From positions 1 through 54,584 of IMG/VR virus record IMGVR_UViG_3300007512_002354: a stretch of 54,584 nucleotides of DNA. One strand, written 5' to 3'. Below are positions 1 through 54,584 of this stretch, in pieces (positions within the stretch are counted from its first letter, which is position 1; each line of letters starts with the position of its first letter). Made by a program: the position numbers and the translations under genes. The notes under the pieces are model-generated. The model ran no database searches, had not been told where the DNA came from, and saw nothing but the letters and a program-made list of their open reading frames with translations. The DNA comes from a virus. Taxonomy: Duplodnaviria; Caudoviricetes.

Positions 1-444
1 CTTGAACCTCTCATTCAGAAGTTTATTGACGATAACCCCCTCGCACCTTGTGGTGGATGTAGCTGCAAAAAGGAACGTCACTATGGATGGAAAAGCTGGA
101 AGCCCGGTAAGTGTCTAGCGATACACGTCGATCCCGAGTCAGAGGAAGAGCCTCCTAATAACTACTTCGCATGTTTCTGTGACGGATATAGATCACCACA
201 CCCAAGAGCATCGCAGGTTAAAGAGAAGTTCGGTGGACTACGATTCTATATGACATGCGGTACTGACGAAATCTTTGATCTGATTTCCGAAGCAGAAGCC
301 TTATCTTATAAGACCTGTGAGAATTGTGGTGAACCGGGTGAGGAACGAAGTGGCGGCTGGATACACACTCTTTGCGATACATGCCACAAGAATTGGGATG
401 AGATTCGAGTCCCGCCACCGGTACCAATCAAATATATGGAATAA
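1..444 (+). CDS. Phage-type hypothetical protein, 5'-truncated, with C-terminal Zn-finger-like region
   Basis: Frame is open from base 1; contains QVKEKFGGLRFY followed by CENC...GWIHTLCDTC, a pattern I recognise from phage hypotheticals. Confidence 0.7.
   Translation, partial: LEPLIQKFIDDNPLAPCGGCSCKKERHYGWKSWKPGKCLAIHVDPESEEEPPNNYFACFCDGYRSPHPRASQVKEKFGGLRFYMTCGTDEIFDLISEAEALSYKTCENCGEPGEERSGGWIHTLCDTCHKNWDEIRVPPPVPIKYME
404..426 (+). other. tRNA 3'-end remnant (T-loop to CCA), Leu-like
   Basis: TTCGAGTCCCGCCACCGGTACCA with no matching 5' T-stem strand or 5' half upstream. Confidence 0.55.
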
Positions 445-448
445 AACT

Positions 449-694
449 ATGAAAACTCATGATTACACTATTAATAAATGGGGGCACTCATACCATGTTG
501 TAAATTATGGAGATAAGGGTGCAACCATTAGTCTCGCAGGATGGGGCATTGGAATTAAACCAAATGATTTCATCTTACTCAGAAACGGATCAGATAGTAC
601 TCGCTACAAGATAACTTCAATTGAGTATACCAAAGACCCGGTCGATATGTGGTTTGCAGAAGCTTCATTCTCACCCAGAGAAGTTAAGGAGTAA
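449..694 (+). CDS. Hypothetical protein
   Basis: 3' part of ORF 317..694; ATG at 449 directly follows the previous stop. Confidence 0.6.
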   Translation: MKTHDYTINKWGHSYHVVNYGDKGATISLAGWGIGIKPNDFILLRNGSDSTRYKITSIEYTKDPVDMWFAEASFSPREVKE

Positions 695-1376
695 TTCCTA
701 AAGCTTCATCAACCCAACCGAAAACAGTGGCTTCATTCCAGCCATTTATTCCTTGAGTAAGAACCATATTGTTATCAATAACTACAAGTGTTGGCCAAGC
801 TGTAATTGGGTAACCACTTTGAGCAGAAAGATCTACTACATCTGCTCTGTTTCCCGCTAAAACCGGAGATGTTGTCATGCCGTATGTATTGGCCCAGTCC
901 TGAATTTCACTTAATTCAGGAGCATCTCCCGTTGCGTCTTCAACAAGCACTGTTACCCACATAAAATCATAGCCCCTGGCTACGTAGTCATCTACATGCC
1001 CTTGTACAGCGGGAGCTATATTTTTACAAACAGAACACCACATTGTGGAAAAGTCAATAACCATTACAGTTGGATAATTGTCATACAATGACCAATTATC
1101 ACCATTCTGATCTACAAAAGTAAAATCACAAGGATGATCGCCTGGTATTTGAGAACAATCTGTCCAGGTTACCCAATCGCGAGAAGGCTCCTCCTCTGGT
1201 TCGGGCTCTTCTGGAGAGGTATCTTGGGCACAGGCATCATCATTATCAGTTACAGTATCTTCTGTAACTTCACCTGCAGGCGGTTTATCATCGTTTGATT
1301 CACTACTACTTTCAAGAGAAGGCTGGCAACCAAGAACTACAGTTAATAAACTCAACAAAACTATTTTTTTAATCAT
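684..1376 (-). CDS. Thioredoxin-fold (TlpA/redoxin-like) lipoprotein
   Basis: Signal peptide ending LGC, acidic linker, DFTFVDQNG, DFSTMWCSVC (CxxC), WPTLVVID cis-Pro motif. Confidence 0.8.
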   Translation of the reverse strand: MIKKIVLLSLLTVVLGCQPSLESSSESNDDKPPAGEVTEDTVTDNDDACAQDTSPEEPEPEEEPSRDWVTWTDCSQIPGDHPCDFTFVDQNGDNWSLYDNYPTVMVIDFSTMWCSVCKNIAPAVQGHVDDYVARGYDFMWVTVLVEDATGDAPELSEIQDWANTYGMTTSPVLAGNRADVVDLSAQSGYPITAWPTLVVIDNNMVLTQGINGWNEATVFGWVDEALGITP

Positions 1377-1533
1377 AACATATACCTCCATATCGGTGGT
1401 TATTTACATGATACATGAAAAAACTAGCCTGTGCAACACGAACAGGAGCATAATAGTGTCATCAATTGTTACCGCTGGAATAGTAGTAATAATTGCTTCC
1501 CTTGTTTATAGAATATTAACAGAATAGTAATAT

Positions 1534-1609
1534 GGGCCCATAGCTCAACGGGCAGAGCAAAGGACTTTTAATCCTTAGGTTGTAGGTTCGAGTCCTACTG
1601 GGCTCACCA
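1534..1609 (+). tRNA. tRNA-Lys (anticodon TTT)
   Basis: GGGCCCA/TGGGCTC acceptor stem, AAGGA-CTTTTAA-TCCTT anticodon arm, GGTTCGAGTCC T-arm, encoded CCA. Confidence 0.95.
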
Positions 1610-1624
1610 CTAAAGTGAGACAAT

Positions 1625-1987
1625 ATGTCAAAAAACAAATATACGCCATATGCGGCAAAACCAAAAACTTCAAAACCGTCATCAAAGCTTCTAAATCCAA
1701 AAAGTGGATATAATCCAATATATACTCCACCTGGATCTATTAGTTGGCCCAATGGAATGATTGGTGACTATGATGGAGATATAGATTTCCTAGTAGCAGG
1801 TCCTCCTCTAAAAGATCTACCAGAATTAGGAAAAAACTTTGAGATCATAGAAACAAAAGGTGTATATTACCTTGTAGAGCACAAAGTGCTCTCTATAAGA
1901 AAATGGGTATTAGACACTGCAATTACCTCGGAAGGTATTAAAAACGCCTTCTACGATGCGGATCAATTTTTTGATCCACCAGAATAA
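1625..1987 (+). CDS. Hypothetical protein with N-terminal YTPYAAK motif
   Basis: 120-aa ORF co-oriented with neighbours. Confidence 0.6.
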   Translation: MSKNKYTPYAAKPKTSKPSSKLLNPKSGYNPIYTPPGSISWPNGMIGDYDGDIDFLVAGPPLKDLPELGKNFEIIETKGVYYLVEHKVLSIRKWVLDTAITSEGIKNAFYDADQFFDPPE

Positions 1988-2046
1988 ATATTAAGGAAAT
2001 AAAATGGCTACACTAACAACTCCAAAAACAGAACAAATTAATATCT

Positions 2047-2286
2047 ATGGAGATGCAATCCATCTCACGGGAGCAGCAATTGGCTACCAAGGATAATGAA
2101 GTAATTACTCTTATTAAAGAGTGGAAAAAAGAAGCAAACAATCCTCGAAACGATGGTTGGGTAACAAAACATTATCAAACAAAACTTAAAGAAGTACAAA
2201 AGTATTTAGACAAAGCCTTAACGAAGGCTAATGTAACAGACTATGAAGAAGTTATTGAACTTCATAAAACTTATGGTGGAGACTAA
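2047..2286 (+). CDS. Hypothetical protein
   Basis: 79-aa ORF in co-oriented gene string. Confidence 0.55.
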   Translation: MEMQSISREQQLATKDNEVITLIKEWKKEANNPRNDGWVTKHYQTKLKEVQKYLDKALTKANVTDYEEVIELHKTYGGD

Positions 2287-2340
2287 TTATGGCTTGTGAA
2301 TTTTGTTGTGGATCAGATTTCCAGCTGGATATTTAGATTA

Positions 2341-2390
2341 AAAAATCGAATATAAAAAACCAAATTCTGAAAAAATAATATTGCGGAATT
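2341..2390. repeat. Dispersed ~50-bp intergenic repeat, copy 1
   Basis: AAAAATCG..TATA..AAACCAAA..GAAAAAATAATATTGCGGAATT; similar sequence at 8610..8660. Confidence 0.65.
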
Positions 2391-2394
2391 TCAA

Positions 2395-2829
2395 ATGTCT
2401 AAATCCAAACCACTTTCTATAAAAGAAGGTAGAAAATTTTCATGCACTATGTGTGGTAACTGTTGCTTTGGAAGCGGAGTTGTCCACTTACGTGAAGGTG
2501 AAATTGAAAAGATGGCTCAACATCTAGAAATACCTATAGAAGAATTTGTTAAAAAGTATAATATCAAATATTCTATAGAACTGGATAAAATTGTCATCCT
2601 GATAACTCGCGAACAAGACAGGTGTCCTCTACTTACAGAGGATAACAAATGCAGTGTTCACGCTGTTAAACCAGTCGAATGTATTACCTATCCATTCTGG
2701 TCAGAACTACTTGACGATGAGGAAGAGTGGGAGGCTGCTAAAGCCTTCTGCCCAGGCCTCGATAGTGGTAAAAAATATTCTTACAAAGAAATAATGAAGA
2801 TCAGAAAACAATATGAAAAAGGAAAATAA
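2395..2829 (+). CDS. YkgJ-family (CxxCxxCC) putative Fe-S/Zn cluster protein
   Basis: FSCTMCGNCC ... CPLL ... CSVHAVKPVECITYPFW ... CPG. Confidence 0.85.
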   Translation: MSKSKPLSIKEGRKFSCTMCGNCCFGSGVVHLREGEIEKMAQHLEIPIEEFVKKYNIKYSIELDKIVILITREQDRCPLLTEDNKCSVHAVKPVECITYPFWSELLDDEEEWEAAKAFCPGLDSGKKYSYKEIMKIRKQYEKGK

Positions 2830-2830
2830 A

Positions 2831-3052
2831 ATGGCAAGAGGAATTAATCGAGGTCGCCAACGCAAGGAAGAGCGTCGTCAAAACGCTATACGCATAGCAG
2901 AAGATCGAGCTAAACGTACACCTGAGCAACAACTATCTCTACTGGATCAACGTCTAGGCAAGGGAGAAGGTGCTCAAAAAGAACGTAAAAAACTAAATAC
3001 AGAACTTCAATCAAATCAACCAAAGAAGAAGACATCTAAGAGAACAAAATGA
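2831..3052 (+). CDS. Small basic hypothetical protein
   Basis: RTPEQQLSLLDQRLGKGEGAQKERKKL; likely start at MARG. Confidence 0.6.
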   Translation: MARGINRGRQRKEERRQNAIRIAEDRAKRTPEQQLSLLDQRLGKGEGAQKERKKLNTELQSNQPKKKTSKRTK

Positions 3053-3243
3053 AAATTTTAAAAGACTTCTTAAGTTTTCTTAGGGATCCATCAATTCTTT
3101 ACTTTGCAATGGGAATGAATGTTGCTTTATTTCTTCTATTCTTTATGCTTGGTAGTACAGATATGATGTTTCTAGCATTAGGCTCAGGACTTCTTTGCTA
3201 TCTTAGCGTCATGTTAAATGAAAAAAATGAAGAAGATGAATAA
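3049..3243 (+). CDS. Small membrane protein
   Basis: Two hydrophobic segments; start overlaps the upstream stop. Confidence 0.6.
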   Translation: MKILKDFLSFLRDPSILYFAMGMNVALFLLFFMLGSTDMMFLALGSGLLCYLSVMLNEKNEEDE

Positions 3244-3246
3244 CCT

Positions 3247-3262
3247 GCGGGCTTACGCCCGC
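3247..3262. promoter_or_regulatory. C-TTAC-G hairpin, copy 1
   Basis: GCGGGC-TTAC-GCCCGC, intergenic. Confidence 0.6.
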
Positions 3263-3282
3263 TTCTCTGTGAGGCAAATATT

Positions 3283-3483
3283 ATGCTAGACAATTTTAGT
3301 CATGAAGAACTTAAACTTGAGGCATGTAAATTTGCAGCCCTATTATGGGCGATAGAACAAGTAGTCCTTATGGATGACATAGCTCTATCAGACCTCTCTT
3401 CCATTCTAGGAATGGAAAACGAAGAGGTTGTGGAAATATTTAATATTGCCGTTGAGATATTCAACGAACAGGAAATTGTCTAA
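3283..3483 (+). CDS. Hypothetical protein
   Basis: Acidic 66-aa ORF; stop overlaps next start. Confidence 0.55.
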   Translation: MLDNFSHEELKLEACKFAALLWAIEQVVLMDDIALSDLSSILGMENEEVVEIFNIAVEIFNEQEIV

Positions 3484-3818
3484 TGACAACAAATAAACTT
3501 GAAAGACATGTATGGTGTCCAGGAAATGGGACAAGATATGATCTTTACCATGGGGAAACAAATGACAACCCCTCAAAAATCTTTATCTCTTGGATGAGAC
3601 ATGGTGGAAGCGGAGGATACTCCTTTGCCTTCACTAGAGATACATTTCTTCACTATTCTTATATAATGGAAAAAATGCAATTAAATGAAGCCGACGCCGC
3701 AGGTATTCTTTCATTTATAAGCAAGATCCTTTTTGTAAAAGTTGGAATGCCACCATCCTATAATAAAGATGGAATTTACTCTCCATCAACAAATAGTTGG
3801 AGCGGCAACACTGTATGA
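3483..3818 (+). CDS. Hypothetical protein
   Basis: 111-aa ORF coupled to upstream stop (TAATG). Confidence 0.6.
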   Translation: MTTNKLERHVWCPGNGTRYDLYHGETNDNPSKIFISWMRHGGSGGYSFAFTRDTFLHYSYIMEKMQLNEADAAGILSFISKILFVKVGMPPSYNKDGIYSPSTNSWSGNTV

Positions 3819-3944
3819 TACCCAAAGCTAAACATAAGTTTACATATCTAATAGTAACTTATCCCAACACTACAGCGGCAGTGCTGGGAATACTTTGTGG
3901 AACTCTTCTTTCTTTACTGTCGTACTCGGTGCTATAGTAGATGA

Positions 3945-4511
3945 ATGAGATTAACCCAGTCCATAGCTATATTAATAATTTGCTGTTTTGCTCAAGCAAA
4001 ACCAGCAGAACTACCTACACTTAGCGGATACTGGGTAATTGAACCATCGGTTAGGGTTTGTAAAACTGCTAACATTTCAGAAACAAGAGTTAGGAACGCG
4101 CTCAACTATTGGGAAAGACTAGGCTATAGCTTTGGTGAACTCGTCATGAATGACAAGTCGCCTGCTTGCCTGGGCAAGCCACATATGGGAGATATCACTA
4201 TTGATATTCCTGGCTCTCAATACGACTGGGATAAATTAGGTCTTACATTTAGAGCCACTCATGTCGATACAGGTATGATATTTTACTCAGCCATACAAAT
4301 ACAAACAACCGCTTTCTATAAAGAAAGAGTATTGGAGCATGAAATTGGTCATGCTCTTGGCTGGGATCACTCTCCCCAGAGGTACCATCTCATGTATGAA
4401 GAATGGCTAAATGGTGGATCTTTAAGTAGGGGACTTGAGCAAAAACGATATGCTCAATTAATAGAAATGATACCCCTACCAATATGTAACATCCCAAAGG
4501 AGAAAGAATAA
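3945..4511 (+). CDS. Matrixin-like (metzincin) zinc metalloprotease with signal peptide
   Basis: HEIGHALGWDH (HExxHxxGxxH), Met-turn HLMY, N-terminal signal-like sequence. Confidence 0.85.
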   Translation: MRLTQSIAILIICCFAQAKPAELPTLSGYWVIEPSVRVCKTANISETRVRNALNYWERLGYSFGELVMNDKSPACLGKPHMGDITIDIPGSQYDWDKLGLTFRATHVDTGMIFYSAIQIQTTAFYKERVLEHEIGHALGWDHSPQRYHLMYEEWLNGGSLSRGLEQKRYAQLIEMIPLPICNIPKEKE

Positions 4512-4950
4512 TTCTACACTGTAATCATTGTGGTCATTATGGACCAGAAGAACACTTTGAACTAGATGTCTGGGAATATTTTATCTGTCCACATTGTGGC
4601 GGTGAAGATATTCTCATTTTTCGAGACGAGGAAGACGATGAGACAAACAAGAGAACTACTAAGAGATCTATGCACGTTTAGAGCCCACGAAGCAATGTAT
4701 ATCATTGCAGGTGGTGCCTTTTTCAACGGCGTTGTCTGTGGAGTAGCTATTGGACATTATTTACTATGACCAATCAAGAACTAATCAAAATTATTGCTGA
4801 AGTAAAAGCATATGAAAAAACAATCAAAATCATGAGTGAGTCAATTGATAAAATTGAAGCAAAAATAATTCAAGAAGAAATAAGACCGCGAACTGAACAG
4901 CAAAACGTAGACCCTTTTGGTCTTCCCGAAGACTAAAAATAGAGGTACAA

Positions 4951-5175
4951 ATGAGAATGATTCCCGCACTGTTAACAACAGTGCTATGGATTGGTACTAT
5001 TGACCAAATCCAAGGAGAACTCGCAACAGTTGAAGTCACTGCAAGTGATAACAAAATCAGATATATGGAAATGTCCACTTTGGTATTTCCATGCGAAGTA
5101 AAAGAACAGAGCATGTTTTACTTTATATATTCTGAAGGAGTAACTGAAATTAGATGTGGCGAGCCACCGGAATAA
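4951..5175 (+). CDS. Small hypothetical protein, possible signal peptide
   Basis: GAGG RBS, hydrophobic N-terminus. Confidence 0.55.
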   Translation: MRMIPALLTTVLWIGTIDQIQGELATVEVTASDNKIRYMEMSTLVFPCEVKEQSMFYFIYSEGVTEIRCGEPPE

Positions 5176-5179
5176 ATAA

Positions 5180-5256
5180 GCGCCCGTAGCTCAGCTGGAT
5201 AGAGCATCGGCCTTCTAAGCCGAGGGTCATAGGTTCGAATCCTATCGGGCGTGCCA
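5180..5256 (+). tRNA. tRNA-Arg (anticodon TCT)
   Basis: GCGCCCG/CGGGCGT acceptor stem, TCGGC-CTTCTAA-GCCGA anticodon arm, GGTTCGAATCC T-arm, encoded CCA. Confidence 0.95.
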
Positions 5257-5279
5257 TTTGCTAAAACATAGGAAATATT

Positions 5280-6746
5280 ATGGAAATATCTCTCGTAATA
5301 GAAACAAACAAAGGAAGCGTTAAAGTTTATAGAAACTCTAACGATATAAAAACTCAATACGATTCAGTACTAAATTGTATTCGACAATTAGAATTGATCG
5401 AAAATCAAGACAACGTACCCCAACAAATTGCCAATCTAGACGAAGTCCTTGACCTCTTGGGTCAACTACTACTAGTGGCTGAAGAAGATTTTTAATGACA
5501 AATTATATTGGCTTATGCGAACTTTGTAGTTCGCCGGAACCCTGCAACCAGTGCCTTGGGTTACCCCTCCTGAAAGAGAAAATCAAAACAATTAATTCAG
5601 ATAAAACTAAACATGAAACAGAATGGATAAATATCTCTGACAAGACAAACAAAGCAACTCTTTACAATATGATTAAATCATTAAAAGAGAATAAATAATG
5701 GATGGATATATTATCGAAAGATGTGGTGTCAGCTGGAATAAAAGATTCTGGATTGATATGCCATCAGTAGGCGTTAAAGGCTTTGGCGAAGACAAACGTG
5801 CACGCATCTTTTTTACTAAAAAGGAAGCGGAAGATACACTCAGGGAAATCGATCAAGAATTTGGATGTCACTGTTTTGTGACAAAACTATCTGATCTCTA
5901 TCCATCTTTTACCGAGGGTATGTAATGAACTTAGTTGAACAATATTTATTGGCAGCATTTCTCATCCTCTCAATACCAATAGGTTTTTTACTATATATTC
6001 TTTACAGTATTTCTTCAGTAATATAAAATGTGGTGGAAAATATACAAGTGGGACGGAAGGTACATTCAGGGTGAATATATTAGCAAACACAAAACAAAAG
6101 AAAAAGCTCTAGAAAAAGCTAAGATAGCTACTAATTATTTTTACGATACTTATGAAAAGAATGATAACGAAGAAAGGATATGGCTTGATAATAAAAACCA
6201 TATTCCTGTCGGGATCATTATTCGGAAAACAAATGACATATGAAGACACTGTTAAAAAATGGAACAGCTCTTGTCCAGAATGCAATTCTCCAATTATCTG
6301 GAGTCTTGCCAGCGGCAGACCTGGGGCTGAAGCTTCAGCTATCTGTGCTAACAATATGACTGTATCAATTAATATACCAATCAATCAGCTGCGCAATCAC
6401 GCCTATTGTTTCTGGCGAGGTGCTGCGGTACGACAAAAAGATCAATCAGTAAGAATCAAAAACCTTGATAATTCTTGGTTGAACGAACACTACAGGAAAA
6501 ACAATGTCCAGACATAACGACTTTCTTAGCTACCTATCCAGAACTCCGAAGGAGATCCAAGGAGATAAAGCAATAAAAAATAATAATGAAGCACACCTTA
6601 TGCTTGATAAGCACGATATACCTAGATTCGAAACATATCTTACAGATGAGAACGAATGTAAAATGAAATATTACTCACTTGTAGAAAGAATAGAAATGTA
6701 TGGAAAGTCACGAAACATTCCAAGCTTAACTAGAGGAAATTCCTAA
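5280..6746 (+). other. String of small hypothetical ORFs (5280..5495, 5495..5698, 5698..5925, 6028..6243, ~6233..6517, 6504..6746)
   Basis: Tightly packed co-oriented ORFs, several with stop/start overlaps; no family recognised. Confidence 0.55.
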
Positions 6747-7148
6747 CTTTCTTAAAAGAAGTTCACCTCTTGCTACATCTCTACTTAAGTATATCTTTCG
6801 TAGTTGAGCTATTAAATCAGTTCTAGGTTTTGCTTTACCGTGCACTCCTCCTGCACCCATATGGCAAACTTTACATAGTGTAATACCATTATTTATGTTA
6901 TAAGCATGTTTAGGTACATAGTATTTAGAAACTATATGATGTGCATGCAATCTTTTCTTTGAACCACAAGAAAGACAAACGAACTTATCTCTATTTCGTA
7001 TAGCAATAGACCAACCAGACAAAATAACTCTATCTAAAGTGTTCTTTTTCTGACTGGTTTTAATATGTCGCAAGTTTCTTTTTTTAGACTTACGCTTTTT
7101 AACCTTACGCTTCATTTTCTTAAAGCGTTTCAAATTTTTAACACTCAT
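6726..7148 (-). CDS. HNH endonuclease
   Basis: RDKFVCLSCG...LHAHHI...NNGITLCKVCH; start uncertain (7148 or 7199). Confidence 0.85.
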   Translation of the reverse strand: MSVKNLKRFKKMKRKVKKRKSKKRNLRHIKTSQKKNTLDRVILSGWSIAIRNRDKFVCLSCGSKKRLHAHHIVSKYYVPKHAYNINNGITLCKVCHMGAGGVHGKAKPRTDLIAQLRKIYLSRDVARGELLLRKLGISSS

Positions 7149-7168
7149 AAAATACCAAGGAAATAAAA

Positions 7169-7396
7169 ATGAATTTACTATATGATGCACTAGTTGCACA
7201 CTTTGATGCCCAGAGACGTAGCGCTCTCGCTACCCTCGAACTATATCTTACCAAACCTGTTTCTGTCCACGCCAATGTAGCGGTACAGGAAGCAGTTGAA
7301 CAAGTTAGTCTTCTTGCAGAGTCAGAAGATGCACTTCGCGTACTGTCTTCAATGGTTAAGCCTCCAGAAGAAACACCTGTACCTGAAGAAGGATGA
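7169..7396 (+). CDS. Hypothetical protein
   Basis: 75-aa ORF with AGGA RBS. Confidence 0.6.
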   Translation: MNLLYDALVAHFDAQRRSALATLELYLTKPVSVHANVAVQEAVEQVSLLAESEDALRVLSSMVKPPEETPVPEEG

Positions 7397-7614
7397 AAGA
7401 AATGAATTGGACTGCAATTATTTCAAAACCCCTAGAAGACACAATTGTTGTTGAAGAGTTTCAAGGGCCTCATGGAAGTTCAGCTGCAGAAAAGCATTTC
7501 AAAGACTATCTTGAAAATAGTGAAAATATCCTTCTAGCTATAATTCCAGGCTGCCATGCAAGTGGAGCACATGTTGTGCAAACTTATTATGTTCCTGAAA
7601 AATTGCTTACCTAA
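7393..7614 (+). CDS. Hypothetical protein
   Basis: ATGA overlap upstream and TAATG overlap with thyX. Confidence 0.6.
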   Translation: MKEMNWTAIISKPLEDTIVVEEFQGPHGSSAAEKHFKDYLENSENILLAIIPGCHASGAHVVQTYYVPEKLLT

Positions 7615-8336
7615 TGGAAAAATCAATATATTTATATGGAGACGACATTGGAAGAGTTGATTATGTTGAACATATGGGCACCGACCTCACTATCGTCAAC
7701 AGTGCCCGCGTTAGTTTTGGTAAACATAAAGAAGAAATAGATAAACAAGATGAACGTCTCATTAATTACCTGGTTAAACACAGGCACACTAGTACATTTG
7801 AACACAACGTTGTTACTTTTCGTTTTGTGGTTCCTCTTTTTGTCAGGTCTCAGCATCATCGGCATAGGACTTGGTCATATAATGAAATATCACGGAGATA
7901 TACTAAAGAGAACTTACAGTTTTACGAACCTGAAGAATTCAGAACACAACACGAATCAAATAGACAAGCCTCCAACACAACTGAACTCTGCAACCCGTTA
8001 ATTTCTTACCCAAGAATTAACTATGCAGCGTTACAAGCTTCTGACGCCCTAAAGGAGCACTCTAGGATTAGTAGAGCGCTATACGAAAGGCTGATGGAAG
8101 CTGGCATTTGTAGAGAACAAGCACGAGGAGTTCTTCCTCAAAACATGTATACCGAGTATTATGGTACAGTAAACTTAAATAATCTATTAAAGTTTATTGA
8201 ACTACGTAGTCACCAAGGTGCTCAATGGGAAATACAAAAAGTGGCTGAAGCTTGCTTAGAAATTGCAACTAGCTTATGGCCAATTGCAGTTGATGCTTAT
8301 AAGAGTGCAAGAAATGAGTTACAAACCTCTACCTAA
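7614..8336 (+). CDS. thyX: FAD-dependent thymidylate synthase
   Basis: NSARVSF, HTSTFEH, QHHRHRTWSYNEISRRY, REQARGVLP, LRSHQGAQWEI. Confidence 0.97.
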   Translation: MEKSIYLYGDDIGRVDYVEHMGTDLTIVNSARVSFGKHKEEIDKQDERLINYLVKHRHTSTFEHNVVTFRFVVPLFVRSQHHRHRTWSYNEISRRYTKENLQFYEPEEFRTQHESNRQASNTTELCNPLISYPRINYAALQASDALKEHSRISRALYERLMEAGICREQARGVLPQNMYTEYYGTVNLNNLLKFIELRSHQGAQWEIQKVAEACLEIATSLWPIAVDAYKSARNELQTST

Positions 8337-8607
8337 ATTTCTATACATTGGTAAATCTCCAATAGAGGGCTTCGGGTTATTTACCTCTGAAGATATAAAA
8401 GCGAACACTGTTCTCGGCGTTTCACATGTACAGGATATGAGATTCAGTAATGGATATATAAGAACACCCTTAGGGGGCTTCTACAATCATTCTGATAAAC
8501 CAAACTGTGAAACATATGCTGAGGGTGATTTAATTATGCTAAGAACTATCAAAAATATTTTAGCAAAAGAAGAACTAACTGCCCTTTACACTCTTTATAA
8601 AATATAA
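8314..8607 (+). CDS. SET domain protein
   Basis: KSPIEGFGLF ... FYNHSDKPN ... EELTALY. Confidence 0.85.
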   Translation: MSYKPLPKFLYIGKSPIEGFGLFTSEDIKANTVLGVSHVQDMRFSNGYIRTPLGGFYNHSDKPNCETYAEGDLIMLRTIKNILAKEELTALYTLYKI

Positions 8608-8609
8608 AG

Positions 8610-8660
8610 AAAAATCGCTATAGGGAAACCAAAAATCGGAAAAAATAATATTGCAGAATT
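8610..8660. repeat. Dispersed ~50-bp intergenic repeat, copy 2
   Basis: AAAAATCG.TATA..AAACCAAA..GAAAAAATAATATTGCAGAATT; similar to 2341..2390. Confidence 0.65.
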
Positions 8661-8685
8661 AGGAAATTGATTTTTCCAATTCTTT

Positions 8686-8940
8686 TTGGAATTTCAATTG
8701 AAAAAATTATTTAGGCTCGCAAAACAATCAGTACTTTCTTATATACTATCTAATATTATTACTGGAATAGAGGGAGGAATAGGAATAGTACTACTTCATT
8801 TTGTTTGGGAATATAGTTTCGAAACAAGTATGGCTATAGTAATACCCATCTTATATCCAGTGCTAATTATACAAATGATAATCATTTACTTGGTTTTAAA
8901 TAAACTTGGAACACAATCAAAAGAAATTACTACTGATTAA
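8686..8940 (+). CDS. Small membrane protein
   Basis: Two hydrophobic segments. Confidence 0.5.
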   Translation: MEFQLKKLFRLAKQSVLSYILSNIITGIEGGIGIVLLHFVWEYSFETSMAIVIPILYPVLIIQMIIIYLVLNKLGTQSKEITTD

Positions 8941-9139
8941 AGCTTTGGTATGGCGATTCTTCATAGCTATACCAATGGGCATAATCATAACTTATTTATA
9001 CATCGGAAAACTTTGGGAAACAATTGAGTTCACCATATTGATCAATGTGATCAGTACTATATTTTACTATCTATTTGATCTCTTCTGGTGTAAAATAACA
9101 GGGAAAAGAAATGAAAGAAAAAATACAAAAAACAATTAA
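8906..9139 (+). CDS. Small membrane protein, DUF2061-like
   Basis: KALVWRF plus two TM segments and YYLFD..W. Confidence 0.55.
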   Translation: MEHNQKKLLLIKALVWRFFIAIPMGIIITYLYIGKLWETIEFTILINVISTIFYYLFDLFWCKITGKRNERKNTKNN

Positions 9140-9365
9140 TGAAGACATAAATCCAATGTTAGCTCAGCATCATGGATCGGTTTCTATTGACAAAATAGAA
9201 GTAAAAGAAGCCAGTTACAGGGTATATCTCACATTCGAAGGCTTATGTCAGGGATGTCCATCAGCATTTACTGGCACCCTTAAAATGATTGAGTTCCATC
9301 TAAGAGAGGAGCTAAACCTACCAGGACTTACAGTTATAAATAGTGAAGGTATGCAATGGGAATAA
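9111..9365 (+). CDS. NifU/NfuA-domain Fe-S protein
   Basis: INPMLAQHHGSV ... FEGLCQGCPSAFTGTLK. Confidence 0.9.
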   Translation: MKEKIQKTINEDINPMLAQHHGSVSIDKIEVKEASYRVYLTFEGLCQGCPSAFTGTLKMIEFHLREELNLPGLTVINSEGMQWE

Positions 9366-9685
9366 AATTAACTGAACAAGCAAAAACAAATATATTAAAG
9401 ATTAAAAAGAAAACTGCACCAAATGAAAAATATTTGAGAGTTGGATTGAAGTCAGGCGGATGCTCTGGGTTCTCATATTCTTATGAGTTCACGAACATTA
9501 CCAATGAAAACGACAAACTCTTTAAATTTGGTGATCTCACAATCTGTATAGATAAGAAATCATATTTTTATTTAAACGGATTAACAATTGACTATAAAGA
9601 AGATCTTTTTAAATCTGGCTTAGAATTCAAAGCCCCAAATGCTACAAGATCTTGTGGCTGTGGGGAATCCATAGCTTTCGAATGA
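9356..9685 (+). CDS. iscA: A-type Fe-S carrier (IscA/HesB family)
   Basis: LRVGLKSGGCSGFSY ... PNATRSCGCGESI. Confidence 0.93.
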   Translation: MGIKLTEQAKTNILKIKKKTAPNEKYLRVGLKSGGCSGFSYSYEFTNITNENDKLFKFGDLTICIDKKSYFYLNGLTIDYKEDLFKSGLEFKAPNATRSCGCGESIAFE

Positions 9686-10107
9686 TCCGCATTTATACAG
9701 ACGGAGCATACAGGAAGTTACTTGATTCTGCTGGTGCTGGAGTATTGATTATATGGGAGGATGGAAAACTATCCTCTTATTGTAAATACTTAGGCGACAC
9801 AACAAATAATCGTGCAGAATTACAAGCAATAAAGTATGGATTAACTATAGCTCTGATAGAAACAGGAGGATCTACTCCTGTAAAAGTATTATCTGATTCA
9901 ACATATGCTCTTGGTATTGCTGGCAATACTATGAAAGCAAAAGCTAACAAAGAGTTAGCTGAAGAAACACGAGCTATAGTTTCAGAATTCAGTGATATAA
10001 AATTTGTATGGGTAAAAGGTCATTCAAAAGATAGGTACAATCGATTGGCAGATCTGTTAGCTAATGTAGCTATAGATCAACACCTAGGTTTGGATACAAA
10101 GTATTAA
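9682..10107 (+). CDS. rnhA: Ribonuclease HI
   Basis: IYTDGA, TTNNRAEL, SDSTY, WVKGHS, NRLADLLA. Confidence 0.93.
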   Translation: MIRIYTDGAYRKLLDSAGAGVLIIWEDGKLSSYCKYLGDTTNNRAELQAIKYGLTIALIETGGSTPVKVLSDSTYALGIAGNTMKAKANKELAEETRAIVSEFSDIKFVWVKGHSKDRYNRLADLLANVAIDQHLGLDTKY

Positions 10108-10111
10108 TTGG

Positions 10112-10127
10112 GCGGGCTTACGCCCGC
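10112..10127. promoter_or_regulatory. C-TTAC-G hairpin, copy 2
   Basis: GCGGGC-TTAC-GCCCGC, identical to 3247..3262, upstream of ssb. Confidence 0.6.
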
Positions 10128-10191
10128 TCGGCTCTATGGCGGCTGCTTTATCTGTCGCTTTTTTTAATAACAAACTGGAGAATACAAACCA

Positions 10192-10611
10192 ATGAACGTT
10201 TTTTACGGTATTGGAAACTTGGGCAAGGACCCTGAGCTGCGAACCACCCCCAGTGGACGTAGTGTTACAAACTTTAACCTCGCTATTGATCGTCGCTATT
10301 ACACTGGCGCTGATGGTGAGGACCGTCGTCTAATTCGAGAAACCGACTGGACGCCTGTAGTTGTTTGGAATGGGCTTGCCGAAGTCTGTGCGTCTTATTT
10401 GCAGAAGGGCAGCAAGGTCTGTGTTGAGGGTTCTTTGCGACCGCGTCAGTACACTGATCGTGATGGCGTAAAGCATAACACCTTCGAGATTGTAGCAAGG
10501 AATGTTCACTTCCTTGATCGCATCCGTTCCTCTGAGGAGGTTGACGGTGCTGAGGCAATCTCTGAGATCGTTCCGAGCATGGATGCCGCAATGGCAGAGA
10601 TGTCGGGTTGA
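10192..10611 (+). CDS. ssb: Single-stranded DNA-binding protein
   Basis: GNLGKDPELRTTPSG, ETDW, YLQKGSKVCVEGSL, acidic tail; GGAG RBS. Confidence 0.95.
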   Translation: MNVFYGIGNLGKDPELRTTPSGRSVTNFNLAIDRRYYTGADGEDRRLIRETDWTPVVVWNGLAEVCASYLQKGSKVCVEGSLRPRQYTDRDGVKHNTFEIVARNVHFLDRIRSSEEVDGAEAISEIVPSMDAAMAEMSG

Positions 10612-10632
10612 TACTCTAAATTAATTTAGTGC

Positions 10633-10678
10633 ATAATGGGGCATGAGTACTTGGTACTTGTGCCCCATTATATTTTAT
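10633..10678 (+). terminator. Probable intrinsic terminator after ssb
   Basis: ATAATGGGGCATGAGTAC-TTG-GTACTTGTGCCCCATTAT followed by ATTTTAT. Confidence 0.75.
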
Positions 10679-10688
10679 AGGATAAAAA

Positions 10689-11123
10689 ATGTCAGATGAA
10701 TACAAGCCCTACGCGGCAAAAAAATTAAGCCAGAATGAACAAAAAAGAGTCGACGAGGTTGAAGAATTACTCAAAACAATATATAACCTAGACAAGGAAC
10801 AAAAGATTACACTGTTCCTTGGGTTAAGCCAACTAGTAGCCAATACGTGTCCAATCGAAACTAAGTCAGCATTATCTGCTGCCATTGTTGAGGGAACCGT
10901 TAATGATGGCTCTGATTTTGGTAGCATTTCTCTAATGTTCGGGATAACCTTTGCCGAAGTAAGAGATCAGTTATCATTAGCCGATCTACAAACGCCTTCA
11001 GAAGAAGATATAGCAAGCCTGATGCAAGAAATTCAGTCCTCTATTCAGGGACTATCAGGTGACACAAATATAGAGTCTTTTTTATTCAATAAAAAGAATG
11101 ATAAGGATGATTTAATAAACTAA
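10689..11123 (+). CDS. Hypothetical protein with N-terminal YKPYAAK motif
   Basis: 144-aa ORF with AGGA RBS. Confidence 0.65.
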   Translation: MSDEYKPYAAKKLSQNEQKRVDEVEELLKTIYNLDKEQKITLFLGLSQLVANTCPIETKSALSAAIVEGTVNDGSDFGSISLMFGITFAEVRDQLSLADLQTPSEEDIASLMQEIQSSIQGLSGDTNIESFLFNKKNDKDDLIN

Positions 11124-11141
11124 TAAAGTAGAGGTAATAAT

Positions 11142-11435
11142 ATGGCCAAGCAACAAGTAGTAAAAAAGAAAACTAACAGAGTATTAAGCACCATAACTGG
11201 TGCTGCTTCTTTTCTGAAAGATACAGTCTCAGGATTGTTTAACTCAGGAAAGAGTGTTCTAGATCTCCTCGTACATAAAGTGATCAGTAGAAAATTGCTT
11301 ACCTTTGGTATTGCAACCACACTATTGTCACAAGGCAATCTCGAGTCTTCAGACTGGACAATTATTGCCTGCATCTACATAGGAGTCCAAGGTGCAATTG
11401 ATTTCTGGAAAGTCAGACACGGAGTGTCTGGCTAA
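11142..11435 (+). CDS. Small membrane protein, holin-like
   Basis: SRKLL + TM + W...YIGVQGAID pattern. Confidence 0.5.
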   Translation: MAKQQVVKKKTNRVLSTITGAASFLKDTVSGLFNSGKSVLDLLVHKVISRKLLTFGIATTLLSQGNLESSDWTIIACIYIGVQGAIDFWKVRHGVSG

Positions 11436-11997
11436 TATCTCTAGAAGATTAGAATCGTGTACTAGATGTACACTATACAAAACAGCAACGCGCATAGTAC
11501 CAGGAAAGCTCATTGGCAATCCGAATACTGTGCGCGTTATGTTTATTGGGGAAGGACCTGGTGCAGATGAAGATCGCACTGGCTTACCGTTTGTCGGGAG
11601 GGCAGGACAGCTGCTTCAAAGAATATTAAATGACATCGGATTAATTGATAATATCTATATCACAAATATTATGAAGCATCGCCCCCCAAATAATAGAAAA
11701 CCCACAATAGAAGAAATGGATCACTGTGCTAATGAAGCATTGATTCGTGAAATAGAAACACTAAGACCCAAAAAGATTGTATGTTTGGGTAGAAGCCCTG
11801 CCGAATACATGATGACACTTGCTGATGGTGGCAGAGGTATACAAAAAGCAGGAAGCCTTAGAGGGCTTAAATTTAACATCACTCATGATGATGGCTGGTC
11901 TATACCAGTACTCTGTACGTGGCATCCAGCATTTATTTTAAGAAGACCAGAAAAAAGACATGAGCTTGAGGAAGATTTAAATCTTCTCATAACCTGA
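11392..11997 (+). CDS. Uracil-DNA glycosylase, family 4 (Fe-S type)
   Basis: CTRCTL, IGEGPGADED..GLPFVGRAG, TNIMKHRPPNNRKP, TWHPA. Confidence 0.95.
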   Translation: MQLISGKSDTECLANISRRLESCTRCTLYKTATRIVPGKLIGNPNTVRVMFIGEGPGADEDRTGLPFVGRAGQLLQRILNDIGLIDNIYITNIMKHRPPNNRKPTIEEMDHCANEALIREIETLRPKKIVCLGRSPAEYMMTLADGGRGIQKAGSLRGLKFNITHDDGWSIPVLCTWHPAFILRRPEKRHELEEDLNLLIT

Positions 11998-12456
11998 AGG
12001 ATCGTTAGCCCATCGAACGTATTCGAATAAGCAAGTTACTCTGACTTTATTATATTTTTTATAATCTAGTCCAAGTCCAAGCTTCTCAGCTAATTCCCAG
12101 CCAAGCTCCCATGCGATAATTTCTTCATGTATAACGTCAACTCTATATCTGTGATGATATATTTTCTTTTCACGACGCGCAGGCCACTCTCGAACGGTTC
12201 GAGTTAGAGCATGGCCTGCCTCGTGTAAGAGAGTGTAAAGTTGATCTTCTAAAGTTTGACTACTGTCAATCTTTATTATTTCCTCATCAGTATAATAATA
12301 ATTACCTGGTTGAGGCGAATACTCTACGGGAATGTTATATTTTATCGAAAGATACCTTTCGACCTTCTTTATACCTCTACCAAACTTCTTATTGCTCATA
12401 ATATAATCCAAAAAGCTCTTTAGCTTTTGCCAAAAACAAAGTATAATCTTATACAC
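11977..12456 (-). CDS. Putative zincin-like metallopeptidase
   Basis: LLHEAGHA plus downstream EEIIAW; start uncertain. Confidence 0.65.
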   Translation of the reverse strand: MYKIILCFWQKLKSFLDYIMSNKKFGRGIKKVERYLSIKYNIPVEYSPQPGNYYYTDEEIIKIDSSQTLEDQLYTLLHEAGHALTRTVREWPARREKKIYHHRYRVDVIHEEIIAWELGWELAEKLGLGLDYKKYNKVRVTCLFEYVRWANDPSGYEKI

Positions 12457-12560
12457 ATGAATACCCTAGCTACATAAACATTACTAATAACTATCATACA
12501 TTTATTATAAGGAAAGAATCATGCCATCTGTACTATAAAAGAATAAAAAACCATCCTGCA

Positions 12561-12920
12561 ATGATGATTGATCCACCTGGTGGGCAACGACACTTTGCTT
12601 TTGCTAAGGTTGGAAAAGTCTTATACATAGGTTGGAACAACCTTAAAACAAGACCACAATTATTGCATTGGAAAGAAAACGGATCATCTGTTGCTTGCTA
12701 TCATGCTGAAACACATGTCCTTTTCAAAATACCCAAACATAAAAGAAGTAGGGCAAAGATACATGTTATGCGTGTTAAAGCAGAAGGCAGACTTGCCTTT
12801 AGCAAGCCTTGTCACCATTGCCTTACGACCCTCCTTACGGAGGGCGTCTCTATGAAAAACATTTTTTACACAGACCATAATGGCGAGTGGAGGAATATAT
12901 ATAATGACACTCATATATGA
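12561..12920 (+). CDS. Zinc-dependent deaminase-fold protein
   Basis: GWN ... HAE ... SKPCHHC. Confidence 0.8.
   Translation: MMIDPPGGQRHFAFAKVGKVLYIGWNNLKTRPQLLHWKENGSSVACYHAETHVLFKIPKHKRSRAKIHVMRVKAEGRLAFSKPCHHCLTTLLTEGVSMKNIFYTDHNGEWRNIYNDTHI
12829..12844. promoter_or_regulatory. C-TTAC-G hairpin, intragenic copy
   Basis: CCCTCC-TTAC-GGAGGG within the deaminase ORF. Confidence 0.4.
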
Positions 12921-13609
12921 TCAAGAAAAAACTATAAAAGCAGGTACTGAATTCTTCTTAAGTGTAAGGGGACATAAAGGATTTTATTATCCTGATAGAA
13001 ATAATATTGTTACCCTGTCTAAAGATATAAGTGCAACGAGAATAAGTTGGACATGTGGAAGTGATGAATACGCTCCATACAGAGTTGACATAGACGAACT
13101 CAAAGCATTAAGCCCTTCAGTCAACGTAGTGTGGCTGGAAAAGGAGTAAACATGTTTGACCAAAACTTAGAAGACTTATTAAAATGGAGAAAAGCATACC
13201 AGGCAAAGTTGCTTGAAAATAAACAACTTATAAATGCTCTTGAAAAAAAGAACGAATTAATTGAAGACCTTATGAGTAAAATAGAAAAACTTACTACTAA
13301 AAAAACTACAAGAAAAAAGAAAGACTCTTCAAAAGAGGAAGCTTCTAATAAGGAGAAGTAAGGATGAATATACCTAATGAAGTGATGCTTATTTTTGCAT
13401 TCATTGGTTTTATTTCCAGTGCTTACTTCCTACCAATACTGGTAACTTATATATTTTCTTGGATAAAATTTAAGACTCCTCCAAAGACAATTCAAGAGGA
13501 GAAAAACGATTTATTACAAGATGAACTAGACAGATTAAACCAAAAATTATCTCAATTAGAGAAAGAAAATGAAGATATGACTCGTGCAGTCATCCAACAA
13601 CTAAGGTAA
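12880..13609 (+). other. Three small hypothetical ORFs (12880..13149, 13131..13361, 13364..13609)
   Basis: Co-oriented and tightly packed; the last has a TM segment plus coiled coil. Confidence 0.55.
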
Positions 13610-13614
13610 TTAAT

Positions 13615-14085
13615 ATGAACACTTATACCGTTGTCTTAAGGGGCAACCCCGTCAACAGTACGGAAACCTGTACTGCGACTTATGATGATGTTGTAGCCTC
13701 TAACAGTCTCCATGCTGAAGAAGAAGCTGCTGCTCTAGCATCTTATGATGGCTATGAAAATGTTTCTATTGTGAGTGTAAACCAAAATCCCACTAGCACT
13801 AGAAGTTATACTCCCTATGATCGCCATACTTATCAGACCAACGTATCATCTACACAAAACTATACTTATCAGGATGAACCCTCCTACACTCCATATGGTG
13901 GCGTCAGTGTTGCAGAGAGTGAACCCACTGAGGATGGTAGCAACTACCAGCCCTATGCAAGCGTGAATACAGCTACATCTGCAAGCTCAGCTCCTGAGTC
14001 TTGGCACTCAACGATGAGTAATGGCTATTGTCCATATCGCTCCTTCCGGAATGCGTTGCCTTTCGGATATAAGCCTACTACTTGA
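13615..14085 (+). CDS. Hypothetical protein with repeated YxPY motifs in a low-complexity tail
   Basis: YTPY x2, YQPY, YCPY and terminal GYKPTT. Confidence 0.7.
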   Translation: MNTYTVVLRGNPVNSTETCTATYDDVVASNSLHAEEEAAALASYDGYENVSIVSVNQNPTSTRSYTPYDRHTYQTNVSSTQNYTYQDEPSYTPYGGVSVAESEPTEDGSNYQPYASVNTATSASSAPESWHSTMSNGYCPYRSFRNALPFGYKPTT

Positions 14086-14163
14086 ACCCAGGATTAGGAA
14101 AAGATATGATTGAAGGTAGGGGGATATCCCTCCTACCTCAATCATATGGCTTGGGGAGAGTAT

Positions 14164-15927
14164 ATGGAGCTAATACCATTACAAATAATATCTAAGGATC
14201 AAGGCGTTCCGATACCTAATGTTGCCTTCACTTTTAGTATACCTTTAATAAGTGAAAGTACAAAATTTGAAACTTCAAGAATAGAAATTAAAGAAACATA
14301 TGTTGACGAAGTATTTGTAATAGGAATTTCAGAAGAAGACGAACTTAGCCTTAATCTCTGCCTAACACCAGAAGAAACGTTAGATTCTATTGGTGGAATA
14401 GGTGTACTATGCATTGCCAAGAATATAGAAAGATCTAATACTAAGATAGAGATCTTATGTCATCCAATATTTAGAGTAAAAGTCAATAAACTTTTTGCTA
14501 AATCAAGCAATCTTTCTGTTGAATTTACACGCTTGCAAGACGCATTCTTGCCAGGCGAACATAGCCTTGCTGCAGATCTTAAACAACTAATTGTACATAT
14601 GGTTGTTAATAAGAATCTTGTAACAGAAAGAGTAAAGCAAAGAATAGAAGCAGCTAATGATTTAATTAAGATAACTAATCTTTTAGCTGCATCATTGTCT
14701 TTAACTAATACTGAAAAAAATATATACATACAAACTGAAAATAATATAGAAAGAATAAATATTATTATTCAGAAATTAATTTACAGACTCAATAGAGATA
14801 AAGATAACAAGTTAAAGAAAAAGAAATCTCAAAATATAAATCTAGATACTCTGAAGCCTTTTCTTGAACAAATTATTGCTCAACAAGATCATGAAGAAAA
14901 TGGGTTCCAAATCTTAGATGAAGAAAATGATAACTCTTCTCAAATCCCTCATCACATCCTAAAAAGAATTAAGAAAGAAAGAGATCGTTTAGAAACTCTT
15001 CCTCCCCAATCTCTTGAGTACCAAACGGTAATGGAATACCTGTCATGGATTAATGATATCCCATGGACAAAGTATTCTTACAAAGAATTAGAGTTAAAAA
15101 AACTAACCGCTATACTCGATGAGACACACTATGGGTTAGCTGATGTTAAAGAACACATCTTAGAACACATGACTATAGAACACATAACTAAATCATCAAA
15201 AGGATCTGTATTGTGTTTTATAGGGCCGCCAGGGACTGGAAAGACCAGTATAGCTAAACAAATTGCTAAGGCTACCAACCGATCAATTATTAAAATTGCA
15301 CTCGGAGGCATGCATGATGAATCAGAAATCAGAGGTCACAGACGCACATATGTGGCAGCTCGGCCTGGAAGAATAATTGTTGGACTCAAAGATGCAGAAA
15401 CTATGGATCCTCTTTTTCTTCTAGACGAAGTTGATAAAATGGATAGCAAAAGAGGAGATCCAACTTCTGCTTTACTAGAACTTTTAGATCCAGAACAAAA
15501 TCCAGAATTTATTGACAGGTATATCGAAATACCAGTTGACTTATCAAGAGCAATGTTTATTTGCACTGCAAATTACATTGAAAATATACCGCCACCATTA
15601 TTAGACAGATTAGAACTAATAACATTTAGAGAATATAAAAAGGCGGAACGATTAATAATCTTAAGAGATTTTTTAATACCTAATATTAAAGAATCCTATC
15701 AATTAAACGAGGCAAATATTACGATTACAGATGAAGCTATCGATTACATAGCAAAAACAGTATCAATTAGAAGTATTGAAAAGCTTATGAAGAAATTATT
15801 TAGAAAAGCAGCAGTAAGAATATTTGTGAGAGATGAAGAATCAGTTATTATTGATGCTAATTTTGTCAAATCAACGACAAGTGTAGAAGACCTTACCTTA
15901 GAGAAAAAAATAGGATTCACTCATTAA
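14164..15927 (+). CDS. Lon-like AAA+ ATPase lacking the protease domain
   Basis: YLSWINDIPW, LDETHYGLADVKEHILE, GPPGTGKT, ALGGMHDESEIRGHRRTYV, LLDEVDK, LLELLDPEQN; ends after the AAA lid with KKIGFTH. Confidence 0.9.
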   Translation: MELIPLQIISKDQGVPIPNVAFTFSIPLISESTKFETSRIEIKETYVDEVFVIGISEEDELSLNLCLTPEETLDSIGGIGVLCIAKNIERSNTKIEILCHPIFRVKVNKLFAKSSNLSVEFTRLQDAFLPGEHSLAADLKQLIVHMVVNKNLVTERVKQRIEAANDLIKITNLLAASLSLTNTEKNIYIQTENNIERINIIIQKLIYRLNRDKDNKLKKKKSQNINLDTLKPFLEQIIAQQDHEENGFQILDEENDNSSQIPHHILKRIKKERDRLETLPPQSLEYQTVMEYLSWINDIPWTKYSYKELELKKLTAILDETHYGLADVKEHILEHMTIEHITKSSKGSVLCFIGPPGTGKTSIAKQIAKATNRSIIKIALGGMHDESEIRGHRRTYVAARPGRIIVGLKDAETMDPLFLLDEVDKMDSKRGDPTSALLELLDPEQNPEFIDRYIEIPVDLSRAMFICTANYIENIPPPLLDRLELITFREYKKAERLIILRDFLIPNIKESYQLNEANITITDEAIDYIAKTVSIRSIEKLMKKLFRKAAVRIFVRDEESVIIDANFVKSTTSVEDLTLEKKIGFTH

Positions 15928-15933
15928 ACTGGA

Positions 15934-16887
15934 GTGAGTATGATAAGGAAAATTCCTTATAATAAAAATGCGATCCCTCATATCGCCAATATAATTAATA
16001 TACATTCTAACATGTCTATTATTAATTCAATTAATGAGTACAAACCTCTATTTGCTGGTGGATACCCAATGGCACTTCTGTTCGCACCGCGAAGAGAAAC
16101 CAACGCTTTAGAAATAGCTCCAGGATATTTCTCTGACTATGATATGTATTTTCAGAGTAAAAAAGATTTTGAATCTGCTTTAGAGGTTCTAAAATTTGAA
16201 TACACTGGAGAAGCGGGAAACACAAAGAAAGATTACTACATAAGTGAATCAATAAGCACTGATAATGCTGTTACACTTATTATGTCGCGTACACAACGGC
16301 TTAATCCACAGCCTGCACCCCTTGTATTACAACTTATACGAAGTAGAATCGCTCCACCTGAAGAACTACTCTCTACTTTTGATTTTACTAACTGCGCTAT
16401 TGGGTTTTCTCCTGCAGAAAAAGCTTTTTACTGCCATCGTGATACTCTTAGAGACCATCACGAGAGAACGCTAGAGATTCTAAACCCTTGGATGTTAGAT
16501 AATATAACACAAGAAAACATACAAAATATAATTGTTCAAATAGCTAGATTTATAAAGTATTCTCAAAGATGGGAATACACACTAAGTAATAAATCATTTG
16601 ACAAATTAATAGAAGTATACAATGATCACCCGAACATAGTGACTAACACTAATATTGTTTACAATGGATCTGAAACTTACAATGGACTGTCTTTCATTGC
16701 AAGGCAAAATCAAAATGTTTGGGAGGCCATTGCCCCTTTGCTCCGTGCTCATTCAAAATGGTTGTCTTTTAAAGACCAGCACGGAATTATATCTGGTAAA
16801 CCCGTTCCTTTAGAAAATAGTACTACAGAACAAAACACAGCTTCAGGAGTATTAGCTTCTGAAGTAGTATCCGACGTACCCTTTTAA
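15934..16887 (+). CDS. Nucleotidyltransferase-fold protein (pol-beta superfamily)
   Basis: FAGG ... SDYDMYF ... LQLI ... FDFTNCAI. Confidence 0.65.
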   Translation: MSMIRKIPYNKNAIPHIANIINIHSNMSIINSINEYKPLFAGGYPMALLFAPRRETNALEIAPGYFSDYDMYFQSKKDFESALEVLKFEYTGEAGNTKKDYYISESISTDNAVTLIMSRTQRLNPQPAPLVLQLIRSRIAPPEELLSTFDFTNCAIGFSPAEKAFYCHRDTLRDHHERTLEILNPWMLDNITQENIQNIIVQIARFIKYSQRWEYTLSNKSFDKLIEVYNDHPNIVTNTNIVYNGSETYNGLSFIARQNQNVWEAIAPLLRAHSKWLSFKDQHGIISGKPVPLENSTTEQNTASGVLASEVVSDVPF

Positions 16888-16896
16888 GGAGAAATA

Positions 16897-17085
16897 ATGA
16901 CCAATTCATTGAATATTTATGGTCTTACTGCCGACGGCTCCACTCTTCCTAACGTTCTCTTCACTTCTCGTGAAGATGCTCGCGTACATAAGCGCAAGCT
17001 CTCCGCTATGCGCAAGCATACGGACACTACGTTTAAGATTTGGCGTGTAGCTGTTAACGACAGTAATGTTACCTGGATCCGCTAG
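16897..17085 (+). CDS. Small hypothetical protein
   Basis: Strong AAGGAG RBS. Confidence 0.65.
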   Translation: MTNSLNIYGLTADGSTLPNVLFTSREDARVHKRKLSAMRKHTDTTFKIWRVAVNDSNVTWIR

Positions 17086-17835
17086 CTAGTATAGCCACAC
17101 ATTTTGAATGGGGACTACGAGAACTTGGTTTTCTTGTGGTCCCCATTCACTAACAGCTATAGCTACAGTGATACCAATAAGCTTTCCTTGTTCATTATAT
17201 ACCCCGCCACCAGAAAAGCCTGGTGCAGCAAAACCAGTTACAAACATAACCTGCTCCCCATTGTCACCCGTGAACCAGGAAACCAAACCTTTAGAAAGCC
17301 AAGGGCTTCGACCCCAAGGCATTCCAATCAGAAATACGTTATCCCCTATACTTGCATCTCTTTGAGCAATGCGAGCTGGCTTGGTTCCTTCTGGCGGATT
17401 ATCTACTTTAAAGATAGCCCAGTCAGTAACAAGACTTTCATCTAAATCTACAACCGCAGTACCAAGAGATACACATTCTGTTTCATCTATTATAGAGCAA
17501 GCATACAGATCATTAGTCCATGAGGCTATGGCTACGTGCTCTGCTGTTAATATAGTAGAACCAAATCTCTGACTTTTCATTACAATACCAGTACCAATTG
17601 CAGTTGTAGTCCCGAAAGGACCCCTGATATTAATTGAAACAGTACTTTTGAGAATTGTTCGAGGTACACTCAAGCTCTGATGTCCAACATCAATGAACTC
17701 AAATGCACTATCATGAAAGGAACTCAACTGACTTTTTGGACTGTGGCTCACATCTAAATTTAGTAGTCCTAATACTAAGCAAGAAATAGCCATTACCATT
17801 ACTGTAAAATACTTTAAACTTCGAAAGAATCTCAT
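17086..17835 (-). CDS. Trypsin-like serine protease with N-terminal signal/anchor
   Basis: GTG, ILTAEHV (His), DWAI (Asp), PGFSGGG (Ser). Confidence 0.88.
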   Translation of the reverse strand: MRFFRSLKYFTVMVMAISCLVLGLLNLDVSHSPKSQLSSFHDSAFEFIDVGHQSLSVPRTILKSTVSINIRGPFGTTTAIGTGIVMKSQRFGSTILTAEHVAIASWTNDLYACSIIDETECVSLGTAVVDLDESLVTDWAIFKVDNPPEGTKPARIAQRDASIGDNVFLIGMPWGRSPWLSKGLVSWFTGDNGEQVMFVTGFAAPGFSGGGVYNEQGKLIGITVAIAVSEWGPQENQVLVVPIQNVWLY

Positions 17836-17924
17836 TACAACACCGCCTTAATACAAACATTACACTCTATCTAGCAACACTAAGTTACCTATAATATAGA
17901 GTGTAGCATCTCTGGAGTATAAAA

Positions 17925-18173
17925 ATGAAGCTTGTCTGTATAGATAAAGATAATTGCGGATACATCGAGTACAACTGCGAATATGAAGAGACAGAAGAAA
18001 CAATAACTTCTTGTCCTGCTTGCGGTTACGCTGCCGGTATATTTAGTGACGAATATGAACCATTATCAACCCAAGGAGAAGATGAAATAAATTACTTACT
18101 CCTCAGGGTCTATGGACTCCTACATACTGCTGAAAAAATATTTAAAAACAAAATTGATAAAGAACCTGAATAG
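17925..18173 (+). CDS. Small zinc-ribbon-like protein
   Basis: CIDKDNC ... CPACG; GGAG RBS. Confidence 0.6.
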   Translation: MKLVCIDKDNCGYIEYNCEYEETEETITSCPACGYAAGIFSDEYEPLSTQGEDEINYLLLRVYGLLHTAEKIFKNKIDKEPE

Positions 18174-18174
18174 C

Positions 18175-18190
18175 GCTCCCTTACGGGAGC
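18175..18190. promoter_or_regulatory. C-TTAC-G hairpin, copy 3
   Basis: GCTCCC-TTAC-GGGAGC upstream of the 975-aa gene. Confidence 0.6.
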
Positions 18191-18222
18191 TGCTTTGTGA
18201 ACTTTTCACATAGGAAAACATT

Positions 18223-21150
18223 ATGCCATCTATTAATTATAATAATTTTATAGCTATTACATCATTGTATTTAACACGAGCACGACGAGATCAAGTTCGA
18301 GATGGTAATACCGAAACCAACTTAAGAATGTGGGCAGCAACGAACTTTGACCGTTGGATCAACACAAGAAGCAATAGAATACAGACTGCCCAACAATGGA
18401 GGCAGTATAATGGTGATCAAGACGATGCACATGCACGAGACGTAGCGCTACGTGATGTAAACTCTGACACCATTATAAATCCATCAGAACATTTTCACAT
18501 TATTCGATACCCATACACTCGTTTCGACAGAAACGTAAGAAACGTCTGTGAGCAACGAGATTATTATCGAAGAAGAAATGCTGATGAAACTACTCCAGCT
18601 CCAACTGATGCTGGTCACATACAAAAATTCAGTTACACTGAGCAAACAGAAAACGAACTACTTATTAGTGCGTTTCCAAAAGAAATAATAGAATACTTTG
18701 GTGAACCTATTGATTTCAGTGGAGAAGAAATATTCGGCCACCTGAAGACAGCAATAGGAGAACAATACACGGAGACGGCGGCAGGGTTAACAGCTGCTAC
18801 TTGGGAGAGCGATGCCCTGTATATTACCAACTTTACAATGGGAATCGTTACTACAAGAGAGTCTCCATATGCCAGAAGAAGAAAATTTGAAGACTGGAAA
18901 GAAGGAGATGTGCCATTAGACATAATTGCACCATTCTCTTTTCTTCCCAATAATGGACCTTTGAAAACTGCTATCTCAGCAGGAAATGAAAATACAAAAC
19001 GGAATACTGTACATTTGTCCAACCTTTATAGAGGTGGTACAACTGGATGTGTTACCCCAATAAAAAAAGAAGCAAGACTTCAGAAAATTCTAAAGGGTGG
19101 ACATATATTCTCATTTAAAATTCCAGTCATGATTCTAGATCAAGAAACAACTGAATGGAAAATAGCAAAAATGATTTGCCTTGGTACCTTTGATGAACTC
19201 CATAAGGTTCTCAAGTACAAAAGGTCGAGAGCCTTCCTTCCTGAATATATTAAAACCTTATGGGTAGACAATGGTGAAAGATGGTTAGACTGGGAAGGTT
19301 ATCAGAGAAGAATTGCAGAAAGATATGGCGACCATGTCGCCTATTGGGATGGAATTAAAACTATATGGGGTAGCAAATTACCAGAATCAGCTACCATTGC
19401 AATAAAGGTTGATGAAAACGCAACAATTATCAAGCACAATGATCTTGGCTTTCTTGGTACAGCTAAAAGTATTGACACCTCTCCAGAATACATACAATAT
19501 TCTAAAATTCATAAAGCAAAAACAGAGCTTACGGCAAAGCAAGCAAGTTTAAATAGTACGATTACTAGTTGTAATAGAACAATTCAGTCAAAAAATTCAG
19601 ATATCGAAGCCTATAAAGGGTATATTGAAAGATATGAACAAGAAGTATTAGATTTAGAAAAGCAAAGAAAAGAAGCAACATCAACAAGAGAAGGTATCTC
19701 GGGCGGTATAACCGCCATTGCAGCTGAATATGAAACAACTAAAGAGATGTGGAGTAATTTTATTGAAAATTTTGACACCAGTACTAGTGAATCAGAAATA
19801 GGACGAAAGTTCCTTGAAAATCTAGAAAAAACTGGAATCATAATTGAAGATATTTTCTACCATGACCCTTCAGTAGGCCACAGAGTTTCTGTTAAGAGCA
19901 ATCCAAAGCTTGCTTTAGATGCAAAGCTTCAGACACTAACAAATCCAGAAGAACAAAGCCGCGCAGGGCGACGAGCTAGAAGCTGCCATCTAGATAGTAT
20001 TGTTTTTAGGACAACAAAACCCTTGGTGATCAATGTAGATGCAGGTAAAGATGGGTTAGAAAAGTGTAGAAAAATAGTAGGTGGACCATATAGGGTCATA
20101 GTAAGTTCTGCTCCCAATATTAAGGTTCAACTATTACAGACAAATGCCTGCTTTGGATTACTTGAACAAAACTTCTGGATTCACCCTCATACCCCAACTC
20201 AGACATTAAGCACATACAGTAATGGATCTGGATATACAGATGAGCAAAGATGGAAATACTTTAAAGATTGCATCTTGAATGCTGAAGGTAATGCTTGTCT
20301 GGGTGAAGCTAGTCCACCTTTGTGGGATGCATTTGTATGCAACGATCCAAAAAGGGTACTGTTCGCAGCAATGACATGGTTAACCAATGCTAATTCTACA
20401 GATGCTTGGGGAAAACACTTTAAATACTTCCCAAAACTTCAAGACGTTAGACTTGATGGACAACTCGTAGATAAGGACACTGAAACAACCGAAACAGTCG
20501 AAGAGTTAATTTCAAGTGAAGAGGGAATGGAAGCTATTGCTGAACAAATGCTAACCAATCTTGAAGAACCTGATAATATTACTGAACGATTTGCAGAAGT
20601 TGCTGAGCAAGTTGCAGAAACTTGGAGAGAACTACCTGACGATGAAGCAGATGAAGCAGATGATATCGCTACAGCTACACTCATTGCGGCGCTGACTGAT
20701 GAAGATCAGTTTGAATTGATCAACCCAGTTGCCGAAGGACGTGGACTTCCACCCCTTGTTGAAGCTTTAGAGCAAGTATTGCGTACCGAAGTTGCACCAG
20801 AAGAACAAGAGCCAAATCCAGGTATTGAAGAAGCTAATGTTGGAATCGTAGCAGATGCTTGGCAGAATGCTAGAGACAGAGCAGATCAAATTGAAGAAGA
20901 TGAAGCTGTTCTATTTCCACCTGATCAAGCTCTTGATCCAACAGTAGATACTTCTGAACTAAGAGAAACCAATGACTTTGGTGAGGATTGTACTTGCGAA
21001 ACCTGTCATGAGTATAGGATGAGAGTTGGGTTACCAGCCCATCCAAGTTACGAGTATGACGAAGATCATGACCAAGAACCCCCAACACGTAGATTGAGGC
21101 ATGCAGGGTATAGCGGTTACCGCCCCTATTCGCCTCCACCTACAACTTAA
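18223..21150 (+). CDS. Large multidomain protein: coiled coil, putative prokaryotic E2/UBC-like domain, acidic tail
   Basis: WIHPH (His654) ... GNACLG (Cys692) ... WLTNANSTDAWG resembles the E2 HPx...CL pattern; neighbours are JAB, E1 and Ubl genes. ORF certain, E2 call inferred. Confidence 0.62.
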   Translation: MPSINYNNFIAITSLYLTRARRDQVRDGNTETNLRMWAATNFDRWINTRSNRIQTAQQWRQYNGDQDDAHARDVALRDVNSDTIINPSEHFHIIRYPYTRFDRNVRNVCEQRDYYRRRNADETTPAPTDAGHIQKFSYTEQTENELLISAFPKEIIEYFGEPIDFSGEEIFGHLKTAIGEQYTETAAGLTAATWESDALYITNFTMGIVTTRESPYARRRKFEDWKEGDVPLDIIAPFSFLPNNGPLKTAISAGNENTKRNTVHLSNLYRGGTTGCVTPIKKEARLQKILKGGHIFSFKIPVMILDQETTEWKIAKMICLGTFDELHKVLKYKRSRAFLPEYIKTLWVDNGERWLDWEGYQRRIAERYGDHVAYWDGIKTIWGSKLPESATIAIKVDENATIIKHNDLGFLGTAKSIDTSPEYIQYSKIHKAKTELTAKQASLNSTITSCNRTIQSKNSDIEAYKGYIERYEQEVLDLEKQRKEATSTREGISGGITAIAAEYETTKEMWSNFIENFDTSTSESEIGRKFLENLEKTGIIIEDIFYHDPSVGHRVSVKSNPKLALDAKLQTLTNPEEQSRAGRRARSCHLDSIVFRTTKPLVINVDAGKDGLEKCRKIVGGPYRVIVSSAPNIKVQLLQTNACFGLLEQNFWIHPHTPTQTLSTYSNGSGYTDEQRWKYFKDCILNAEGNACLGEASPPLWDAFVCNDPKRVLFAAMTWLTNANSTDAWGKHFKYFPKLQDVRLDGQLVDKDTETTETVEELISSEEGMEAIAEQMLTNLEEPDNITERFAEVAEQVAETWRELPDDEADEADDIATATLIAALTDEDQFELINPVAEGRGLPPLVEALEQVLRTEVAPEEQEPNPGIEEANVGIVADAWQNARDRADQIEEDEAVLFPPDQALDPTVDTSELRETNDFGEDCTCETCHEYRMRVGLPAHPSYEYDEDHDQEPPTRRLRHAGYSGYRPYSPPPTT

Positions 21151-21165
21151 ATCCACTATGAGCGG

Positions 21166-21181
21166 TGCGGCTTACGCCGCA
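21166..21181. promoter_or_regulatory. C-TTAC-G hairpin, copy 4
   Basis: TGCGGC-TTAC-GCCGCA between the E2-like and JAB genes. Confidence 0.6.
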
Positions 21182-21201
21182 TTAGCTCTGTGGGAGGAAA
21201 A

Positions 21202-21948
21202 ATGAAACCAATTGGATCGTTAAGAATCCTCAATAGGCAGCCATGTATGCTTATTAGTCACTATGACCTATGTGCTATTCAGCATATTGTTGACCTAGCA
21301 CCTAAGGAAGCACAATGGTTTCACAGACTGGAAAGAATTGATGCTGGTTCACATACAGTTTACAGAATCTTCGGAATGTATATTCCAGAGCAATATTGTT
21401 CTGGTGCCGAAGTTGAAAGTGAACCTGAAATGATGATGAACTTCTATAAAGAACTCCGTGACGAAAATGGACAGGATGAAGCCAATGAAATTATGGCGAA
21501 CCTAACTGTCTGGTGTCACAGTCATCATAATATGGGTGTAAACCCAAGTGGACAAGACACAAAGCAATTCAGAGAACAAATCGATAATGCAAAAGAGCAA
21601 AATGTTGATCTTCCTCAAGTAATGATAATTTTCAATAAGAAAAATCAATACTATTGTCGTATTTGGGATCCAGAAAATGAAATCATGTATGAAAATGTAG
21701 ACTTAATTATTGGTAATTACGACTTCAAAGATCTTACAGAACAAACAAAAACAAAATTCAAGAAGAAGCCTGTAAAAGTATTCGCTCCAGGTAGAACGTA
21801 TAATACTGACCGCTCAGGAGTAATTGAGTGGGGTTATTCCGATGGCCTATTCAGTGGTACTGCTACCAAGCCTTCGGGCAAAGCTAAAAAAAAACAGGCG
21901 AAGCAGTCCTACAGGGCGTATCAAACTGTAGTGAAGAAGCCTTTCTAG
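21202..21948 (+). CDS. JAB/JAMM (MPN+) metallopeptidase, deubiquitinase-like
   Basis: Upstream Glu (KEAQW) and WCHSHHNMGVNPSGQD (HxH-x7-S-x2-D); GGAGG RBS before ATG 21202. Confidence 0.88.
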   Translation: MKPIGSLRILNRQPCMLISHYDLCAIQHIVDLAPKEAQWFHRLERIDAGSHTVYRIFGMYIPEQYCSGAEVESEPEMMMNFYKELRDENGQDEANEIMANLTVWCHSHHNMGVNPSGQDTKQFREQIDNAKEQNVDLPQVMIIFNKKNQYYCRIWDPENEIMYENVDLIIGNYDFKDLTEQTKTKFKKKPVKVFAPGRTYNTDRSGVIEWGYSDGLFSGTATKPSGKAKKKQAKQSYRAYQTVVKKPF

Positions 21949-21950
21949 GA

Positions 21951-22424
21951 ATGGTAACAGAAGCATGGGGAGCACTTATCCCCGAAGACAATGCTTCTGA
22001 AGAAATGGAAGAACTCTTAGACATAATAAATGAGAGTAATAATTCATTAGATGAAATTGAAAAGCTTACCAAGCTGCTCACAGATACTTTGACTCCTCAA
22101 GAATTTGTCATCTTTGAAACTCTTATCAATGGATCAGAAAAAGAAATCTGGGAATATGAAAACCCAGCTCAATTACTTCTCATAGATGAGCAGTCTGTAA
22201 CAGATTCAATGTGTGAGCTTAACTTATTGCTAAGTGATACCGTATTGGATATTGAAGTACTAGTTAACGCGGTAGCATGTGCTAAAGCTATTGCAGCGGG
22301 AACAAAAGAAGAAGATATCGAACCATTTATTGATATGTGGATTGAGTTCTTTAACTACAGCCTAGACGACTATGAGGAGTATACCGAGTATATCTCACAT
22401 GTTAGTAGGAGTTCAGATGGCTGA
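21951..22424 (+). CDS. Acidic helical protein, possibly a frameshift extension of the JAB protein
   Basis: Frame is open from 21888, within the A9 run inside the JAB gene, in the -1 frame. Confidence 0.65.
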   Translation: MVTEAWGALIPEDNASEEMEELLDIINESNNSLDEIEKLTKLLTDTLTPQEFVIFETLINGSEKEIWEYENPAQLLLIDEQSVTDSMCELNLLLSDTVLDIEVLVNAVACAKAIAAGTKEEDIEPFIDMWIEFFNYSLDDYEEYTEYISHVSRSSDG

Positions 22425-23106
22425 AGTAAGCTTTTTAAGACATGCTGGATGGTTTGGTCCAGAAGATGCAAATGAACACACACTAAATATTATTGGAGTT
22501 GGAGCTACCGGCTCATACATTGGGCTGATTGCAGCTAAAATGGGATTCCATAACTTTAGAGTTTGGGATGCAGACATTGTAGAAGACCATAACCTTCCAA
22601 ACCAAATTTATGAAATCGAAGATGTGAATAAGAAAAAAGTAGATGCATTTGAAAGAGTTCTGACAGCGTTCAACCCGAGAATCAAGGTTGAAAAGCATGA
22701 CTATTTCTTCAAGAAGGAACATAAAGATCTTCTTGAAGGGCCATTGGTCCTGACTGTAGACACCATGTCAGCTCGAAAAGAAATCTATGATGCATTCTAC
22801 TTCAATTGGAAAGTTAATAAAGTTTTTGAAACCAGAGTCGGTTTCGACTATGCCGAAGTAAATATTATTGATAATATGAATAGCGTACATATGAATGAGT
22901 GGAAAAATACCCTGAGGGATGACAGTGAAATTCCCGATGGTCCTTGTAACCTCCGAATATGTACAACACTGGTATCAATGATTGCAGCGTATGCAACACA
23001 TACGATCTGCAATATGCTTTCGTCAAGTAGAAGAAATGAAAATTGGGATTATAGTAAGAAAACTATTTTTAATATTAATCCACAAATCACAACATATACC
23101 TTATAA
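22417..23106 (+). CDS. E1-like ThiF/MoeB-family adenylyltransferase
   Basis: IIGVGATGS, WDADIVEDHNLPNQ, KKVDA, LTVDTMSARK, candidate thioester Cys in DGPCN; AGGAG RBS. Confidence 0.92.
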   Translation: MAEVSFLRHAGWFGPEDANEHTLNIIGVGATGSYIGLIAAKMGFHNFRVWDADIVEDHNLPNQIYEIEDVNKKKVDAFERVLTAFNPRIKVEKHDYFFKKEHKDLLEGPLVLTVDTMSARKEIYDAFYFNWKVNKVFETRVGFDYAEVNIIDNMNSVHMNEWKNTLRDDSEIPDGPCNLRICTTLVSMIAAYATHTICNMLSSSRRNENWDYSKKTIFNINPQITTYTL

Positions 23107-23115
23107 GGAAAACAA

Positions 23116-23331
23116 ATGCGATACGTAACATTAGTATTGGTTCCCGGTCCTGGCGCTTCAAGCGTTGAGGTTTCCGAAGGAACGACTCTCGCACAATTTG
23201 CTGCTGACCACGGGTTGAACGGACGTCAGCTGATCGTCGATGGTGAAGGCGTGGCTCCAGATAGCTGGGCAACTGTCACTCTCGATGGTGCTACTGAGAT
23301 CTTTGCAACTGGTGCAGTTAAGGGTAATTAA
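23116..23331 (+). CDS. Ubiquitin-like (beta-grasp) protein
   Basis: 71 aa with beta-beta-alpha pattern (VEVSEGTTLAQF, LIVDG, TLDGATEIF) ending VKGN; directly after the E1 gene. Confidence 0.8.
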   Translation: MRYVTLVLVPGPGASSVEVSEGTTLAQFAADHGLNGRQLIVDGEGVAPDSWATVTLDGATEIFATGAVKGN

Positions 23332-23407
23332 AAAACCTATACTGACTGCTTCAGTCTACTATGATTATCAGTCATAGTATTTGCGATTGTAAAAAGATTA
23401 GTAGCAC

Positions 23408-23445
23408 GAAGGGTCCAAGCGTAAGCTTGGGCCCTTCATTTTTTT
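23408..23445 (+). terminator. Intrinsic terminator closing the Ubl cluster
   Basis: GAAGGGTCCAAGC-GTAA-GCTTGGGCCCTTC followed by A and T7. Confidence 0.85.
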
Positions 23446-23468
23446 AACACCAGGAGGATTATGACGCG

Positions 23469-23846
23469 GTGAAAATACAAATCATAGGCCTGCCCTGTTC
23501 AGGCAAAACAACAGCTATTAAGGAGTTTCTCAAAGAGAAGGAAGATATATTATATATAGATATAAAAGATTACGAAGGTAAAAAACGACAAGGACTATAT
23601 CGGAAGGCAATCCAAAAAGCAAGCAAACCTATCATTGCAGAAAGTGCTTGCGGCGTAAATATAAGAAATACTCATATTATAAGATTGGAAGTACCAGTTC
23701 ATCTGGTGTACACTAGATCTATGAATAGAGATCACATCATAGATGAGGACTATATGTCCTTACTAGAAGGTCAGATGCTACCAGCAAAGTATACTGTGAC
23801 AACAAAGGAAGCATTGATAAAGTTATTAAATAATCTCTTAACGTGA
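23469..23846 (+). CDS. Small P-loop NTPase/kinase-like protein
   Basis: IIGLPCSGKTT at the N-terminus. Confidence 0.7.
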   Translation: MKIQIIGLPCSGKTTAIKEFLKEKEDILYIDIKDYEGKKRQGLYRKAIQKASKPIIAESACGVNIRNTHIIRLEVPVHLVYTRSMNRDHIIDEDYMSLLEGQMLPAKYTVTTKEALIKLLNNLLT

Positions 23847-23855
23847 GTGTAATAA

Positions 23856-24749
23856 ATGAAAGAATATTGTGGATTAGTGAACCTGTCTGTAGATAAAGAT
23901 GTAATTAACAAATTGAAGAAAAAGGGAGTTGCTAAATTCGAAAACACAATAGATGGAAACCCTCTAAACACCTACTACCTATTACAATCGGAAGATGGTG
24001 AAAGCCTACTTGCTCGTCAGACAAGTAAGCATGTCCTTGAAAAATTAAATATAAGACCCTCTACAAAATTATGTGGGATTCAACCCCGAGATGCGAGGCA
24101 AGCCTCTTTTGTAGATTCTCTAATAAATAAAGATAATCCGCTATCTATAGCTTTGGGACCAGCCGGTACTGGTAAAACTACATTAGCGATTGCTTACGCA
24201 ATCGATAGCTGGATGGAAGAAAGCAAGCCTATACTTCTTTGCAAATCGACAAAGCTAGTTGGGGCTTCACGAGCCTTCGGGCCCGTTCCAGGAGACATAC
24301 AAGAAAAGTATGCTCCACATATTTCTTCGTATGAAATAGTTCTTAAGAAACTATTAGGTGGCAAAAGTGAAAACTATATATCTCTTTTAAAACAAAAAAA
24401 AGCAATAGAATATATACCCGTAGAATATGTAAGAGGTTGTACTTTTGAGAAGTGCACTTTTATTTTAGATGAGGTACAAAATTTAACTTGGCATGAGTTA
24501 AAAACCGTGATATCTAGAATGGGTGAAGACACAAAGTTAATTATTTTAGGTGACCCGCTTCAAGCTGATATAAATTTCAAAAATGAAAAAAGTGGAATAG
24601 AGATATTGCTTGCCTCTGAGGCATTTAAGAAATCCCCAATTACTAGCGCGGTCTACCTTGAGACACAGTATCGAAGTGAAGTAGCTCAACTAATCGCTGA
24701 TATTGACAAGGAATTAAGCAATGACTCAAAACGAAGAGGTGCTTCATAA
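23856..24749 (+). CDS. phoH: PhoH-family ATPase
   Basis: GPAGTGKT, GPVPGDIQEK, YVRGCTF, ILDEVQN, SRMGEDTK, GDPLQAD. Confidence 0.93.
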   Translation: MKEYCGLVNLSVDKDVINKLKKKGVAKFENTIDGNPLNTYYLLQSEDGESLLARQTSKHVLEKLNIRPSTKLCGIQPRDARQASFVDSLINKDNPLSIALGPAGTGKTTLAIAYAIDSWMEESKPILLCKSTKLVGASRAFGPVPGDIQEKYAPHISSYEIVLKKLLGGKSENYISLLKQKKAIEYIPVEYVRGCTFEKCTFILDEVQNLTWHELKTVISRMGEDTKLIILGDPLQADINFKNEKSGIEILLASEAFKKSPITSAVYLETQYRSEVAQLIADIDKELSNDSKRRGAS

Positions 24750-24984
24750 GATAGTGAGTCAACTAGACTCATTAGCTACAGATGCACAAGTTGAAGTCTT
24801 AGCAAATCTGTTTATTAGAATAGGAATAAAAGGTATTAAGAATCTGGATGCAGACGACATAAGTACTGCAAATGTTTTTAATATCGTTATGAACGATGTG
24901 GAAAATAATGGAGAAACTATAAGCAATGCCTTAGTTAGGCAGGGATTGCTATTACTATCATGGATTGATAAGGAAAAAATATGA
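24721..24984 (+). CDS. Hypothetical protein
   Basis: 87-aa ORF overlapping both neighbours. Confidence 0.6.
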   Translation: MTQNEEVLHKIVSQLDSLATDAQVEVLANLFIRIGIKGIKNLDADDISTANVFNIVMNDVENNGETISNALVRQGLLLLSWIDKEKI

Positions 24985-25430
24985 GACAATACCCAGGAAC
25001 ATTTAGTATATATAAAAAGAGTGGTGCCGCTCAGTTTACGATAATCCCTCCAAGAGAGAGTGAAAATGGCAGAATTGAAAAGAACGGAGCAGTTCTTTTA
25101 GAAACAGCTGCAGGACAAGGTGAGAAATCATACAGTTGGAATGAAAAGATTACTTTTGCAATAGGTATGTCAGACCTATGCAATGTCTTTGAGAATCCAG
25201 ACTCACCACCAAAACTTATCCACCAGATGCCAGGTTCAGATCTAACTAAGTCGTTAGAACTAGTGCCTGGAGAAGGTAGATACAGTGGCACATTTATGTT
25301 AAAATTAGGAGAGAAGAACAAGTCTACTGACACGTATAAAAATGTAACCGTACCAATAAGTGGTGGCGAATATACAGTGTTACTAAGACTATTTATGGCG
25401 GCAGCGCCAGTACTTATTGGCTGGAATTAA
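24981..25430 (+). CDS. Whirly-like ssDNA-binding protein
   Basis: FSIYKKSGAA..., GAVLLETA, YSWNEKITFAI, LIH and ISGGEYTVL match my recollection of the Whirly domain pattern. Confidence 0.7.
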   Translation: MRQYPGTFSIYKKSGAAQFTIIPPRESENGRIEKNGAVLLETAAGQGEKSYSWNEKITFAIGMSDLCNVFENPDSPPKLIHQMPGSDLTKSLELVPGEGRYSGTFMLKLGEKNKSTDTYKNVTVPISGGEYTVLLRLFMAAAPVLIGWN

Positions 25431-25753
25431 TGGAATTCAAAGTAAGCACAAAATCACAAGAAGATGGAGTAGTACTTCAGCTGGAATCACTTCTTGATAT
25501 ATTGATGGGTAGAGTTGTGCAAGAGCCCAAAGACGATCACGTCGCTCTTGCTTCTGCACTTTGCTCATTCTTACAATCAAGAGAAAGTCTTGGTCCAGCA
25601 AGCATCGAACAAATAATGACTATTGCTTTTTCCACTGGATACTTTTATAGAGTATTCTTAGAGAAAAACAATGTTGAAATATTAGGAGAAGAAAGTGAAG
25701 AAATGGTTACTAACCCTAACAGCGAATCCAGCAGTACGAAAAGTGATGGCTGA
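25430..25753 (+). CDS. Hypothetical protein
   Basis: TAATG-coupled 107-aa ORF. Confidence 0.6.
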   Translation: MEFKVSTKSQEDGVVLQLESLLDILMGRVVQEPKDDHVALASALCSFLQSRESLGPASIEQIMTIAFSTGYFYRVFLEKNNVEILGEESEEMVTNPNSESSSTKSDG

Positions 25754-25860
25754 AGTTGCTGAATTCGTACTAGAATCAGTAGCAACACTAGCAGCCGTTT
25801 ATATTATTGAACTTAGAAAAAGAAACGCAACAACCAAGTTAACAGAAGGAAAAACAGAAG

Positions 25861-26223
25861 ATGTTCAGTTACACAGTAAAAGTAAACACAATCAAGAGCC
25901 CGAAGGGGAAGGTAGTAGCCTTCGGGTCCTTAGTCATTGATGAAGTATTTGAAGTCAATGGCTTTAGAATCGTAGACGGTGCAAACGGTCTATTTGTTTC
26001 ACCCCCTCAACACAAGGGTAAGGACAGAGAAGGTAATGATACCTACTTTGATGATGCTCGATTTCTCGGTGACAACCGTGAAGACATCAGAGATGAAATC
26101 TATAAGACATTTATAGATTCTTACACAGCTAGCGCAGGCAGTAACGCTCGTGCAGCAACAGCTTCAGCTCAATCCGAAAGAAACACAACGACAAGCGAAA
26201 ACGACCGTAGACCACTCTGGTAA
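25861..26223 (+). CDS. SpoVG-family nucleic-acid-binding protein
   Basis: AFGSLVIDEVFEVNGFRIVDGANGLFVSPP...Y.D. Confidence 0.85.
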   Translation: MFSYTVKVNTIKSPKGKVVAFGSLVIDEVFEVNGFRIVDGANGLFVSPPQHKGKDREGNDTYFDDARFLGDNREDIRDEIYKTFIDSYTASAGSNARAATASAQSERNTTTSENDRRPLW

Positions 26224-26242
26224 TATAGCTCAAACTACTAAC

Positions 26243-26280
26243 GAGATCCCCAGTCAGATTTTTCTGGCTGGGGATTCTTT
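26243..26280 (+). terminator. Probable terminator hairpin
   Basis: GATCCCCAGTCAGA-TTTT-TCTGGCTGGGGATT followed by CTTT. Confidence 0.65.
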
Positions 26281-26292
26281 ATAGGAACAACC

Positions 26293-26877
26293 ATGATGAC
26301 CGCTAAAGAAACCAAAGAAGAAATCACTTCTGAAAAAAATGATGAACCAGCCGGATATGAAGTATCTCCAGATACAATCGTGGAAGTTGTTAAAGAGGGA
26401 GCGGCAATATATTCAGAAATAACTGCATCATTTATACAGGAGTTTGTCTTTTATGACAAAACACTATATGAATGGGCAACCGATTTAATGATAGAGATTC
26501 CAAGAGAAAGTCTAGATGAGGTACGATTCAGAGCCCTACTGATAACACTAGCAAACAACATACAGATTGCTAGCAATTACCACAGCGTTGCATCTTCTAT
26601 GGCAGAAGCTATAAGCGGAGGCAACTCTATTAAGAAATCAGATGTAGTAAATGCAATAGTAATGAACTTTGCTAAGCGTGGCGCTAAGCGCCCAGCTGCC
26701 TCTGTGATAGAGCGTATGGCTGAAAGCTATATGTCTAGTACAGTATCAGCTAGAGTCGCCGCAAAGATCGTTAAGAGCTTCTGGAGACAAAGGTTAGACA
26801 CCCTCCTAGAAGTAAGGAAAGTGCTTGAACAAATAGGCATGAGCCTGCACATGGAGATGAAATGGACGAGCCAGTAA
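26293..26877 (+). CDS. Hypothetical helical protein
   Basis: 194-aa ORF with AGGA RBS. Confidence 0.7.
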   Translation: MMTAKETKEEITSEKNDEPAGYEVSPDTIVEVVKEGAAIYSEITASFIQEFVFYDKTLYEWATDLMIEIPRESLDEVRFRALLITLANNIQIASNYHSVASSMAEAISGGNSIKKSDVVNAIVMNFAKRGAKRPAASVIERMAESYMSSTVSARVAAKIVKSFWRQRLDTLLEVRKVLEQIGMSLHMEMKWTSQ

Positions 26878-27042
26878 AAGCATACCGAATCTGCTACCGT
26901 ATGGAGTGCTTTGTAAAAGCAAAAGATGAAGACGAAGCAAAATATATGTTTCAAGAAGGCCAAGGAGATGATGCAGAGTATGTCGAGTTCATGTCAATAG
27001 AAGAGGTGAACGAAAACCACACACCTAAATAAGGGAAAGATT

Positions 27043-27773
27043 ATGTTCGACGGAGCAATACTTGGTGTAATAACCTGGGCAAGCATGGTGTTTACCTTCA
27101 TGCACTTACCCAGATTTATAAAAAGATTCCTATTGAGGCATTTTATCATATCGGATATAATAGCCACAGGAATCACATTCTTTTTATTAAGTAGTATATC
27201 CCATAGTATTATGGCTGTAGTTGGATCAATAACTTGTGGACTCTTAGTGAACATATCATTAATGGCCGTAAACAAATTCCAACTTGGAGATAGTAATGCT
27301 AAGCAAACTGCAAGCTCTCTCTGAAGAAAAGAGAGAGATTTTCTTAGAATTTGTATTGCAAGATATAGGTAGCGAATGTAGTATTATCTCAGGAGAAGAA
27401 TACGAAGAATTTAAAAATATCTTAACACAAATACTTGAAAGCAAGAATACAATTGCCATCAGATTACTGTCTTTCTTACTAGGGGAACAAGATTTTGAAT
27501 CTTATTATGACAAATGTCTACCCATGATAGAGGATATTATTGGTGATATAAATGAAGAATAAGAGAGATAGTCTTAGTCAAAGACTAATAGGTTTCTGGA
27601 CGAAGACCAAGTATCTCGTGAGAAAACTATTCATTCAGTTACTCTCCTATATTTTACAAATACTGGCTATTATTCTTGCAATAATCATAGTTATAATAGT
27701 GATTATCAGTGTAATAATAGTTACATTAGTTAAAGCTCTCTACGAGAAAAATGAATCTAAGAAATACGAATAA
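27043..27773 (+). other. Three small ORFs (27043..27324 membrane, 27284..27562, 27552..27773 membrane)
   Basis: Co-oriented, overlapping ends; hydrophobic segments in two. Confidence 0.55.
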
Positions 27774-27784
27774 CTGGAGAATAT

Positions 27785-29800
27785 ATGTTTATATCACAAT
27801 ATAGTGACGGGAGAAAGATTAGAATATTTTCTCTCAGTGAATCCTTTATAGATCAATATAAAGACAAGCAACCCAATTGGGGCCCAGTAGGTTACTTTAC
27901 TTTTAAAAGAACATACGCACGCCCATCAGATCTGAATGGTACGGAAGAATTCTGGGAAACCTGTAAGAGAGTCGTAGAGGGAGTATACAATATACAGAAA
28001 CAACACTGTCGTGTACTACGTTTACCGTGGGATGACCGACAAGCCCAAGCTTCAGCTCAAGAAATGTTTAAAAGAATGTGGGAGTTTAAATTCACCCCAC
28101 CTGGACGCGGCCTATGGATGATGGGTACAGACCTTGTATATGACAAAGGTGCTGCGGCACTAAACAATTGTGCTTTTGTTTCGACGGAAAACATTCATGT
28201 TGAATTTGCAGAACCGTTTTGCTTTCTCATGGATATGTCAATGCTCGGAGTAGGAGTAGGTGGAGACTGCAGAGGTGCAGGAGTAATTAAGCTACAAACA
28301 CCCAAGTATACAGACGAACCTTATGTTGTAGAAGATTCTAGAGAAGGATGGATAGAACTAGTTAGAACGGTGCTGAATTCTTTTACAGGCCGTGGTTCTT
28401 ATCCGTTAACTGTAGATTACTCTAAAGTTCGACCAAGGGGTAGCGCCATTAAAGGTTTTGGTGGCGTAGCGTCTGGTCCAGATCCACTGATAAGATTGAT
28501 TGACAACCTCACTGAATTGTTAACGCCTACAGATGGAAAGAGCTACGCTGTTAGCTCCTCACAAATCGTTGACATATTTAATTATATAGGAAAGTGTGTA
28601 GTTTCAGGTGGAGTACGTCGCACAGCTGAAATAATGTTCGGCAATCCAAACGATGAAGAATTCATAAAGCTAAAGCAAGACAAACATGCATTAATGGATA
28701 GAAGGTGGGCAAGTAATAATTCAATCTTTGCTGAAGTTGGAATGGACTACTCTACCATAGCAGACTCTATTGCCCTAAATGGTGAACCAGGAGCTATCTG
28801 GTTAGAGAACATGAGACATTATGGAAGAATGGCTGACCCATATAATGGTAAAGACTTACGCGTTATGGGTTCGAACCCATGTTCGGAGCAGTCTCTAGAA
28901 GACCACGAACTCTGCTGTTTGGTTGAAACATTTCCAGCTCATCATGAAGATCTAGAAGATTATAAACGAACGCTTAAGTACGCATATCTTTATGCGAAGA
29001 CCGTTACACTGATTCCTACTCATAACAGTAAAACAAATGCAGTTATGATGAGAAACAGAAGAATAGGCTGCAGCATGAGTGGTATTGTACAAGCAATGGA
29101 AAAACTAGGAAGAAGAGAGTTTCTTTCCTGGTGTGACAAGGGGTACAAAACGATTAAAGATTGGGATGACATCTATTCAGAATGGCTCTGTATTCCAAGG
29201 TCCATAAAAGTAACAAGTGTTAAGCCTAGTGGAACAGTATCTCTGCTCTGCGGAGCAACCCCAGGTATACACTACCCCCACAGTGAGTATTATATTAGAA
29301 ATATAAGAGTACAAAATACATCTCCACTTTTAGAAGCGTGTCTTAAAGCGGGGTATCCCGTTGAAGAAGATGCTTATTCAGACGACACATCGGTTGTATC
29401 ATTTCCAGTTCAAGAATCATTTTATTCTAAATCGAAAAACGATATAACTATTTGGGAACAGTTCGCAAATGCAGCTGCGCTCCAAAAGTGGTGGGCTGAC
29501 AATCAAGTATCAATTACTATTACATTCACTAGTGCAGAGGCCAGTGTTATTAAAACGTGTTTAGAAATATATGAAACACAACTTAAATCCGTATCTCTTT
29601 TACCATTAAATGAAAAAGAACATGGATATGTACAGGCCCCATATGTCGAGATCACTAAAAATGAATATGAAAGCATGCTTAAGGTGTTAAAACCTTTGGA
29701 TCTATCCTTGGCAACTCACGAAGCAGAAGACAAATTCTGTGACGGAGAAACGTGTGAAATAAAATTTGACACAAACGAGAGTGAAGATCATGCAAATTAA
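27785..29800 (+). CDS. nrdJ: Class II (adenosylcobalamin-dependent) ribonucleotide reductase, monomeric RTPR type
   Basis: KRTYAR, PPGRGLW, ALNNC, GGVRRTAE, NPCSEQ..CCLVE, VKPSGTVS, C-terminal FCDGETC. Confidence 0.95.
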   Translation: MFISQYSDGRKIRIFSLSESFIDQYKDKQPNWGPVGYFTFKRTYARPSDLNGTEEFWETCKRVVEGVYNIQKQHCRVLRLPWDDRQAQASAQEMFKRMWEFKFTPPGRGLWMMGTDLVYDKGAAALNNCAFVSTENIHVEFAEPFCFLMDMSMLGVGVGGDCRGAGVIKLQTPKYTDEPYVVEDSREGWIELVRTVLNSFTGRGSYPLTVDYSKVRPRGSAIKGFGGVASGPDPLIRLIDNLTELLTPTDGKSYAVSSSQIVDIFNYIGKCVVSGGVRRTAEIMFGNPNDEEFIKLKQDKHALMDRRWASNNSIFAEVGMDYSTIADSIALNGEPGAIWLENMRHYGRMADPYNGKDLRVMGSNPCSEQSLEDHELCCLVETFPAHHEDLEDYKRTLKYAYLYAKTVTLIPTHNSKTNAVMMRNRRIGCSMSGIVQAMEKLGRREFLSWCDKGYKTIKDWDDIYSEWLCIPRSIKVTSVKPSGTVSLLCGATPGIHYPHSEYYIRNIRVQNTSPLLEACLKAGYPVEEDAYSDDTSVVSFPVQESFYSKSKNDITIWEQFANAAALQKWWADNQVSITITFTSAEASVIKTCLEIYETQLKSVSLLPLNEKEHGYVQAPYVEITKNEYESMLKVLKPLDLSLATHEAEDKFCDGETCEIKFDTNESEDHAN

Positions 29801-30116
29801 TGAGCTTGTCAAAGAAGCTCATAAGCTTTCAGTGGAGAAGGGATGGCACCAAATCGAAAGATCGGTGCCTGAACTTCTCTGCTTAATACATTCTGAGTTA
29901 AGTGAAGCTTTAGAAGAATACCGAAACGGCAAAGATACAAATGAGATATACTATGTAAGTGGTAAGCCCGAAGGGATACCTATAGAACTTGCTGACGCTG
30001 TTATAAGAATTGCAGATTTATGCGGACTGCATAATATAGATCTAGAAGAGGCAATAAAAATAAAAGCTACTTACAATAAAACACGATCCCACCGACACGG
30101 TGGGAAAGTCTGCTAG
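29790..30116 (+). CDS. MazG-like NTP pyrophosphohydrolase
   Basis: LIHSELSEALE ... ELADAVIRIAD ... YNKTRSHRHG. Confidence 0.88.
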   Translation: MQINELVKEAHKLSVEKGWHQIERSVPELLCLIHSELSEALEEYRNGKDTNEIYYVSGKPEGIPIELADAVIRIADLCGLHNIDLEEAIKIKATYNKTRSHRHGGKVC

Positions 30117-30131
30117 AAATAGGGTATTTAT

Positions 30132-30710
30132 ATGGGATCAGAAGATTACAACACGTTGCTACACGCAATACTCAAACAGGCCATGGATGACTATATAAAA
30201 TTACAGCATCCAAAATTTAGAAAAAAGAAATATTTACAAGAAGCATTCGATAGCGCTGTTGATATGTTTTTTGATTCAGAATTCAGTATGCTTCACCTAA
30301 CAAATGATATGGGTGAAGAAATGAATCTAAAAGATATGATAACTCAATTACTCGATGATGATAGAGCCAATCTAGATAAAATGAGAAAACATATTATTGA
30401 AGGCGCCAGATCTTTTTGGGAAACAAAACTAGTGAACACTCTTTACATACCTAAAAGCTTTATTTACGACGGACATGTTTATATAGTACAACACACAGAA
30501 GAACTCGATCCAGAAATAGATTTTGAAAAAAAGATTATTACTTTAAATCGAAAAGAAGAAGATTCTGAAAATCAAGAAAGATTTGTCTTAGTGGCTTTGC
30601 AAGTAATGCTATATCATGAAGACATAGGTATCAGTCAAAAGAATATAGAGAAACTAGGTAAAGCACTATTTCGGATGCTTCGAATAAACTCATGCTTTAC
30701 TGGTGACTAA
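30132..30710 (+). CDS. Hypothetical protein
   Basis: 192-aa ORF. Confidence 0.65.
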   Translation: MGSEDYNTLLHAILKQAMDDYIKLQHPKFRKKKYLQEAFDSAVDMFFDSEFSMLHLTNDMGEEMNLKDMITQLLDDDRANLDKMRKHIIEGARSFWETKLVNTLYIPKSFIYDGHVYIVQHTEELDPEIDFEKKIITLNRKEEDSENQERFVLVALQVMLYHEDIGISQKNIEKLGKALFRMLRINSCFTGD

Positions 30711-31147
30711 GAAAACTTATTGAATTTCTCAAAAGCACTGTCAGGTAAAACCTCAACCAGTTCTGTAGAGTTATATTCTTTGTCAGCTGGATGAATGATT
30801 AGCTTTGCACCGACAGCCTTGACGGTGCTAGCTTCATACAGTGTATCTTCAGAATAATCTGGCCCCTTAATATAGTACTTAGGCTTTAAAGTCCTAATTA
30901 ATTTAGAAGGCTCGTCTTCTATAAAGACAACTACATCCTTAACAAAAATATTATTTCTCAATACATAAGCTCTGTCAACAAGAGGTACTGCATTGTCTCC
31001 ATACTTCTTTTGTAAGTATGGATCTGCATTAATGCCAACTGTGACCTCTCCATACTTACTGGCAAACTCTAATAAACGAACATGTCCAGCATGAACGATA
31101 TTAAAAGTACCAGTAACTAATACTTCTACAGACAAGGGGAACTCCAA
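30707..31147 (-). CDS. Cytidylyl/adenylyltransferase (RfaE domain II/HldC/TagD-like)
   Basis: GTFNIVHAGH, VGINAD, KGPDY, ST motif. Confidence 0.85.
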   Translation of the reverse strand: MEFPLSVEVLVTGTFNIVHAGHVRLLEFASKYGEVTVGINADPYLQKKYGDNAVPLVDRAYVLRNNIFVKDVVVFIEDEPSKLIRTLKPKYYIKGPDYSEDTLYEASTVKAVGAKLIIHPADKEYNSTELVEVLPDSAFEKFNKFS

Positions 31148-31671
31148 TGATGGAAATAGAAGCAGGATACGTTTTCCTGTTCGTGATAATTACGCTTCTT
31201 GGATTGCTTCTCTATTTTATACAAAAAACTAACTTCCTAAAGAGAGAGATTAAACAAATATGTGTTAATAATAACATGTTGAGTGCTAAATTTACCTCTT
31301 TGGAGAGGGAATATAACATAAAATATGAATCTTGGCGTACAACTCAAGAGCGAAAAGTAAGAAAAGACGCAACAAAAAGATCTCGTAACATAATGAGAGG
31401 ACAGGCCACAGAGCACTTGGCCCCGTATATGTTTACAAATAAATTAAATCCGAAAGACTTTAGATTTCTTGGGAACCCAATAGATTATATTGTGTTCTCT
31501 GGATGCTCAGATGTCACCGATGGTGTATCTGACACAATCGAAAAAGTTATATTAATAGATATTAAAACAGGTACAAGTAAACTAAACAAAGTCCAACGCA
31601 GGATAAGAGATGCGGTAAAAGAAGGAAGAGTTGAATTCTTAACCTATAACCCTGATAAAACAAATGACTAA
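31147..31671 (+). CDS. Holliday-junction-resolvase-related endonuclease with N-terminal TM segment
   Basis: RKDATKRSR...GQATEHLAPY, DFRFLGNPIDYIVF, DIKTG, QRRIRDAV. Confidence 0.82.
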   Translation: MMEIEAGYVFLFVIITLLGLLLYFIQKTNFLKREIKQICVNNNMLSAKFTSLEREYNIKYESWRTTQERKVRKDATKRSRNIMRGQATEHLAPYMFTNKLNPKDFRFLGNPIDYIVFSGCSDVTDGVSDTIEKVILIDIKTGTSKLNKVQRRIRDAVKEGRVEFLTYNPDKTND

Positions 31672-32107
31672 TCAAAGAACAAACTGGAACCAATACTTTA
31701 TTGATGTTGCTTACGTTGTTGCTTCACGAGCAACATGTAGTAGAAAGCATGTAGGTGCAGTTATAGTCAGAGATAAAAGAATTTTATCTACTGGGTATAA
31801 TGGGTCAATATCGGGTCAACCACACTGTAACGACGAAGGACACATGTTAGAAAATAATCATTGTGTCAGAACCATTCATGCCGAAATGAATGCAATTGCT
31901 CAAGCTGCGAGAAGCGGCGTAGCAATAGATAATGCAGATATATACGTAACAGCATCACCTTGTTGGAACTGTTTTAAAGTTATAATTAATAGTGGTATTA
32001 AGAAAATATACTATGATGAGTTCTACAATGATGATAGAATATTTCCCATAGCAGAGGCTGCTAGTATTAAGTTAGAGCAAATTAAAAGGAGTTCACATGG
32101 AAAATGA
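31664..32107 (+). CDS. dCMP deaminase
   Basis: RATCSRKHVGAV, GYNG, HAEMNA, PCWNC. Confidence 0.93.
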   Translation: MTNQRTNWNQYFIDVAYVVASRATCSRKHVGAVIVRDKRILSTGYNGSISGQPHCNDEGHMLENNHCVRTIHAEMNAIAQAARSGVAIDNADIYVTASPCWNCFKVIINSGIKKIYYDEFYNDDRIFPIAEAASIKLEQIKRSSHGK

Positions 32108-32429
32108 TATTAAAGATGATCTAAAACCTAAACCGCCTGCTAAGTTAGCCCCACAGGGCATTAGAACCTTTACAGTCTGCAGACAAGTAGACGAAACTGG
32201 TGTATCTGGCGAAGGTATTGTGATCGAGGGAGCCGTGCTTGGAACTGGTCAGTGTATTGTTCACTGGCTATATCCACCGCCTAGAGGTGGTATAGCAATC
32301 TTCGACTCTATGAATGATTTTCTGAACGTACATGTATTTCCACACCCTGCAAATCGGACCATTATTACATTTGCAGATGGAGAGCAAGAAATGTATCCAC
32401 CCCTAACAACGAGTGAAAACTCACAGTAA
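32097..32429 (+). CDS. Hypothetical protein
   Basis: DETGVSGEGIVIEG; AGGAG RBS. Confidence 0.7.
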   Translation: MENDIKDDLKPKPPAKLAPQGIRTFTVCRQVDETGVSGEGIVIEGAVLGTGQCIVHWLYPPPRGGIAIFDSMNDFLNVHVFPHPANRTIITFADGEQEMYPPLTTSENSQ

Positions 32430-32438
32430 AAGGAAAAA

Positions 32439-33539
32439 ATGGCAATCAAGAAAATTACAGGCATCAACGAGATTGATGCAATAGCTCATGCACTTTCGAA
32501 AAAGTTTGGTGGAAAAGATATTCTTTCACTTGGTCCAAAGTTTGAAACTGCAAACCCAATATCAACTGGTAGCCTCTACCTAGACTGTCAACTAGGCATA
32601 GGTGGTATTCCAGATGATAGGGTAATTGAAATATTCGGCCCCCCATCAGCCGGTAAGACCTCTTTGGCCTTACAATTGGTGGCAAATTATATAAATCAGA
32701 GAGGCTATGATAGGCCTCCCGTGTTTATTGACCTAGAAAGAACAACTGGTATCGACCTTGTTAAATCAATGGGTATTGATCCTGATAAAGTAATCTTTTG
32801 TTATCCTGATACTGCAGAAGAAGCATTACAAGTAGCAATTGATCTAGGTCTAAGCGGAGCTGTAGGACTAGTTATCTTCGATTCAATCGATGCAGCTCAA
32901 GCTGAAAAAGAAACTAAACGACAAATGTCAGAAATGGGTGTTGGTGATTTACCTAGAATAATGTCCAAAGCAATGAGAACGATATCAAAAGTCTGTGTTG
33001 ACAAGCAGGTTTGTTACATTTTTATTAATCAAATAAGAATGAAAATCGGCGTAATGTATGGTAATCCAGAAACTACAAGTGGTGGAAATGCTCTTCCATT
33101 TTACTCATCAGTAAGAATGAGAGTATCTTCAAAGCCTTCCAAAGAGAAGCCAAATACACTTGAAATGAAAGTTGTAGTTAAGAAAAATAAAATGGCACCT
33201 GCCTTAAACAAGGCGGCTGAATTTGATTTTATCTGCGGACAAGGAACGGATCCCTATACAGATCTAATTACATTCTGTAAAGATATGGGTATCCTGCGAT
33301 TTGCAGGTTCAGCTGTTAAGATGAGGTTGCCAGAACAAGAAGAAACAACCATATGTACTGGAGGAAAAGCTGGTGCAATCCAATACCTCAAACTTAACGA
33401 AGAAGCTTATACAGAACTTAGAGAGGCTTGCTATTCCCAGAGCGGAATATCCGCTCCTGGAGGAGAAGATACAAGAGGTGATAAGAATGATCAAGAAGCA
33501 GGAAAAGTTATCCCCCTTACAAAAGAAAGCAGTAGCTGA
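32439..33539 (+). CDS. recA: RecA-like recombinase
   Basis: ISTGSLYLD..LGIGGIP, GPPSAGKT, FINQIRMKIGVMYGNPETTSGGNALPFY, KNKMAP. Confidence 0.96.
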   Translation: MAIKKITGINEIDAIAHALSKKFGGKDILSLGPKFETANPISTGSLYLDCQLGIGGIPDDRVIEIFGPPSAGKTSLALQLVANYINQRGYDRPPVFIDLERTTGIDLVKSMGIDPDKVIFCYPDTAEEALQVAIDLGLSGAVGLVIFDSIDAAQAEKETKRQMSEMGVGDLPRIMSKAMRTISKVCVDKQVCYIFINQIRMKIGVMYGNPETTSGGNALPFYSSVRMRVSSKPSKEKPNTLEMKVVVKKNKMAPALNKAAEFDFICGQGTDPYTDLITFCKDMGILRFAGSAVKMRLPEQEETTICTGGKAGAIQYLKLNEEAYTELREACYSQSGISAPGGEDTRGDKNDQEAGKVIPLTKESSS

Positions 33540-33816
33540 TAACGTATCAGAAATCGTTCTTGCGTTTGAAGATAACTCTGGTAATGAACTGACAGTTCAA
33601 TGCCAAACTACTGGCAAGGATATTTTTGTAATGCAAAACGGAAAGAAAACTTCAATTGACAGTCACGGAAAATGTCGAGACTGTGGAGTGTACTTCCATA
33701 TTGATGGACTTGAAACTGGTGAAGGAATGAGCAGGGCTTCATGGCCAATCTGCTACAAGGGATTTTATTGCTTAGAGTGCTATAGCAAACCAATTGACTA
33801 ACTAAAGGAGACCGAC

Positions 33817-35106
33817 ATGAAAGATTTTGTACATCTTCATGTTCATACGGAGTACTCCCTTTTAGATGGTATCAACCGAGTCAAAACATTACCTGAGCAT
33901 ATAAAGAACCTCGGGCAACGTTCACTCGCGATTACAGATCACGGAAATGTAAGCGGATCTTATAGATTTTATAAATCTTGTAAAAAAGTAGGGATACAAC
34001 CAATTATAGGTATGGAAGCCTACTATACTATCAACGATAGAACAGTTAGAGAAGTAGACGACTTAGGAGAATCTTATTACCACCTGATACTAATAGCTCT
34101 AAACAATAAAGGACTACACAACTTATATAAGTTATCAAGTTTCGCCTATACGCAAGGCATGTATAGGAAGCCAAGACTTGATGATATCCTACTCGGTGAA
34201 TATGGCGAAGGCATTTGTGCAACAACCGCCTGCCTTGGATCCAGGATATCCCAACTAATATTAAAAGACAGAGTAAAAGAAGCTGAAATGATGATTGATC
34301 ATCATAGAGCTTTGTTCTCTAATAGATTCTTAATAGAGCTACAACTCCACGAAATGGAAGATCAACAAATAGTAAATAAAGTTCTTATGGAAATAGCATT
34401 GAGAAAAAACATCCCAATGGTATTAACTAATGACTGTCACTATACTCATGAATTAGATAAACAACTACACGAAGCTGCTCTATGCATGCAAACTAAGACA
34501 ACACTATCCAATGAGAATAGATTCACTTTTGGAGAAATAGATGTCCATGTTGCTTCCCATGATTGGATGAAAGCAAAAGCTGAAGAGCAAGGAATACCCT
34601 ACGAAGCAATTCGGAATACAGTACATGTAGCAGACATGGTGGATTCTAACGATTACTTCACTGATAGAATGAATCGCTATCCTAGGTATAAAGATGTTCC
34701 AGAGAATCTAAAGTCTTGGCAATTTTTAGAGATAGAAGCAAAGCAAGGCCTGTATAATAGATTCAAAGGTATGCCACCTGACAGCTACAAAAGCAGATTA
34801 GACGAAGAGCTTACTACAATTAAGAAGATGGGCTTCTCAGACTACATGCTTATTGTTGCACAGTTTATGAACGGTGCAAGGGATGTAGGAGTGCTACATG
34901 GACCCGGAAGGGGTTCTGCAGCAGGCTCATTGGTTGCTTATGCATTAAAAATAACCGAAGTAGATCCAATTAAATATGGATTGCTCTTCGCTAGATTTTT
35001 AAACAGTGGCAGAGGAGCTACTCCTCTAATATTTGATCAAGAGCTAGCAAGTAAAATTGATTGCAGTAAGCATCATCCTAACGGCAAGTGCCCCTCCTGT
35101 GAGTAA
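33817..35106 (+). CDS. dnaE: DNA polymerase III alpha, fragment 1 (PHP domain and start of palm)
   Basis: FVHLHVHTEYSLLDG, AITDHG, TNDCHY, GPGRGSAAGSLVAY, LLFARFLNSGR, then a short non-conserved tail. Confidence 0.95.
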   Translation: MKDFVHLHVHTEYSLLDGINRVKTLPEHIKNLGQRSLAITDHGNVSGSYRFYKSCKKVGIQPIIGMEAYYTINDRTVREVDDLGESYYHLILIALNNKGLHNLYKLSSFAYTQGMYRKPRLDDILLGEYGEGICATTACLGSRISQLILKDRVKEAEMMIDHHRALFSNRFLIELQLHEMEDQQIVNKVLMEIALRKNIPMVLTNDCHYTHELDKQLHEAALCMQTKTTLSNENRFTFGEIDVHVASHDWMKAKAEEQGIPYEAIRNTVHVADMVDSNDYFTDRMNRYPRYKDVPENLKSWQFLEIEAKQGLYNRFKGMPPDSYKSRLDEELTTIKKMGFSDYMLIVAQFMNGARDVGVLHGPGRGSAAGSLVAYALKITEVDPIKYGLLFARFLNSGRGATPLIFDQELASKIDCSKHHPNGKCPSCE

Positions 35107-35115
35107 CAGGAGGGG
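35091..35115. promoter_or_regulatory. Perfect 10-bp hairpin over the dnaE fragment 1 stop codon
   Basis: CCCCTCCTGT-GAGTA-ACAGGAGGGG; no T-tract on either side. Confidence 0.6.
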
Positions 35116-35179
35116 ATACTTAACAACCGTTTTTACACCTAGCTACTGGTCGCAACATCCATCTTTTCATACTACACCT

Positions 35180-35560
35180 CTACCAAAGTATTAGAGTCAT
35201 AACACCCGTCAGAGCAGTATCAGTCACAGTACCACACTCAAAAGACTCAATACCCAAGCCCTCTGGGGTGCGGGGAAGAGTTGAATCTAAAGTAATTGTA
35301 GCAATATTTGCTGCAGTAGGTAGCAGCCACTTTAAAACGGTAACATCACACTGACTCTCTCTCGGAGATACGACTCTCCGAAGATTGTTGAGAACAATAT
35401 CAACTTCATCATTTGTTGGATCTACTATTACTGCTTGTATACCTCTTGCAGGTCGACCAAGTATTGCCTTGCAATCGATTTGATTTCCCGAAGAAACGTC
35501 GACTGTAGCACTTTGTAAAGTATTATAGCGACCGGTTGAAGAACTTGAAGAAAAACCCAT
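35180..35560 (-). CDS. Hypothetical protein inserted antisense between dnaE fragments 1 and 2
   Basis: ORF with AGGAG RBS 8 nt before ATG 35560; no nuclease motif. Confidence 0.65.
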   Translation of the reverse strand: MGFSSSSSTGRYNTLQSATVDVSSGNQIDCKAILGRPARGIQAVIVDPTNDEVDIVLNNLRRVVSPRESQCDVTVLKWLLPTAANIATITLDSTLPRTPEGLGIESFECGTVTDTALTGVMTLILW

Positions 35561-35573
35561 TTGGAGCACTCCT

Positions 35574-37166
35574 ATGATTAAACAAATTAAAAAATACTAT
35601 ATACCTGATCGTTTATCTCAAGTAGACAGTGACTTCCTTTCTTTCGAGGAGGAAATGATCTCCTCTACAGATCAGGAAAGAATACTAACACTATTAAATA
35701 ACAATATGAAAGCAAAAATCTCTAACCCTTACAATAGTATCATATTATATATATGCGGTCTAAGCAATGAATTCAACTTTCAGACAGAAAGATCTGAAAC
35801 TATTGACGGTAGTCCACCTGATATCGATATTGATCATGACGCTTTAGAACGTGAAAAAGCAATTGAATGGGCTGTTGAATACTGGGGTAGAGATCAAGTC
35901 GCCAACATAATTACACACGGAACTTTTAAGCCAAAATCATTAGCAAGATCTTATTACAGGGTTACTGAAGGCCCAACTACAGAGCTGAGTGATATCTTAA
36001 AGATGATACCTCCTCCCAAATACGGGAGAGAAGCAACTCTTGAAGAAATCACAACAGCACATCCTGAATTAAAAGAAGATAAAACATACGACAGCTTTTA
36101 CTCAGCTGCAGAAAAGCTTGAGAATATGGTATCAAACTTTGGAATCCATGCCGCAGGTATTGTTATATCCAATTTTCCAATTTCAGATGTTGTTCCAACC
36201 TGGAAAAACGGAAAAGCAGACTTGATCACCCAGTTTGATAAAAACGAAGTAGAAGAACTAGGCTTAATCAAATTCGATTTCCTAGGAATTGATACACTAT
36301 CTATTATAAAAGAAGCTCTCAGCTTGATAAAGCAAGAGAAAGATTTGGAAATAGATCCATATGCAATTGAAGATGAAGATCCAAAAACCTATACTATGAT
36401 GGAACACGGATTACTAACTGGAGTATTCCAGATGGAAACTTCAGGTATGGCAAAGAGACTAATAAAAAGAATTAAGCCAAAAAATATTAACGAGCTAAGC
36501 GACATTAGTGCACTCAATAGACCTGGGCCTTTACAGGCCCAGCTTGACGAACAATATATATTAAACAAAAACAACGGATACCCACCAGACGATCTACCAT
36601 CAGAACTTGCTAAAGTTCTTGAAGGAAGCTATTGGACACTAGTATACCAAGAGCAAGTAATGGCAATTTGTTCTGACCTTGCAGGATTCACAGAGAAAGA
36701 GTCTGATGATATCAGAAGAGCAATGGGAAAGAAGGATGCAAAAGTGCTAAACGCTTATAAAGAGAAATTCCTAAAAGGAATCTCAGAAAACGGAGCACTT
36801 AGCACCAGCTATAGTGAAGACCTATGGGAATCTCTAGTTGGTTTTGCAGACTATTGTCTTGAAGGAAGCACAAGAATACTAACCATTGAAAATGGACCAG
36901 TATCTGTTCGTGAAATAGTTGAAAATAAGCAAAAGGTAACTGTACTATCTGTAGATCAAGATGATATGATAGTTGCTCAAGAGATTAGTCAATGGCATAA
37001 TAATGGCCACAAAGATGTATACAGGTATACACTGTCAAATGAATTAGAAATTATTTGTACAGAAGATCATAAATTTATGACTGAAGATGGAGAAATGAAA
37101 ACCATAGATGATATCTATAGTAACGATTTGTCAATCTCAGTTAAAAAATTAATCTATTTATCGTAG
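35574..37166 (+). CDS. dnaE: DNA polymerase III alpha, fragment 2 (palm/thumb/fingers) fused to an N-intein
   Basis: SPPDIDID, GIHAAGIV, GLIKFDFLG, GVFQME, ALNRPGP, YQEQVM, RRAMGKK, FADY followed by intein. Confidence 0.96.
   Translation: MIKQIKKYYIPDRLSQVDSDFLSFEEEMISSTDQERILTLLNNNMKAKISNPYNSIILYICGLSNEFNFQTERSETIDGSPPDIDIDHDALEREKAIEWAVEYWGRDQVANIITHGTFKPKSLARSYYRVTEGPTTELSDILKMIPPPKYGREATLEEITTAHPELKEDKTYDSFYSAAEKLENMVSNFGIHAAGIVISNFPISDVVPTWKNGKADLITQFDKNEVEELGLIKFDFLGIDTLSIIKEALSLIKQEKDLEIDPYAIEDEDPKTYTMMEHGLLTGVFQMETSGMAKRLIKRIKPKNINELSDISALNRPGPLQAQLDEQYILNKNNGYPPDDLPSELAKVLEGSYWTLVYQEQVMAICSDLAGFTEKESDDIRRAMGKKDAKVLNAYKEKFLKGISENGALSTSYSEDLWESLVGFADYCLEGSTRILTIENGPVSVREIVENKQKVTVLSVDQDDMIVAQEISQWHNNGHKDVYRYTLSNELEIICTEDHKFMTEDGEMKTIDDIYSNDLSISVKKLIYLS
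36855..37163 (+). mobile_element. Split intein, N-terminal half (103 aa)
   Basis: Starts CLEGSTRILT after FADY; QWHNNG; block B CTEDHKFMT; ends at a stop codon. Confidence 0.95.
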
Positions 37167-37176
37167 GAGGCTAGAT

Positions 37177-37617
37177 ATGCCAAAAATTAGACAGGTATCA
37201 GGCTCAGTGGCGCTCAGAGGGCGCCTTTATCATGAGCAATCAGCTGTTGACAACACTGCTTGGACTTGGTCTGAATTCACCGTACCTACCGAAGGTATAA
37301 TTCATCGAGTCCGAGTTGTTCAACAAAATAAAGCAGATGAACTCGAAGTAATGGTTATGGAAAAAGATCCAGACGATGAAATGCCTTTAGCAGATGAAGA
37401 CCATCCACCCCTTTCCGTTATACTTAAATATGCTTCATCAGCTGGTCAATTAGACAGCGAAGAGTTTACATATTTTAAAGTGCCCCAAGACAGCGACCTT
37501 ACAGACGGAGAAGGTGCAGATATGAAGCGCCATGGATCTCTATTCGTAGGTCTTAAATCAAATAACGGGGCGGCACAACCGGTTAAGATTTTGATTGACT
37601 TTGAAGTAGTAGCATAG
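37177..37617 (+). CDS. Hypothetical beta-rich protein, possibly virion-associated
   Basis: AGGAGG RBS, 146 aa, no nuclease motif. Confidence 0.7.
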   Translation: MPKIRQVSGSVALRGRLYHEQSAVDNTAWTWSEFTVPTEGIIHRVRVVQQNKADELEVMVMEKDPDDEMPLADEDHPPLSVILKYASSAGQLDSEEFTYFKVPQDSDLTDGEGADMKRHGSLFVGLKSNNGAAQPVKILIDFEVVA

Positions 37618-37629
37618 AAGGAGGGTACA

Positions 37630-38829
37630 ATGGGTTATTATAGTAAAAAAATAGCAACATCAAGAGTTGTCCCTCCCGCCCCCTCGGGGGGAGGGGGAGG
37701 CAATCCTGATCTTGTTCCCCCTCTTGCAGAGATAGGTCCACACCATGAGAACGCTGGCACAACTAGTAAAAGCGTTTCATTTAATGCCTTTACTGGTGGC
37801 TCTGGCTCTCATACTGTAACTGGAAGCTTGATTAAACCTGGTGGATCGCCAGCAACACTATCTGGTACTGGATTGTCCTACACTATTAACAATATGAGAG
37901 ATGGAGAGTCCTATAGACTGACAGCTTATGCAACAGATGACGGTGACGGACAGAAAGCGCAAACAAGTGTAGTCGTTTCTGTGGAACAAGCAGTAACAAC
38001 CACTCCACCATTCCAAATGGTAAGCGGTGATCTAACTTGGAAAACCCATATATCCGTTGACAGTCTCAGCAATGTAGACATGGCTAACCAAGTCTCAGCA
38101 CTTCCACTGTTGGCACCAAGCTCAGCATATGGTTCCATTAAAATAACTGACGCAACTTCAGATTCATATATAGACACTGGCGTAGATATTGGGAACACAA
38201 CCGATACGACTATTTCCATCTGGGTGAAAACCAGTGAGAATGATGGAACTATAATGTCAACAGATGAGGGTGGCTATGACTGGACTCTAGGAATGGACAA
38301 CGGCAACTGGAGATTTGCAAATGGTAGCAATTGGCATAATACGAATATAGCTTACATTCATGACCAATGGTATCACCTATCAGCTGTATTTGATGTTGCC
38401 GCTAGTACTCTATATTTCTATATCGATGGAGTACAGGTTTGGACAAAAAGTATTACTACCGATGTCAATACAGGTAGCTGGTATATAGGCAGGAGCCCTC
38501 ACTATGCAGCCAATAGATTCGAGGGAGAAGTTGCAGGAGTAACAATATGGGACAAAGCGCTTACTGGACCAGAAATTACCGACATATATGGAGGCGGTTA
38601 CACATTTGATGTAACAACAAATTCAGGCAACTACGCATCATCTGCTGATGTTCTATCTCATATCAAAAGGGGAGAAATTCCTAATAGCAGGGGCTATAAC
38701 AAAAATCCAGATACCGGAGAAGAAACCCCTCTTGGTGCCGAAGCGGCATTACAAACTTTAGACATGCCGGTTGATACTGGCAACACAGTTATCGGCCCTC
38801 AAACATTTTTAGGAACATCTGTTCCGTAA
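37630..38829 (+). CDS. LamG/concanavalin-A-like domain protein, probable virion fibre or adhesin
   Basis: TISIWVK, QWYHLSAVFD, FYIDG, IGR, FEGEVAGVTIWDKALT; Gly/Ser/Thr-rich N-terminus. Confidence 0.85.
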   Translation: MGYYSKKIATSRVVPPAPSGGGGGNPDLVPPLAEIGPHHENAGTTSKSVSFNAFTGGSGSHTVTGSLIKPGGSPATLSGTGLSYTINNMRDGESYRLTAYATDDGDGQKAQTSVVVSVEQAVTTTPPFQMVSGDLTWKTHISVDSLSNVDMANQVSALPLLAPSSAYGSIKITDATSDSYIDTGVDIGNTTDTTISIWVKTSENDGTIMSTDEGGYDWTLGMDNGNWRFANGSNWHNTNIAYIHDQWYHLSAVFDVAASTLYFYIDGVQVWTKSITTDVNTGSWYIGRSPHYAANRFEGEVAGVTIWDKALTGPEITDIYGGGYTFDVTTNSGNYASSADVLSHIKRGEIPNSRGYNKNPDTGEETPLGAEAALQTLDMPVDTGNTVIGPQTFLGTSVP

Positions 38830-38841
38830 TAGGAGTAAATT

Positions 38842-39954
38842 ATGCCAGTTATACCATTAAATGATTTAACATGGAAACAATCAGCACTAACAAACCACTC
38901 AGTCTCAGCTGTAGGAAAGCTAAAAGCCATAAGAGATATTGTAGATGCGATAGACTCAAACGGCGGCGACTGGGAAGTTAAAGACTTCTGCCTTGAAGGT
39001 GAAACCAAATTCAATGGTGGCGCCAATACTGCATCTGGTAACGGAACGCTTATCATAGGCAATAAAAACAGTAGTGCTATACCTAACCAAAGGATTGTAT
39101 TTGGTGGCAATTCAGCCGGAAAGAACATGAACAATTATGGCTGCCCACCACACAATGAGTCGTCTACAAATCAAACCAGTGAGCAAGTATTTGGCGGCTA
39201 CGCACCGGATGGATTTGGTGTTGATGCTGGCGCAATTCAGCCAAGCGGAAACACTTTAACAAGCAGCGATGATGAAGCATGGTATACTCAAGACCCATCT
39301 GGCAACGGCTCTAAGCCCTGGACAAAGTATGCCCTTGTTACGTCTCAGCCAGGAGATCAAACCTGGATAATTCACTCTGAAGATATATTGTGTATAGGGC
39401 ATAGAAAAGTTTCTGAAAACAAGTGTCATCTATGGGCAGCTGGACGCATACTTGAAGCAGCAGATACGGAAAGTGGCTGGACCGATTGGGATAAAGGCAT
39501 ACCAGGTATGTTCGCTGGAGGTGGAGAAGCAGGCAATGCTTCTTACTGGACTCCTAGCAACTTCTGGAACCTAGGCTTCAATACCAATGGAGGCTTTATG
39601 AATGGCTCTAGTGTCCAAAATGAACTTAAAAAACCTGTATTCGCAATATTGTCACCAGAGAATGAGAACTTACACGAAAAAATAAGAAGAATTCACAACG
39701 AAACTCTTCTTGAACCAAACGGTCTTGGCTATCTAACAACCACAAGCGGAAAGCAAGTCTTTCTGCCAGTCCATTATTGTAGAGCAGAAGGATATTATCA
39801 ATATATAGGCAAGCTCCGCAACATGGGCTATGCTAATGATGCCATCTGCAGGCAACAGCTACATGACAACAATGATTATTTACACGTTATATATTTCTCA
39901 AGGAGTACTACTACAGCTGGAGACGCACTAGCTTTTGTAAATCCAGCACCATAA
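38842..39954 (+). CDS. Gly/Asn/Ser-rich hypothetical protein, possibly virion-associated
   Basis: AGGAG RBS, composition, adjacency to the LamG gene. Confidence 0.65.
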   Translation: MPVIPLNDLTWKQSALTNHSVSAVGKLKAIRDIVDAIDSNGGDWEVKDFCLEGETKFNGGANTASGNGTLIIGNKNSSAIPNQRIVFGGNSAGKNMNNYGCPPHNESSTNQTSEQVFGGYAPDGFGVDAGAIQPSGNTLTSSDDEAWYTQDPSGNGSKPWTKYALVTSQPGDQTWIIHSEDILCIGHRKVSENKCHLWAAGRILEAADTESGWTDWDKGIPGMFAGGGEAGNASYWTPSNFWNLGFNTNGGFMNGSSVQNELKKPVFAILSPENENLHEKIRRIHNETLLEPNGLGYLTTTSGKQVFLPVHYCRAEGYYQYIGKLRNMGYANDAICRQQLHDNNDYLHVIYFSRSTTTAGDALAFVNPAP

Positions 39955-39971
39955 TCGCACGGAGGATCTTA

Positions 39972-40076
39972 ATGAAGATCATATCTAGAGAGTATGTTGG
40001 GGAGAGCGAAGTCTATGACATTGGCCTTCCCGATATACACAACTTTATTCTAGAAAATGGAACCGTCGCTAGCAAC
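39972..40076 (+). mobile_element. Split intein, C-terminal half (35 aa)
   Basis: MKIISREYVGESEVYDIGLPDIHNFILENGTVASN followed by +1 Cys (CFN). Confidence 0.95.
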
Positions 40077-41225
40077 TGTTTTAATAAAGCTCATAGCGTT
40101 AGCTATAGTATGCTAACATATATATCTGCCTACCTTAAGGCAAACTATGCTTCAGAATTTTTCTGTGCACTAATGACTGTTAGATCCAAGTCCCTACAAC
40201 CTAAAACTTGGGCAACAAAAGCACCTGAATATATTCAAGAGGCACAAGCATTTGGAGTAGAAATACACCCGCCTTCGATAAATTCATCAAACCTCGGATT
40301 TAGTATTAGAGACGAAGATGTTTACTTTGGCCTAAATGCAATTAGAGATGTAGGTAAAACTGCTGCTCGGACGATAGTCCGAGCGAGAGGAGAGGCACCC
40401 TATAAAAGTGTCTTCGACTTTCTCCAAAGAGTAAACCTACAAAAAGTAACAACCAAAACATTCATAAGCCTTGTCAAGGCTGGAGCGTTTGATATGTTGG
40501 GGTATGATCGCAGTGATCTTATCCAAAACTCTCAAGCACTATATGATTATATTAGAGATGTAGTAGAATATGAGCAAAGAAAAATTGATCTTGTTGTTAG
40601 AGAAAAGGAAATTGAAGACTTGACTGTAGTCATTGACAAAAGAAATATTTTGCGCAAAGAACTAAAGAAAATAGAAAAAGAACTTAAGAAAGTAGAAGAC
40701 AAAAATTTATTATCAAGGAAGTTAGAAGTAGAAGAAGAGCTTTTTCCTCTAGAACAAATGAATCTAAGAAGAAAGCCAAGGCTTAAACCTAAACAAGAAC
40801 CACAAAAACCTGAACTAGTCAGATCCGAAGAAGTTGAAATAAATATTCATCAGATAATGGAACAGGCACACTATATCGGTTGCTATATTGGGACTCACCC
40901 AGCACAACTAATAAATAGTTCAGGCACAGTTAAGATAAAGAACCTTTATAAAGGGCAAAAGACATATGTATGTGGAGTCATAAATTCACTAAAAGTTATA
41001 CGCACTCGAAAGGGTCACGAAATGGCTTTCTGTGAAATTGACGACTCGACCAGTACAGCTGAGGTAACTATTTTTCCAAGAACTTGGAAGAATGCAAAAC
41101 TAAATAATATCTCAGAAAACAAACTGGTAAGAATGAAAATAAAAACAGAGCAAGAAGAGCCAGTAATCAAGCTTATTGCAGACTCAATTGTGGTCTATCA
41201 GGAGAATATAGATGAAATGGCGTGA
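39972..41225 (+). CDS. dnaE: C-intein fused to DNA polymerase III alpha fragment 3 (HhH and OB fold)
   Basis: CFNKAHSVSY, YLKANY, PPSINSS, FGLNAIRDVG, AGAFD, GHEMAFCEIDD; GGAGG RBS. Confidence 0.96.
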   Translation: MKIISREYVGESEVYDIGLPDIHNFILENGTVASNCFNKAHSVSYSMLTYISAYLKANYASEFFCALMTVRSKSLQPKTWATKAPEYIQEAQAFGVEIHPPSINSSNLGFSIRDEDVYFGLNAIRDVGKTAARTIVRARGEAPYKSVFDFLQRVNLQKVTTKTFISLVKAGAFDMLGYDRSDLIQNSQALYDYIRDVVEYEQRKIDLVVREKEIEDLTVVIDKRNILRKELKKIEKELKKVEDKNLLSRKLEVEEELFPLEQMNLRRKPRLKPKQEPQKPELVRSEEVEINIHQIMEQAHYIGCYIGTHPAQLINSSGTVKIKNLYKGQKTYVCGVINSLKVIRTRKGHEMAFCEIDDSTSTAEVTIFPRTWKNAKLNNISENKLVRMKIKTEQEEPVIKLIADSIVVYQENIDEMA

Positions 41226-42285
41226 AGAAGAAGAACACCTACTGCGACTTCTAATTCCTACAAACAGCTACAACGAAATAGCTGAAGAATTTAGAAGACG
41301 ACATGACCTGGGTATACCAGGTCACAATACAGTAAGATCAGCTGAGGCCATTCGAAAGAAATGCCAAAGAGAAGATATTAATTCGAACATCGAGTATGAA
41401 GATCCATACGAAAACCGTTGGAAGAAAATCAAAAAGATGCAAGAAGAATATCTAATGGATGCAGAAACAAATACTACCGGAATAGTAGATAACGCAAGTA
41501 GAAAGATTCTGACCCTGTCAGATATTCACTTTCCTTTCGCACTAGTAGATGAGCTAGAAAAAGCACTAACACTGCATGCAGATGCTGATATTGTTGTACT
41601 CAATGGAGATATTTTAGATGGTTACATCTTCTCAACATATGGTACAGCAAAAAGAATTGCAGCTCTAAAAGAATATCGAGCTGCCTTCAACTTAGTTAAA
41701 CAAATCTCTGAAAACTTTCCAGAGGTAGTTATAGTTAGTGGTAACCATGATAGAAGACCAGCAAAAGCTTTATCAAAAGCAGACTTTAAGAAAGAGGCAT
41801 CACAAGTATTAAGACCAGACCTATTAGCTAGGATAGCTAATGGTGAAGTATTGAATGAATACGGTGAAGTTACAGACATATTAAAGTTTGACAACGTCAC
41901 TTATCAGAAGTATGATAGCTGGTACGTGCGAATTGGTAAAACAATATTTGCTCACCCAGATGCATATTTTGGTAGTTGGCCTGGACAGACTGTGGTAAAA
42001 TTGATGGACTACTTTACAAAAAGATTAGGTAGTGATAAATTCGATTCCGTTGTAGTGGGACATACACACAGAATATATAAAGGTATCTTTTTTAATAAGA
42101 TGTTAATAGAACAAGGGGCTATGGCAGCACGCATGCCCTATCAACACAGAGCTGACTTGAGGTTTCCTCATGCTATGAATGGTTACGCAGTAATCTTTCA
42201 AGATGAAGAAGGAAATACAGACTTCACAAAAAGTAAAGTCTATTACCTCGGAAGTCAGCTACCTCCTAAAAAGGAAATACTCTAA
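41212..42285 (+). CDS. Calcineurin-like metallophosphoesterase with N-terminal helical domain
   Basis: SDIHFP, NGDILD, GNHD, AH, GHTH. Confidence 0.9.
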   Translation: MKWREEEEHLLRLLIPTNSYNEIAEEFRRRHDLGIPGHNTVRSAEAIRKKCQREDINSNIEYEDPYENRWKKIKKMQEEYLMDAETNTTGIVDNASRKILTLSDIHFPFALVDELEKALTLHADADIVVLNGDILDGYIFSTYGTAKRIAALKEYRAAFNLVKQISENFPEVVIVSGNHDRRPAKALSKADFKKEASQVLRPDLLARIANGEVLNEYGEVTDILKFDNVTYQKYDSWYVRIGKTIFAHPDAYFGSWPGQTVVKLMDYFTKRLGSDKFDSVVVGHTHRIYKGIFFNKMLIEQGAMAARMPYQHRADLRFPHAMNGYAVIFQDEEGNTDFTKSKVYYLGSQLPPKKEIL

Positions 42286-42680
42286 TGGCTAGTAGAACTA
42301 GAAAAGGTGGCACCACCACCAAAAAGAAAACCGCAAAGAATACTACTACTAAAGCAACTCAAAGCCAAGCAGCAAGTACTCCGCAAACTCCCCCAAGCTT
42401 AGAAGATGGACAACTCCTCCAGATTCTAACTGGTTTACGAGTTCGTGTAGACGCTGCTAACGCACAGTTGGTACAACTAGGACTTCTTGTGGAATACCTG
42501 TATGAAAGACTTGAAGCTTCGGAAAGCGTAGACGTTCAGTCAGATGCTTTCCCCGAGTGGGCTAAGAATCGCTATGAAGAAATTCAAACAGCAGCTCAAG
42601 AAGCAATGAAGGGTGATTTGATGGATACGTTTAAGGAAGCGCAGGCAGAAGTAGAGAAAGAAATCAATCTAACTGAATAG
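42285..42680 (+). CDS. Hypothetical protein
   Basis: TAATG-coupled; basic N-terminus, coiled/acidic C-terminus. Confidence 0.65.
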   Translation: MASRTRKGGTTTKKKTAKNTTTKATQSQAASTPQTPPSLEDGQLLQILTGLRVRVDAANAQLVQLGLLVEYLYERLEASESVDVQSDAFPEWAKNRYEEIQTAAQEAMKGDLMDTFKEAQAEVEKEINLTE

Positions 42681-42688
42681 GAGACACC

Positions 42689-43726
42689 ATGTCAGAATGG
42701 TCATTTATAACTCATATAACTGACTATATGGCTAGACCAAGACTTGGTGATTCAAAGCCCCCTACACTTTGGCCCTCTGAGGCATCCGCTGTTTTAGTCA
42801 ATGAATATGACGAAGAACATGTGGTCGGTAAGTGTAGGAGGGCTTCCTATTTTAGATTACTATTAGATAGTTACGATTACTTTGAAGACAAGTACAGCTT
42901 TTATAAGCCTATAGTCGAAGCCTTGCACTTAGAAAAAATTCCAGTAGAACCATATGTTCGGTGGCTCTGGAAGCAAGGCGACCTTTACGAACAATTTTGT
43001 ATAGACATAGCGAAGAATTCTGGTACATATATAGCAGACCAAGTTCAAGTATATATACCAGAGCTAAATATCTCTGGTAAAATAGATATAATTGTTATTG
43101 ATCCTACAACGAAACAATTAAGAATTGTAGAATGTAAATCCATATACGGTTATAATGCAAATACGATATTGGGCACACCTGCCGAACGCAAAAGAGGAAA
43201 ACTTGGAACACCAAGAGAGTCTTATTTAATGCAGCTAGGTATATATCAGTACTGGACTGGCGCAAAAGAAGAGTATGGAGACGCACTCTTAGTGACTGGC
43301 GCCAGAGATACCGGAAGGTATGCAGAGTTCAACTTGGTTGTAAAGCAGGACGAATCCATAGAAGATGACAACAGTAACTACATCTTCTACAGCGGTAACT
43401 CTCCGTGCCAAACGGAGGAAGTTAACTCTGGGATAAGTATAGAGAATATATTTGAACAATATCAAAGCACTACAAAATGTCTCGACTCGGGAACAATTCC
43501 TAAGCGAGACTTCGAGCTTCAATTCTCTCAAGACAAGATTGACAAACTCTACGACAGAGGACTCTTAAGCAAGAAGGACACCGAGCAACACCGAAAGCGC
43601 AAAGAACAAATCGCAGCAGGTAAAGCTAGACCGGTAAAAGCAGTTGATAAAGGAGATTGGCAATGTCGCCTTTGTGCCTATAAGAATATCTGCTATCAAG
43701 AAGATAATACTCCTAGAGATTTATAG
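42689..43726 (+). CDS. PD-(D/E)XK exonuclease, Cas4/RecB-like
   Basis: CRR, SGKID, VECKS, QLGIY, C-terminal CRLCAYKNIC. Confidence 0.85.
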   Translation: MSEWSFITHITDYMARPRLGDSKPPTLWPSEASAVLVNEYDEEHVVGKCRRASYFRLLLDSYDYFEDKYSFYKPIVEALHLEKIPVEPYVRWLWKQGDLYEQFCIDIAKNSGTYIADQVQVYIPELNISGKIDIIVIDPTTKQLRIVECKSIYGYNANTILGTPAERKRGKLGTPRESYLMQLGIYQYWTGAKEEYGDALLVTGARDTGRYAEFNLVVKQDESIEDDNSNYIFYSGNSPCQTEEVNSGISIENIFEQYQSTTKCLDSGTIPKRDFELQFSQDKIDKLYDRGLLSKKDTEQHRKRKEQIAAGKARPVKAVDKGDWQCRLCAYKNICYQEDNTPRDL

Positions 43727-43734
43727 GAGCTATT

Positions 43735-43989
43735 ATGATTCCTGATACCTACTTCTTGGTTAAGGTGTGGATCGATAAGGATGAGTATACGTATGGTCCC
43801 TATTTTGAATTAGACTATGCAATGCTCATTCTTGTCGATCATGTTCCAGATATCGTTACAGCAAAAGTAGAAAAAAAACACTTTAACTATAAAGCAGAAA
43901 TACATGAATGTATTTTAGGCAGGAACCCTACATGGATAATAGTCTCAATACCGATTACGGAGAACGAGTGCCGAAAAACTCGACACTAG
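43735..43989 (+). CDS. Hypothetical protein
   Basis: AGGAG RBS, 84 aa. Confidence 0.55.
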   Translation: MIPDTYFLVKVWIDKDEYTYGPYFELDYAMLILVDHVPDIVTAKVEKKHFNYKAEIHECILGRNPTWIIVSIPITENECRKTRH

Positions 43990-45014
43990 AGAATCAACAT
44001 CTTACTACTAACGATGTAACACTGAAGCCAAAGCTTGGAGTACTTAAGTCCAGATCAGATGCAGAGCTAAATAAATTTATTTATAGTTCGCCAATGGATA
44101 CTGTAACTGGCTTGAGTATGACAACTGCTATGGTTGATGCTGGGGAACACCCCGTGGTCTGTCGCTTTATTCCGGATTGGAATGATGCATTCTTGGCATA
44201 CCATGAAAATCCTGATGTCTTCTTTGCAATAGGAACCAAAAAAGAAGATACAGTAAAGCTGGTACAAATTCTCGAAAAGCTGTATCCAGAAGATAGTACC
44301 TCTGAATTTAGTCCAGTATCTATATCTCTAGACATAGCTCACGGAGACTCCAGGATTGGCCATGCCACTACCCAGTGGCTGTCACAGTGGGAGTTCATTG
44401 GTAATATAATGTCCGGTACTGTGTGCACCCCTGAGGGCGCACTAAGAGCTATTGCTTCTGGATGTACACACATTAGAGTCGGAGTCGGCTCTGGCAGTGC
44501 GTGTACTACTAGATTGATGACTGGATGTGGCATGCCGAACCTCACCGCTGTTTATAAAATACATAGAGCAATATCAAATATGCACGGAATCGAGAACAGA
44601 AAAAACTATAAGATCATTGCAGATGGTGGGATTAAGTATCCTGGCGATGCGGTAAAGTATATTGCAGCTGGAGCAGATGCCGTTATGCTGGGTAATGCCC
44701 TGTCTAAGTGTCCAGAAACACCTGGCTGGCATATAGAAGATGGCATTCCATTTAAACATTATAGAGGTCAGGCCTCTAGACAATTCCAAGAAGAACTTCT
44801 TGGAAGAACTCCTGATTGTGCAGAAGGTGCCGTTGGCCCAAGAATTGGCCATGGTCAAACCTGCGAAGAAACAATAACAATGTTTAGAGGCGGTATGAGA
44901 TCAGCGTTAAGTTACTTAGGTCTAACTTCTATGTCCACACTGAAGCCAGAGAACGTCGATTTTGTTCAGCTGACTGCAGCGGGGTTCACAGAAGGAACCC
45001 CTCATGGAACATGA
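43908..45014 (+). CDS. GMP reductase/IMP dehydrogenase family enzyme without CBS domains
   Basis: SSPMDTVT, DIAHG, VGVGSGSACTTR, IADGGI, YRGQAS, AEG; start uncertain. Confidence 0.92.
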   Translation: MYFRQEPYMDNSLNTDYGERVPKNSTLENQHLTTNDVTLKPKLGVLKSRSDAELNKFIYSSPMDTVTGLSMTTAMVDAGEHPVVCRFIPDWNDAFLAYHENPDVFFAIGTKKEDTVKLVQILEKLYPEDSTSEFSPVSISLDIAHGDSRIGHATTQWLSQWEFIGNIMSGTVCTPEGALRAIASGCTHIRVGVGSGSACTTRLMTGCGMPNLTAVYKIHRAISNMHGIENRKNYKIIADGGIKYPGDAVKYIAAGADAVMLGNALSKCPETPGWHIEDGIPFKHYRGQASRQFQEELLGRTPDCAEGAVGPRIGHGQTCEETITMFRGGMRSALSYLGLTSMSTLKPENVDFVQLTAAGFTEGTPHGT

Positions 45015-45843
45015 TGCAGAAATCATTATTTGCGGAGACCCTATAAAGGATATATATGTAGAAGAATATCTCGCATACAATCAAAAAGTTTTAACAGAGA
45101 AAGTGGTGACCTGTAGTGGTGGCGCTCTAAATGTATATGAAAATCTAAAATCTATTCTCAGAGAAGACGTAGTAACCCTTGTGGGCCCCACCTGTTATCA
45201 ACGCCAAGATATATATAGTATTATTAGGTCAAGCTTTGTCGGTAGAGATATATATCTAGTTCCTGAATCTGAAAGAAGCTCCTTTTATCATAATGCTCCA
45301 GACCCTACTCATAGTATAAATAGTTCTACTGAAATAAGAAACGATGGAAGACCAATGGGACTGGTACTATCAGACTATAATAGAGGTTTACTAAATAGGC
45401 AAAGCTATGCCGAGCCCATAACGTATCCTTTTGAATTCTGCGTAGTGGACTCAAAAGAACGCACTATAAATATAGACCTATTTAAAAGTTCTAAACTTAA
45501 AATTTGGCATGCCACAGGCAATGAGTATTGTTCAGAATTTGCTAAGAACTTTGACTGGGTTTACCACACTAATGCAGAAGGACCAGTACTGATAACCAGC
45601 GGAGACAATGACATGTCTCTGCACCCCATTTGGGTACCCGATACTAAAGTTATAAATACCTGTGGCGCAGGCGATACTTTTACCGCAGCCATAGCTAGTT
45701 ATCTTACAAAAATAAATCAAGAAAGACTCACAGAAGAAGATCTTCTTCAAGCTGGAGCCTTTGCTATTGCGTGTTGTCAAGAAGTTATTACTAAACCATA
45801 CACCTCAATAACAAACCATAAATTGGATGAAACATGTACATAA
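45004..45843 (+). CDS. PfkB-family sugar kinase, RfaE domain I/HldA-like
   Basis: GD...D.Y, GGALNV, LSDYNRG, VDSK, NTCGAGDTF. Confidence 0.8.
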   Translation: MEHDAEIIICGDPIKDIYVEEYLAYNQKVLTEKVVTCSGGALNVYENLKSILREDVVTLVGPTCYQRQDIYSIIRSSFVGRDIYLVPESERSSFYHNAPDPTHSINSSTEIRNDGRPMGLVLSDYNRGLLNRQSYAEPITYPFEFCVVDSKERTINIDLFKSSKLKIWHATGNEYCSEFAKNFDWVYHTNAEGPVLITSGDNDMSLHPIWVPDTKVINTCGAGDTFTAAIASYLTKINQERLTEEDLLQAGAFAIACCQEVITKPYTSITNHKLDETCT

Positions 45844-48344
45844 CAAATGTAAATGAAGTGCTACCCCTACTGAGGGGAAAGCTCAAAGAATATTTGTCAA
45901 TTAAATTAGGTGTTCGCTCCAATGCGCGTAAAATACAATGCTTTGTTCACAACGATGAAAACCCTAGTATGTATTTTAATCCAAAGGCTAACGATGAACT
46001 TGTTAAATGCTTTAGCTGCGGATGGAATGGAGATATTTTTGCAGCTGCAGAACATATAGAAAATCTGCCAAGTTCAGGTCCTACCTGGATTACAGAAACT
46101 ATTCCGCACCTATGCAAGCTTCTAGAGATCCCTATAAAATTGGGAGAACCATCTACTATCGAAAGAGAGAAGATGACTTTCTATAAGCTTGCTCAAGACA
46201 TCACTGATATCTTGTTAGAAAACAGTCCTGAAGATATAGAGTATCTTAAAACTAGAAATTGGGAACAAGACTCAATTGCTATTGGAACCATCAGTGAAGA
46301 TATCCTAATATCTAAACTGGTTAAACTTGGCTGGGACTCCGGAGATATTAATCGCTCTATGCTAATCCGAACGAAGAATTTTTCTTTCTTCGGAGAAGAT
46401 AAAATCACTTTTGTGATTAAAGATTATAGACGGAGACCTATCGGATTTATTACCAAGCCACTTAATGATACAGATACTAGGAAGTATATAAACTCAGCAG
46501 AAAGCCCAATCTATGAAAAAAGCAAAACTCTATTAGGAATAGACAGTGCTCTTACTGAAGCAAAGAAACACGGCCTCTATGTAGTAGAGGGACCTGGTGA
46601 TCTAGCTCAGCTCCATAGGCTTGGCATATATAATTCTGTAGCAGTATGTGGTACCGCTTTTACAGAGCACCATTTACTTCTGCTGAAAAGCTTAGGCATA
46701 CGAAGAGTATTCCTAAACTTTGATTGGGACAATGCGGGGCACATAGCAACTCAAAGAGTACTAGAGAATGTTCTTAAAGCTACAAGCGGAATAACTGCAT
46801 ACATTGTCGTTTCTCCATCAGATAGCTTTGAAAACTATAATGATTTTCCAAAAGATCCTGATGAATATCTAAAGAATACTAAAGATCCAAATGAATACTT
46901 AGAGCTAACTAAGGTAACAGCTTTTGAATGGCAACTTGCTCAAGCTTCAGATAATGATTCTCCAGACATTATCTGTCGAAGAATGATTCCAATCATTGCT
47001 TCAGAGGAAGCAGCTGTAAAAAGAGAGATCCTTATAAAGACCCTCTCAGATTTTACAAACATGTCATTCCAAGCAATAGCAACCGATGTTAGTGCACTAA
47101 GAAGTGACAAGTTTGCTAAAAGAAGAGAGAACCTGGTTACTACGGCAGAACAATATATTCAAGAAGTAGGAGAAGATCCTGACAATATCATGGCTTATCT
47201 TGCTCAACATGAAAAGCGTATTGAAAAGATAGAAAAAGAATTCAATAGAAATACTGTTGGTATAAATTATCAACTAGCAAGGTATGAAGCAACGCAAGAA
47301 AATAGATTGAACCTAGACAATGAAGCCAGTATGAGTACCTTTAAAATGAATTATTTTTCAGAATTCGAAAATGGTATGTCTGGTGGAATGAACTGGGCTA
47401 GTGGCTGCTTAATGTATGTCGGAGGAAGAGCTAACAGTGGTAAAACAGCAACAGTACTAGCGCTAGGATGTGACATTGCTATGTCTGATCCCAATACTAC
47501 TGTAATCATTCATTCGACAGATGACAGTTACGAACAAATAGAACCAAGAATAAAATCTAATTTGTTTGCAATGTCAGAGCCAAATGGAGTGAAACTAAGT
47601 ATTGGAATGATAGTTCAACCTAAAGTTTATCTATCTTCAAAGTCTAAAGCGTTTCACACTGCTTATGAAAATGCTGGAATTCTATTAAAGACTCTACTAA
47701 ATGAAGAAAAACTTGTTATAATAGATGCTGAAGACGGATCAACGTTAACAGTACTTGAAAGACATTTACGCTACTATAGATCAAGATATCCAGGTAGAAA
47801 GATAATGGTAATCTGTGATAATACTCATAATTATATGGACTTTACCAATATGGATCAGACATCTCGCATGACTATGATATCAAACCAGCAAAAAACACTG
47901 GTGGCAAAATACCATGCATGCATGATAGCTACAGCGGAATATCGTAAAAACATGCCGATGGATTATTCAAAGTTTAAACTTCCTGTTGACGATGATCTTG
48001 CTGATGCAAGAGCATTAATGTATAGACCTAATGTTATTTTCCATGTATACAATGACTTACACGATAGAAAGGAACATGCTGAAATCTTCTGGACAGCAGA
48101 AGATGGAAAGACATGTCCACGACTTCTATTGCACTTTACAAAGAATAAAATATCGAGCTTTAAAGAGAAAATAGTATTAGATCTTGACCCAATCACCGTA
48201 GCTTTAAGACCTCGGGTAACTCAAGAAGCTTTAGCAGAAGCTGAAACTTTTAGAGACTTGAAAACCCAAGGACGTGCTAAACTGGTTGACAACAGTGTTG
48301 TATACTCAGCAACTGAGTATGAAGAACAAGAATATGGAGTATAA
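45834..48344 (+). CDS. Primase-helicase fusion (DnaG-type primase plus DnaB-like helicase)
   Basis: CFVH...CFSC zinc finger, KYINSAES, TOPRIM VEGPGD and FDWDNAG, KDPDE; Walker A GRANSGKT. Confidence 0.9.
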   Translation: MYITNVNEVLPLLRGKLKEYLSIKLGVRSNARKIQCFVHNDENPSMYFNPKANDELVKCFSCGWNGDIFAAAEHIENLPSSGPTWITETIPHLCKLLEIPIKLGEPSTIEREKMTFYKLAQDITDILLENSPEDIEYLKTRNWEQDSIAIGTISEDILISKLVKLGWDSGDINRSMLIRTKNFSFFGEDKITFVIKDYRRRPIGFITKPLNDTDTRKYINSAESPIYEKSKTLLGIDSALTEAKKHGLYVVEGPGDLAQLHRLGIYNSVAVCGTAFTEHHLLLLKSLGIRRVFLNFDWDNAGHIATQRVLENVLKATSGITAYIVVSPSDSFENYNDFPKDPDEYLKNTKDPNEYLELTKVTAFEWQLAQASDNDSPDIICRRMIPIIASEEAAVKREILIKTLSDFTNMSFQAIATDVSALRSDKFAKRRENLVTTAEQYIQEVGEDPDNIMAYLAQHEKRIEKIEKEFNRNTVGINYQLARYEATQENRLNLDNEASMSTFKMNYFSEFENGMSGGMNWASGCLMYVGGRANSGKTATVLALGCDIAMSDPNTTVIIHSTDDSYEQIEPRIKSNLFAMSEPNGVKLSIGMIVQPKVYLSSKSKAFHTAYENAGILLKTLLNEEKLVIIDAEDGSTLTVLERHLRYYRSRYPGRKIMVICDNTHNYMDFTNMDQTSRMTMISNQQKTLVAKYHACMIATAEYRKNMPMDYSKFKLPVDDDLADARALMYRPNVIFHVYNDLHDRKEHAEIFWTAEDGKTCPRLLLHFTKNKISSFKEKIVLDLDPITVALRPRVTQEALAEAETFRDLKTQGRAKLVDNSVVYSATEYEEQEYGV

Positions 48345-48818
48345 ATGTCAGATGGAATAACAGACATGTATCGAAGTGGTATGATTACCAGTTCGTGGTC
48401 TAGTGGTCGTAAGAGTGACGAGCCAGTGGTAACCCCACTGGCCGTCACAGGTCACAACCGTGGAAAAAGCGGTTATAGCGGAAACGTGCACCCTGGATAT
48501 ATCCCCAAAACTTGGGGAGAAGAAAGAATATATCAAAACAACGATAAGTATTGCTGTAAACTACTAATCATAGAACCCCTTAAGTCTACTTCTATGCACT
48601 TTCATCTTGACAAACATGAAACAATGCTAGTGGTTGAAGGCGTTCTTGCTATTGATTATATTGTAAACAAAGAAAAGAAAACTCAAATGGTAGAAGCGTA
48701 TAATGCTTTCACCATTGCCCCCGGCCTTCCACACTCACTAAGAGCCTTGGAAAAAGAAGTTAGACTAGTAGAATCCTCTACACCATCACATGATGAAGAC
48801 TCAATAAGGATAAAATAA
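48345..48818 (+). CDS. Cupin-domain protein, sugar-isomerase-like
   Basis: PKTWGEE, SMHFHLDKHET, PGLPH, ESST..DEDSIR. Confidence 0.85.
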   Translation: MSDGITDMYRSGMITSSWSSGRKSDEPVVTPLAVTGHNRGKSGYSGNVHPGYIPKTWGEERIYQNNDKYCCKLLIIEPLKSTSMHFHLDKHETMLVVEGVLAIDYIVNKEKKTQMVEAYNAFTIAPGLPHSLRALEKEVRLVESSTPSHDEDSIRIK

Positions 48819-48819
48819 A

Positions 48820-49119
48820 ATGGATGATAACAGCTTAGGTATCTATGTTGTAAAAGAAAAAACCTTTTACTATCTCGAATCTGGAAAAGTATACATAAGA
48901 AATACTGTCGACAGGTTAAAGAGGGTTCTGTCTCAAAGACAACTGATAGAATTTTCACAACACGATTATCTAAATACAAACGATTATAAAGTGATGTCAT
49001 GCAGAGATGCAAAAATTGACGATCTAGAAATGAAAGCAATCTATGTTTCAAAACATGTACAAGAGTCAATGGAGAAGCAAAAAGCCGAAGAAAGCGAGAA
49101 GAAATCTTCCTGGGGATAA
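48820..49119 (+). CDS. Hypothetical protein
   Basis: 99-aa ORF in a tight gene string. Confidence 0.6.
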   Translation: MDDNSLGIYVVKEKTFYYLESGKVYIRNTVDRLKRVLSQRQLIEFSQHDYLNTNDYKVMSCRDAKIDDLEMKAIYVSKHVQESMEKQKAEESEKKSSWG

Positions 49120-49122
49120 GCC

Positions 49123-50004
49123 ATGGGTACACTTACCAAGCTTTTAGGTGAATTTAAATCACTAGCTATACTAGTATTTATTTTAATTCTATGCTTTGCT
49201 TCTGGATTCTTTCTTTCAGATTGTCAGTCTGGAAATAAGTATAATTCACTATTAACAAATTACACAGATGTTAGCGATCAACTAACTGTAAGCAAGAATA
49301 GAGTTCAATCTCTAGACGTAGCCTTGCGAGGCAAAGATGAAGAAGCACAAGAGCTTCGGAATATTATTGCTAGCTTTGAAGATCGCCCAGCTGAAATAAG
49401 GTATATAGTAAAAACAGAAACAATTATTGAGGGGAGCACTGAGGTGGTAGTTGAATTACCACCGAACTATCTTCACAGATTGGAGAATGGCTTACCAGTC
49501 GCAAGCTTTCTGCAAAGTGTAGGAGAAAATAGCAATGACGATTACCAATATGAATTTACTACATTCGACTTAACATTTAATACCAATGTGATTGTCTCTG
49601 AAGACGAAACAGCAGTCATGCTTGCTGCTACCTCTTCTCATGAGCCAGGACAAACGTATAATATACCAGTACAAAGCGTTGACGTAACCAGAATAAGAGA
49701 GCATAAAATATTTGAACCTCACTTACTGGTAGGCATGACAGTACCTATAGAGTTTGCTCCTCCCGCTGTAGATGCAACAGCATCGTTTGCTGTATCCTTC
49801 TTCCATCCTGTTGAGGAGGTTGATCTACTCGCTCCAAGAATTTCGTTTAATAATAAACAATTCAGAATAGGCTTAGATGTCGTTGGCTACAACCTTGGGC
49901 ATAAAATTCCAATAATTACAGACCTTTGGGTTAGCGCAGGAACATCCATAGCGATAGGTGATCAATATCCTAGCCTAGATATCAGTATAGGGAGTAAATT
50001 CTGA
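49123..50004 (+). CDS. Membrane-anchored protein: TM segment, coiled coil, beta-rich C-terminus ending in Phe
   Basis: Hydrophobic N-terminus, heptad region, alternating beta-strand pattern, ends DISIGSKF. Confidence 0.7.
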   Translation: MGTLTKLLGEFKSLAILVFILILCFASGFFLSDCQSGNKYNSLLTNYTDVSDQLTVSKNRVQSLDVALRGKDEEAQELRNIIASFEDRPAEIRYIVKTETIIEGSTEVVVELPPNYLHRLENGLPVASFLQSVGENSNDDYQYEFTTFDLTFNTNVIVSEDETAVMLAATSSHEPGQTYNIPVQSVDVTRIREHKIFEPHLLVGMTVPIEFAPPAVDATASFAVSFFHPVEEVDLLAPRISFNNKQFRIGLDVVGYNLGHKIPIITDLWVSAGTSIAIGDQYPSLDISIGSKF

Positions 50005-50768
50005 TCAATGATATACCATCTACTGCCGGGAAAATTTTAAATGAAGAAGACATCAGGGCCTTTGCGAAGTGTTCTGAATTCTATCATTTAGGTGGTCGCG
50101 TTCGGCAATCTTTTCCCTTGAGGGTAGTGAAGAATACAATTGAAAGACTTACTATATTACACATACGGGGGAAACTCAAAGATCCACTAAGAGACCTCCA
50201 TTCAACATTATTGTCTGCGATAACAGATGAAAATAAAACAGAACAACTCCTTGAACCTCAGTTAAATAGGTATATGCATACCTGCTTACTTTGGCTTAAG
50301 GAGTTTTTTAATATATTTAGCTTCAATACATACATTCCAGTTTATGGTCCTCTTAAGCCGAAGATAAAAATATCTAAGACCCCCATGCAGTTGGACATAT
50401 CAGGCGTTTACCGATCCAAAAAGAATCAAACTTTACACATCATAACTTTTGCCACATATAATAGTGAACACTCAATGATAAATGATCCGACCCTACACCT
50501 AAAGTTAAACATAATAAAACCATTAGTAAAAGAACACACAAGTAGTGGGAGACCTCAAGCGGTAATTCATTCTTTTGGCTACGGAAAGAATGATAATCTT
50601 AATTATTATTCTTTGCAGTCAGACAAGGCAGATAACAACTTCATAAAAATGATAGAACTATTAGTGAAACAAATAGAAGATGGTTATCACTTTCCAGTGA
50701 TACCATGTAACCATAGATGTAAGTATAAGTCTGTATGCTTTCCTAAAAATTGGAAGAACAATGAGTAA
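50001..50768 (+). CDS. PD-(D/E)XK-like protein, probably degenerate; possible CTG start
   Basis: Frame open from 49998; I..F..C...Y near the N-terminus and C-terminal PC...CKYKSVC. Confidence 0.55.
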   Translation: MINDIPSTAGKILNEEDIRAFAKCSEFYHLGGRVRQSFPLRVVKNTIERLTILHIRGKLKDPLRDLHSTLLSAITDENKTEQLLEPQLNRYMHTCLLWLKEFFNIFSFNTYIPVYGPLKPKIKISKTPMQLDISGVYRSKKNQTLHIITFATYNSEHSMINDPTLHLKLNIIKPLVKEHTSSGRPQAVIHSFGYGKNDNLNYYSLQSDKADNNFIKMIELLVKQIEDGYHFPVIPCNHRCKYKSVCFPKNWKNNE

Positions 50769-51072
50769 AGCTTTTGGCACCGACTTCGTCATTATAAATG
50801 ACGTTCAACAAATCTTAAATCCAAAAGTATTTGGTGGTGGACCTTGGATACACCTAGCTACAATAGTTAGGGGTTTCAAAGAGTATATGTGCTTTAAACA
50901 CCAGCCAACAGAATTGGTGTACATAGAAGAGGTAGATCCAACTCATCCTACGCTCTTGAAAAAAATACAAGACCAAACAGAATTTAAAGACCTGGAAGAG
51001 TTTCTAACTCTGAGAGGCATCCTTGCAATCGCAAAAGACAAGGAGTTTAAAGTTGCAACAAAAAAGGACTAG
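50761..51072 (+). CDS. Hypothetical protein
   Basis: 103-aa ORF overlapping neighbours. Confidence 0.65.
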   Translation: MSKAFGTDFVIINDVQQILNPKVFGGGPWIHLATIVRGFKEYMCFKHQPTELVYIEEVDPTHPTLLKKIQDQTEFKDLEEFLTLRGILAIAKDKEFKVATKKD

Positions 51073-51487
51073 CTGGAAAACTCAGTACCAGCAGATTGAG
51101 TCTGCTTCAGACTTTCACGAAGCAGTAAGACAAATATTTATCTCTGATCCCTTTTTTAAAAACTTAAACTGCTTTCAAGAAGTTCCCGTGTCTGCCTTAG
51201 TCGAAACTTATGGAGACAACAGGCATCATATTGACTGGTACATAGATGAATTGGGAACTGTGATAGAATTACATGGAGAACAACATTATAAGATGACTAA
51301 CTTCGGTAATATATCTTATGAGAAAGCAGAGAAAGCATTTAATCAAATGAAGTATAGAGATAATCAAAAGAAATACGCAATAATTGATGCAGGCTATGAA
51401 TACCGTGAAATCAATTATAAGCTAAAAAGAAAGCTCAGCTCTGAGCTTTTAAAAGAAATTATATTCCAAGGGAGTAACCATGGATAA
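51023..51487 (+). CDS. Vsr/DUF559-like endonuclease-fold protein
   Basis: QE ... HIDWYI ... IELHGEQH ... RDNQK. Confidence 0.75.
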   Translation: MQSQKTRSLKLQQKRTSWKTQYQQIESASDFHEAVRQIFISDPFFKNLNCFQEVPVSALVETYGDNRHHIDWYIDELGTVIELHGEQHYKMTNFGNISYEKAEKAFNQMKYRDNQKKYAIIDAGYEYREINYKLKRKLSSELLKEIIFQGSNHG

Positions 51488-52100
51488 TGAGCCTACTGAG
51501 AGTATGGTAGCAGTTCCAATGTTTGAGGCGTGGTCGCCAGGAGATATTCTATATTTTGGACCATCGTCTAGATCCATTGCAGTATTTGGACAGATAGGTA
51601 CAGAATTGGTACTACCAGTTATTTCCCAAATATTAGAACTAGACGGAAGAGAAAGTAGTGAGCCAATACGTATACATGTGAATACAGAAGGGGGAAGTTT
51701 GTCCGATGGCTTTGCCGTTTATGACGCAGCAAGATCTGTTAAGTCACCTATTGTGACCATAGCTACAGGGCTATGTGCTTCTGCAGGACTACTAATCCTC
51801 GCTGCAGGCGACTTGAGGCTTGCAACAGAATCAACAGTATTCTTTTACCATCAAGCAATTCTTCCATCCGATGGCTTTCAGTCTATAGCTCAATTAGATG
51901 CTACAGCAGAAGGCTATCAGATAGCACAGCAAAGTTATGATAATGTTATCATGGGTAGAAACAAGATAAAGAAAACAGTATGGAAGAAAGAGTTCGAAGG
52001 AAAAACAGCTAAATACTTTAATGCGCAACAAGCGTTAGAGTACGGTATAATTAATGGTATCATTCCAAATAACAAAAAGAAGAAAGTTCCAGGAGTTTAA
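51480..52100 (+). CDS. clpP: ClpP-family protease homologue
   Basis: IHVNTEGGS, AVYD, GLCASAG (Ser), YHQ (His), YFNAQQALEYGII. Confidence 0.88.
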   Translation: MDNEPTESMVAVPMFEAWSPGDILYFGPSSRSIAVFGQIGTELVLPVISQILELDGRESSEPIRIHVNTEGGSLSDGFAVYDAARSVKSPIVTIATGLCASAGLLILAAGDLRLATESTVFFYHQAILPSDGFQSIAQLDATAEGYQIAQQSYDNVIMGRNKIKKTVWKKEFEGKTAKYFNAQQALEYGIINGIIPNNKKKKVPGV

Positions 52101-52101
52101 A

Positions 52102-52449
52102 ATGGCATCAAGAGGAAGAGGCGCCCGCATAAAGGGAGCAAACTTCGAACGAGAACTAGCACGGATAATCTCTGAGAAAACACCCCTGGAAGCAAGGCGT
52201 GGCCTTGCTCAAACTAGGGGTGGAGGTGCAGAAGTTTCAGATGTAGAGATACAGTATATACACATCGAGGCCAAGAGGCACAAGCGCTGTAATATCAAAT
52301 CAGCACTCGAACAGGCTATTAATGATTCTAAAGTTAATGGTAAGATACCTGTAGCAATAACAAAGGACGATAGAAAAGAGATTCTGTGTACCATGTTGCT
52401 TAAAGATTGGATTGAACTGTTTAACGCTTTTATAGAAAAGAAAACCTAA
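52102..52449 (+). CDS. Hjc-like Holliday junction resolvase
   Basis: KGANFERELA, SDV, IEAKR, QA; AGGAG RBS. Confidence 0.8.
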   Translation: MASRGRGARIKGANFERELARIISEKTPLEARRGLAQTRGGGAEVSDVEIQYIHIEAKRHKRCNIKSALEQAINDSKVNGKIPVAITKDDRKEILCTMLLKDWIELFNAFIEKKT

Positions 52450-53126
52450 TGTATAAAACCCTCCCAAAAAATATGAGATCACTACCACTTACTGTGGACG
52501 GGAGGGTATTCTCTGAAGAATGGTTAAAATGTATAGGCGATCCTAAATCAGACCTAACCAAACTAATAGAAATGATGAAGCCAGTGTTTATCCACTGGGA
52601 GAAAAAACTCTTGTCATTAGACTTGAGTGATGATATAAACTATTTAACTTTGTGTAAATTAATTTCATTAAATCTTGATGAAGCACTAAAACATATTAAT
52701 ATTTGGATTGAGTGGGCTGTAAACACTTCGAGCATACAAGAAGAACTAGAATATATTTTCATACAAAGAATGCGAAAATTTAAATATAAACCAGCTCTTG
52801 CTAAGCCTGGTATGATAGAATATATTGTTGCTAGAGACTTCAAATTGGGTATACATCATCATATGAGATCCATAAACAGACTGGCGACCAGAGACGCTCT
52901 GTTTACTGCAGAAAGCTTGGAAGACTACGATATTATTGATGAAGTTGATTTTCCAGACTTTTTTCTGTTAGAAACAATAAAGGGAAATGACTGGAATTCA
53001 TATTTATTTCATATGATCGCAAATGGTTATACATCTACAGAAAGATCTCAAATCGTAAAAATTCATAGAAGAAATCTTTATAAAGAGGAACAACAAATAT
53101 GGCAATTACTAAAGCAGAAGCTATAA
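52449..53126 (+). CDS. Hypothetical protein with possible C-terminal HTH
   Basis: GYTSTERSQIVKIHRRNLYK near the C-terminus. Confidence 0.55.
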   Translation: MYKTLPKNMRSLPLTVDGRVFSEEWLKCIGDPKSDLTKLIEMMKPVFIHWEKKLLSLDLSDDINYLTLCKLISLNLDEALKHINIWIEWAVNTSSIQEELEYIFIQRMRKFKYKPALAKPGMIEYIVARDFKLGIHHHMRSINRLATRDALFTAESLEDYDIIDEVDFPDFFLLETIKGNDWNSYLFHMIANGYTSTERSQIVKIHRRNLYKEEQQIWQLLKQKL

Positions 53127-53593
53127 AACAATTAGGAACTGGCAATCTAAGCAACCAGGAATCACTCGTTAAGAAGATTCAAGGTCGTGAAGCGATTAAG
53201 CCGGTCAAGCGAACTATACCTGGTGGCAAGCATATGACTGAGTCTCTAGATAAAACTACACTACCTAACGCTGTCTATACCTGGCTAAGACACTGCAGGC
53301 ACTTTACAGAAGGCACTGTATCTTTATGCACAGACTACACAGCACACAAAACTAAGAGAACTAGAGTAGTAGACTTTGATCCAAATTCAAGAAATGCTGA
53401 ATGGGAACTCAGAGGAAAGCGATGGCTTGCAGAGCGAGTAGCCGAAGTACTATACATGGATAACGTCCTAGCTGTAGTAATTGAACGTGAAGGCCTCTAC
53501 GGTATCTTCGATACGGAAAAAAAGTTTAACTCTAAGAGCGAAGACTGGGAGCCATACGTAGAGTTAATTCCCTTTAAGCCGCCCACATTCTAA
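53099..53593 (+). CDS. Hypothetical protein
   Basis: GAGG RBS, 164 aa. Confidence 0.7.
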   Translation: MAITKAEAIKQLGTGNLSNQESLVKKIQGREAIKPVKRTIPGGKHMTESLDKTTLPNAVYTWLRHCRHFTEGTVSLCTDYTAHKTKRTRVVDFDPNSRNAEWELRGKRWLAERVAEVLYMDNVLAVVIEREGLYGIFDTEKKFNSKSEDWEPYVELIPFKPPTF

Positions 53594-53602
53594 GGAAAAA
53601 CA

Positions 53603-53890
53603 ATGAACAGAATACAAACGGAAAAACTTCTCAATAAATTAAAACGAGACCTTCGAGATGCTCAAGAGCAGCTAGCAGAAGCTGGTGACAACAGCGAACT
53701 CGAAAGAGAAGTAGAAAAACTCAAATCTCAGCTAAGAGCATCAAAGTCTCAAGTAACTAAACTTTCTAAAGAACGCGACAAGCTAAAACAAGAGCGTGAC
53801 GATCTCAAGAGAGGGGCTGCTAAGGCAGAAGCTTCTCTTGAAGCTTTACTGTTGGATCAGGCCAAGGCTGAAGGTGATGAGTCAAAGTAA
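53603..53890 (+). CDS. Coiled-coil protein
   Basis: Heptad pattern, AAGGA RBS. Confidence 0.65.
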   Translation: MNRIQTEKLLNKLKRDLRDAQEQLAEAGDNSELEREVEKLKSQLRASKSQVTKLSKERDKLKQERDDLKRGAAKAEASLEALLLDQAKAEGDESK

Positions 53891-54025
53891 GTTACTAGAT
53901 GAGTTGAGAAGAGAAATTCAAGCTCTAAAAAAGGAAAACGAGCAACTACAAAAGGTGCTTGCTGTCCTGCAATCTAGGTTAGACGAGAAGAAGAATGATT
54001 CTTCTCGTCTAATTTTTAGAGACTA

Positions 54026-54584
54026 ATGATATCTTTTACTAATAAGTTTGTGTACCACCACGTACCCAAGTGTGGTGGTACTAGTGTCGAGAATGCTCTC
54101 TCAGACTACTGGCCTGTGGTGCACAATACTGGAATGAAAAAGCTCAACAAATGGAGAACTGGTGAAGTCTGGACAATTAATTTTCAGCACGCCTTACCTG
54201 AAGAAATACTAGGTTATTTTCCAGAAACAAAAGACTTCAAGTCCTTTACTACTGTTCGAAATCCCTGGTCAAGAATGGTGTCTTATTTCTATCATCTTAA
54301 AAGGCTGTTAAGAATTAGAGAAGACGTAACCTTTGATGAATTTGTTGAGATTTTAGCTAATGAAGCAAGAACCAAAGCCAGATATCAGGTGGGTCACTTT
54401 GGAAACGTCCATTGTCCAGCTGACTTTATCATGCCCTATACAGACTGGTTCTCTGAGAGGGAGCCAGACATGTACGTTCGACTTGAAGGGCTTAGTGAGG
54501 GGTTCGATGTTGTATGCGACTACATTGATGTAGAAAAAACAACTCTGCCGCACTTAAATAAAACTGACCATAAGCATTATTCTA
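54026..54584 (+). CDS. Sulfotransferase-family protein, 3'-truncated (absent from the ORF track)
   Basis: My translation: MISFTNKFVYHHVPKCGGTSVE ... FTTVRNPWSRMVSYF, matching PAPS-binding motifs. Confidence 0.85.
   Translation, partial: MISFTNKFVYHHVPKCGGTSVENALSDYWPVVHNTGMKKLNKWRTGEVWTINFQHALPEEILGYFPETKDFKSFTTVRNPWSRMVSYFYHLKRLLRIREDVTFDEFVEILANEARTKARYQVGHFGNVHCPADFIMPYTDWFSEREPDMYVRLEGLSEGFDVVCDYIDVEKTTLPHLNKTDHKHYS

Follow-up and report, generated by a model that had tools for sequence, protein, structure and literature searches.

Analysis of the open reading frames in the window (the whole 54,584-nt stretch of phage DNA, IMG/VR record IMGVR_UViG_3300007512_002354) revealed a phage DnaE-type polymerase that is encoded by three separate + strand genes, F1, F2 and F3. 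The domains which a C-family polymerase carries on one polypeptide are distributed here over three open reading frames, and the same was found in 19 loci of related phages. The window covers about 35% of a genome, and a second polymerase elsewhere in the same phage is possible. A Shine-Dalgarno-like sequence is located ahead of each gene (AAGGAG for F1, GGAG for F2 and GGAGG for F3), in agreement with the plausible ribosome binding sites of the original prediction. The Pfam profile DNA_pol3_alpha (PF07733, 260 positions) is split between two pieces, with positions 2-102 in F1 and 100-260 in F2. Since both matches meet at positions 100-102, nothing of the polymerase profile is lost at this break (break 1).

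Genes and features of the polymerase locus

F1 (33817..35106, + strand, 429 aa) encodes the PHP domain together with the NTP-binding N-terminal portion of the palm, followed by a 30-aa tail (Pfam, alignment). As in other C-family polymerases, the PHP domain is clearly recognised (PF02811, residues 6-178, E 3.3e-45). Invariant columns in the 20-sequence alignment A3 are G364-R365-G366-S367, R393, N396 and R399; GRGS, R393 and R399 are identical in 20/20 sequences. The stop codon follows 30 residues beyond ..RFLNSGR in the translation, which is the distance originally estimated. Tails from 19 loci share a conserved GR-GATPLIF motif and then a Cys/His-rich end. A hairpin with a 9-bp stem (CCCCTCCTG / CAGGAGGGG; 35091..35115, no strand), read from the sequence, contains the F1 stop codon inside its loop. 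It is possibly a two-way terminator between F1 and a convergent minus-strand gene, and a hairpin is also present just past the F1 stop codon in locus L003. The terminator scan does not list the hairpin at 35091..35115, because no T run follows it.

The 467-nt gap between F1 and F2 holds a conserved open reading frame on the minus strand (35180..35569), about which the original prediction was silent. Read from GTG it encodes 129 aa with the motif LGRPAR; gene callers begin at ATG, which results in 126 aa. No Pfam or PHROG family was matched, and in the Atlas only viral hypothetical proteins were found. In 8 of the 19 loci a homologue is located at the same place, divergent from F2. The divergent start codons are separated by a 13-nt spacer (35561..35573, no strand) with the inverted repeat GGAG-CA-CTCC, which gives a Shine-Dalgarno sequence on either strand. 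The same 13-nt layout occurs in L003, and the spacer measures 18-20 nt in L056 and L073.

F2 (35574..37166, + strand, 530 aa) consists of a leader of 79 aa, the extein core and an N-intein of 103 aa. The leader (35574..35810, + strand, residues 1-79) is a conserved helical module according to a 55-sequence alignment and fold models, and it ends in the motif NP(H/Y)NSI(I/L)LY..GL(T/S). Its 79 residues directly precede S-PPDIDID, as predicted. When F2 is modelled alone, the leader is helical (pLDDT 79-93) and does not adopt a Hint fold, whereas the catalytic strand (residues 71-90) reaches a pLDDT of only 47-48. The extein core (35811..36854, + strand, residues 80-427) comprises the remainder of the palm, then the thumb and the start of the fingers, and ends in ..GFADY. 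It shows structural matches to Pol III alpha structures (VIA), and the finger domain was identified by Pfam with an E value of 7.4e-47. The catalytic residues D83, D85 and D235, together with K233, are invariant in 47/47 F2 sequences (alignment A2); the original prediction had described all catalytic motifs as looking intact. The GRGS loop and the three catalytic aspartates of a C-family palm are present across F1 and F2; their roles are presumed here from the Pol III alpha literature.

The N-intein (36855..37166 including the stop codon, + strand, F2 residues 428-530) begins with C428 as C1, not at about residue 442, and contains the block B motif TEDH. Three open reading frames on the + strand, likewise absent from the original prediction, lie between F2 and F3: 37177..37617 (146 aa, between the intein halves) and 38842..39954 (370 aa), both without a Pfam or PHROG match, and 37630..38829 (399 aa), which contains a concanavalin/LamG-type domain (Laminin_G_3, Pfam, 2.2e-20). 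No endonuclease family was found among the three by Pfam or PHROG. F3 (39972..41225, + strand, 417 aa) starts with the C-intein (39972..40076, + strand, residues 1-35), which ends in ..HNFILENGTVASN and is followed by CFNKAHS. The F3 extein (40077..41225, + strand) begins with this motif and carries, according to Pfam, the rest of the fingers, a HhH region (HHH_6, E 3.7e-27) and an OB-like C-terminal domain, for which the match is weak (21.9 bits, cut-off 27).

Conservation of the two breaks in related phages

In F2, the Pfam family Intein_splicing scores below its cut-off (32.2 against 35.8 bits). The intein halves have clear homology to the Npu/Ssp DnaE split intein, with matches to PDB 4lx3 (E 2.9e-21) and 5ol7 (E 3e-10). 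This bears out the claim that an N-intein closes F2 and a C-intein opens F3. The fold match to inteins extends over 101 residues (VIA Z 14.8, rmsd 2.5 Å), and the halves have the lengths of a split Hint domain of this type, about 100 and 35 residues. All residues needed for splicing are present in the window (C428, TEDH, and the terminal Asn and +1 Cys in ..ASN|C). In the related sequences, C1 and TxxH are found in 33/33 N-inteins and SN|CFNK in 9/9 C-inteins. The insertion site ..FADY|CFNK also corresponds to the native flanks AEY|CFN given for the Npu intein in PMC8484483. Trans-splicing of F2 and F3, as originally proposed, is thus supported by the homology of the intein and its intact splicing residues.

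The leader forms the N-terminus in all 59 protein clusters in which it was found. Among them, an N-intein forms the C-terminal end in 33, F2 and F3 are fused without intein in 17, and 4 stop at an intron site; the remaining clusters are truncated where their contigs stop. Within the clade the break 2 intein comes and goes, and the genes between its halves vary among relatives. A search for proteins of 929-2650 aa with the leader found none, which is weak evidence.

F1 and F2 are separate open reading frames in 19/19 IMG/VR loci analysed, with a spacing of 269-4041 nt; in one further record the spacing is 9.2 kb. In a 98.6-kb record with L066, F1 was not found, which says little, as just 6.1 kb lie upstream of F2 there. 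The layout of the 19 loci is kept at 40-78% identity. Loci in which F1 is less similar to the window also have a less similar F2, and both genes are most divergent in L073, L004 and L076, which argues against an origin of the pieces from different DnaE lineages. A misassembly at break 1 was rejected, since the layout occurs in 19 other loci and contigs of other samples tile the gap. An intron at this position was rejected as well: no Rfam match was obtained at E<=10 in 34800-36000, although the same search detects group I introns (RF00028, 62-90 bits) inside dnaE of L004, L074, L076 and L078.

The complete genome of one relative (G004, 183.5 kb, with terminal repeats) contains exactly two DNA_pol3_alpha pieces. 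It has no DNA_pol_A or DNA_pol_B match and no other recognisable DNA polymerase; DNA_pol_B matches were absent from 4/4 records, G004 included. Judged from these sequences, the related phages share the three-piece layout throughout their clade. They are uncultured marine phages with genomes of roughly 180 kb, in which break 1 is ancient and has become fixed, and both breaks have turned into drop-in sites for unrelated cargo genes.

Probable assembly of the polymerase and alternative explanations

We consider it likely that the three genes encode a replicative C-family DNA polymerase (DnaE / Pol III alpha) that is assembled by two routes, trans-splicing of F2 with F3 and docking of F1. Both routes are supported by comparative and modelling evidence. 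F2 and F3 would associate through their cyanobacterial-type DnaE split intein halves, by which they are probably stitched together; protein trans-splicing at ..GFADY|CFNKAHS.. would then result in a chain of about 810 residues. We infer this step from the intact catalytic residues of the intein and its homology. F1 would never be attached covalently. Conservation and the complex model indicate that it probably binds to the F2 part non-covalently, with two chains building a single active site. To this composite site F1 would contribute the PHP domain, the triphosphate-binding GRGS loop and the arginines, and F2 the three catalytic aspartates. The F1 tail (GR-GATPLIF..) and the helical F2 leader may act as an extra clasp at the joint.

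Modelling of F1 with F2 gave an ipSAE of 0.92 in 3/3 runs, against 0.00 for the best of three controls; in the calibration of this score, 58 of 80 solved complexes reach the mark, as do 2 of 110 mismatched pairs. This score is a measure of likeness to single-chain Pol III alpha structures, not of binding, and it may reflect recall, because both proteins are halves of a fold that has been solved many times as one chain. The models contain 285-290 contacts, with at least 96% agreement between runs and a partner pLDDT of 86. The interface includes F1 residues 364-368 and 387-418 and F2 residues 20-58 and 72-89, so that the leader takes part in it, and the F1 GRGS loop is placed against the F2 catalytic strand.

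Break 1 could also belong to a decaying or dispensable gene, with F1 as a leftover or a free PHP nuclease/phosphatase and F2-F3 acting alone or being inactive. A helical module stands in F2 where the palm segment is missing, F2 might be self-sufficient in fold, and a spacing of up to 9.2 kb would fit such a loss. However, the leader has no GRGS, while GRGS, R393 and R399 of F1 are invariant; the layout persists in all 19 loci despite their divergence, G004 has no recognisable polymerase besides the split gene, and in the complex model the GRGS loop faces the catalytic strand. Together with the clade-wide layout (59/59 clusters, 19/19 loci) and the conservation of the F1 tail and the F2 leader, this makes decay improbable, as the original prediction had also held. 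Loss of splicing, with intein halves that merely hold F2 and F3 together, is likewise unlikely, given the complete set of C1 and TxxH in the 33 N-inteins and of terminal Asn and +1 Cys in the 9 C-inteins, and flanks that match the preferred exteins described for the active Npu intein (PMC8484483).

The clade's dnaE genes commonly contain group I introns (L004, L074, L076, L078), which would be in line with one polypeptide being made from F1 and F2 by RNA splicing, through a group I/II intron or in trans, or by recoding. This is very unlikely. The gap has no Rfam match at E<=10, contains a conserved minus-strand gene and varies in content and length (0.27 to 9.2 kb), F2 is equipped with a separate Shine-Dalgarno sequence and start codon, and the F1 tail and F2 leader, which joining would lose or duplicate, are conserved as protein. 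Hardly credible at all is a second intein-type joint, that is an atypical split intein or a splicing-dead remnant serving as clasp. The extensions of about 30 aa on F1 and 79 aa on F2 do resemble those of atypically split inteins, but the leader is all-helical in contrast to the beta-rich Hint domains, and its best structural matches are palms of C-family polymerases, not inteins. Furthermore, neither F1 nor residues 1-79 of F2 match an intein family in Pfam, and the alignments show no conserved Cys, Ser or Thr at the would-be junctions. The predicted intein-free association of F1 and F2 is consistent with the missing intron match, the opposite-strand gene in the gap, the non-Hint leader, the clade-wide break and the complex model.

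Regarding the origin of break 1, the fold models suggest that the F2 leader resembles a degenerate duplicate of the palm segment already present in F1, in which the GRGS loop is lost according to the alignment. This palm-like fold suggests, but does not prove, fission by partial duplication. It is conceivable, though somewhat short of an even chance, that about 100 codons around the active site were duplicated in tandem and that the copies then decayed in a complementary way. F1 may have kept the working NTP-binding subdomain, with the tail ..TPLIF.. as a dead copy of the PDIDID strand, and F2 the working strand, with the leader as a shrunken copy of the NTP-binding subdomain without GRGS. Both ghost segments may then have been recruited as the clasp of an obligate two-chain active site. 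If true, this duplication would be a natural and datable case of an essential enzyme being split without a dead intermediate, a difficulty that the introduction of PMC2677866 points out for broken dnaE genes.

A two-chain polymerase of this kind shows a route for splitting an essential gene, and its active site is a natural test of the connectivity needed by the C-family palm. The presence and absence of the intein on otherwise similar genes provides material on the origin of the cyanobacterial DnaE intein and on how a widely used intein spreads without a homing endonuclease. The 33 N-intein variants with intact catalytic residues are natural relatives of a protein-engineering tool in wide use. 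Annotation pipelines will label the pieces as fragments or pseudogenes, and a rule for this clade would help.

Comparison with known systems

The break 2 intein shares its host protein and insertion point with the cyanobacterial DnaE split intein (Synechocystis and Nostoc dnaE-n / dnaE-c; PDB 4lx3, 4qfq, 1zde). It is homologous, split in the same way (about 100 + 35 residues) and has all splicing residues. In cyanobacteria the halves are encoded in distant loci, whereas in the phage they lie on one strand, separated by 2.8 kb with cargo genes (2.1-8.4 kb in relatives). The phage-borne intein is also optional within its clade (17/59 clusters are intein-free fusions), and the phage polymerase has an additional, intein-free break.

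The published precedents, as described by Iyer et al. (2021) and Dassa et al. (2009), are only partial. For group 2.2 jumbo phages, Iyer et al. (2021; PMC7824862) describe a split minimal Pol III alpha that lacks PHP and further domains, is encoded by distant genes and occurs together with a family B polymerase. Break 1, located between GRGS/RFLN in F1 and PDIDID in F2, matches the cut described there between the NTP-binding and the Mg2+/template-binding subdomains, and the jumbo-phage pieces, like F1 and F2, are presumed to reconstitute one enzyme. By description, the enzyme found here differs in being full-size (PHP, fingers, HhH and OB-like end), in genes that are usually neighbours and in a complete relative without family A or B polymerase.

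Fractured genes, described by Dassa et al. (2009; PMC2677866) from environmental phage-like loci, include DnaE among several replication genes interrupted by a split intein, and, as in the window, the two halves have other DNA between them. In the three DnaE loci of that study the inteins are inserted elsewhere, and a homing endonuclease gene stands free between the halves; the site in the window is the cyanobacterial one, and it is occupied by one LamG gene and two genes without a family. Intein-free cases are described for T4-like phages, in which the gp43 DNA polymerase is encoded by two genes and NrdA is split by a homing endonuclease (PMC2677866). There too an essential replication enzyme consists of two non-covalent polypeptides with foreign DNA at the break, a docking that is modelled here. 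In contrast to gp43, which belongs to family B, the polymerase described here is of family C, is cut through the active-site region and carries conserved extra segments on both ends. A leader resembling a degenerate second palm copy is new here.

Three genes for one DnaE-type polymerase

ORF calling revealed three plus-strand ORFs, F1, F2 and F3, at 33817-41225, which jointly make up one DnaE-type polymerase. They lie in a window of 54.6 kb, an IMG/VR virus record estimated to be 35% of the genome. F1 (33817-35106, plus strand, 429 aa) carries a PHP domain (Pfam, E 3.3e-45) and positions 2-102 of the 260 positions of the DNA_pol3_alpha profile. F2 (35574-37166, plus strand, 530 aa) continues with positions 100-260 and the finger domain (7.4e-47); its intein splicing domain reaches 32.2 bits, which is under the Pfam cut-off. 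F3 (39972-41225, plus strand, 417 aa) contains HHH_6 (3.7e-27) and, below the threshold, an OB match. The DNA_pol3_alpha profile is severed at position 100-102 between F1 and F2, and no part of it is lost. The original prediction of a DnaE in three pieces with two kinds of break was confirmed as an observation, and sequence comparison and modelling support its first reading. F1 continues for 30 residues (the tail) beyond RFLNSGR, 79 residues of F2 (the leader) precede S-PPDIDID, F2 ends in an N-intein (residues 428-530) and F3 opens with a C-intein (residues 1-35). Each gene has a Shine-Dalgarno-like sequence as a plausible ribosome binding site (AAGGAG for F1, GGAG for F2 and GGAGG for F3).

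Neighbouring genes encode a UvsX/RecA-like recombinase, a metallophosphoesterase, a Cas4-like nuclease and a primase-helicase. The complete genome of a relative, G004 (183.5 kb, with terminal repeats), contains exactly two DNA_pol3_alpha pieces and no match to a family A or B polymerase, which makes the split enzyme the probable replicase. Two tRNA genes were also found in the window (1534-1606 and 5180-5253; 74 and 72 bits).

The break between F1 and F2 in related phages

The first 95 residues of F2 were used as query for a homologue search, and all 59 protein clusters found start with the leader. The N-intein forms the end of 33 of them (498-552 aa), 17 are F2+F3 fusions without intein (781-876 aa, reading ..GFADYCFNKSHS..), four end in ..RRAMG or ..RRAVG, the site of a group I intron in the related locus L004, and the remaining ones are ended by the contig boundary. 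No leader-bearing protein of 929-2650 aa, as expected for fused ancestors, was scored, which is weak evidence. As in the window, F1 is a separate ORF in all 19 IMG/VR loci analyzed, located 269-4041 nt upstream of F2, and in one additional record at a distance of 9.2 kb. Judged from these loci, the break between F1 and F2 is clade-wide.

An origin of F1 and F2 from different DnaE lineages, which would speak against the original prediction, is argued against by their identities to the window (F1 53-78%, F2 47-68%), which fall in step across the IMG/VR loci, with L073, L004 and L076 the most distant for both. The ranks of F1 and F2 by BLAST score among 112 full-length DnaE proteins do not correlate (rho 0.12) because all of these proteins are similarly distant, which makes the comparison uninformative. 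The nearest full-length DnaE proteins share approximately 44-46% identity with F1. The top-scoring F1 matches are nearly all short F1-type proteins (409-441 aa), the sole exception being a 745-aa protein aligned in two stretches. In a phage collection searched by tblastn, no record reached 60% identity to F1 or F2. Among the matches listed, the best for F1 has 43.5% identity, and every F1 match with more than 80% coverage is an ordinary single-chain DnaE gene.

An intron would join F1 and F2 at the RNA level, but no Rfam match was obtained, either in the whole window at the gathering threshold or in 34800-36000 at E ≤ 10. The same library detected group I introns (RF00028, 62-90 bits) in the relatives L004 (9183-9511), L074 (9888-10210), L076 (8735-8950) and L078 (11158-11468 and 18453-18721). 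They interrupt dnaE at several distinct positions, and in L078 another gene too; mobile elements thus have a hot spot in the dnaE of this clade. In L076, F2 residues 1-130 match 7711-8094 and residues 84-427 match 9001-10140, so that the two stretches overlap by about 45 residues with the intron between them. Partial duplication could account for this, as could read-through into the intron. Misassembly was the other concern. Most of the 467-nt gap between F1 and F2 is tiled by contigs from three other samples with zero differences and no joints, and the whole gap is spanned by one contig from a possible source run. Contigs of four DNA runs are without joints, none from an independent run covering the entire gap. 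These results argue against both an intron and an artefact as the cause of the break. A scan for promoters and terminators gave signals not above the shuffled expectation.

Within the gap lie a hairpin that covers the F1 stop codon (35091-35115, read from the sequence) and a small minus-strand ORF (35180-35569), which starts back to back with F2. Only 13 nt separate the two start codons (35558-35576); this spacer forms an inverted repeat, GGAG-CA-CTCC, which provides a Shine-Dalgarno sequence on either strand. With this arrangement, the 5' ends of both mRNAs must lie antisense to one another. The same 13-nt layout is present in L003 (7988-8000), and 18-20-nt versions are found in L056 and L073. 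Members of this small-protein family (120-175 aa, motif (I/L)LG(R/K)PA(R/S), end like ..LILW) are encoded immediately upstream of F2, on the other strand, in 8 of 19 loci, the most distant ones included (L003 7625-7987, L004 7516-7935 and the same place in L056, L060, L064, L073 and L076). The small ORF has no Pfam or PHROG family, its homologue search yielded just one additional cluster, and the Atlas returned only unnamed viral clusters, all below 0.9. The family may be old cargo at this break. In L004, F1 and F2 are separated by four cargo genes on the minus strand, one of which resembles a patatin-like phospholipase (4825-5688; 27.6 bits against a cut-off of 27.7).

A proposed shared active site and the possible origin of the leader

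Both ends at the break are conserved. The F1 tails of 19 loci read GR-(G/A)-A-T-P-L-I-F-(N/D/T)-x-x-M, followed by a variable end, and the leader (55 sequences) reads Y-I-x-x-R-L-x-Q-V-D-x-D-F-L-x-F-E ... N-P-H-N-S-I-I-L-Y-I-T-G-L-T-D-x-F-D-F-x-K-A-R-S-D-T-I-G-G-S-P-P-D-I-D-I-D. The GRGS loop, R393, N396 and R399 of F1 are invariant in all 20 sequences, as are D83, D85, D87, K233 and D235 of F2 in 47 of 47. In Pol III alpha, the GRGS loop and the arginines hold the phosphates of the incoming nucleotide, and the aspartates hold the metals. With the former in F1 and the latter in F2, one active site would be shared by two chains. F1 also carries a short Cys/His-rich motif (e.g., CSKHHPNGKCPSCE, TKCNHKH, TTCGHSH), which may bind metal. 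It is C-terminal in the window (35050-35103) and in L003, L004, L056, L060, L064 and L076, and N-terminal in L061, L063, L065, L069 and L074, that is, in most relatives with F1 ending in ..PF.

The predicted association of F1 with F2 was modelled with F2 residues 1-427 and alignments of 20 F1 and 47 F2 sequences. The ipSAE was 0.92 in three of three runs versus 0.00 for the best of three controls. In the calibration of the method, 58 of the 80 solved complexes reach the mark, as do 2 of the 110 mismatched pairs. The runs gave 285-290 contacts, at least 96% of them common, with a partner pLDDT of 86. The interface includes residues 364-368 (GRGSA) and 387-418 (last palm helix and tail) of F1 and residues 20-58 (leader) and 72-89 (catalytic strand) of F2; F1 residue 404 contacts F2 residues 53 and 75. 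Since many single-chain structures of Pol III alpha have been solved, this result may be recall, and the model demonstrates a fit of the pieces to the known fold rather than binding itself. When F2 was modelled alone, the leader was helical and confident (pLDDT 79-93) and the catalytic strand ill-defined (residues 71-90, pLDDT 47-48).

A dead-intein clasp was rejected, the leader being helical and matching polymerase palms in the models. When F2 and full-length DnaE proteins were aligned with MAFFT, the leader overlaid the segment before PDIDID, and tblastn alignments between F2 and single-chain phage DnaE genes frequently begin at residue 54, some at 19-20. The leader, modelled alone as 95 residues (pLDDT 79.9), was compared with 48,161 PDB representatives. 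The best seven matches are all C-family polymerases, in the stretch immediately before the catalytic aspartates (among them M. tuberculosis DnaE1, 5lew 317-410, Z 5.1, rmsd 2.9 Å, 75 aligned residues; E. coli alpha, 5m1s/5fku 288-390, Z 4.3-4.4), and the first unrelated match follows at Z 2.7. These Z values are low in absolute terms, and inclusion of the PDIDID strand in the model may have influenced its fold. The matched stretch is already present in F1 (residues 303-403, profile positions 2-102), and the F1 tail, ..A-T-P-L-I-F-D, aligns with S-P-P-D-I-D-I-D with the aspartates substituted. An hhalign comparison of 55 leaders with 19 F1 sequences paired only SIILYICGLS with SLVAYALKIT (F1 371-380; probability 0.13, E 0.45), as expected under duplication but not significant. 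We tentatively suggest that the break might have arisen by fission through partial duplication and complementary decay, to which we give somewhat less than an even chance.

The split intein and relation to known systems

Split DnaE inteins are already in print for cyanobacteria. The intein halves of F2 and F3 match those of Npu and Ssp DnaE (4lx3, E 2.9e-21; 5ol7, E 3e-10) and superpose on them with Z 14.8 and rmsd 2.5 Å over 101 residues. All 33 N-inteins keep C1 and TxxH, and all nine C-inteins keep SN|CFNK. This homology and the kept splicing residues support the proposal that F2 and F3 are probably joined by trans-splicing. The flanks in the window are ADY|CFN, matching the native Npu exteins, AEY|CFN (PMC8484483); therefore, the insertion point is the cyanobacterial one. 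When cellular genome contigs were scanned with the N-intein, the sole match was a distant locus in an archaeal MAG (29% identity); no cyanobacterial gene was retrieved. In the window, 2.8 kb separate the halves, and in relatives 2.1-8.4 kb, and the genes between them vary from phage to phage: one LamG-domain protein and two ORFs without family in the window, collagen-repeat proteins of more than 1100 aa in L057 and L065.

A likely two-chain active site, a split intein of cyanobacterial type in phages and a break that may stem from duplication make the system worth experiment. Literature searches, supplements aside, turned up no account of the three-piece clade; related loci may appear in Supplementary Table S1 of Dassa et al. 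(2009) or among the figure data of Iyer et al. (2021). The three-gene layout is not a one-off, and conceptual precedents exist. The text of Dassa et al. (2009; PMC2677866) describes three fractured DnaE loci, in which the inteins occupy other insertion points and come with a homing endonuclease, whereas the cyanobacterial point is used here. Group 2.2 jumbo phages are described with a minimal Pol III alpha, divided between the NTP-binding and Mg2+-binding subdomains and accompanied by a family B polymerase (Iyer et al., 2021; PMC7824862). In contrast to that account, the version of this clade is full-size, and no other polymerase was matched in G004. The layout combines a cyanobacterial-type split DnaE intein with a full-size counterpart of the jumbo-phage split.
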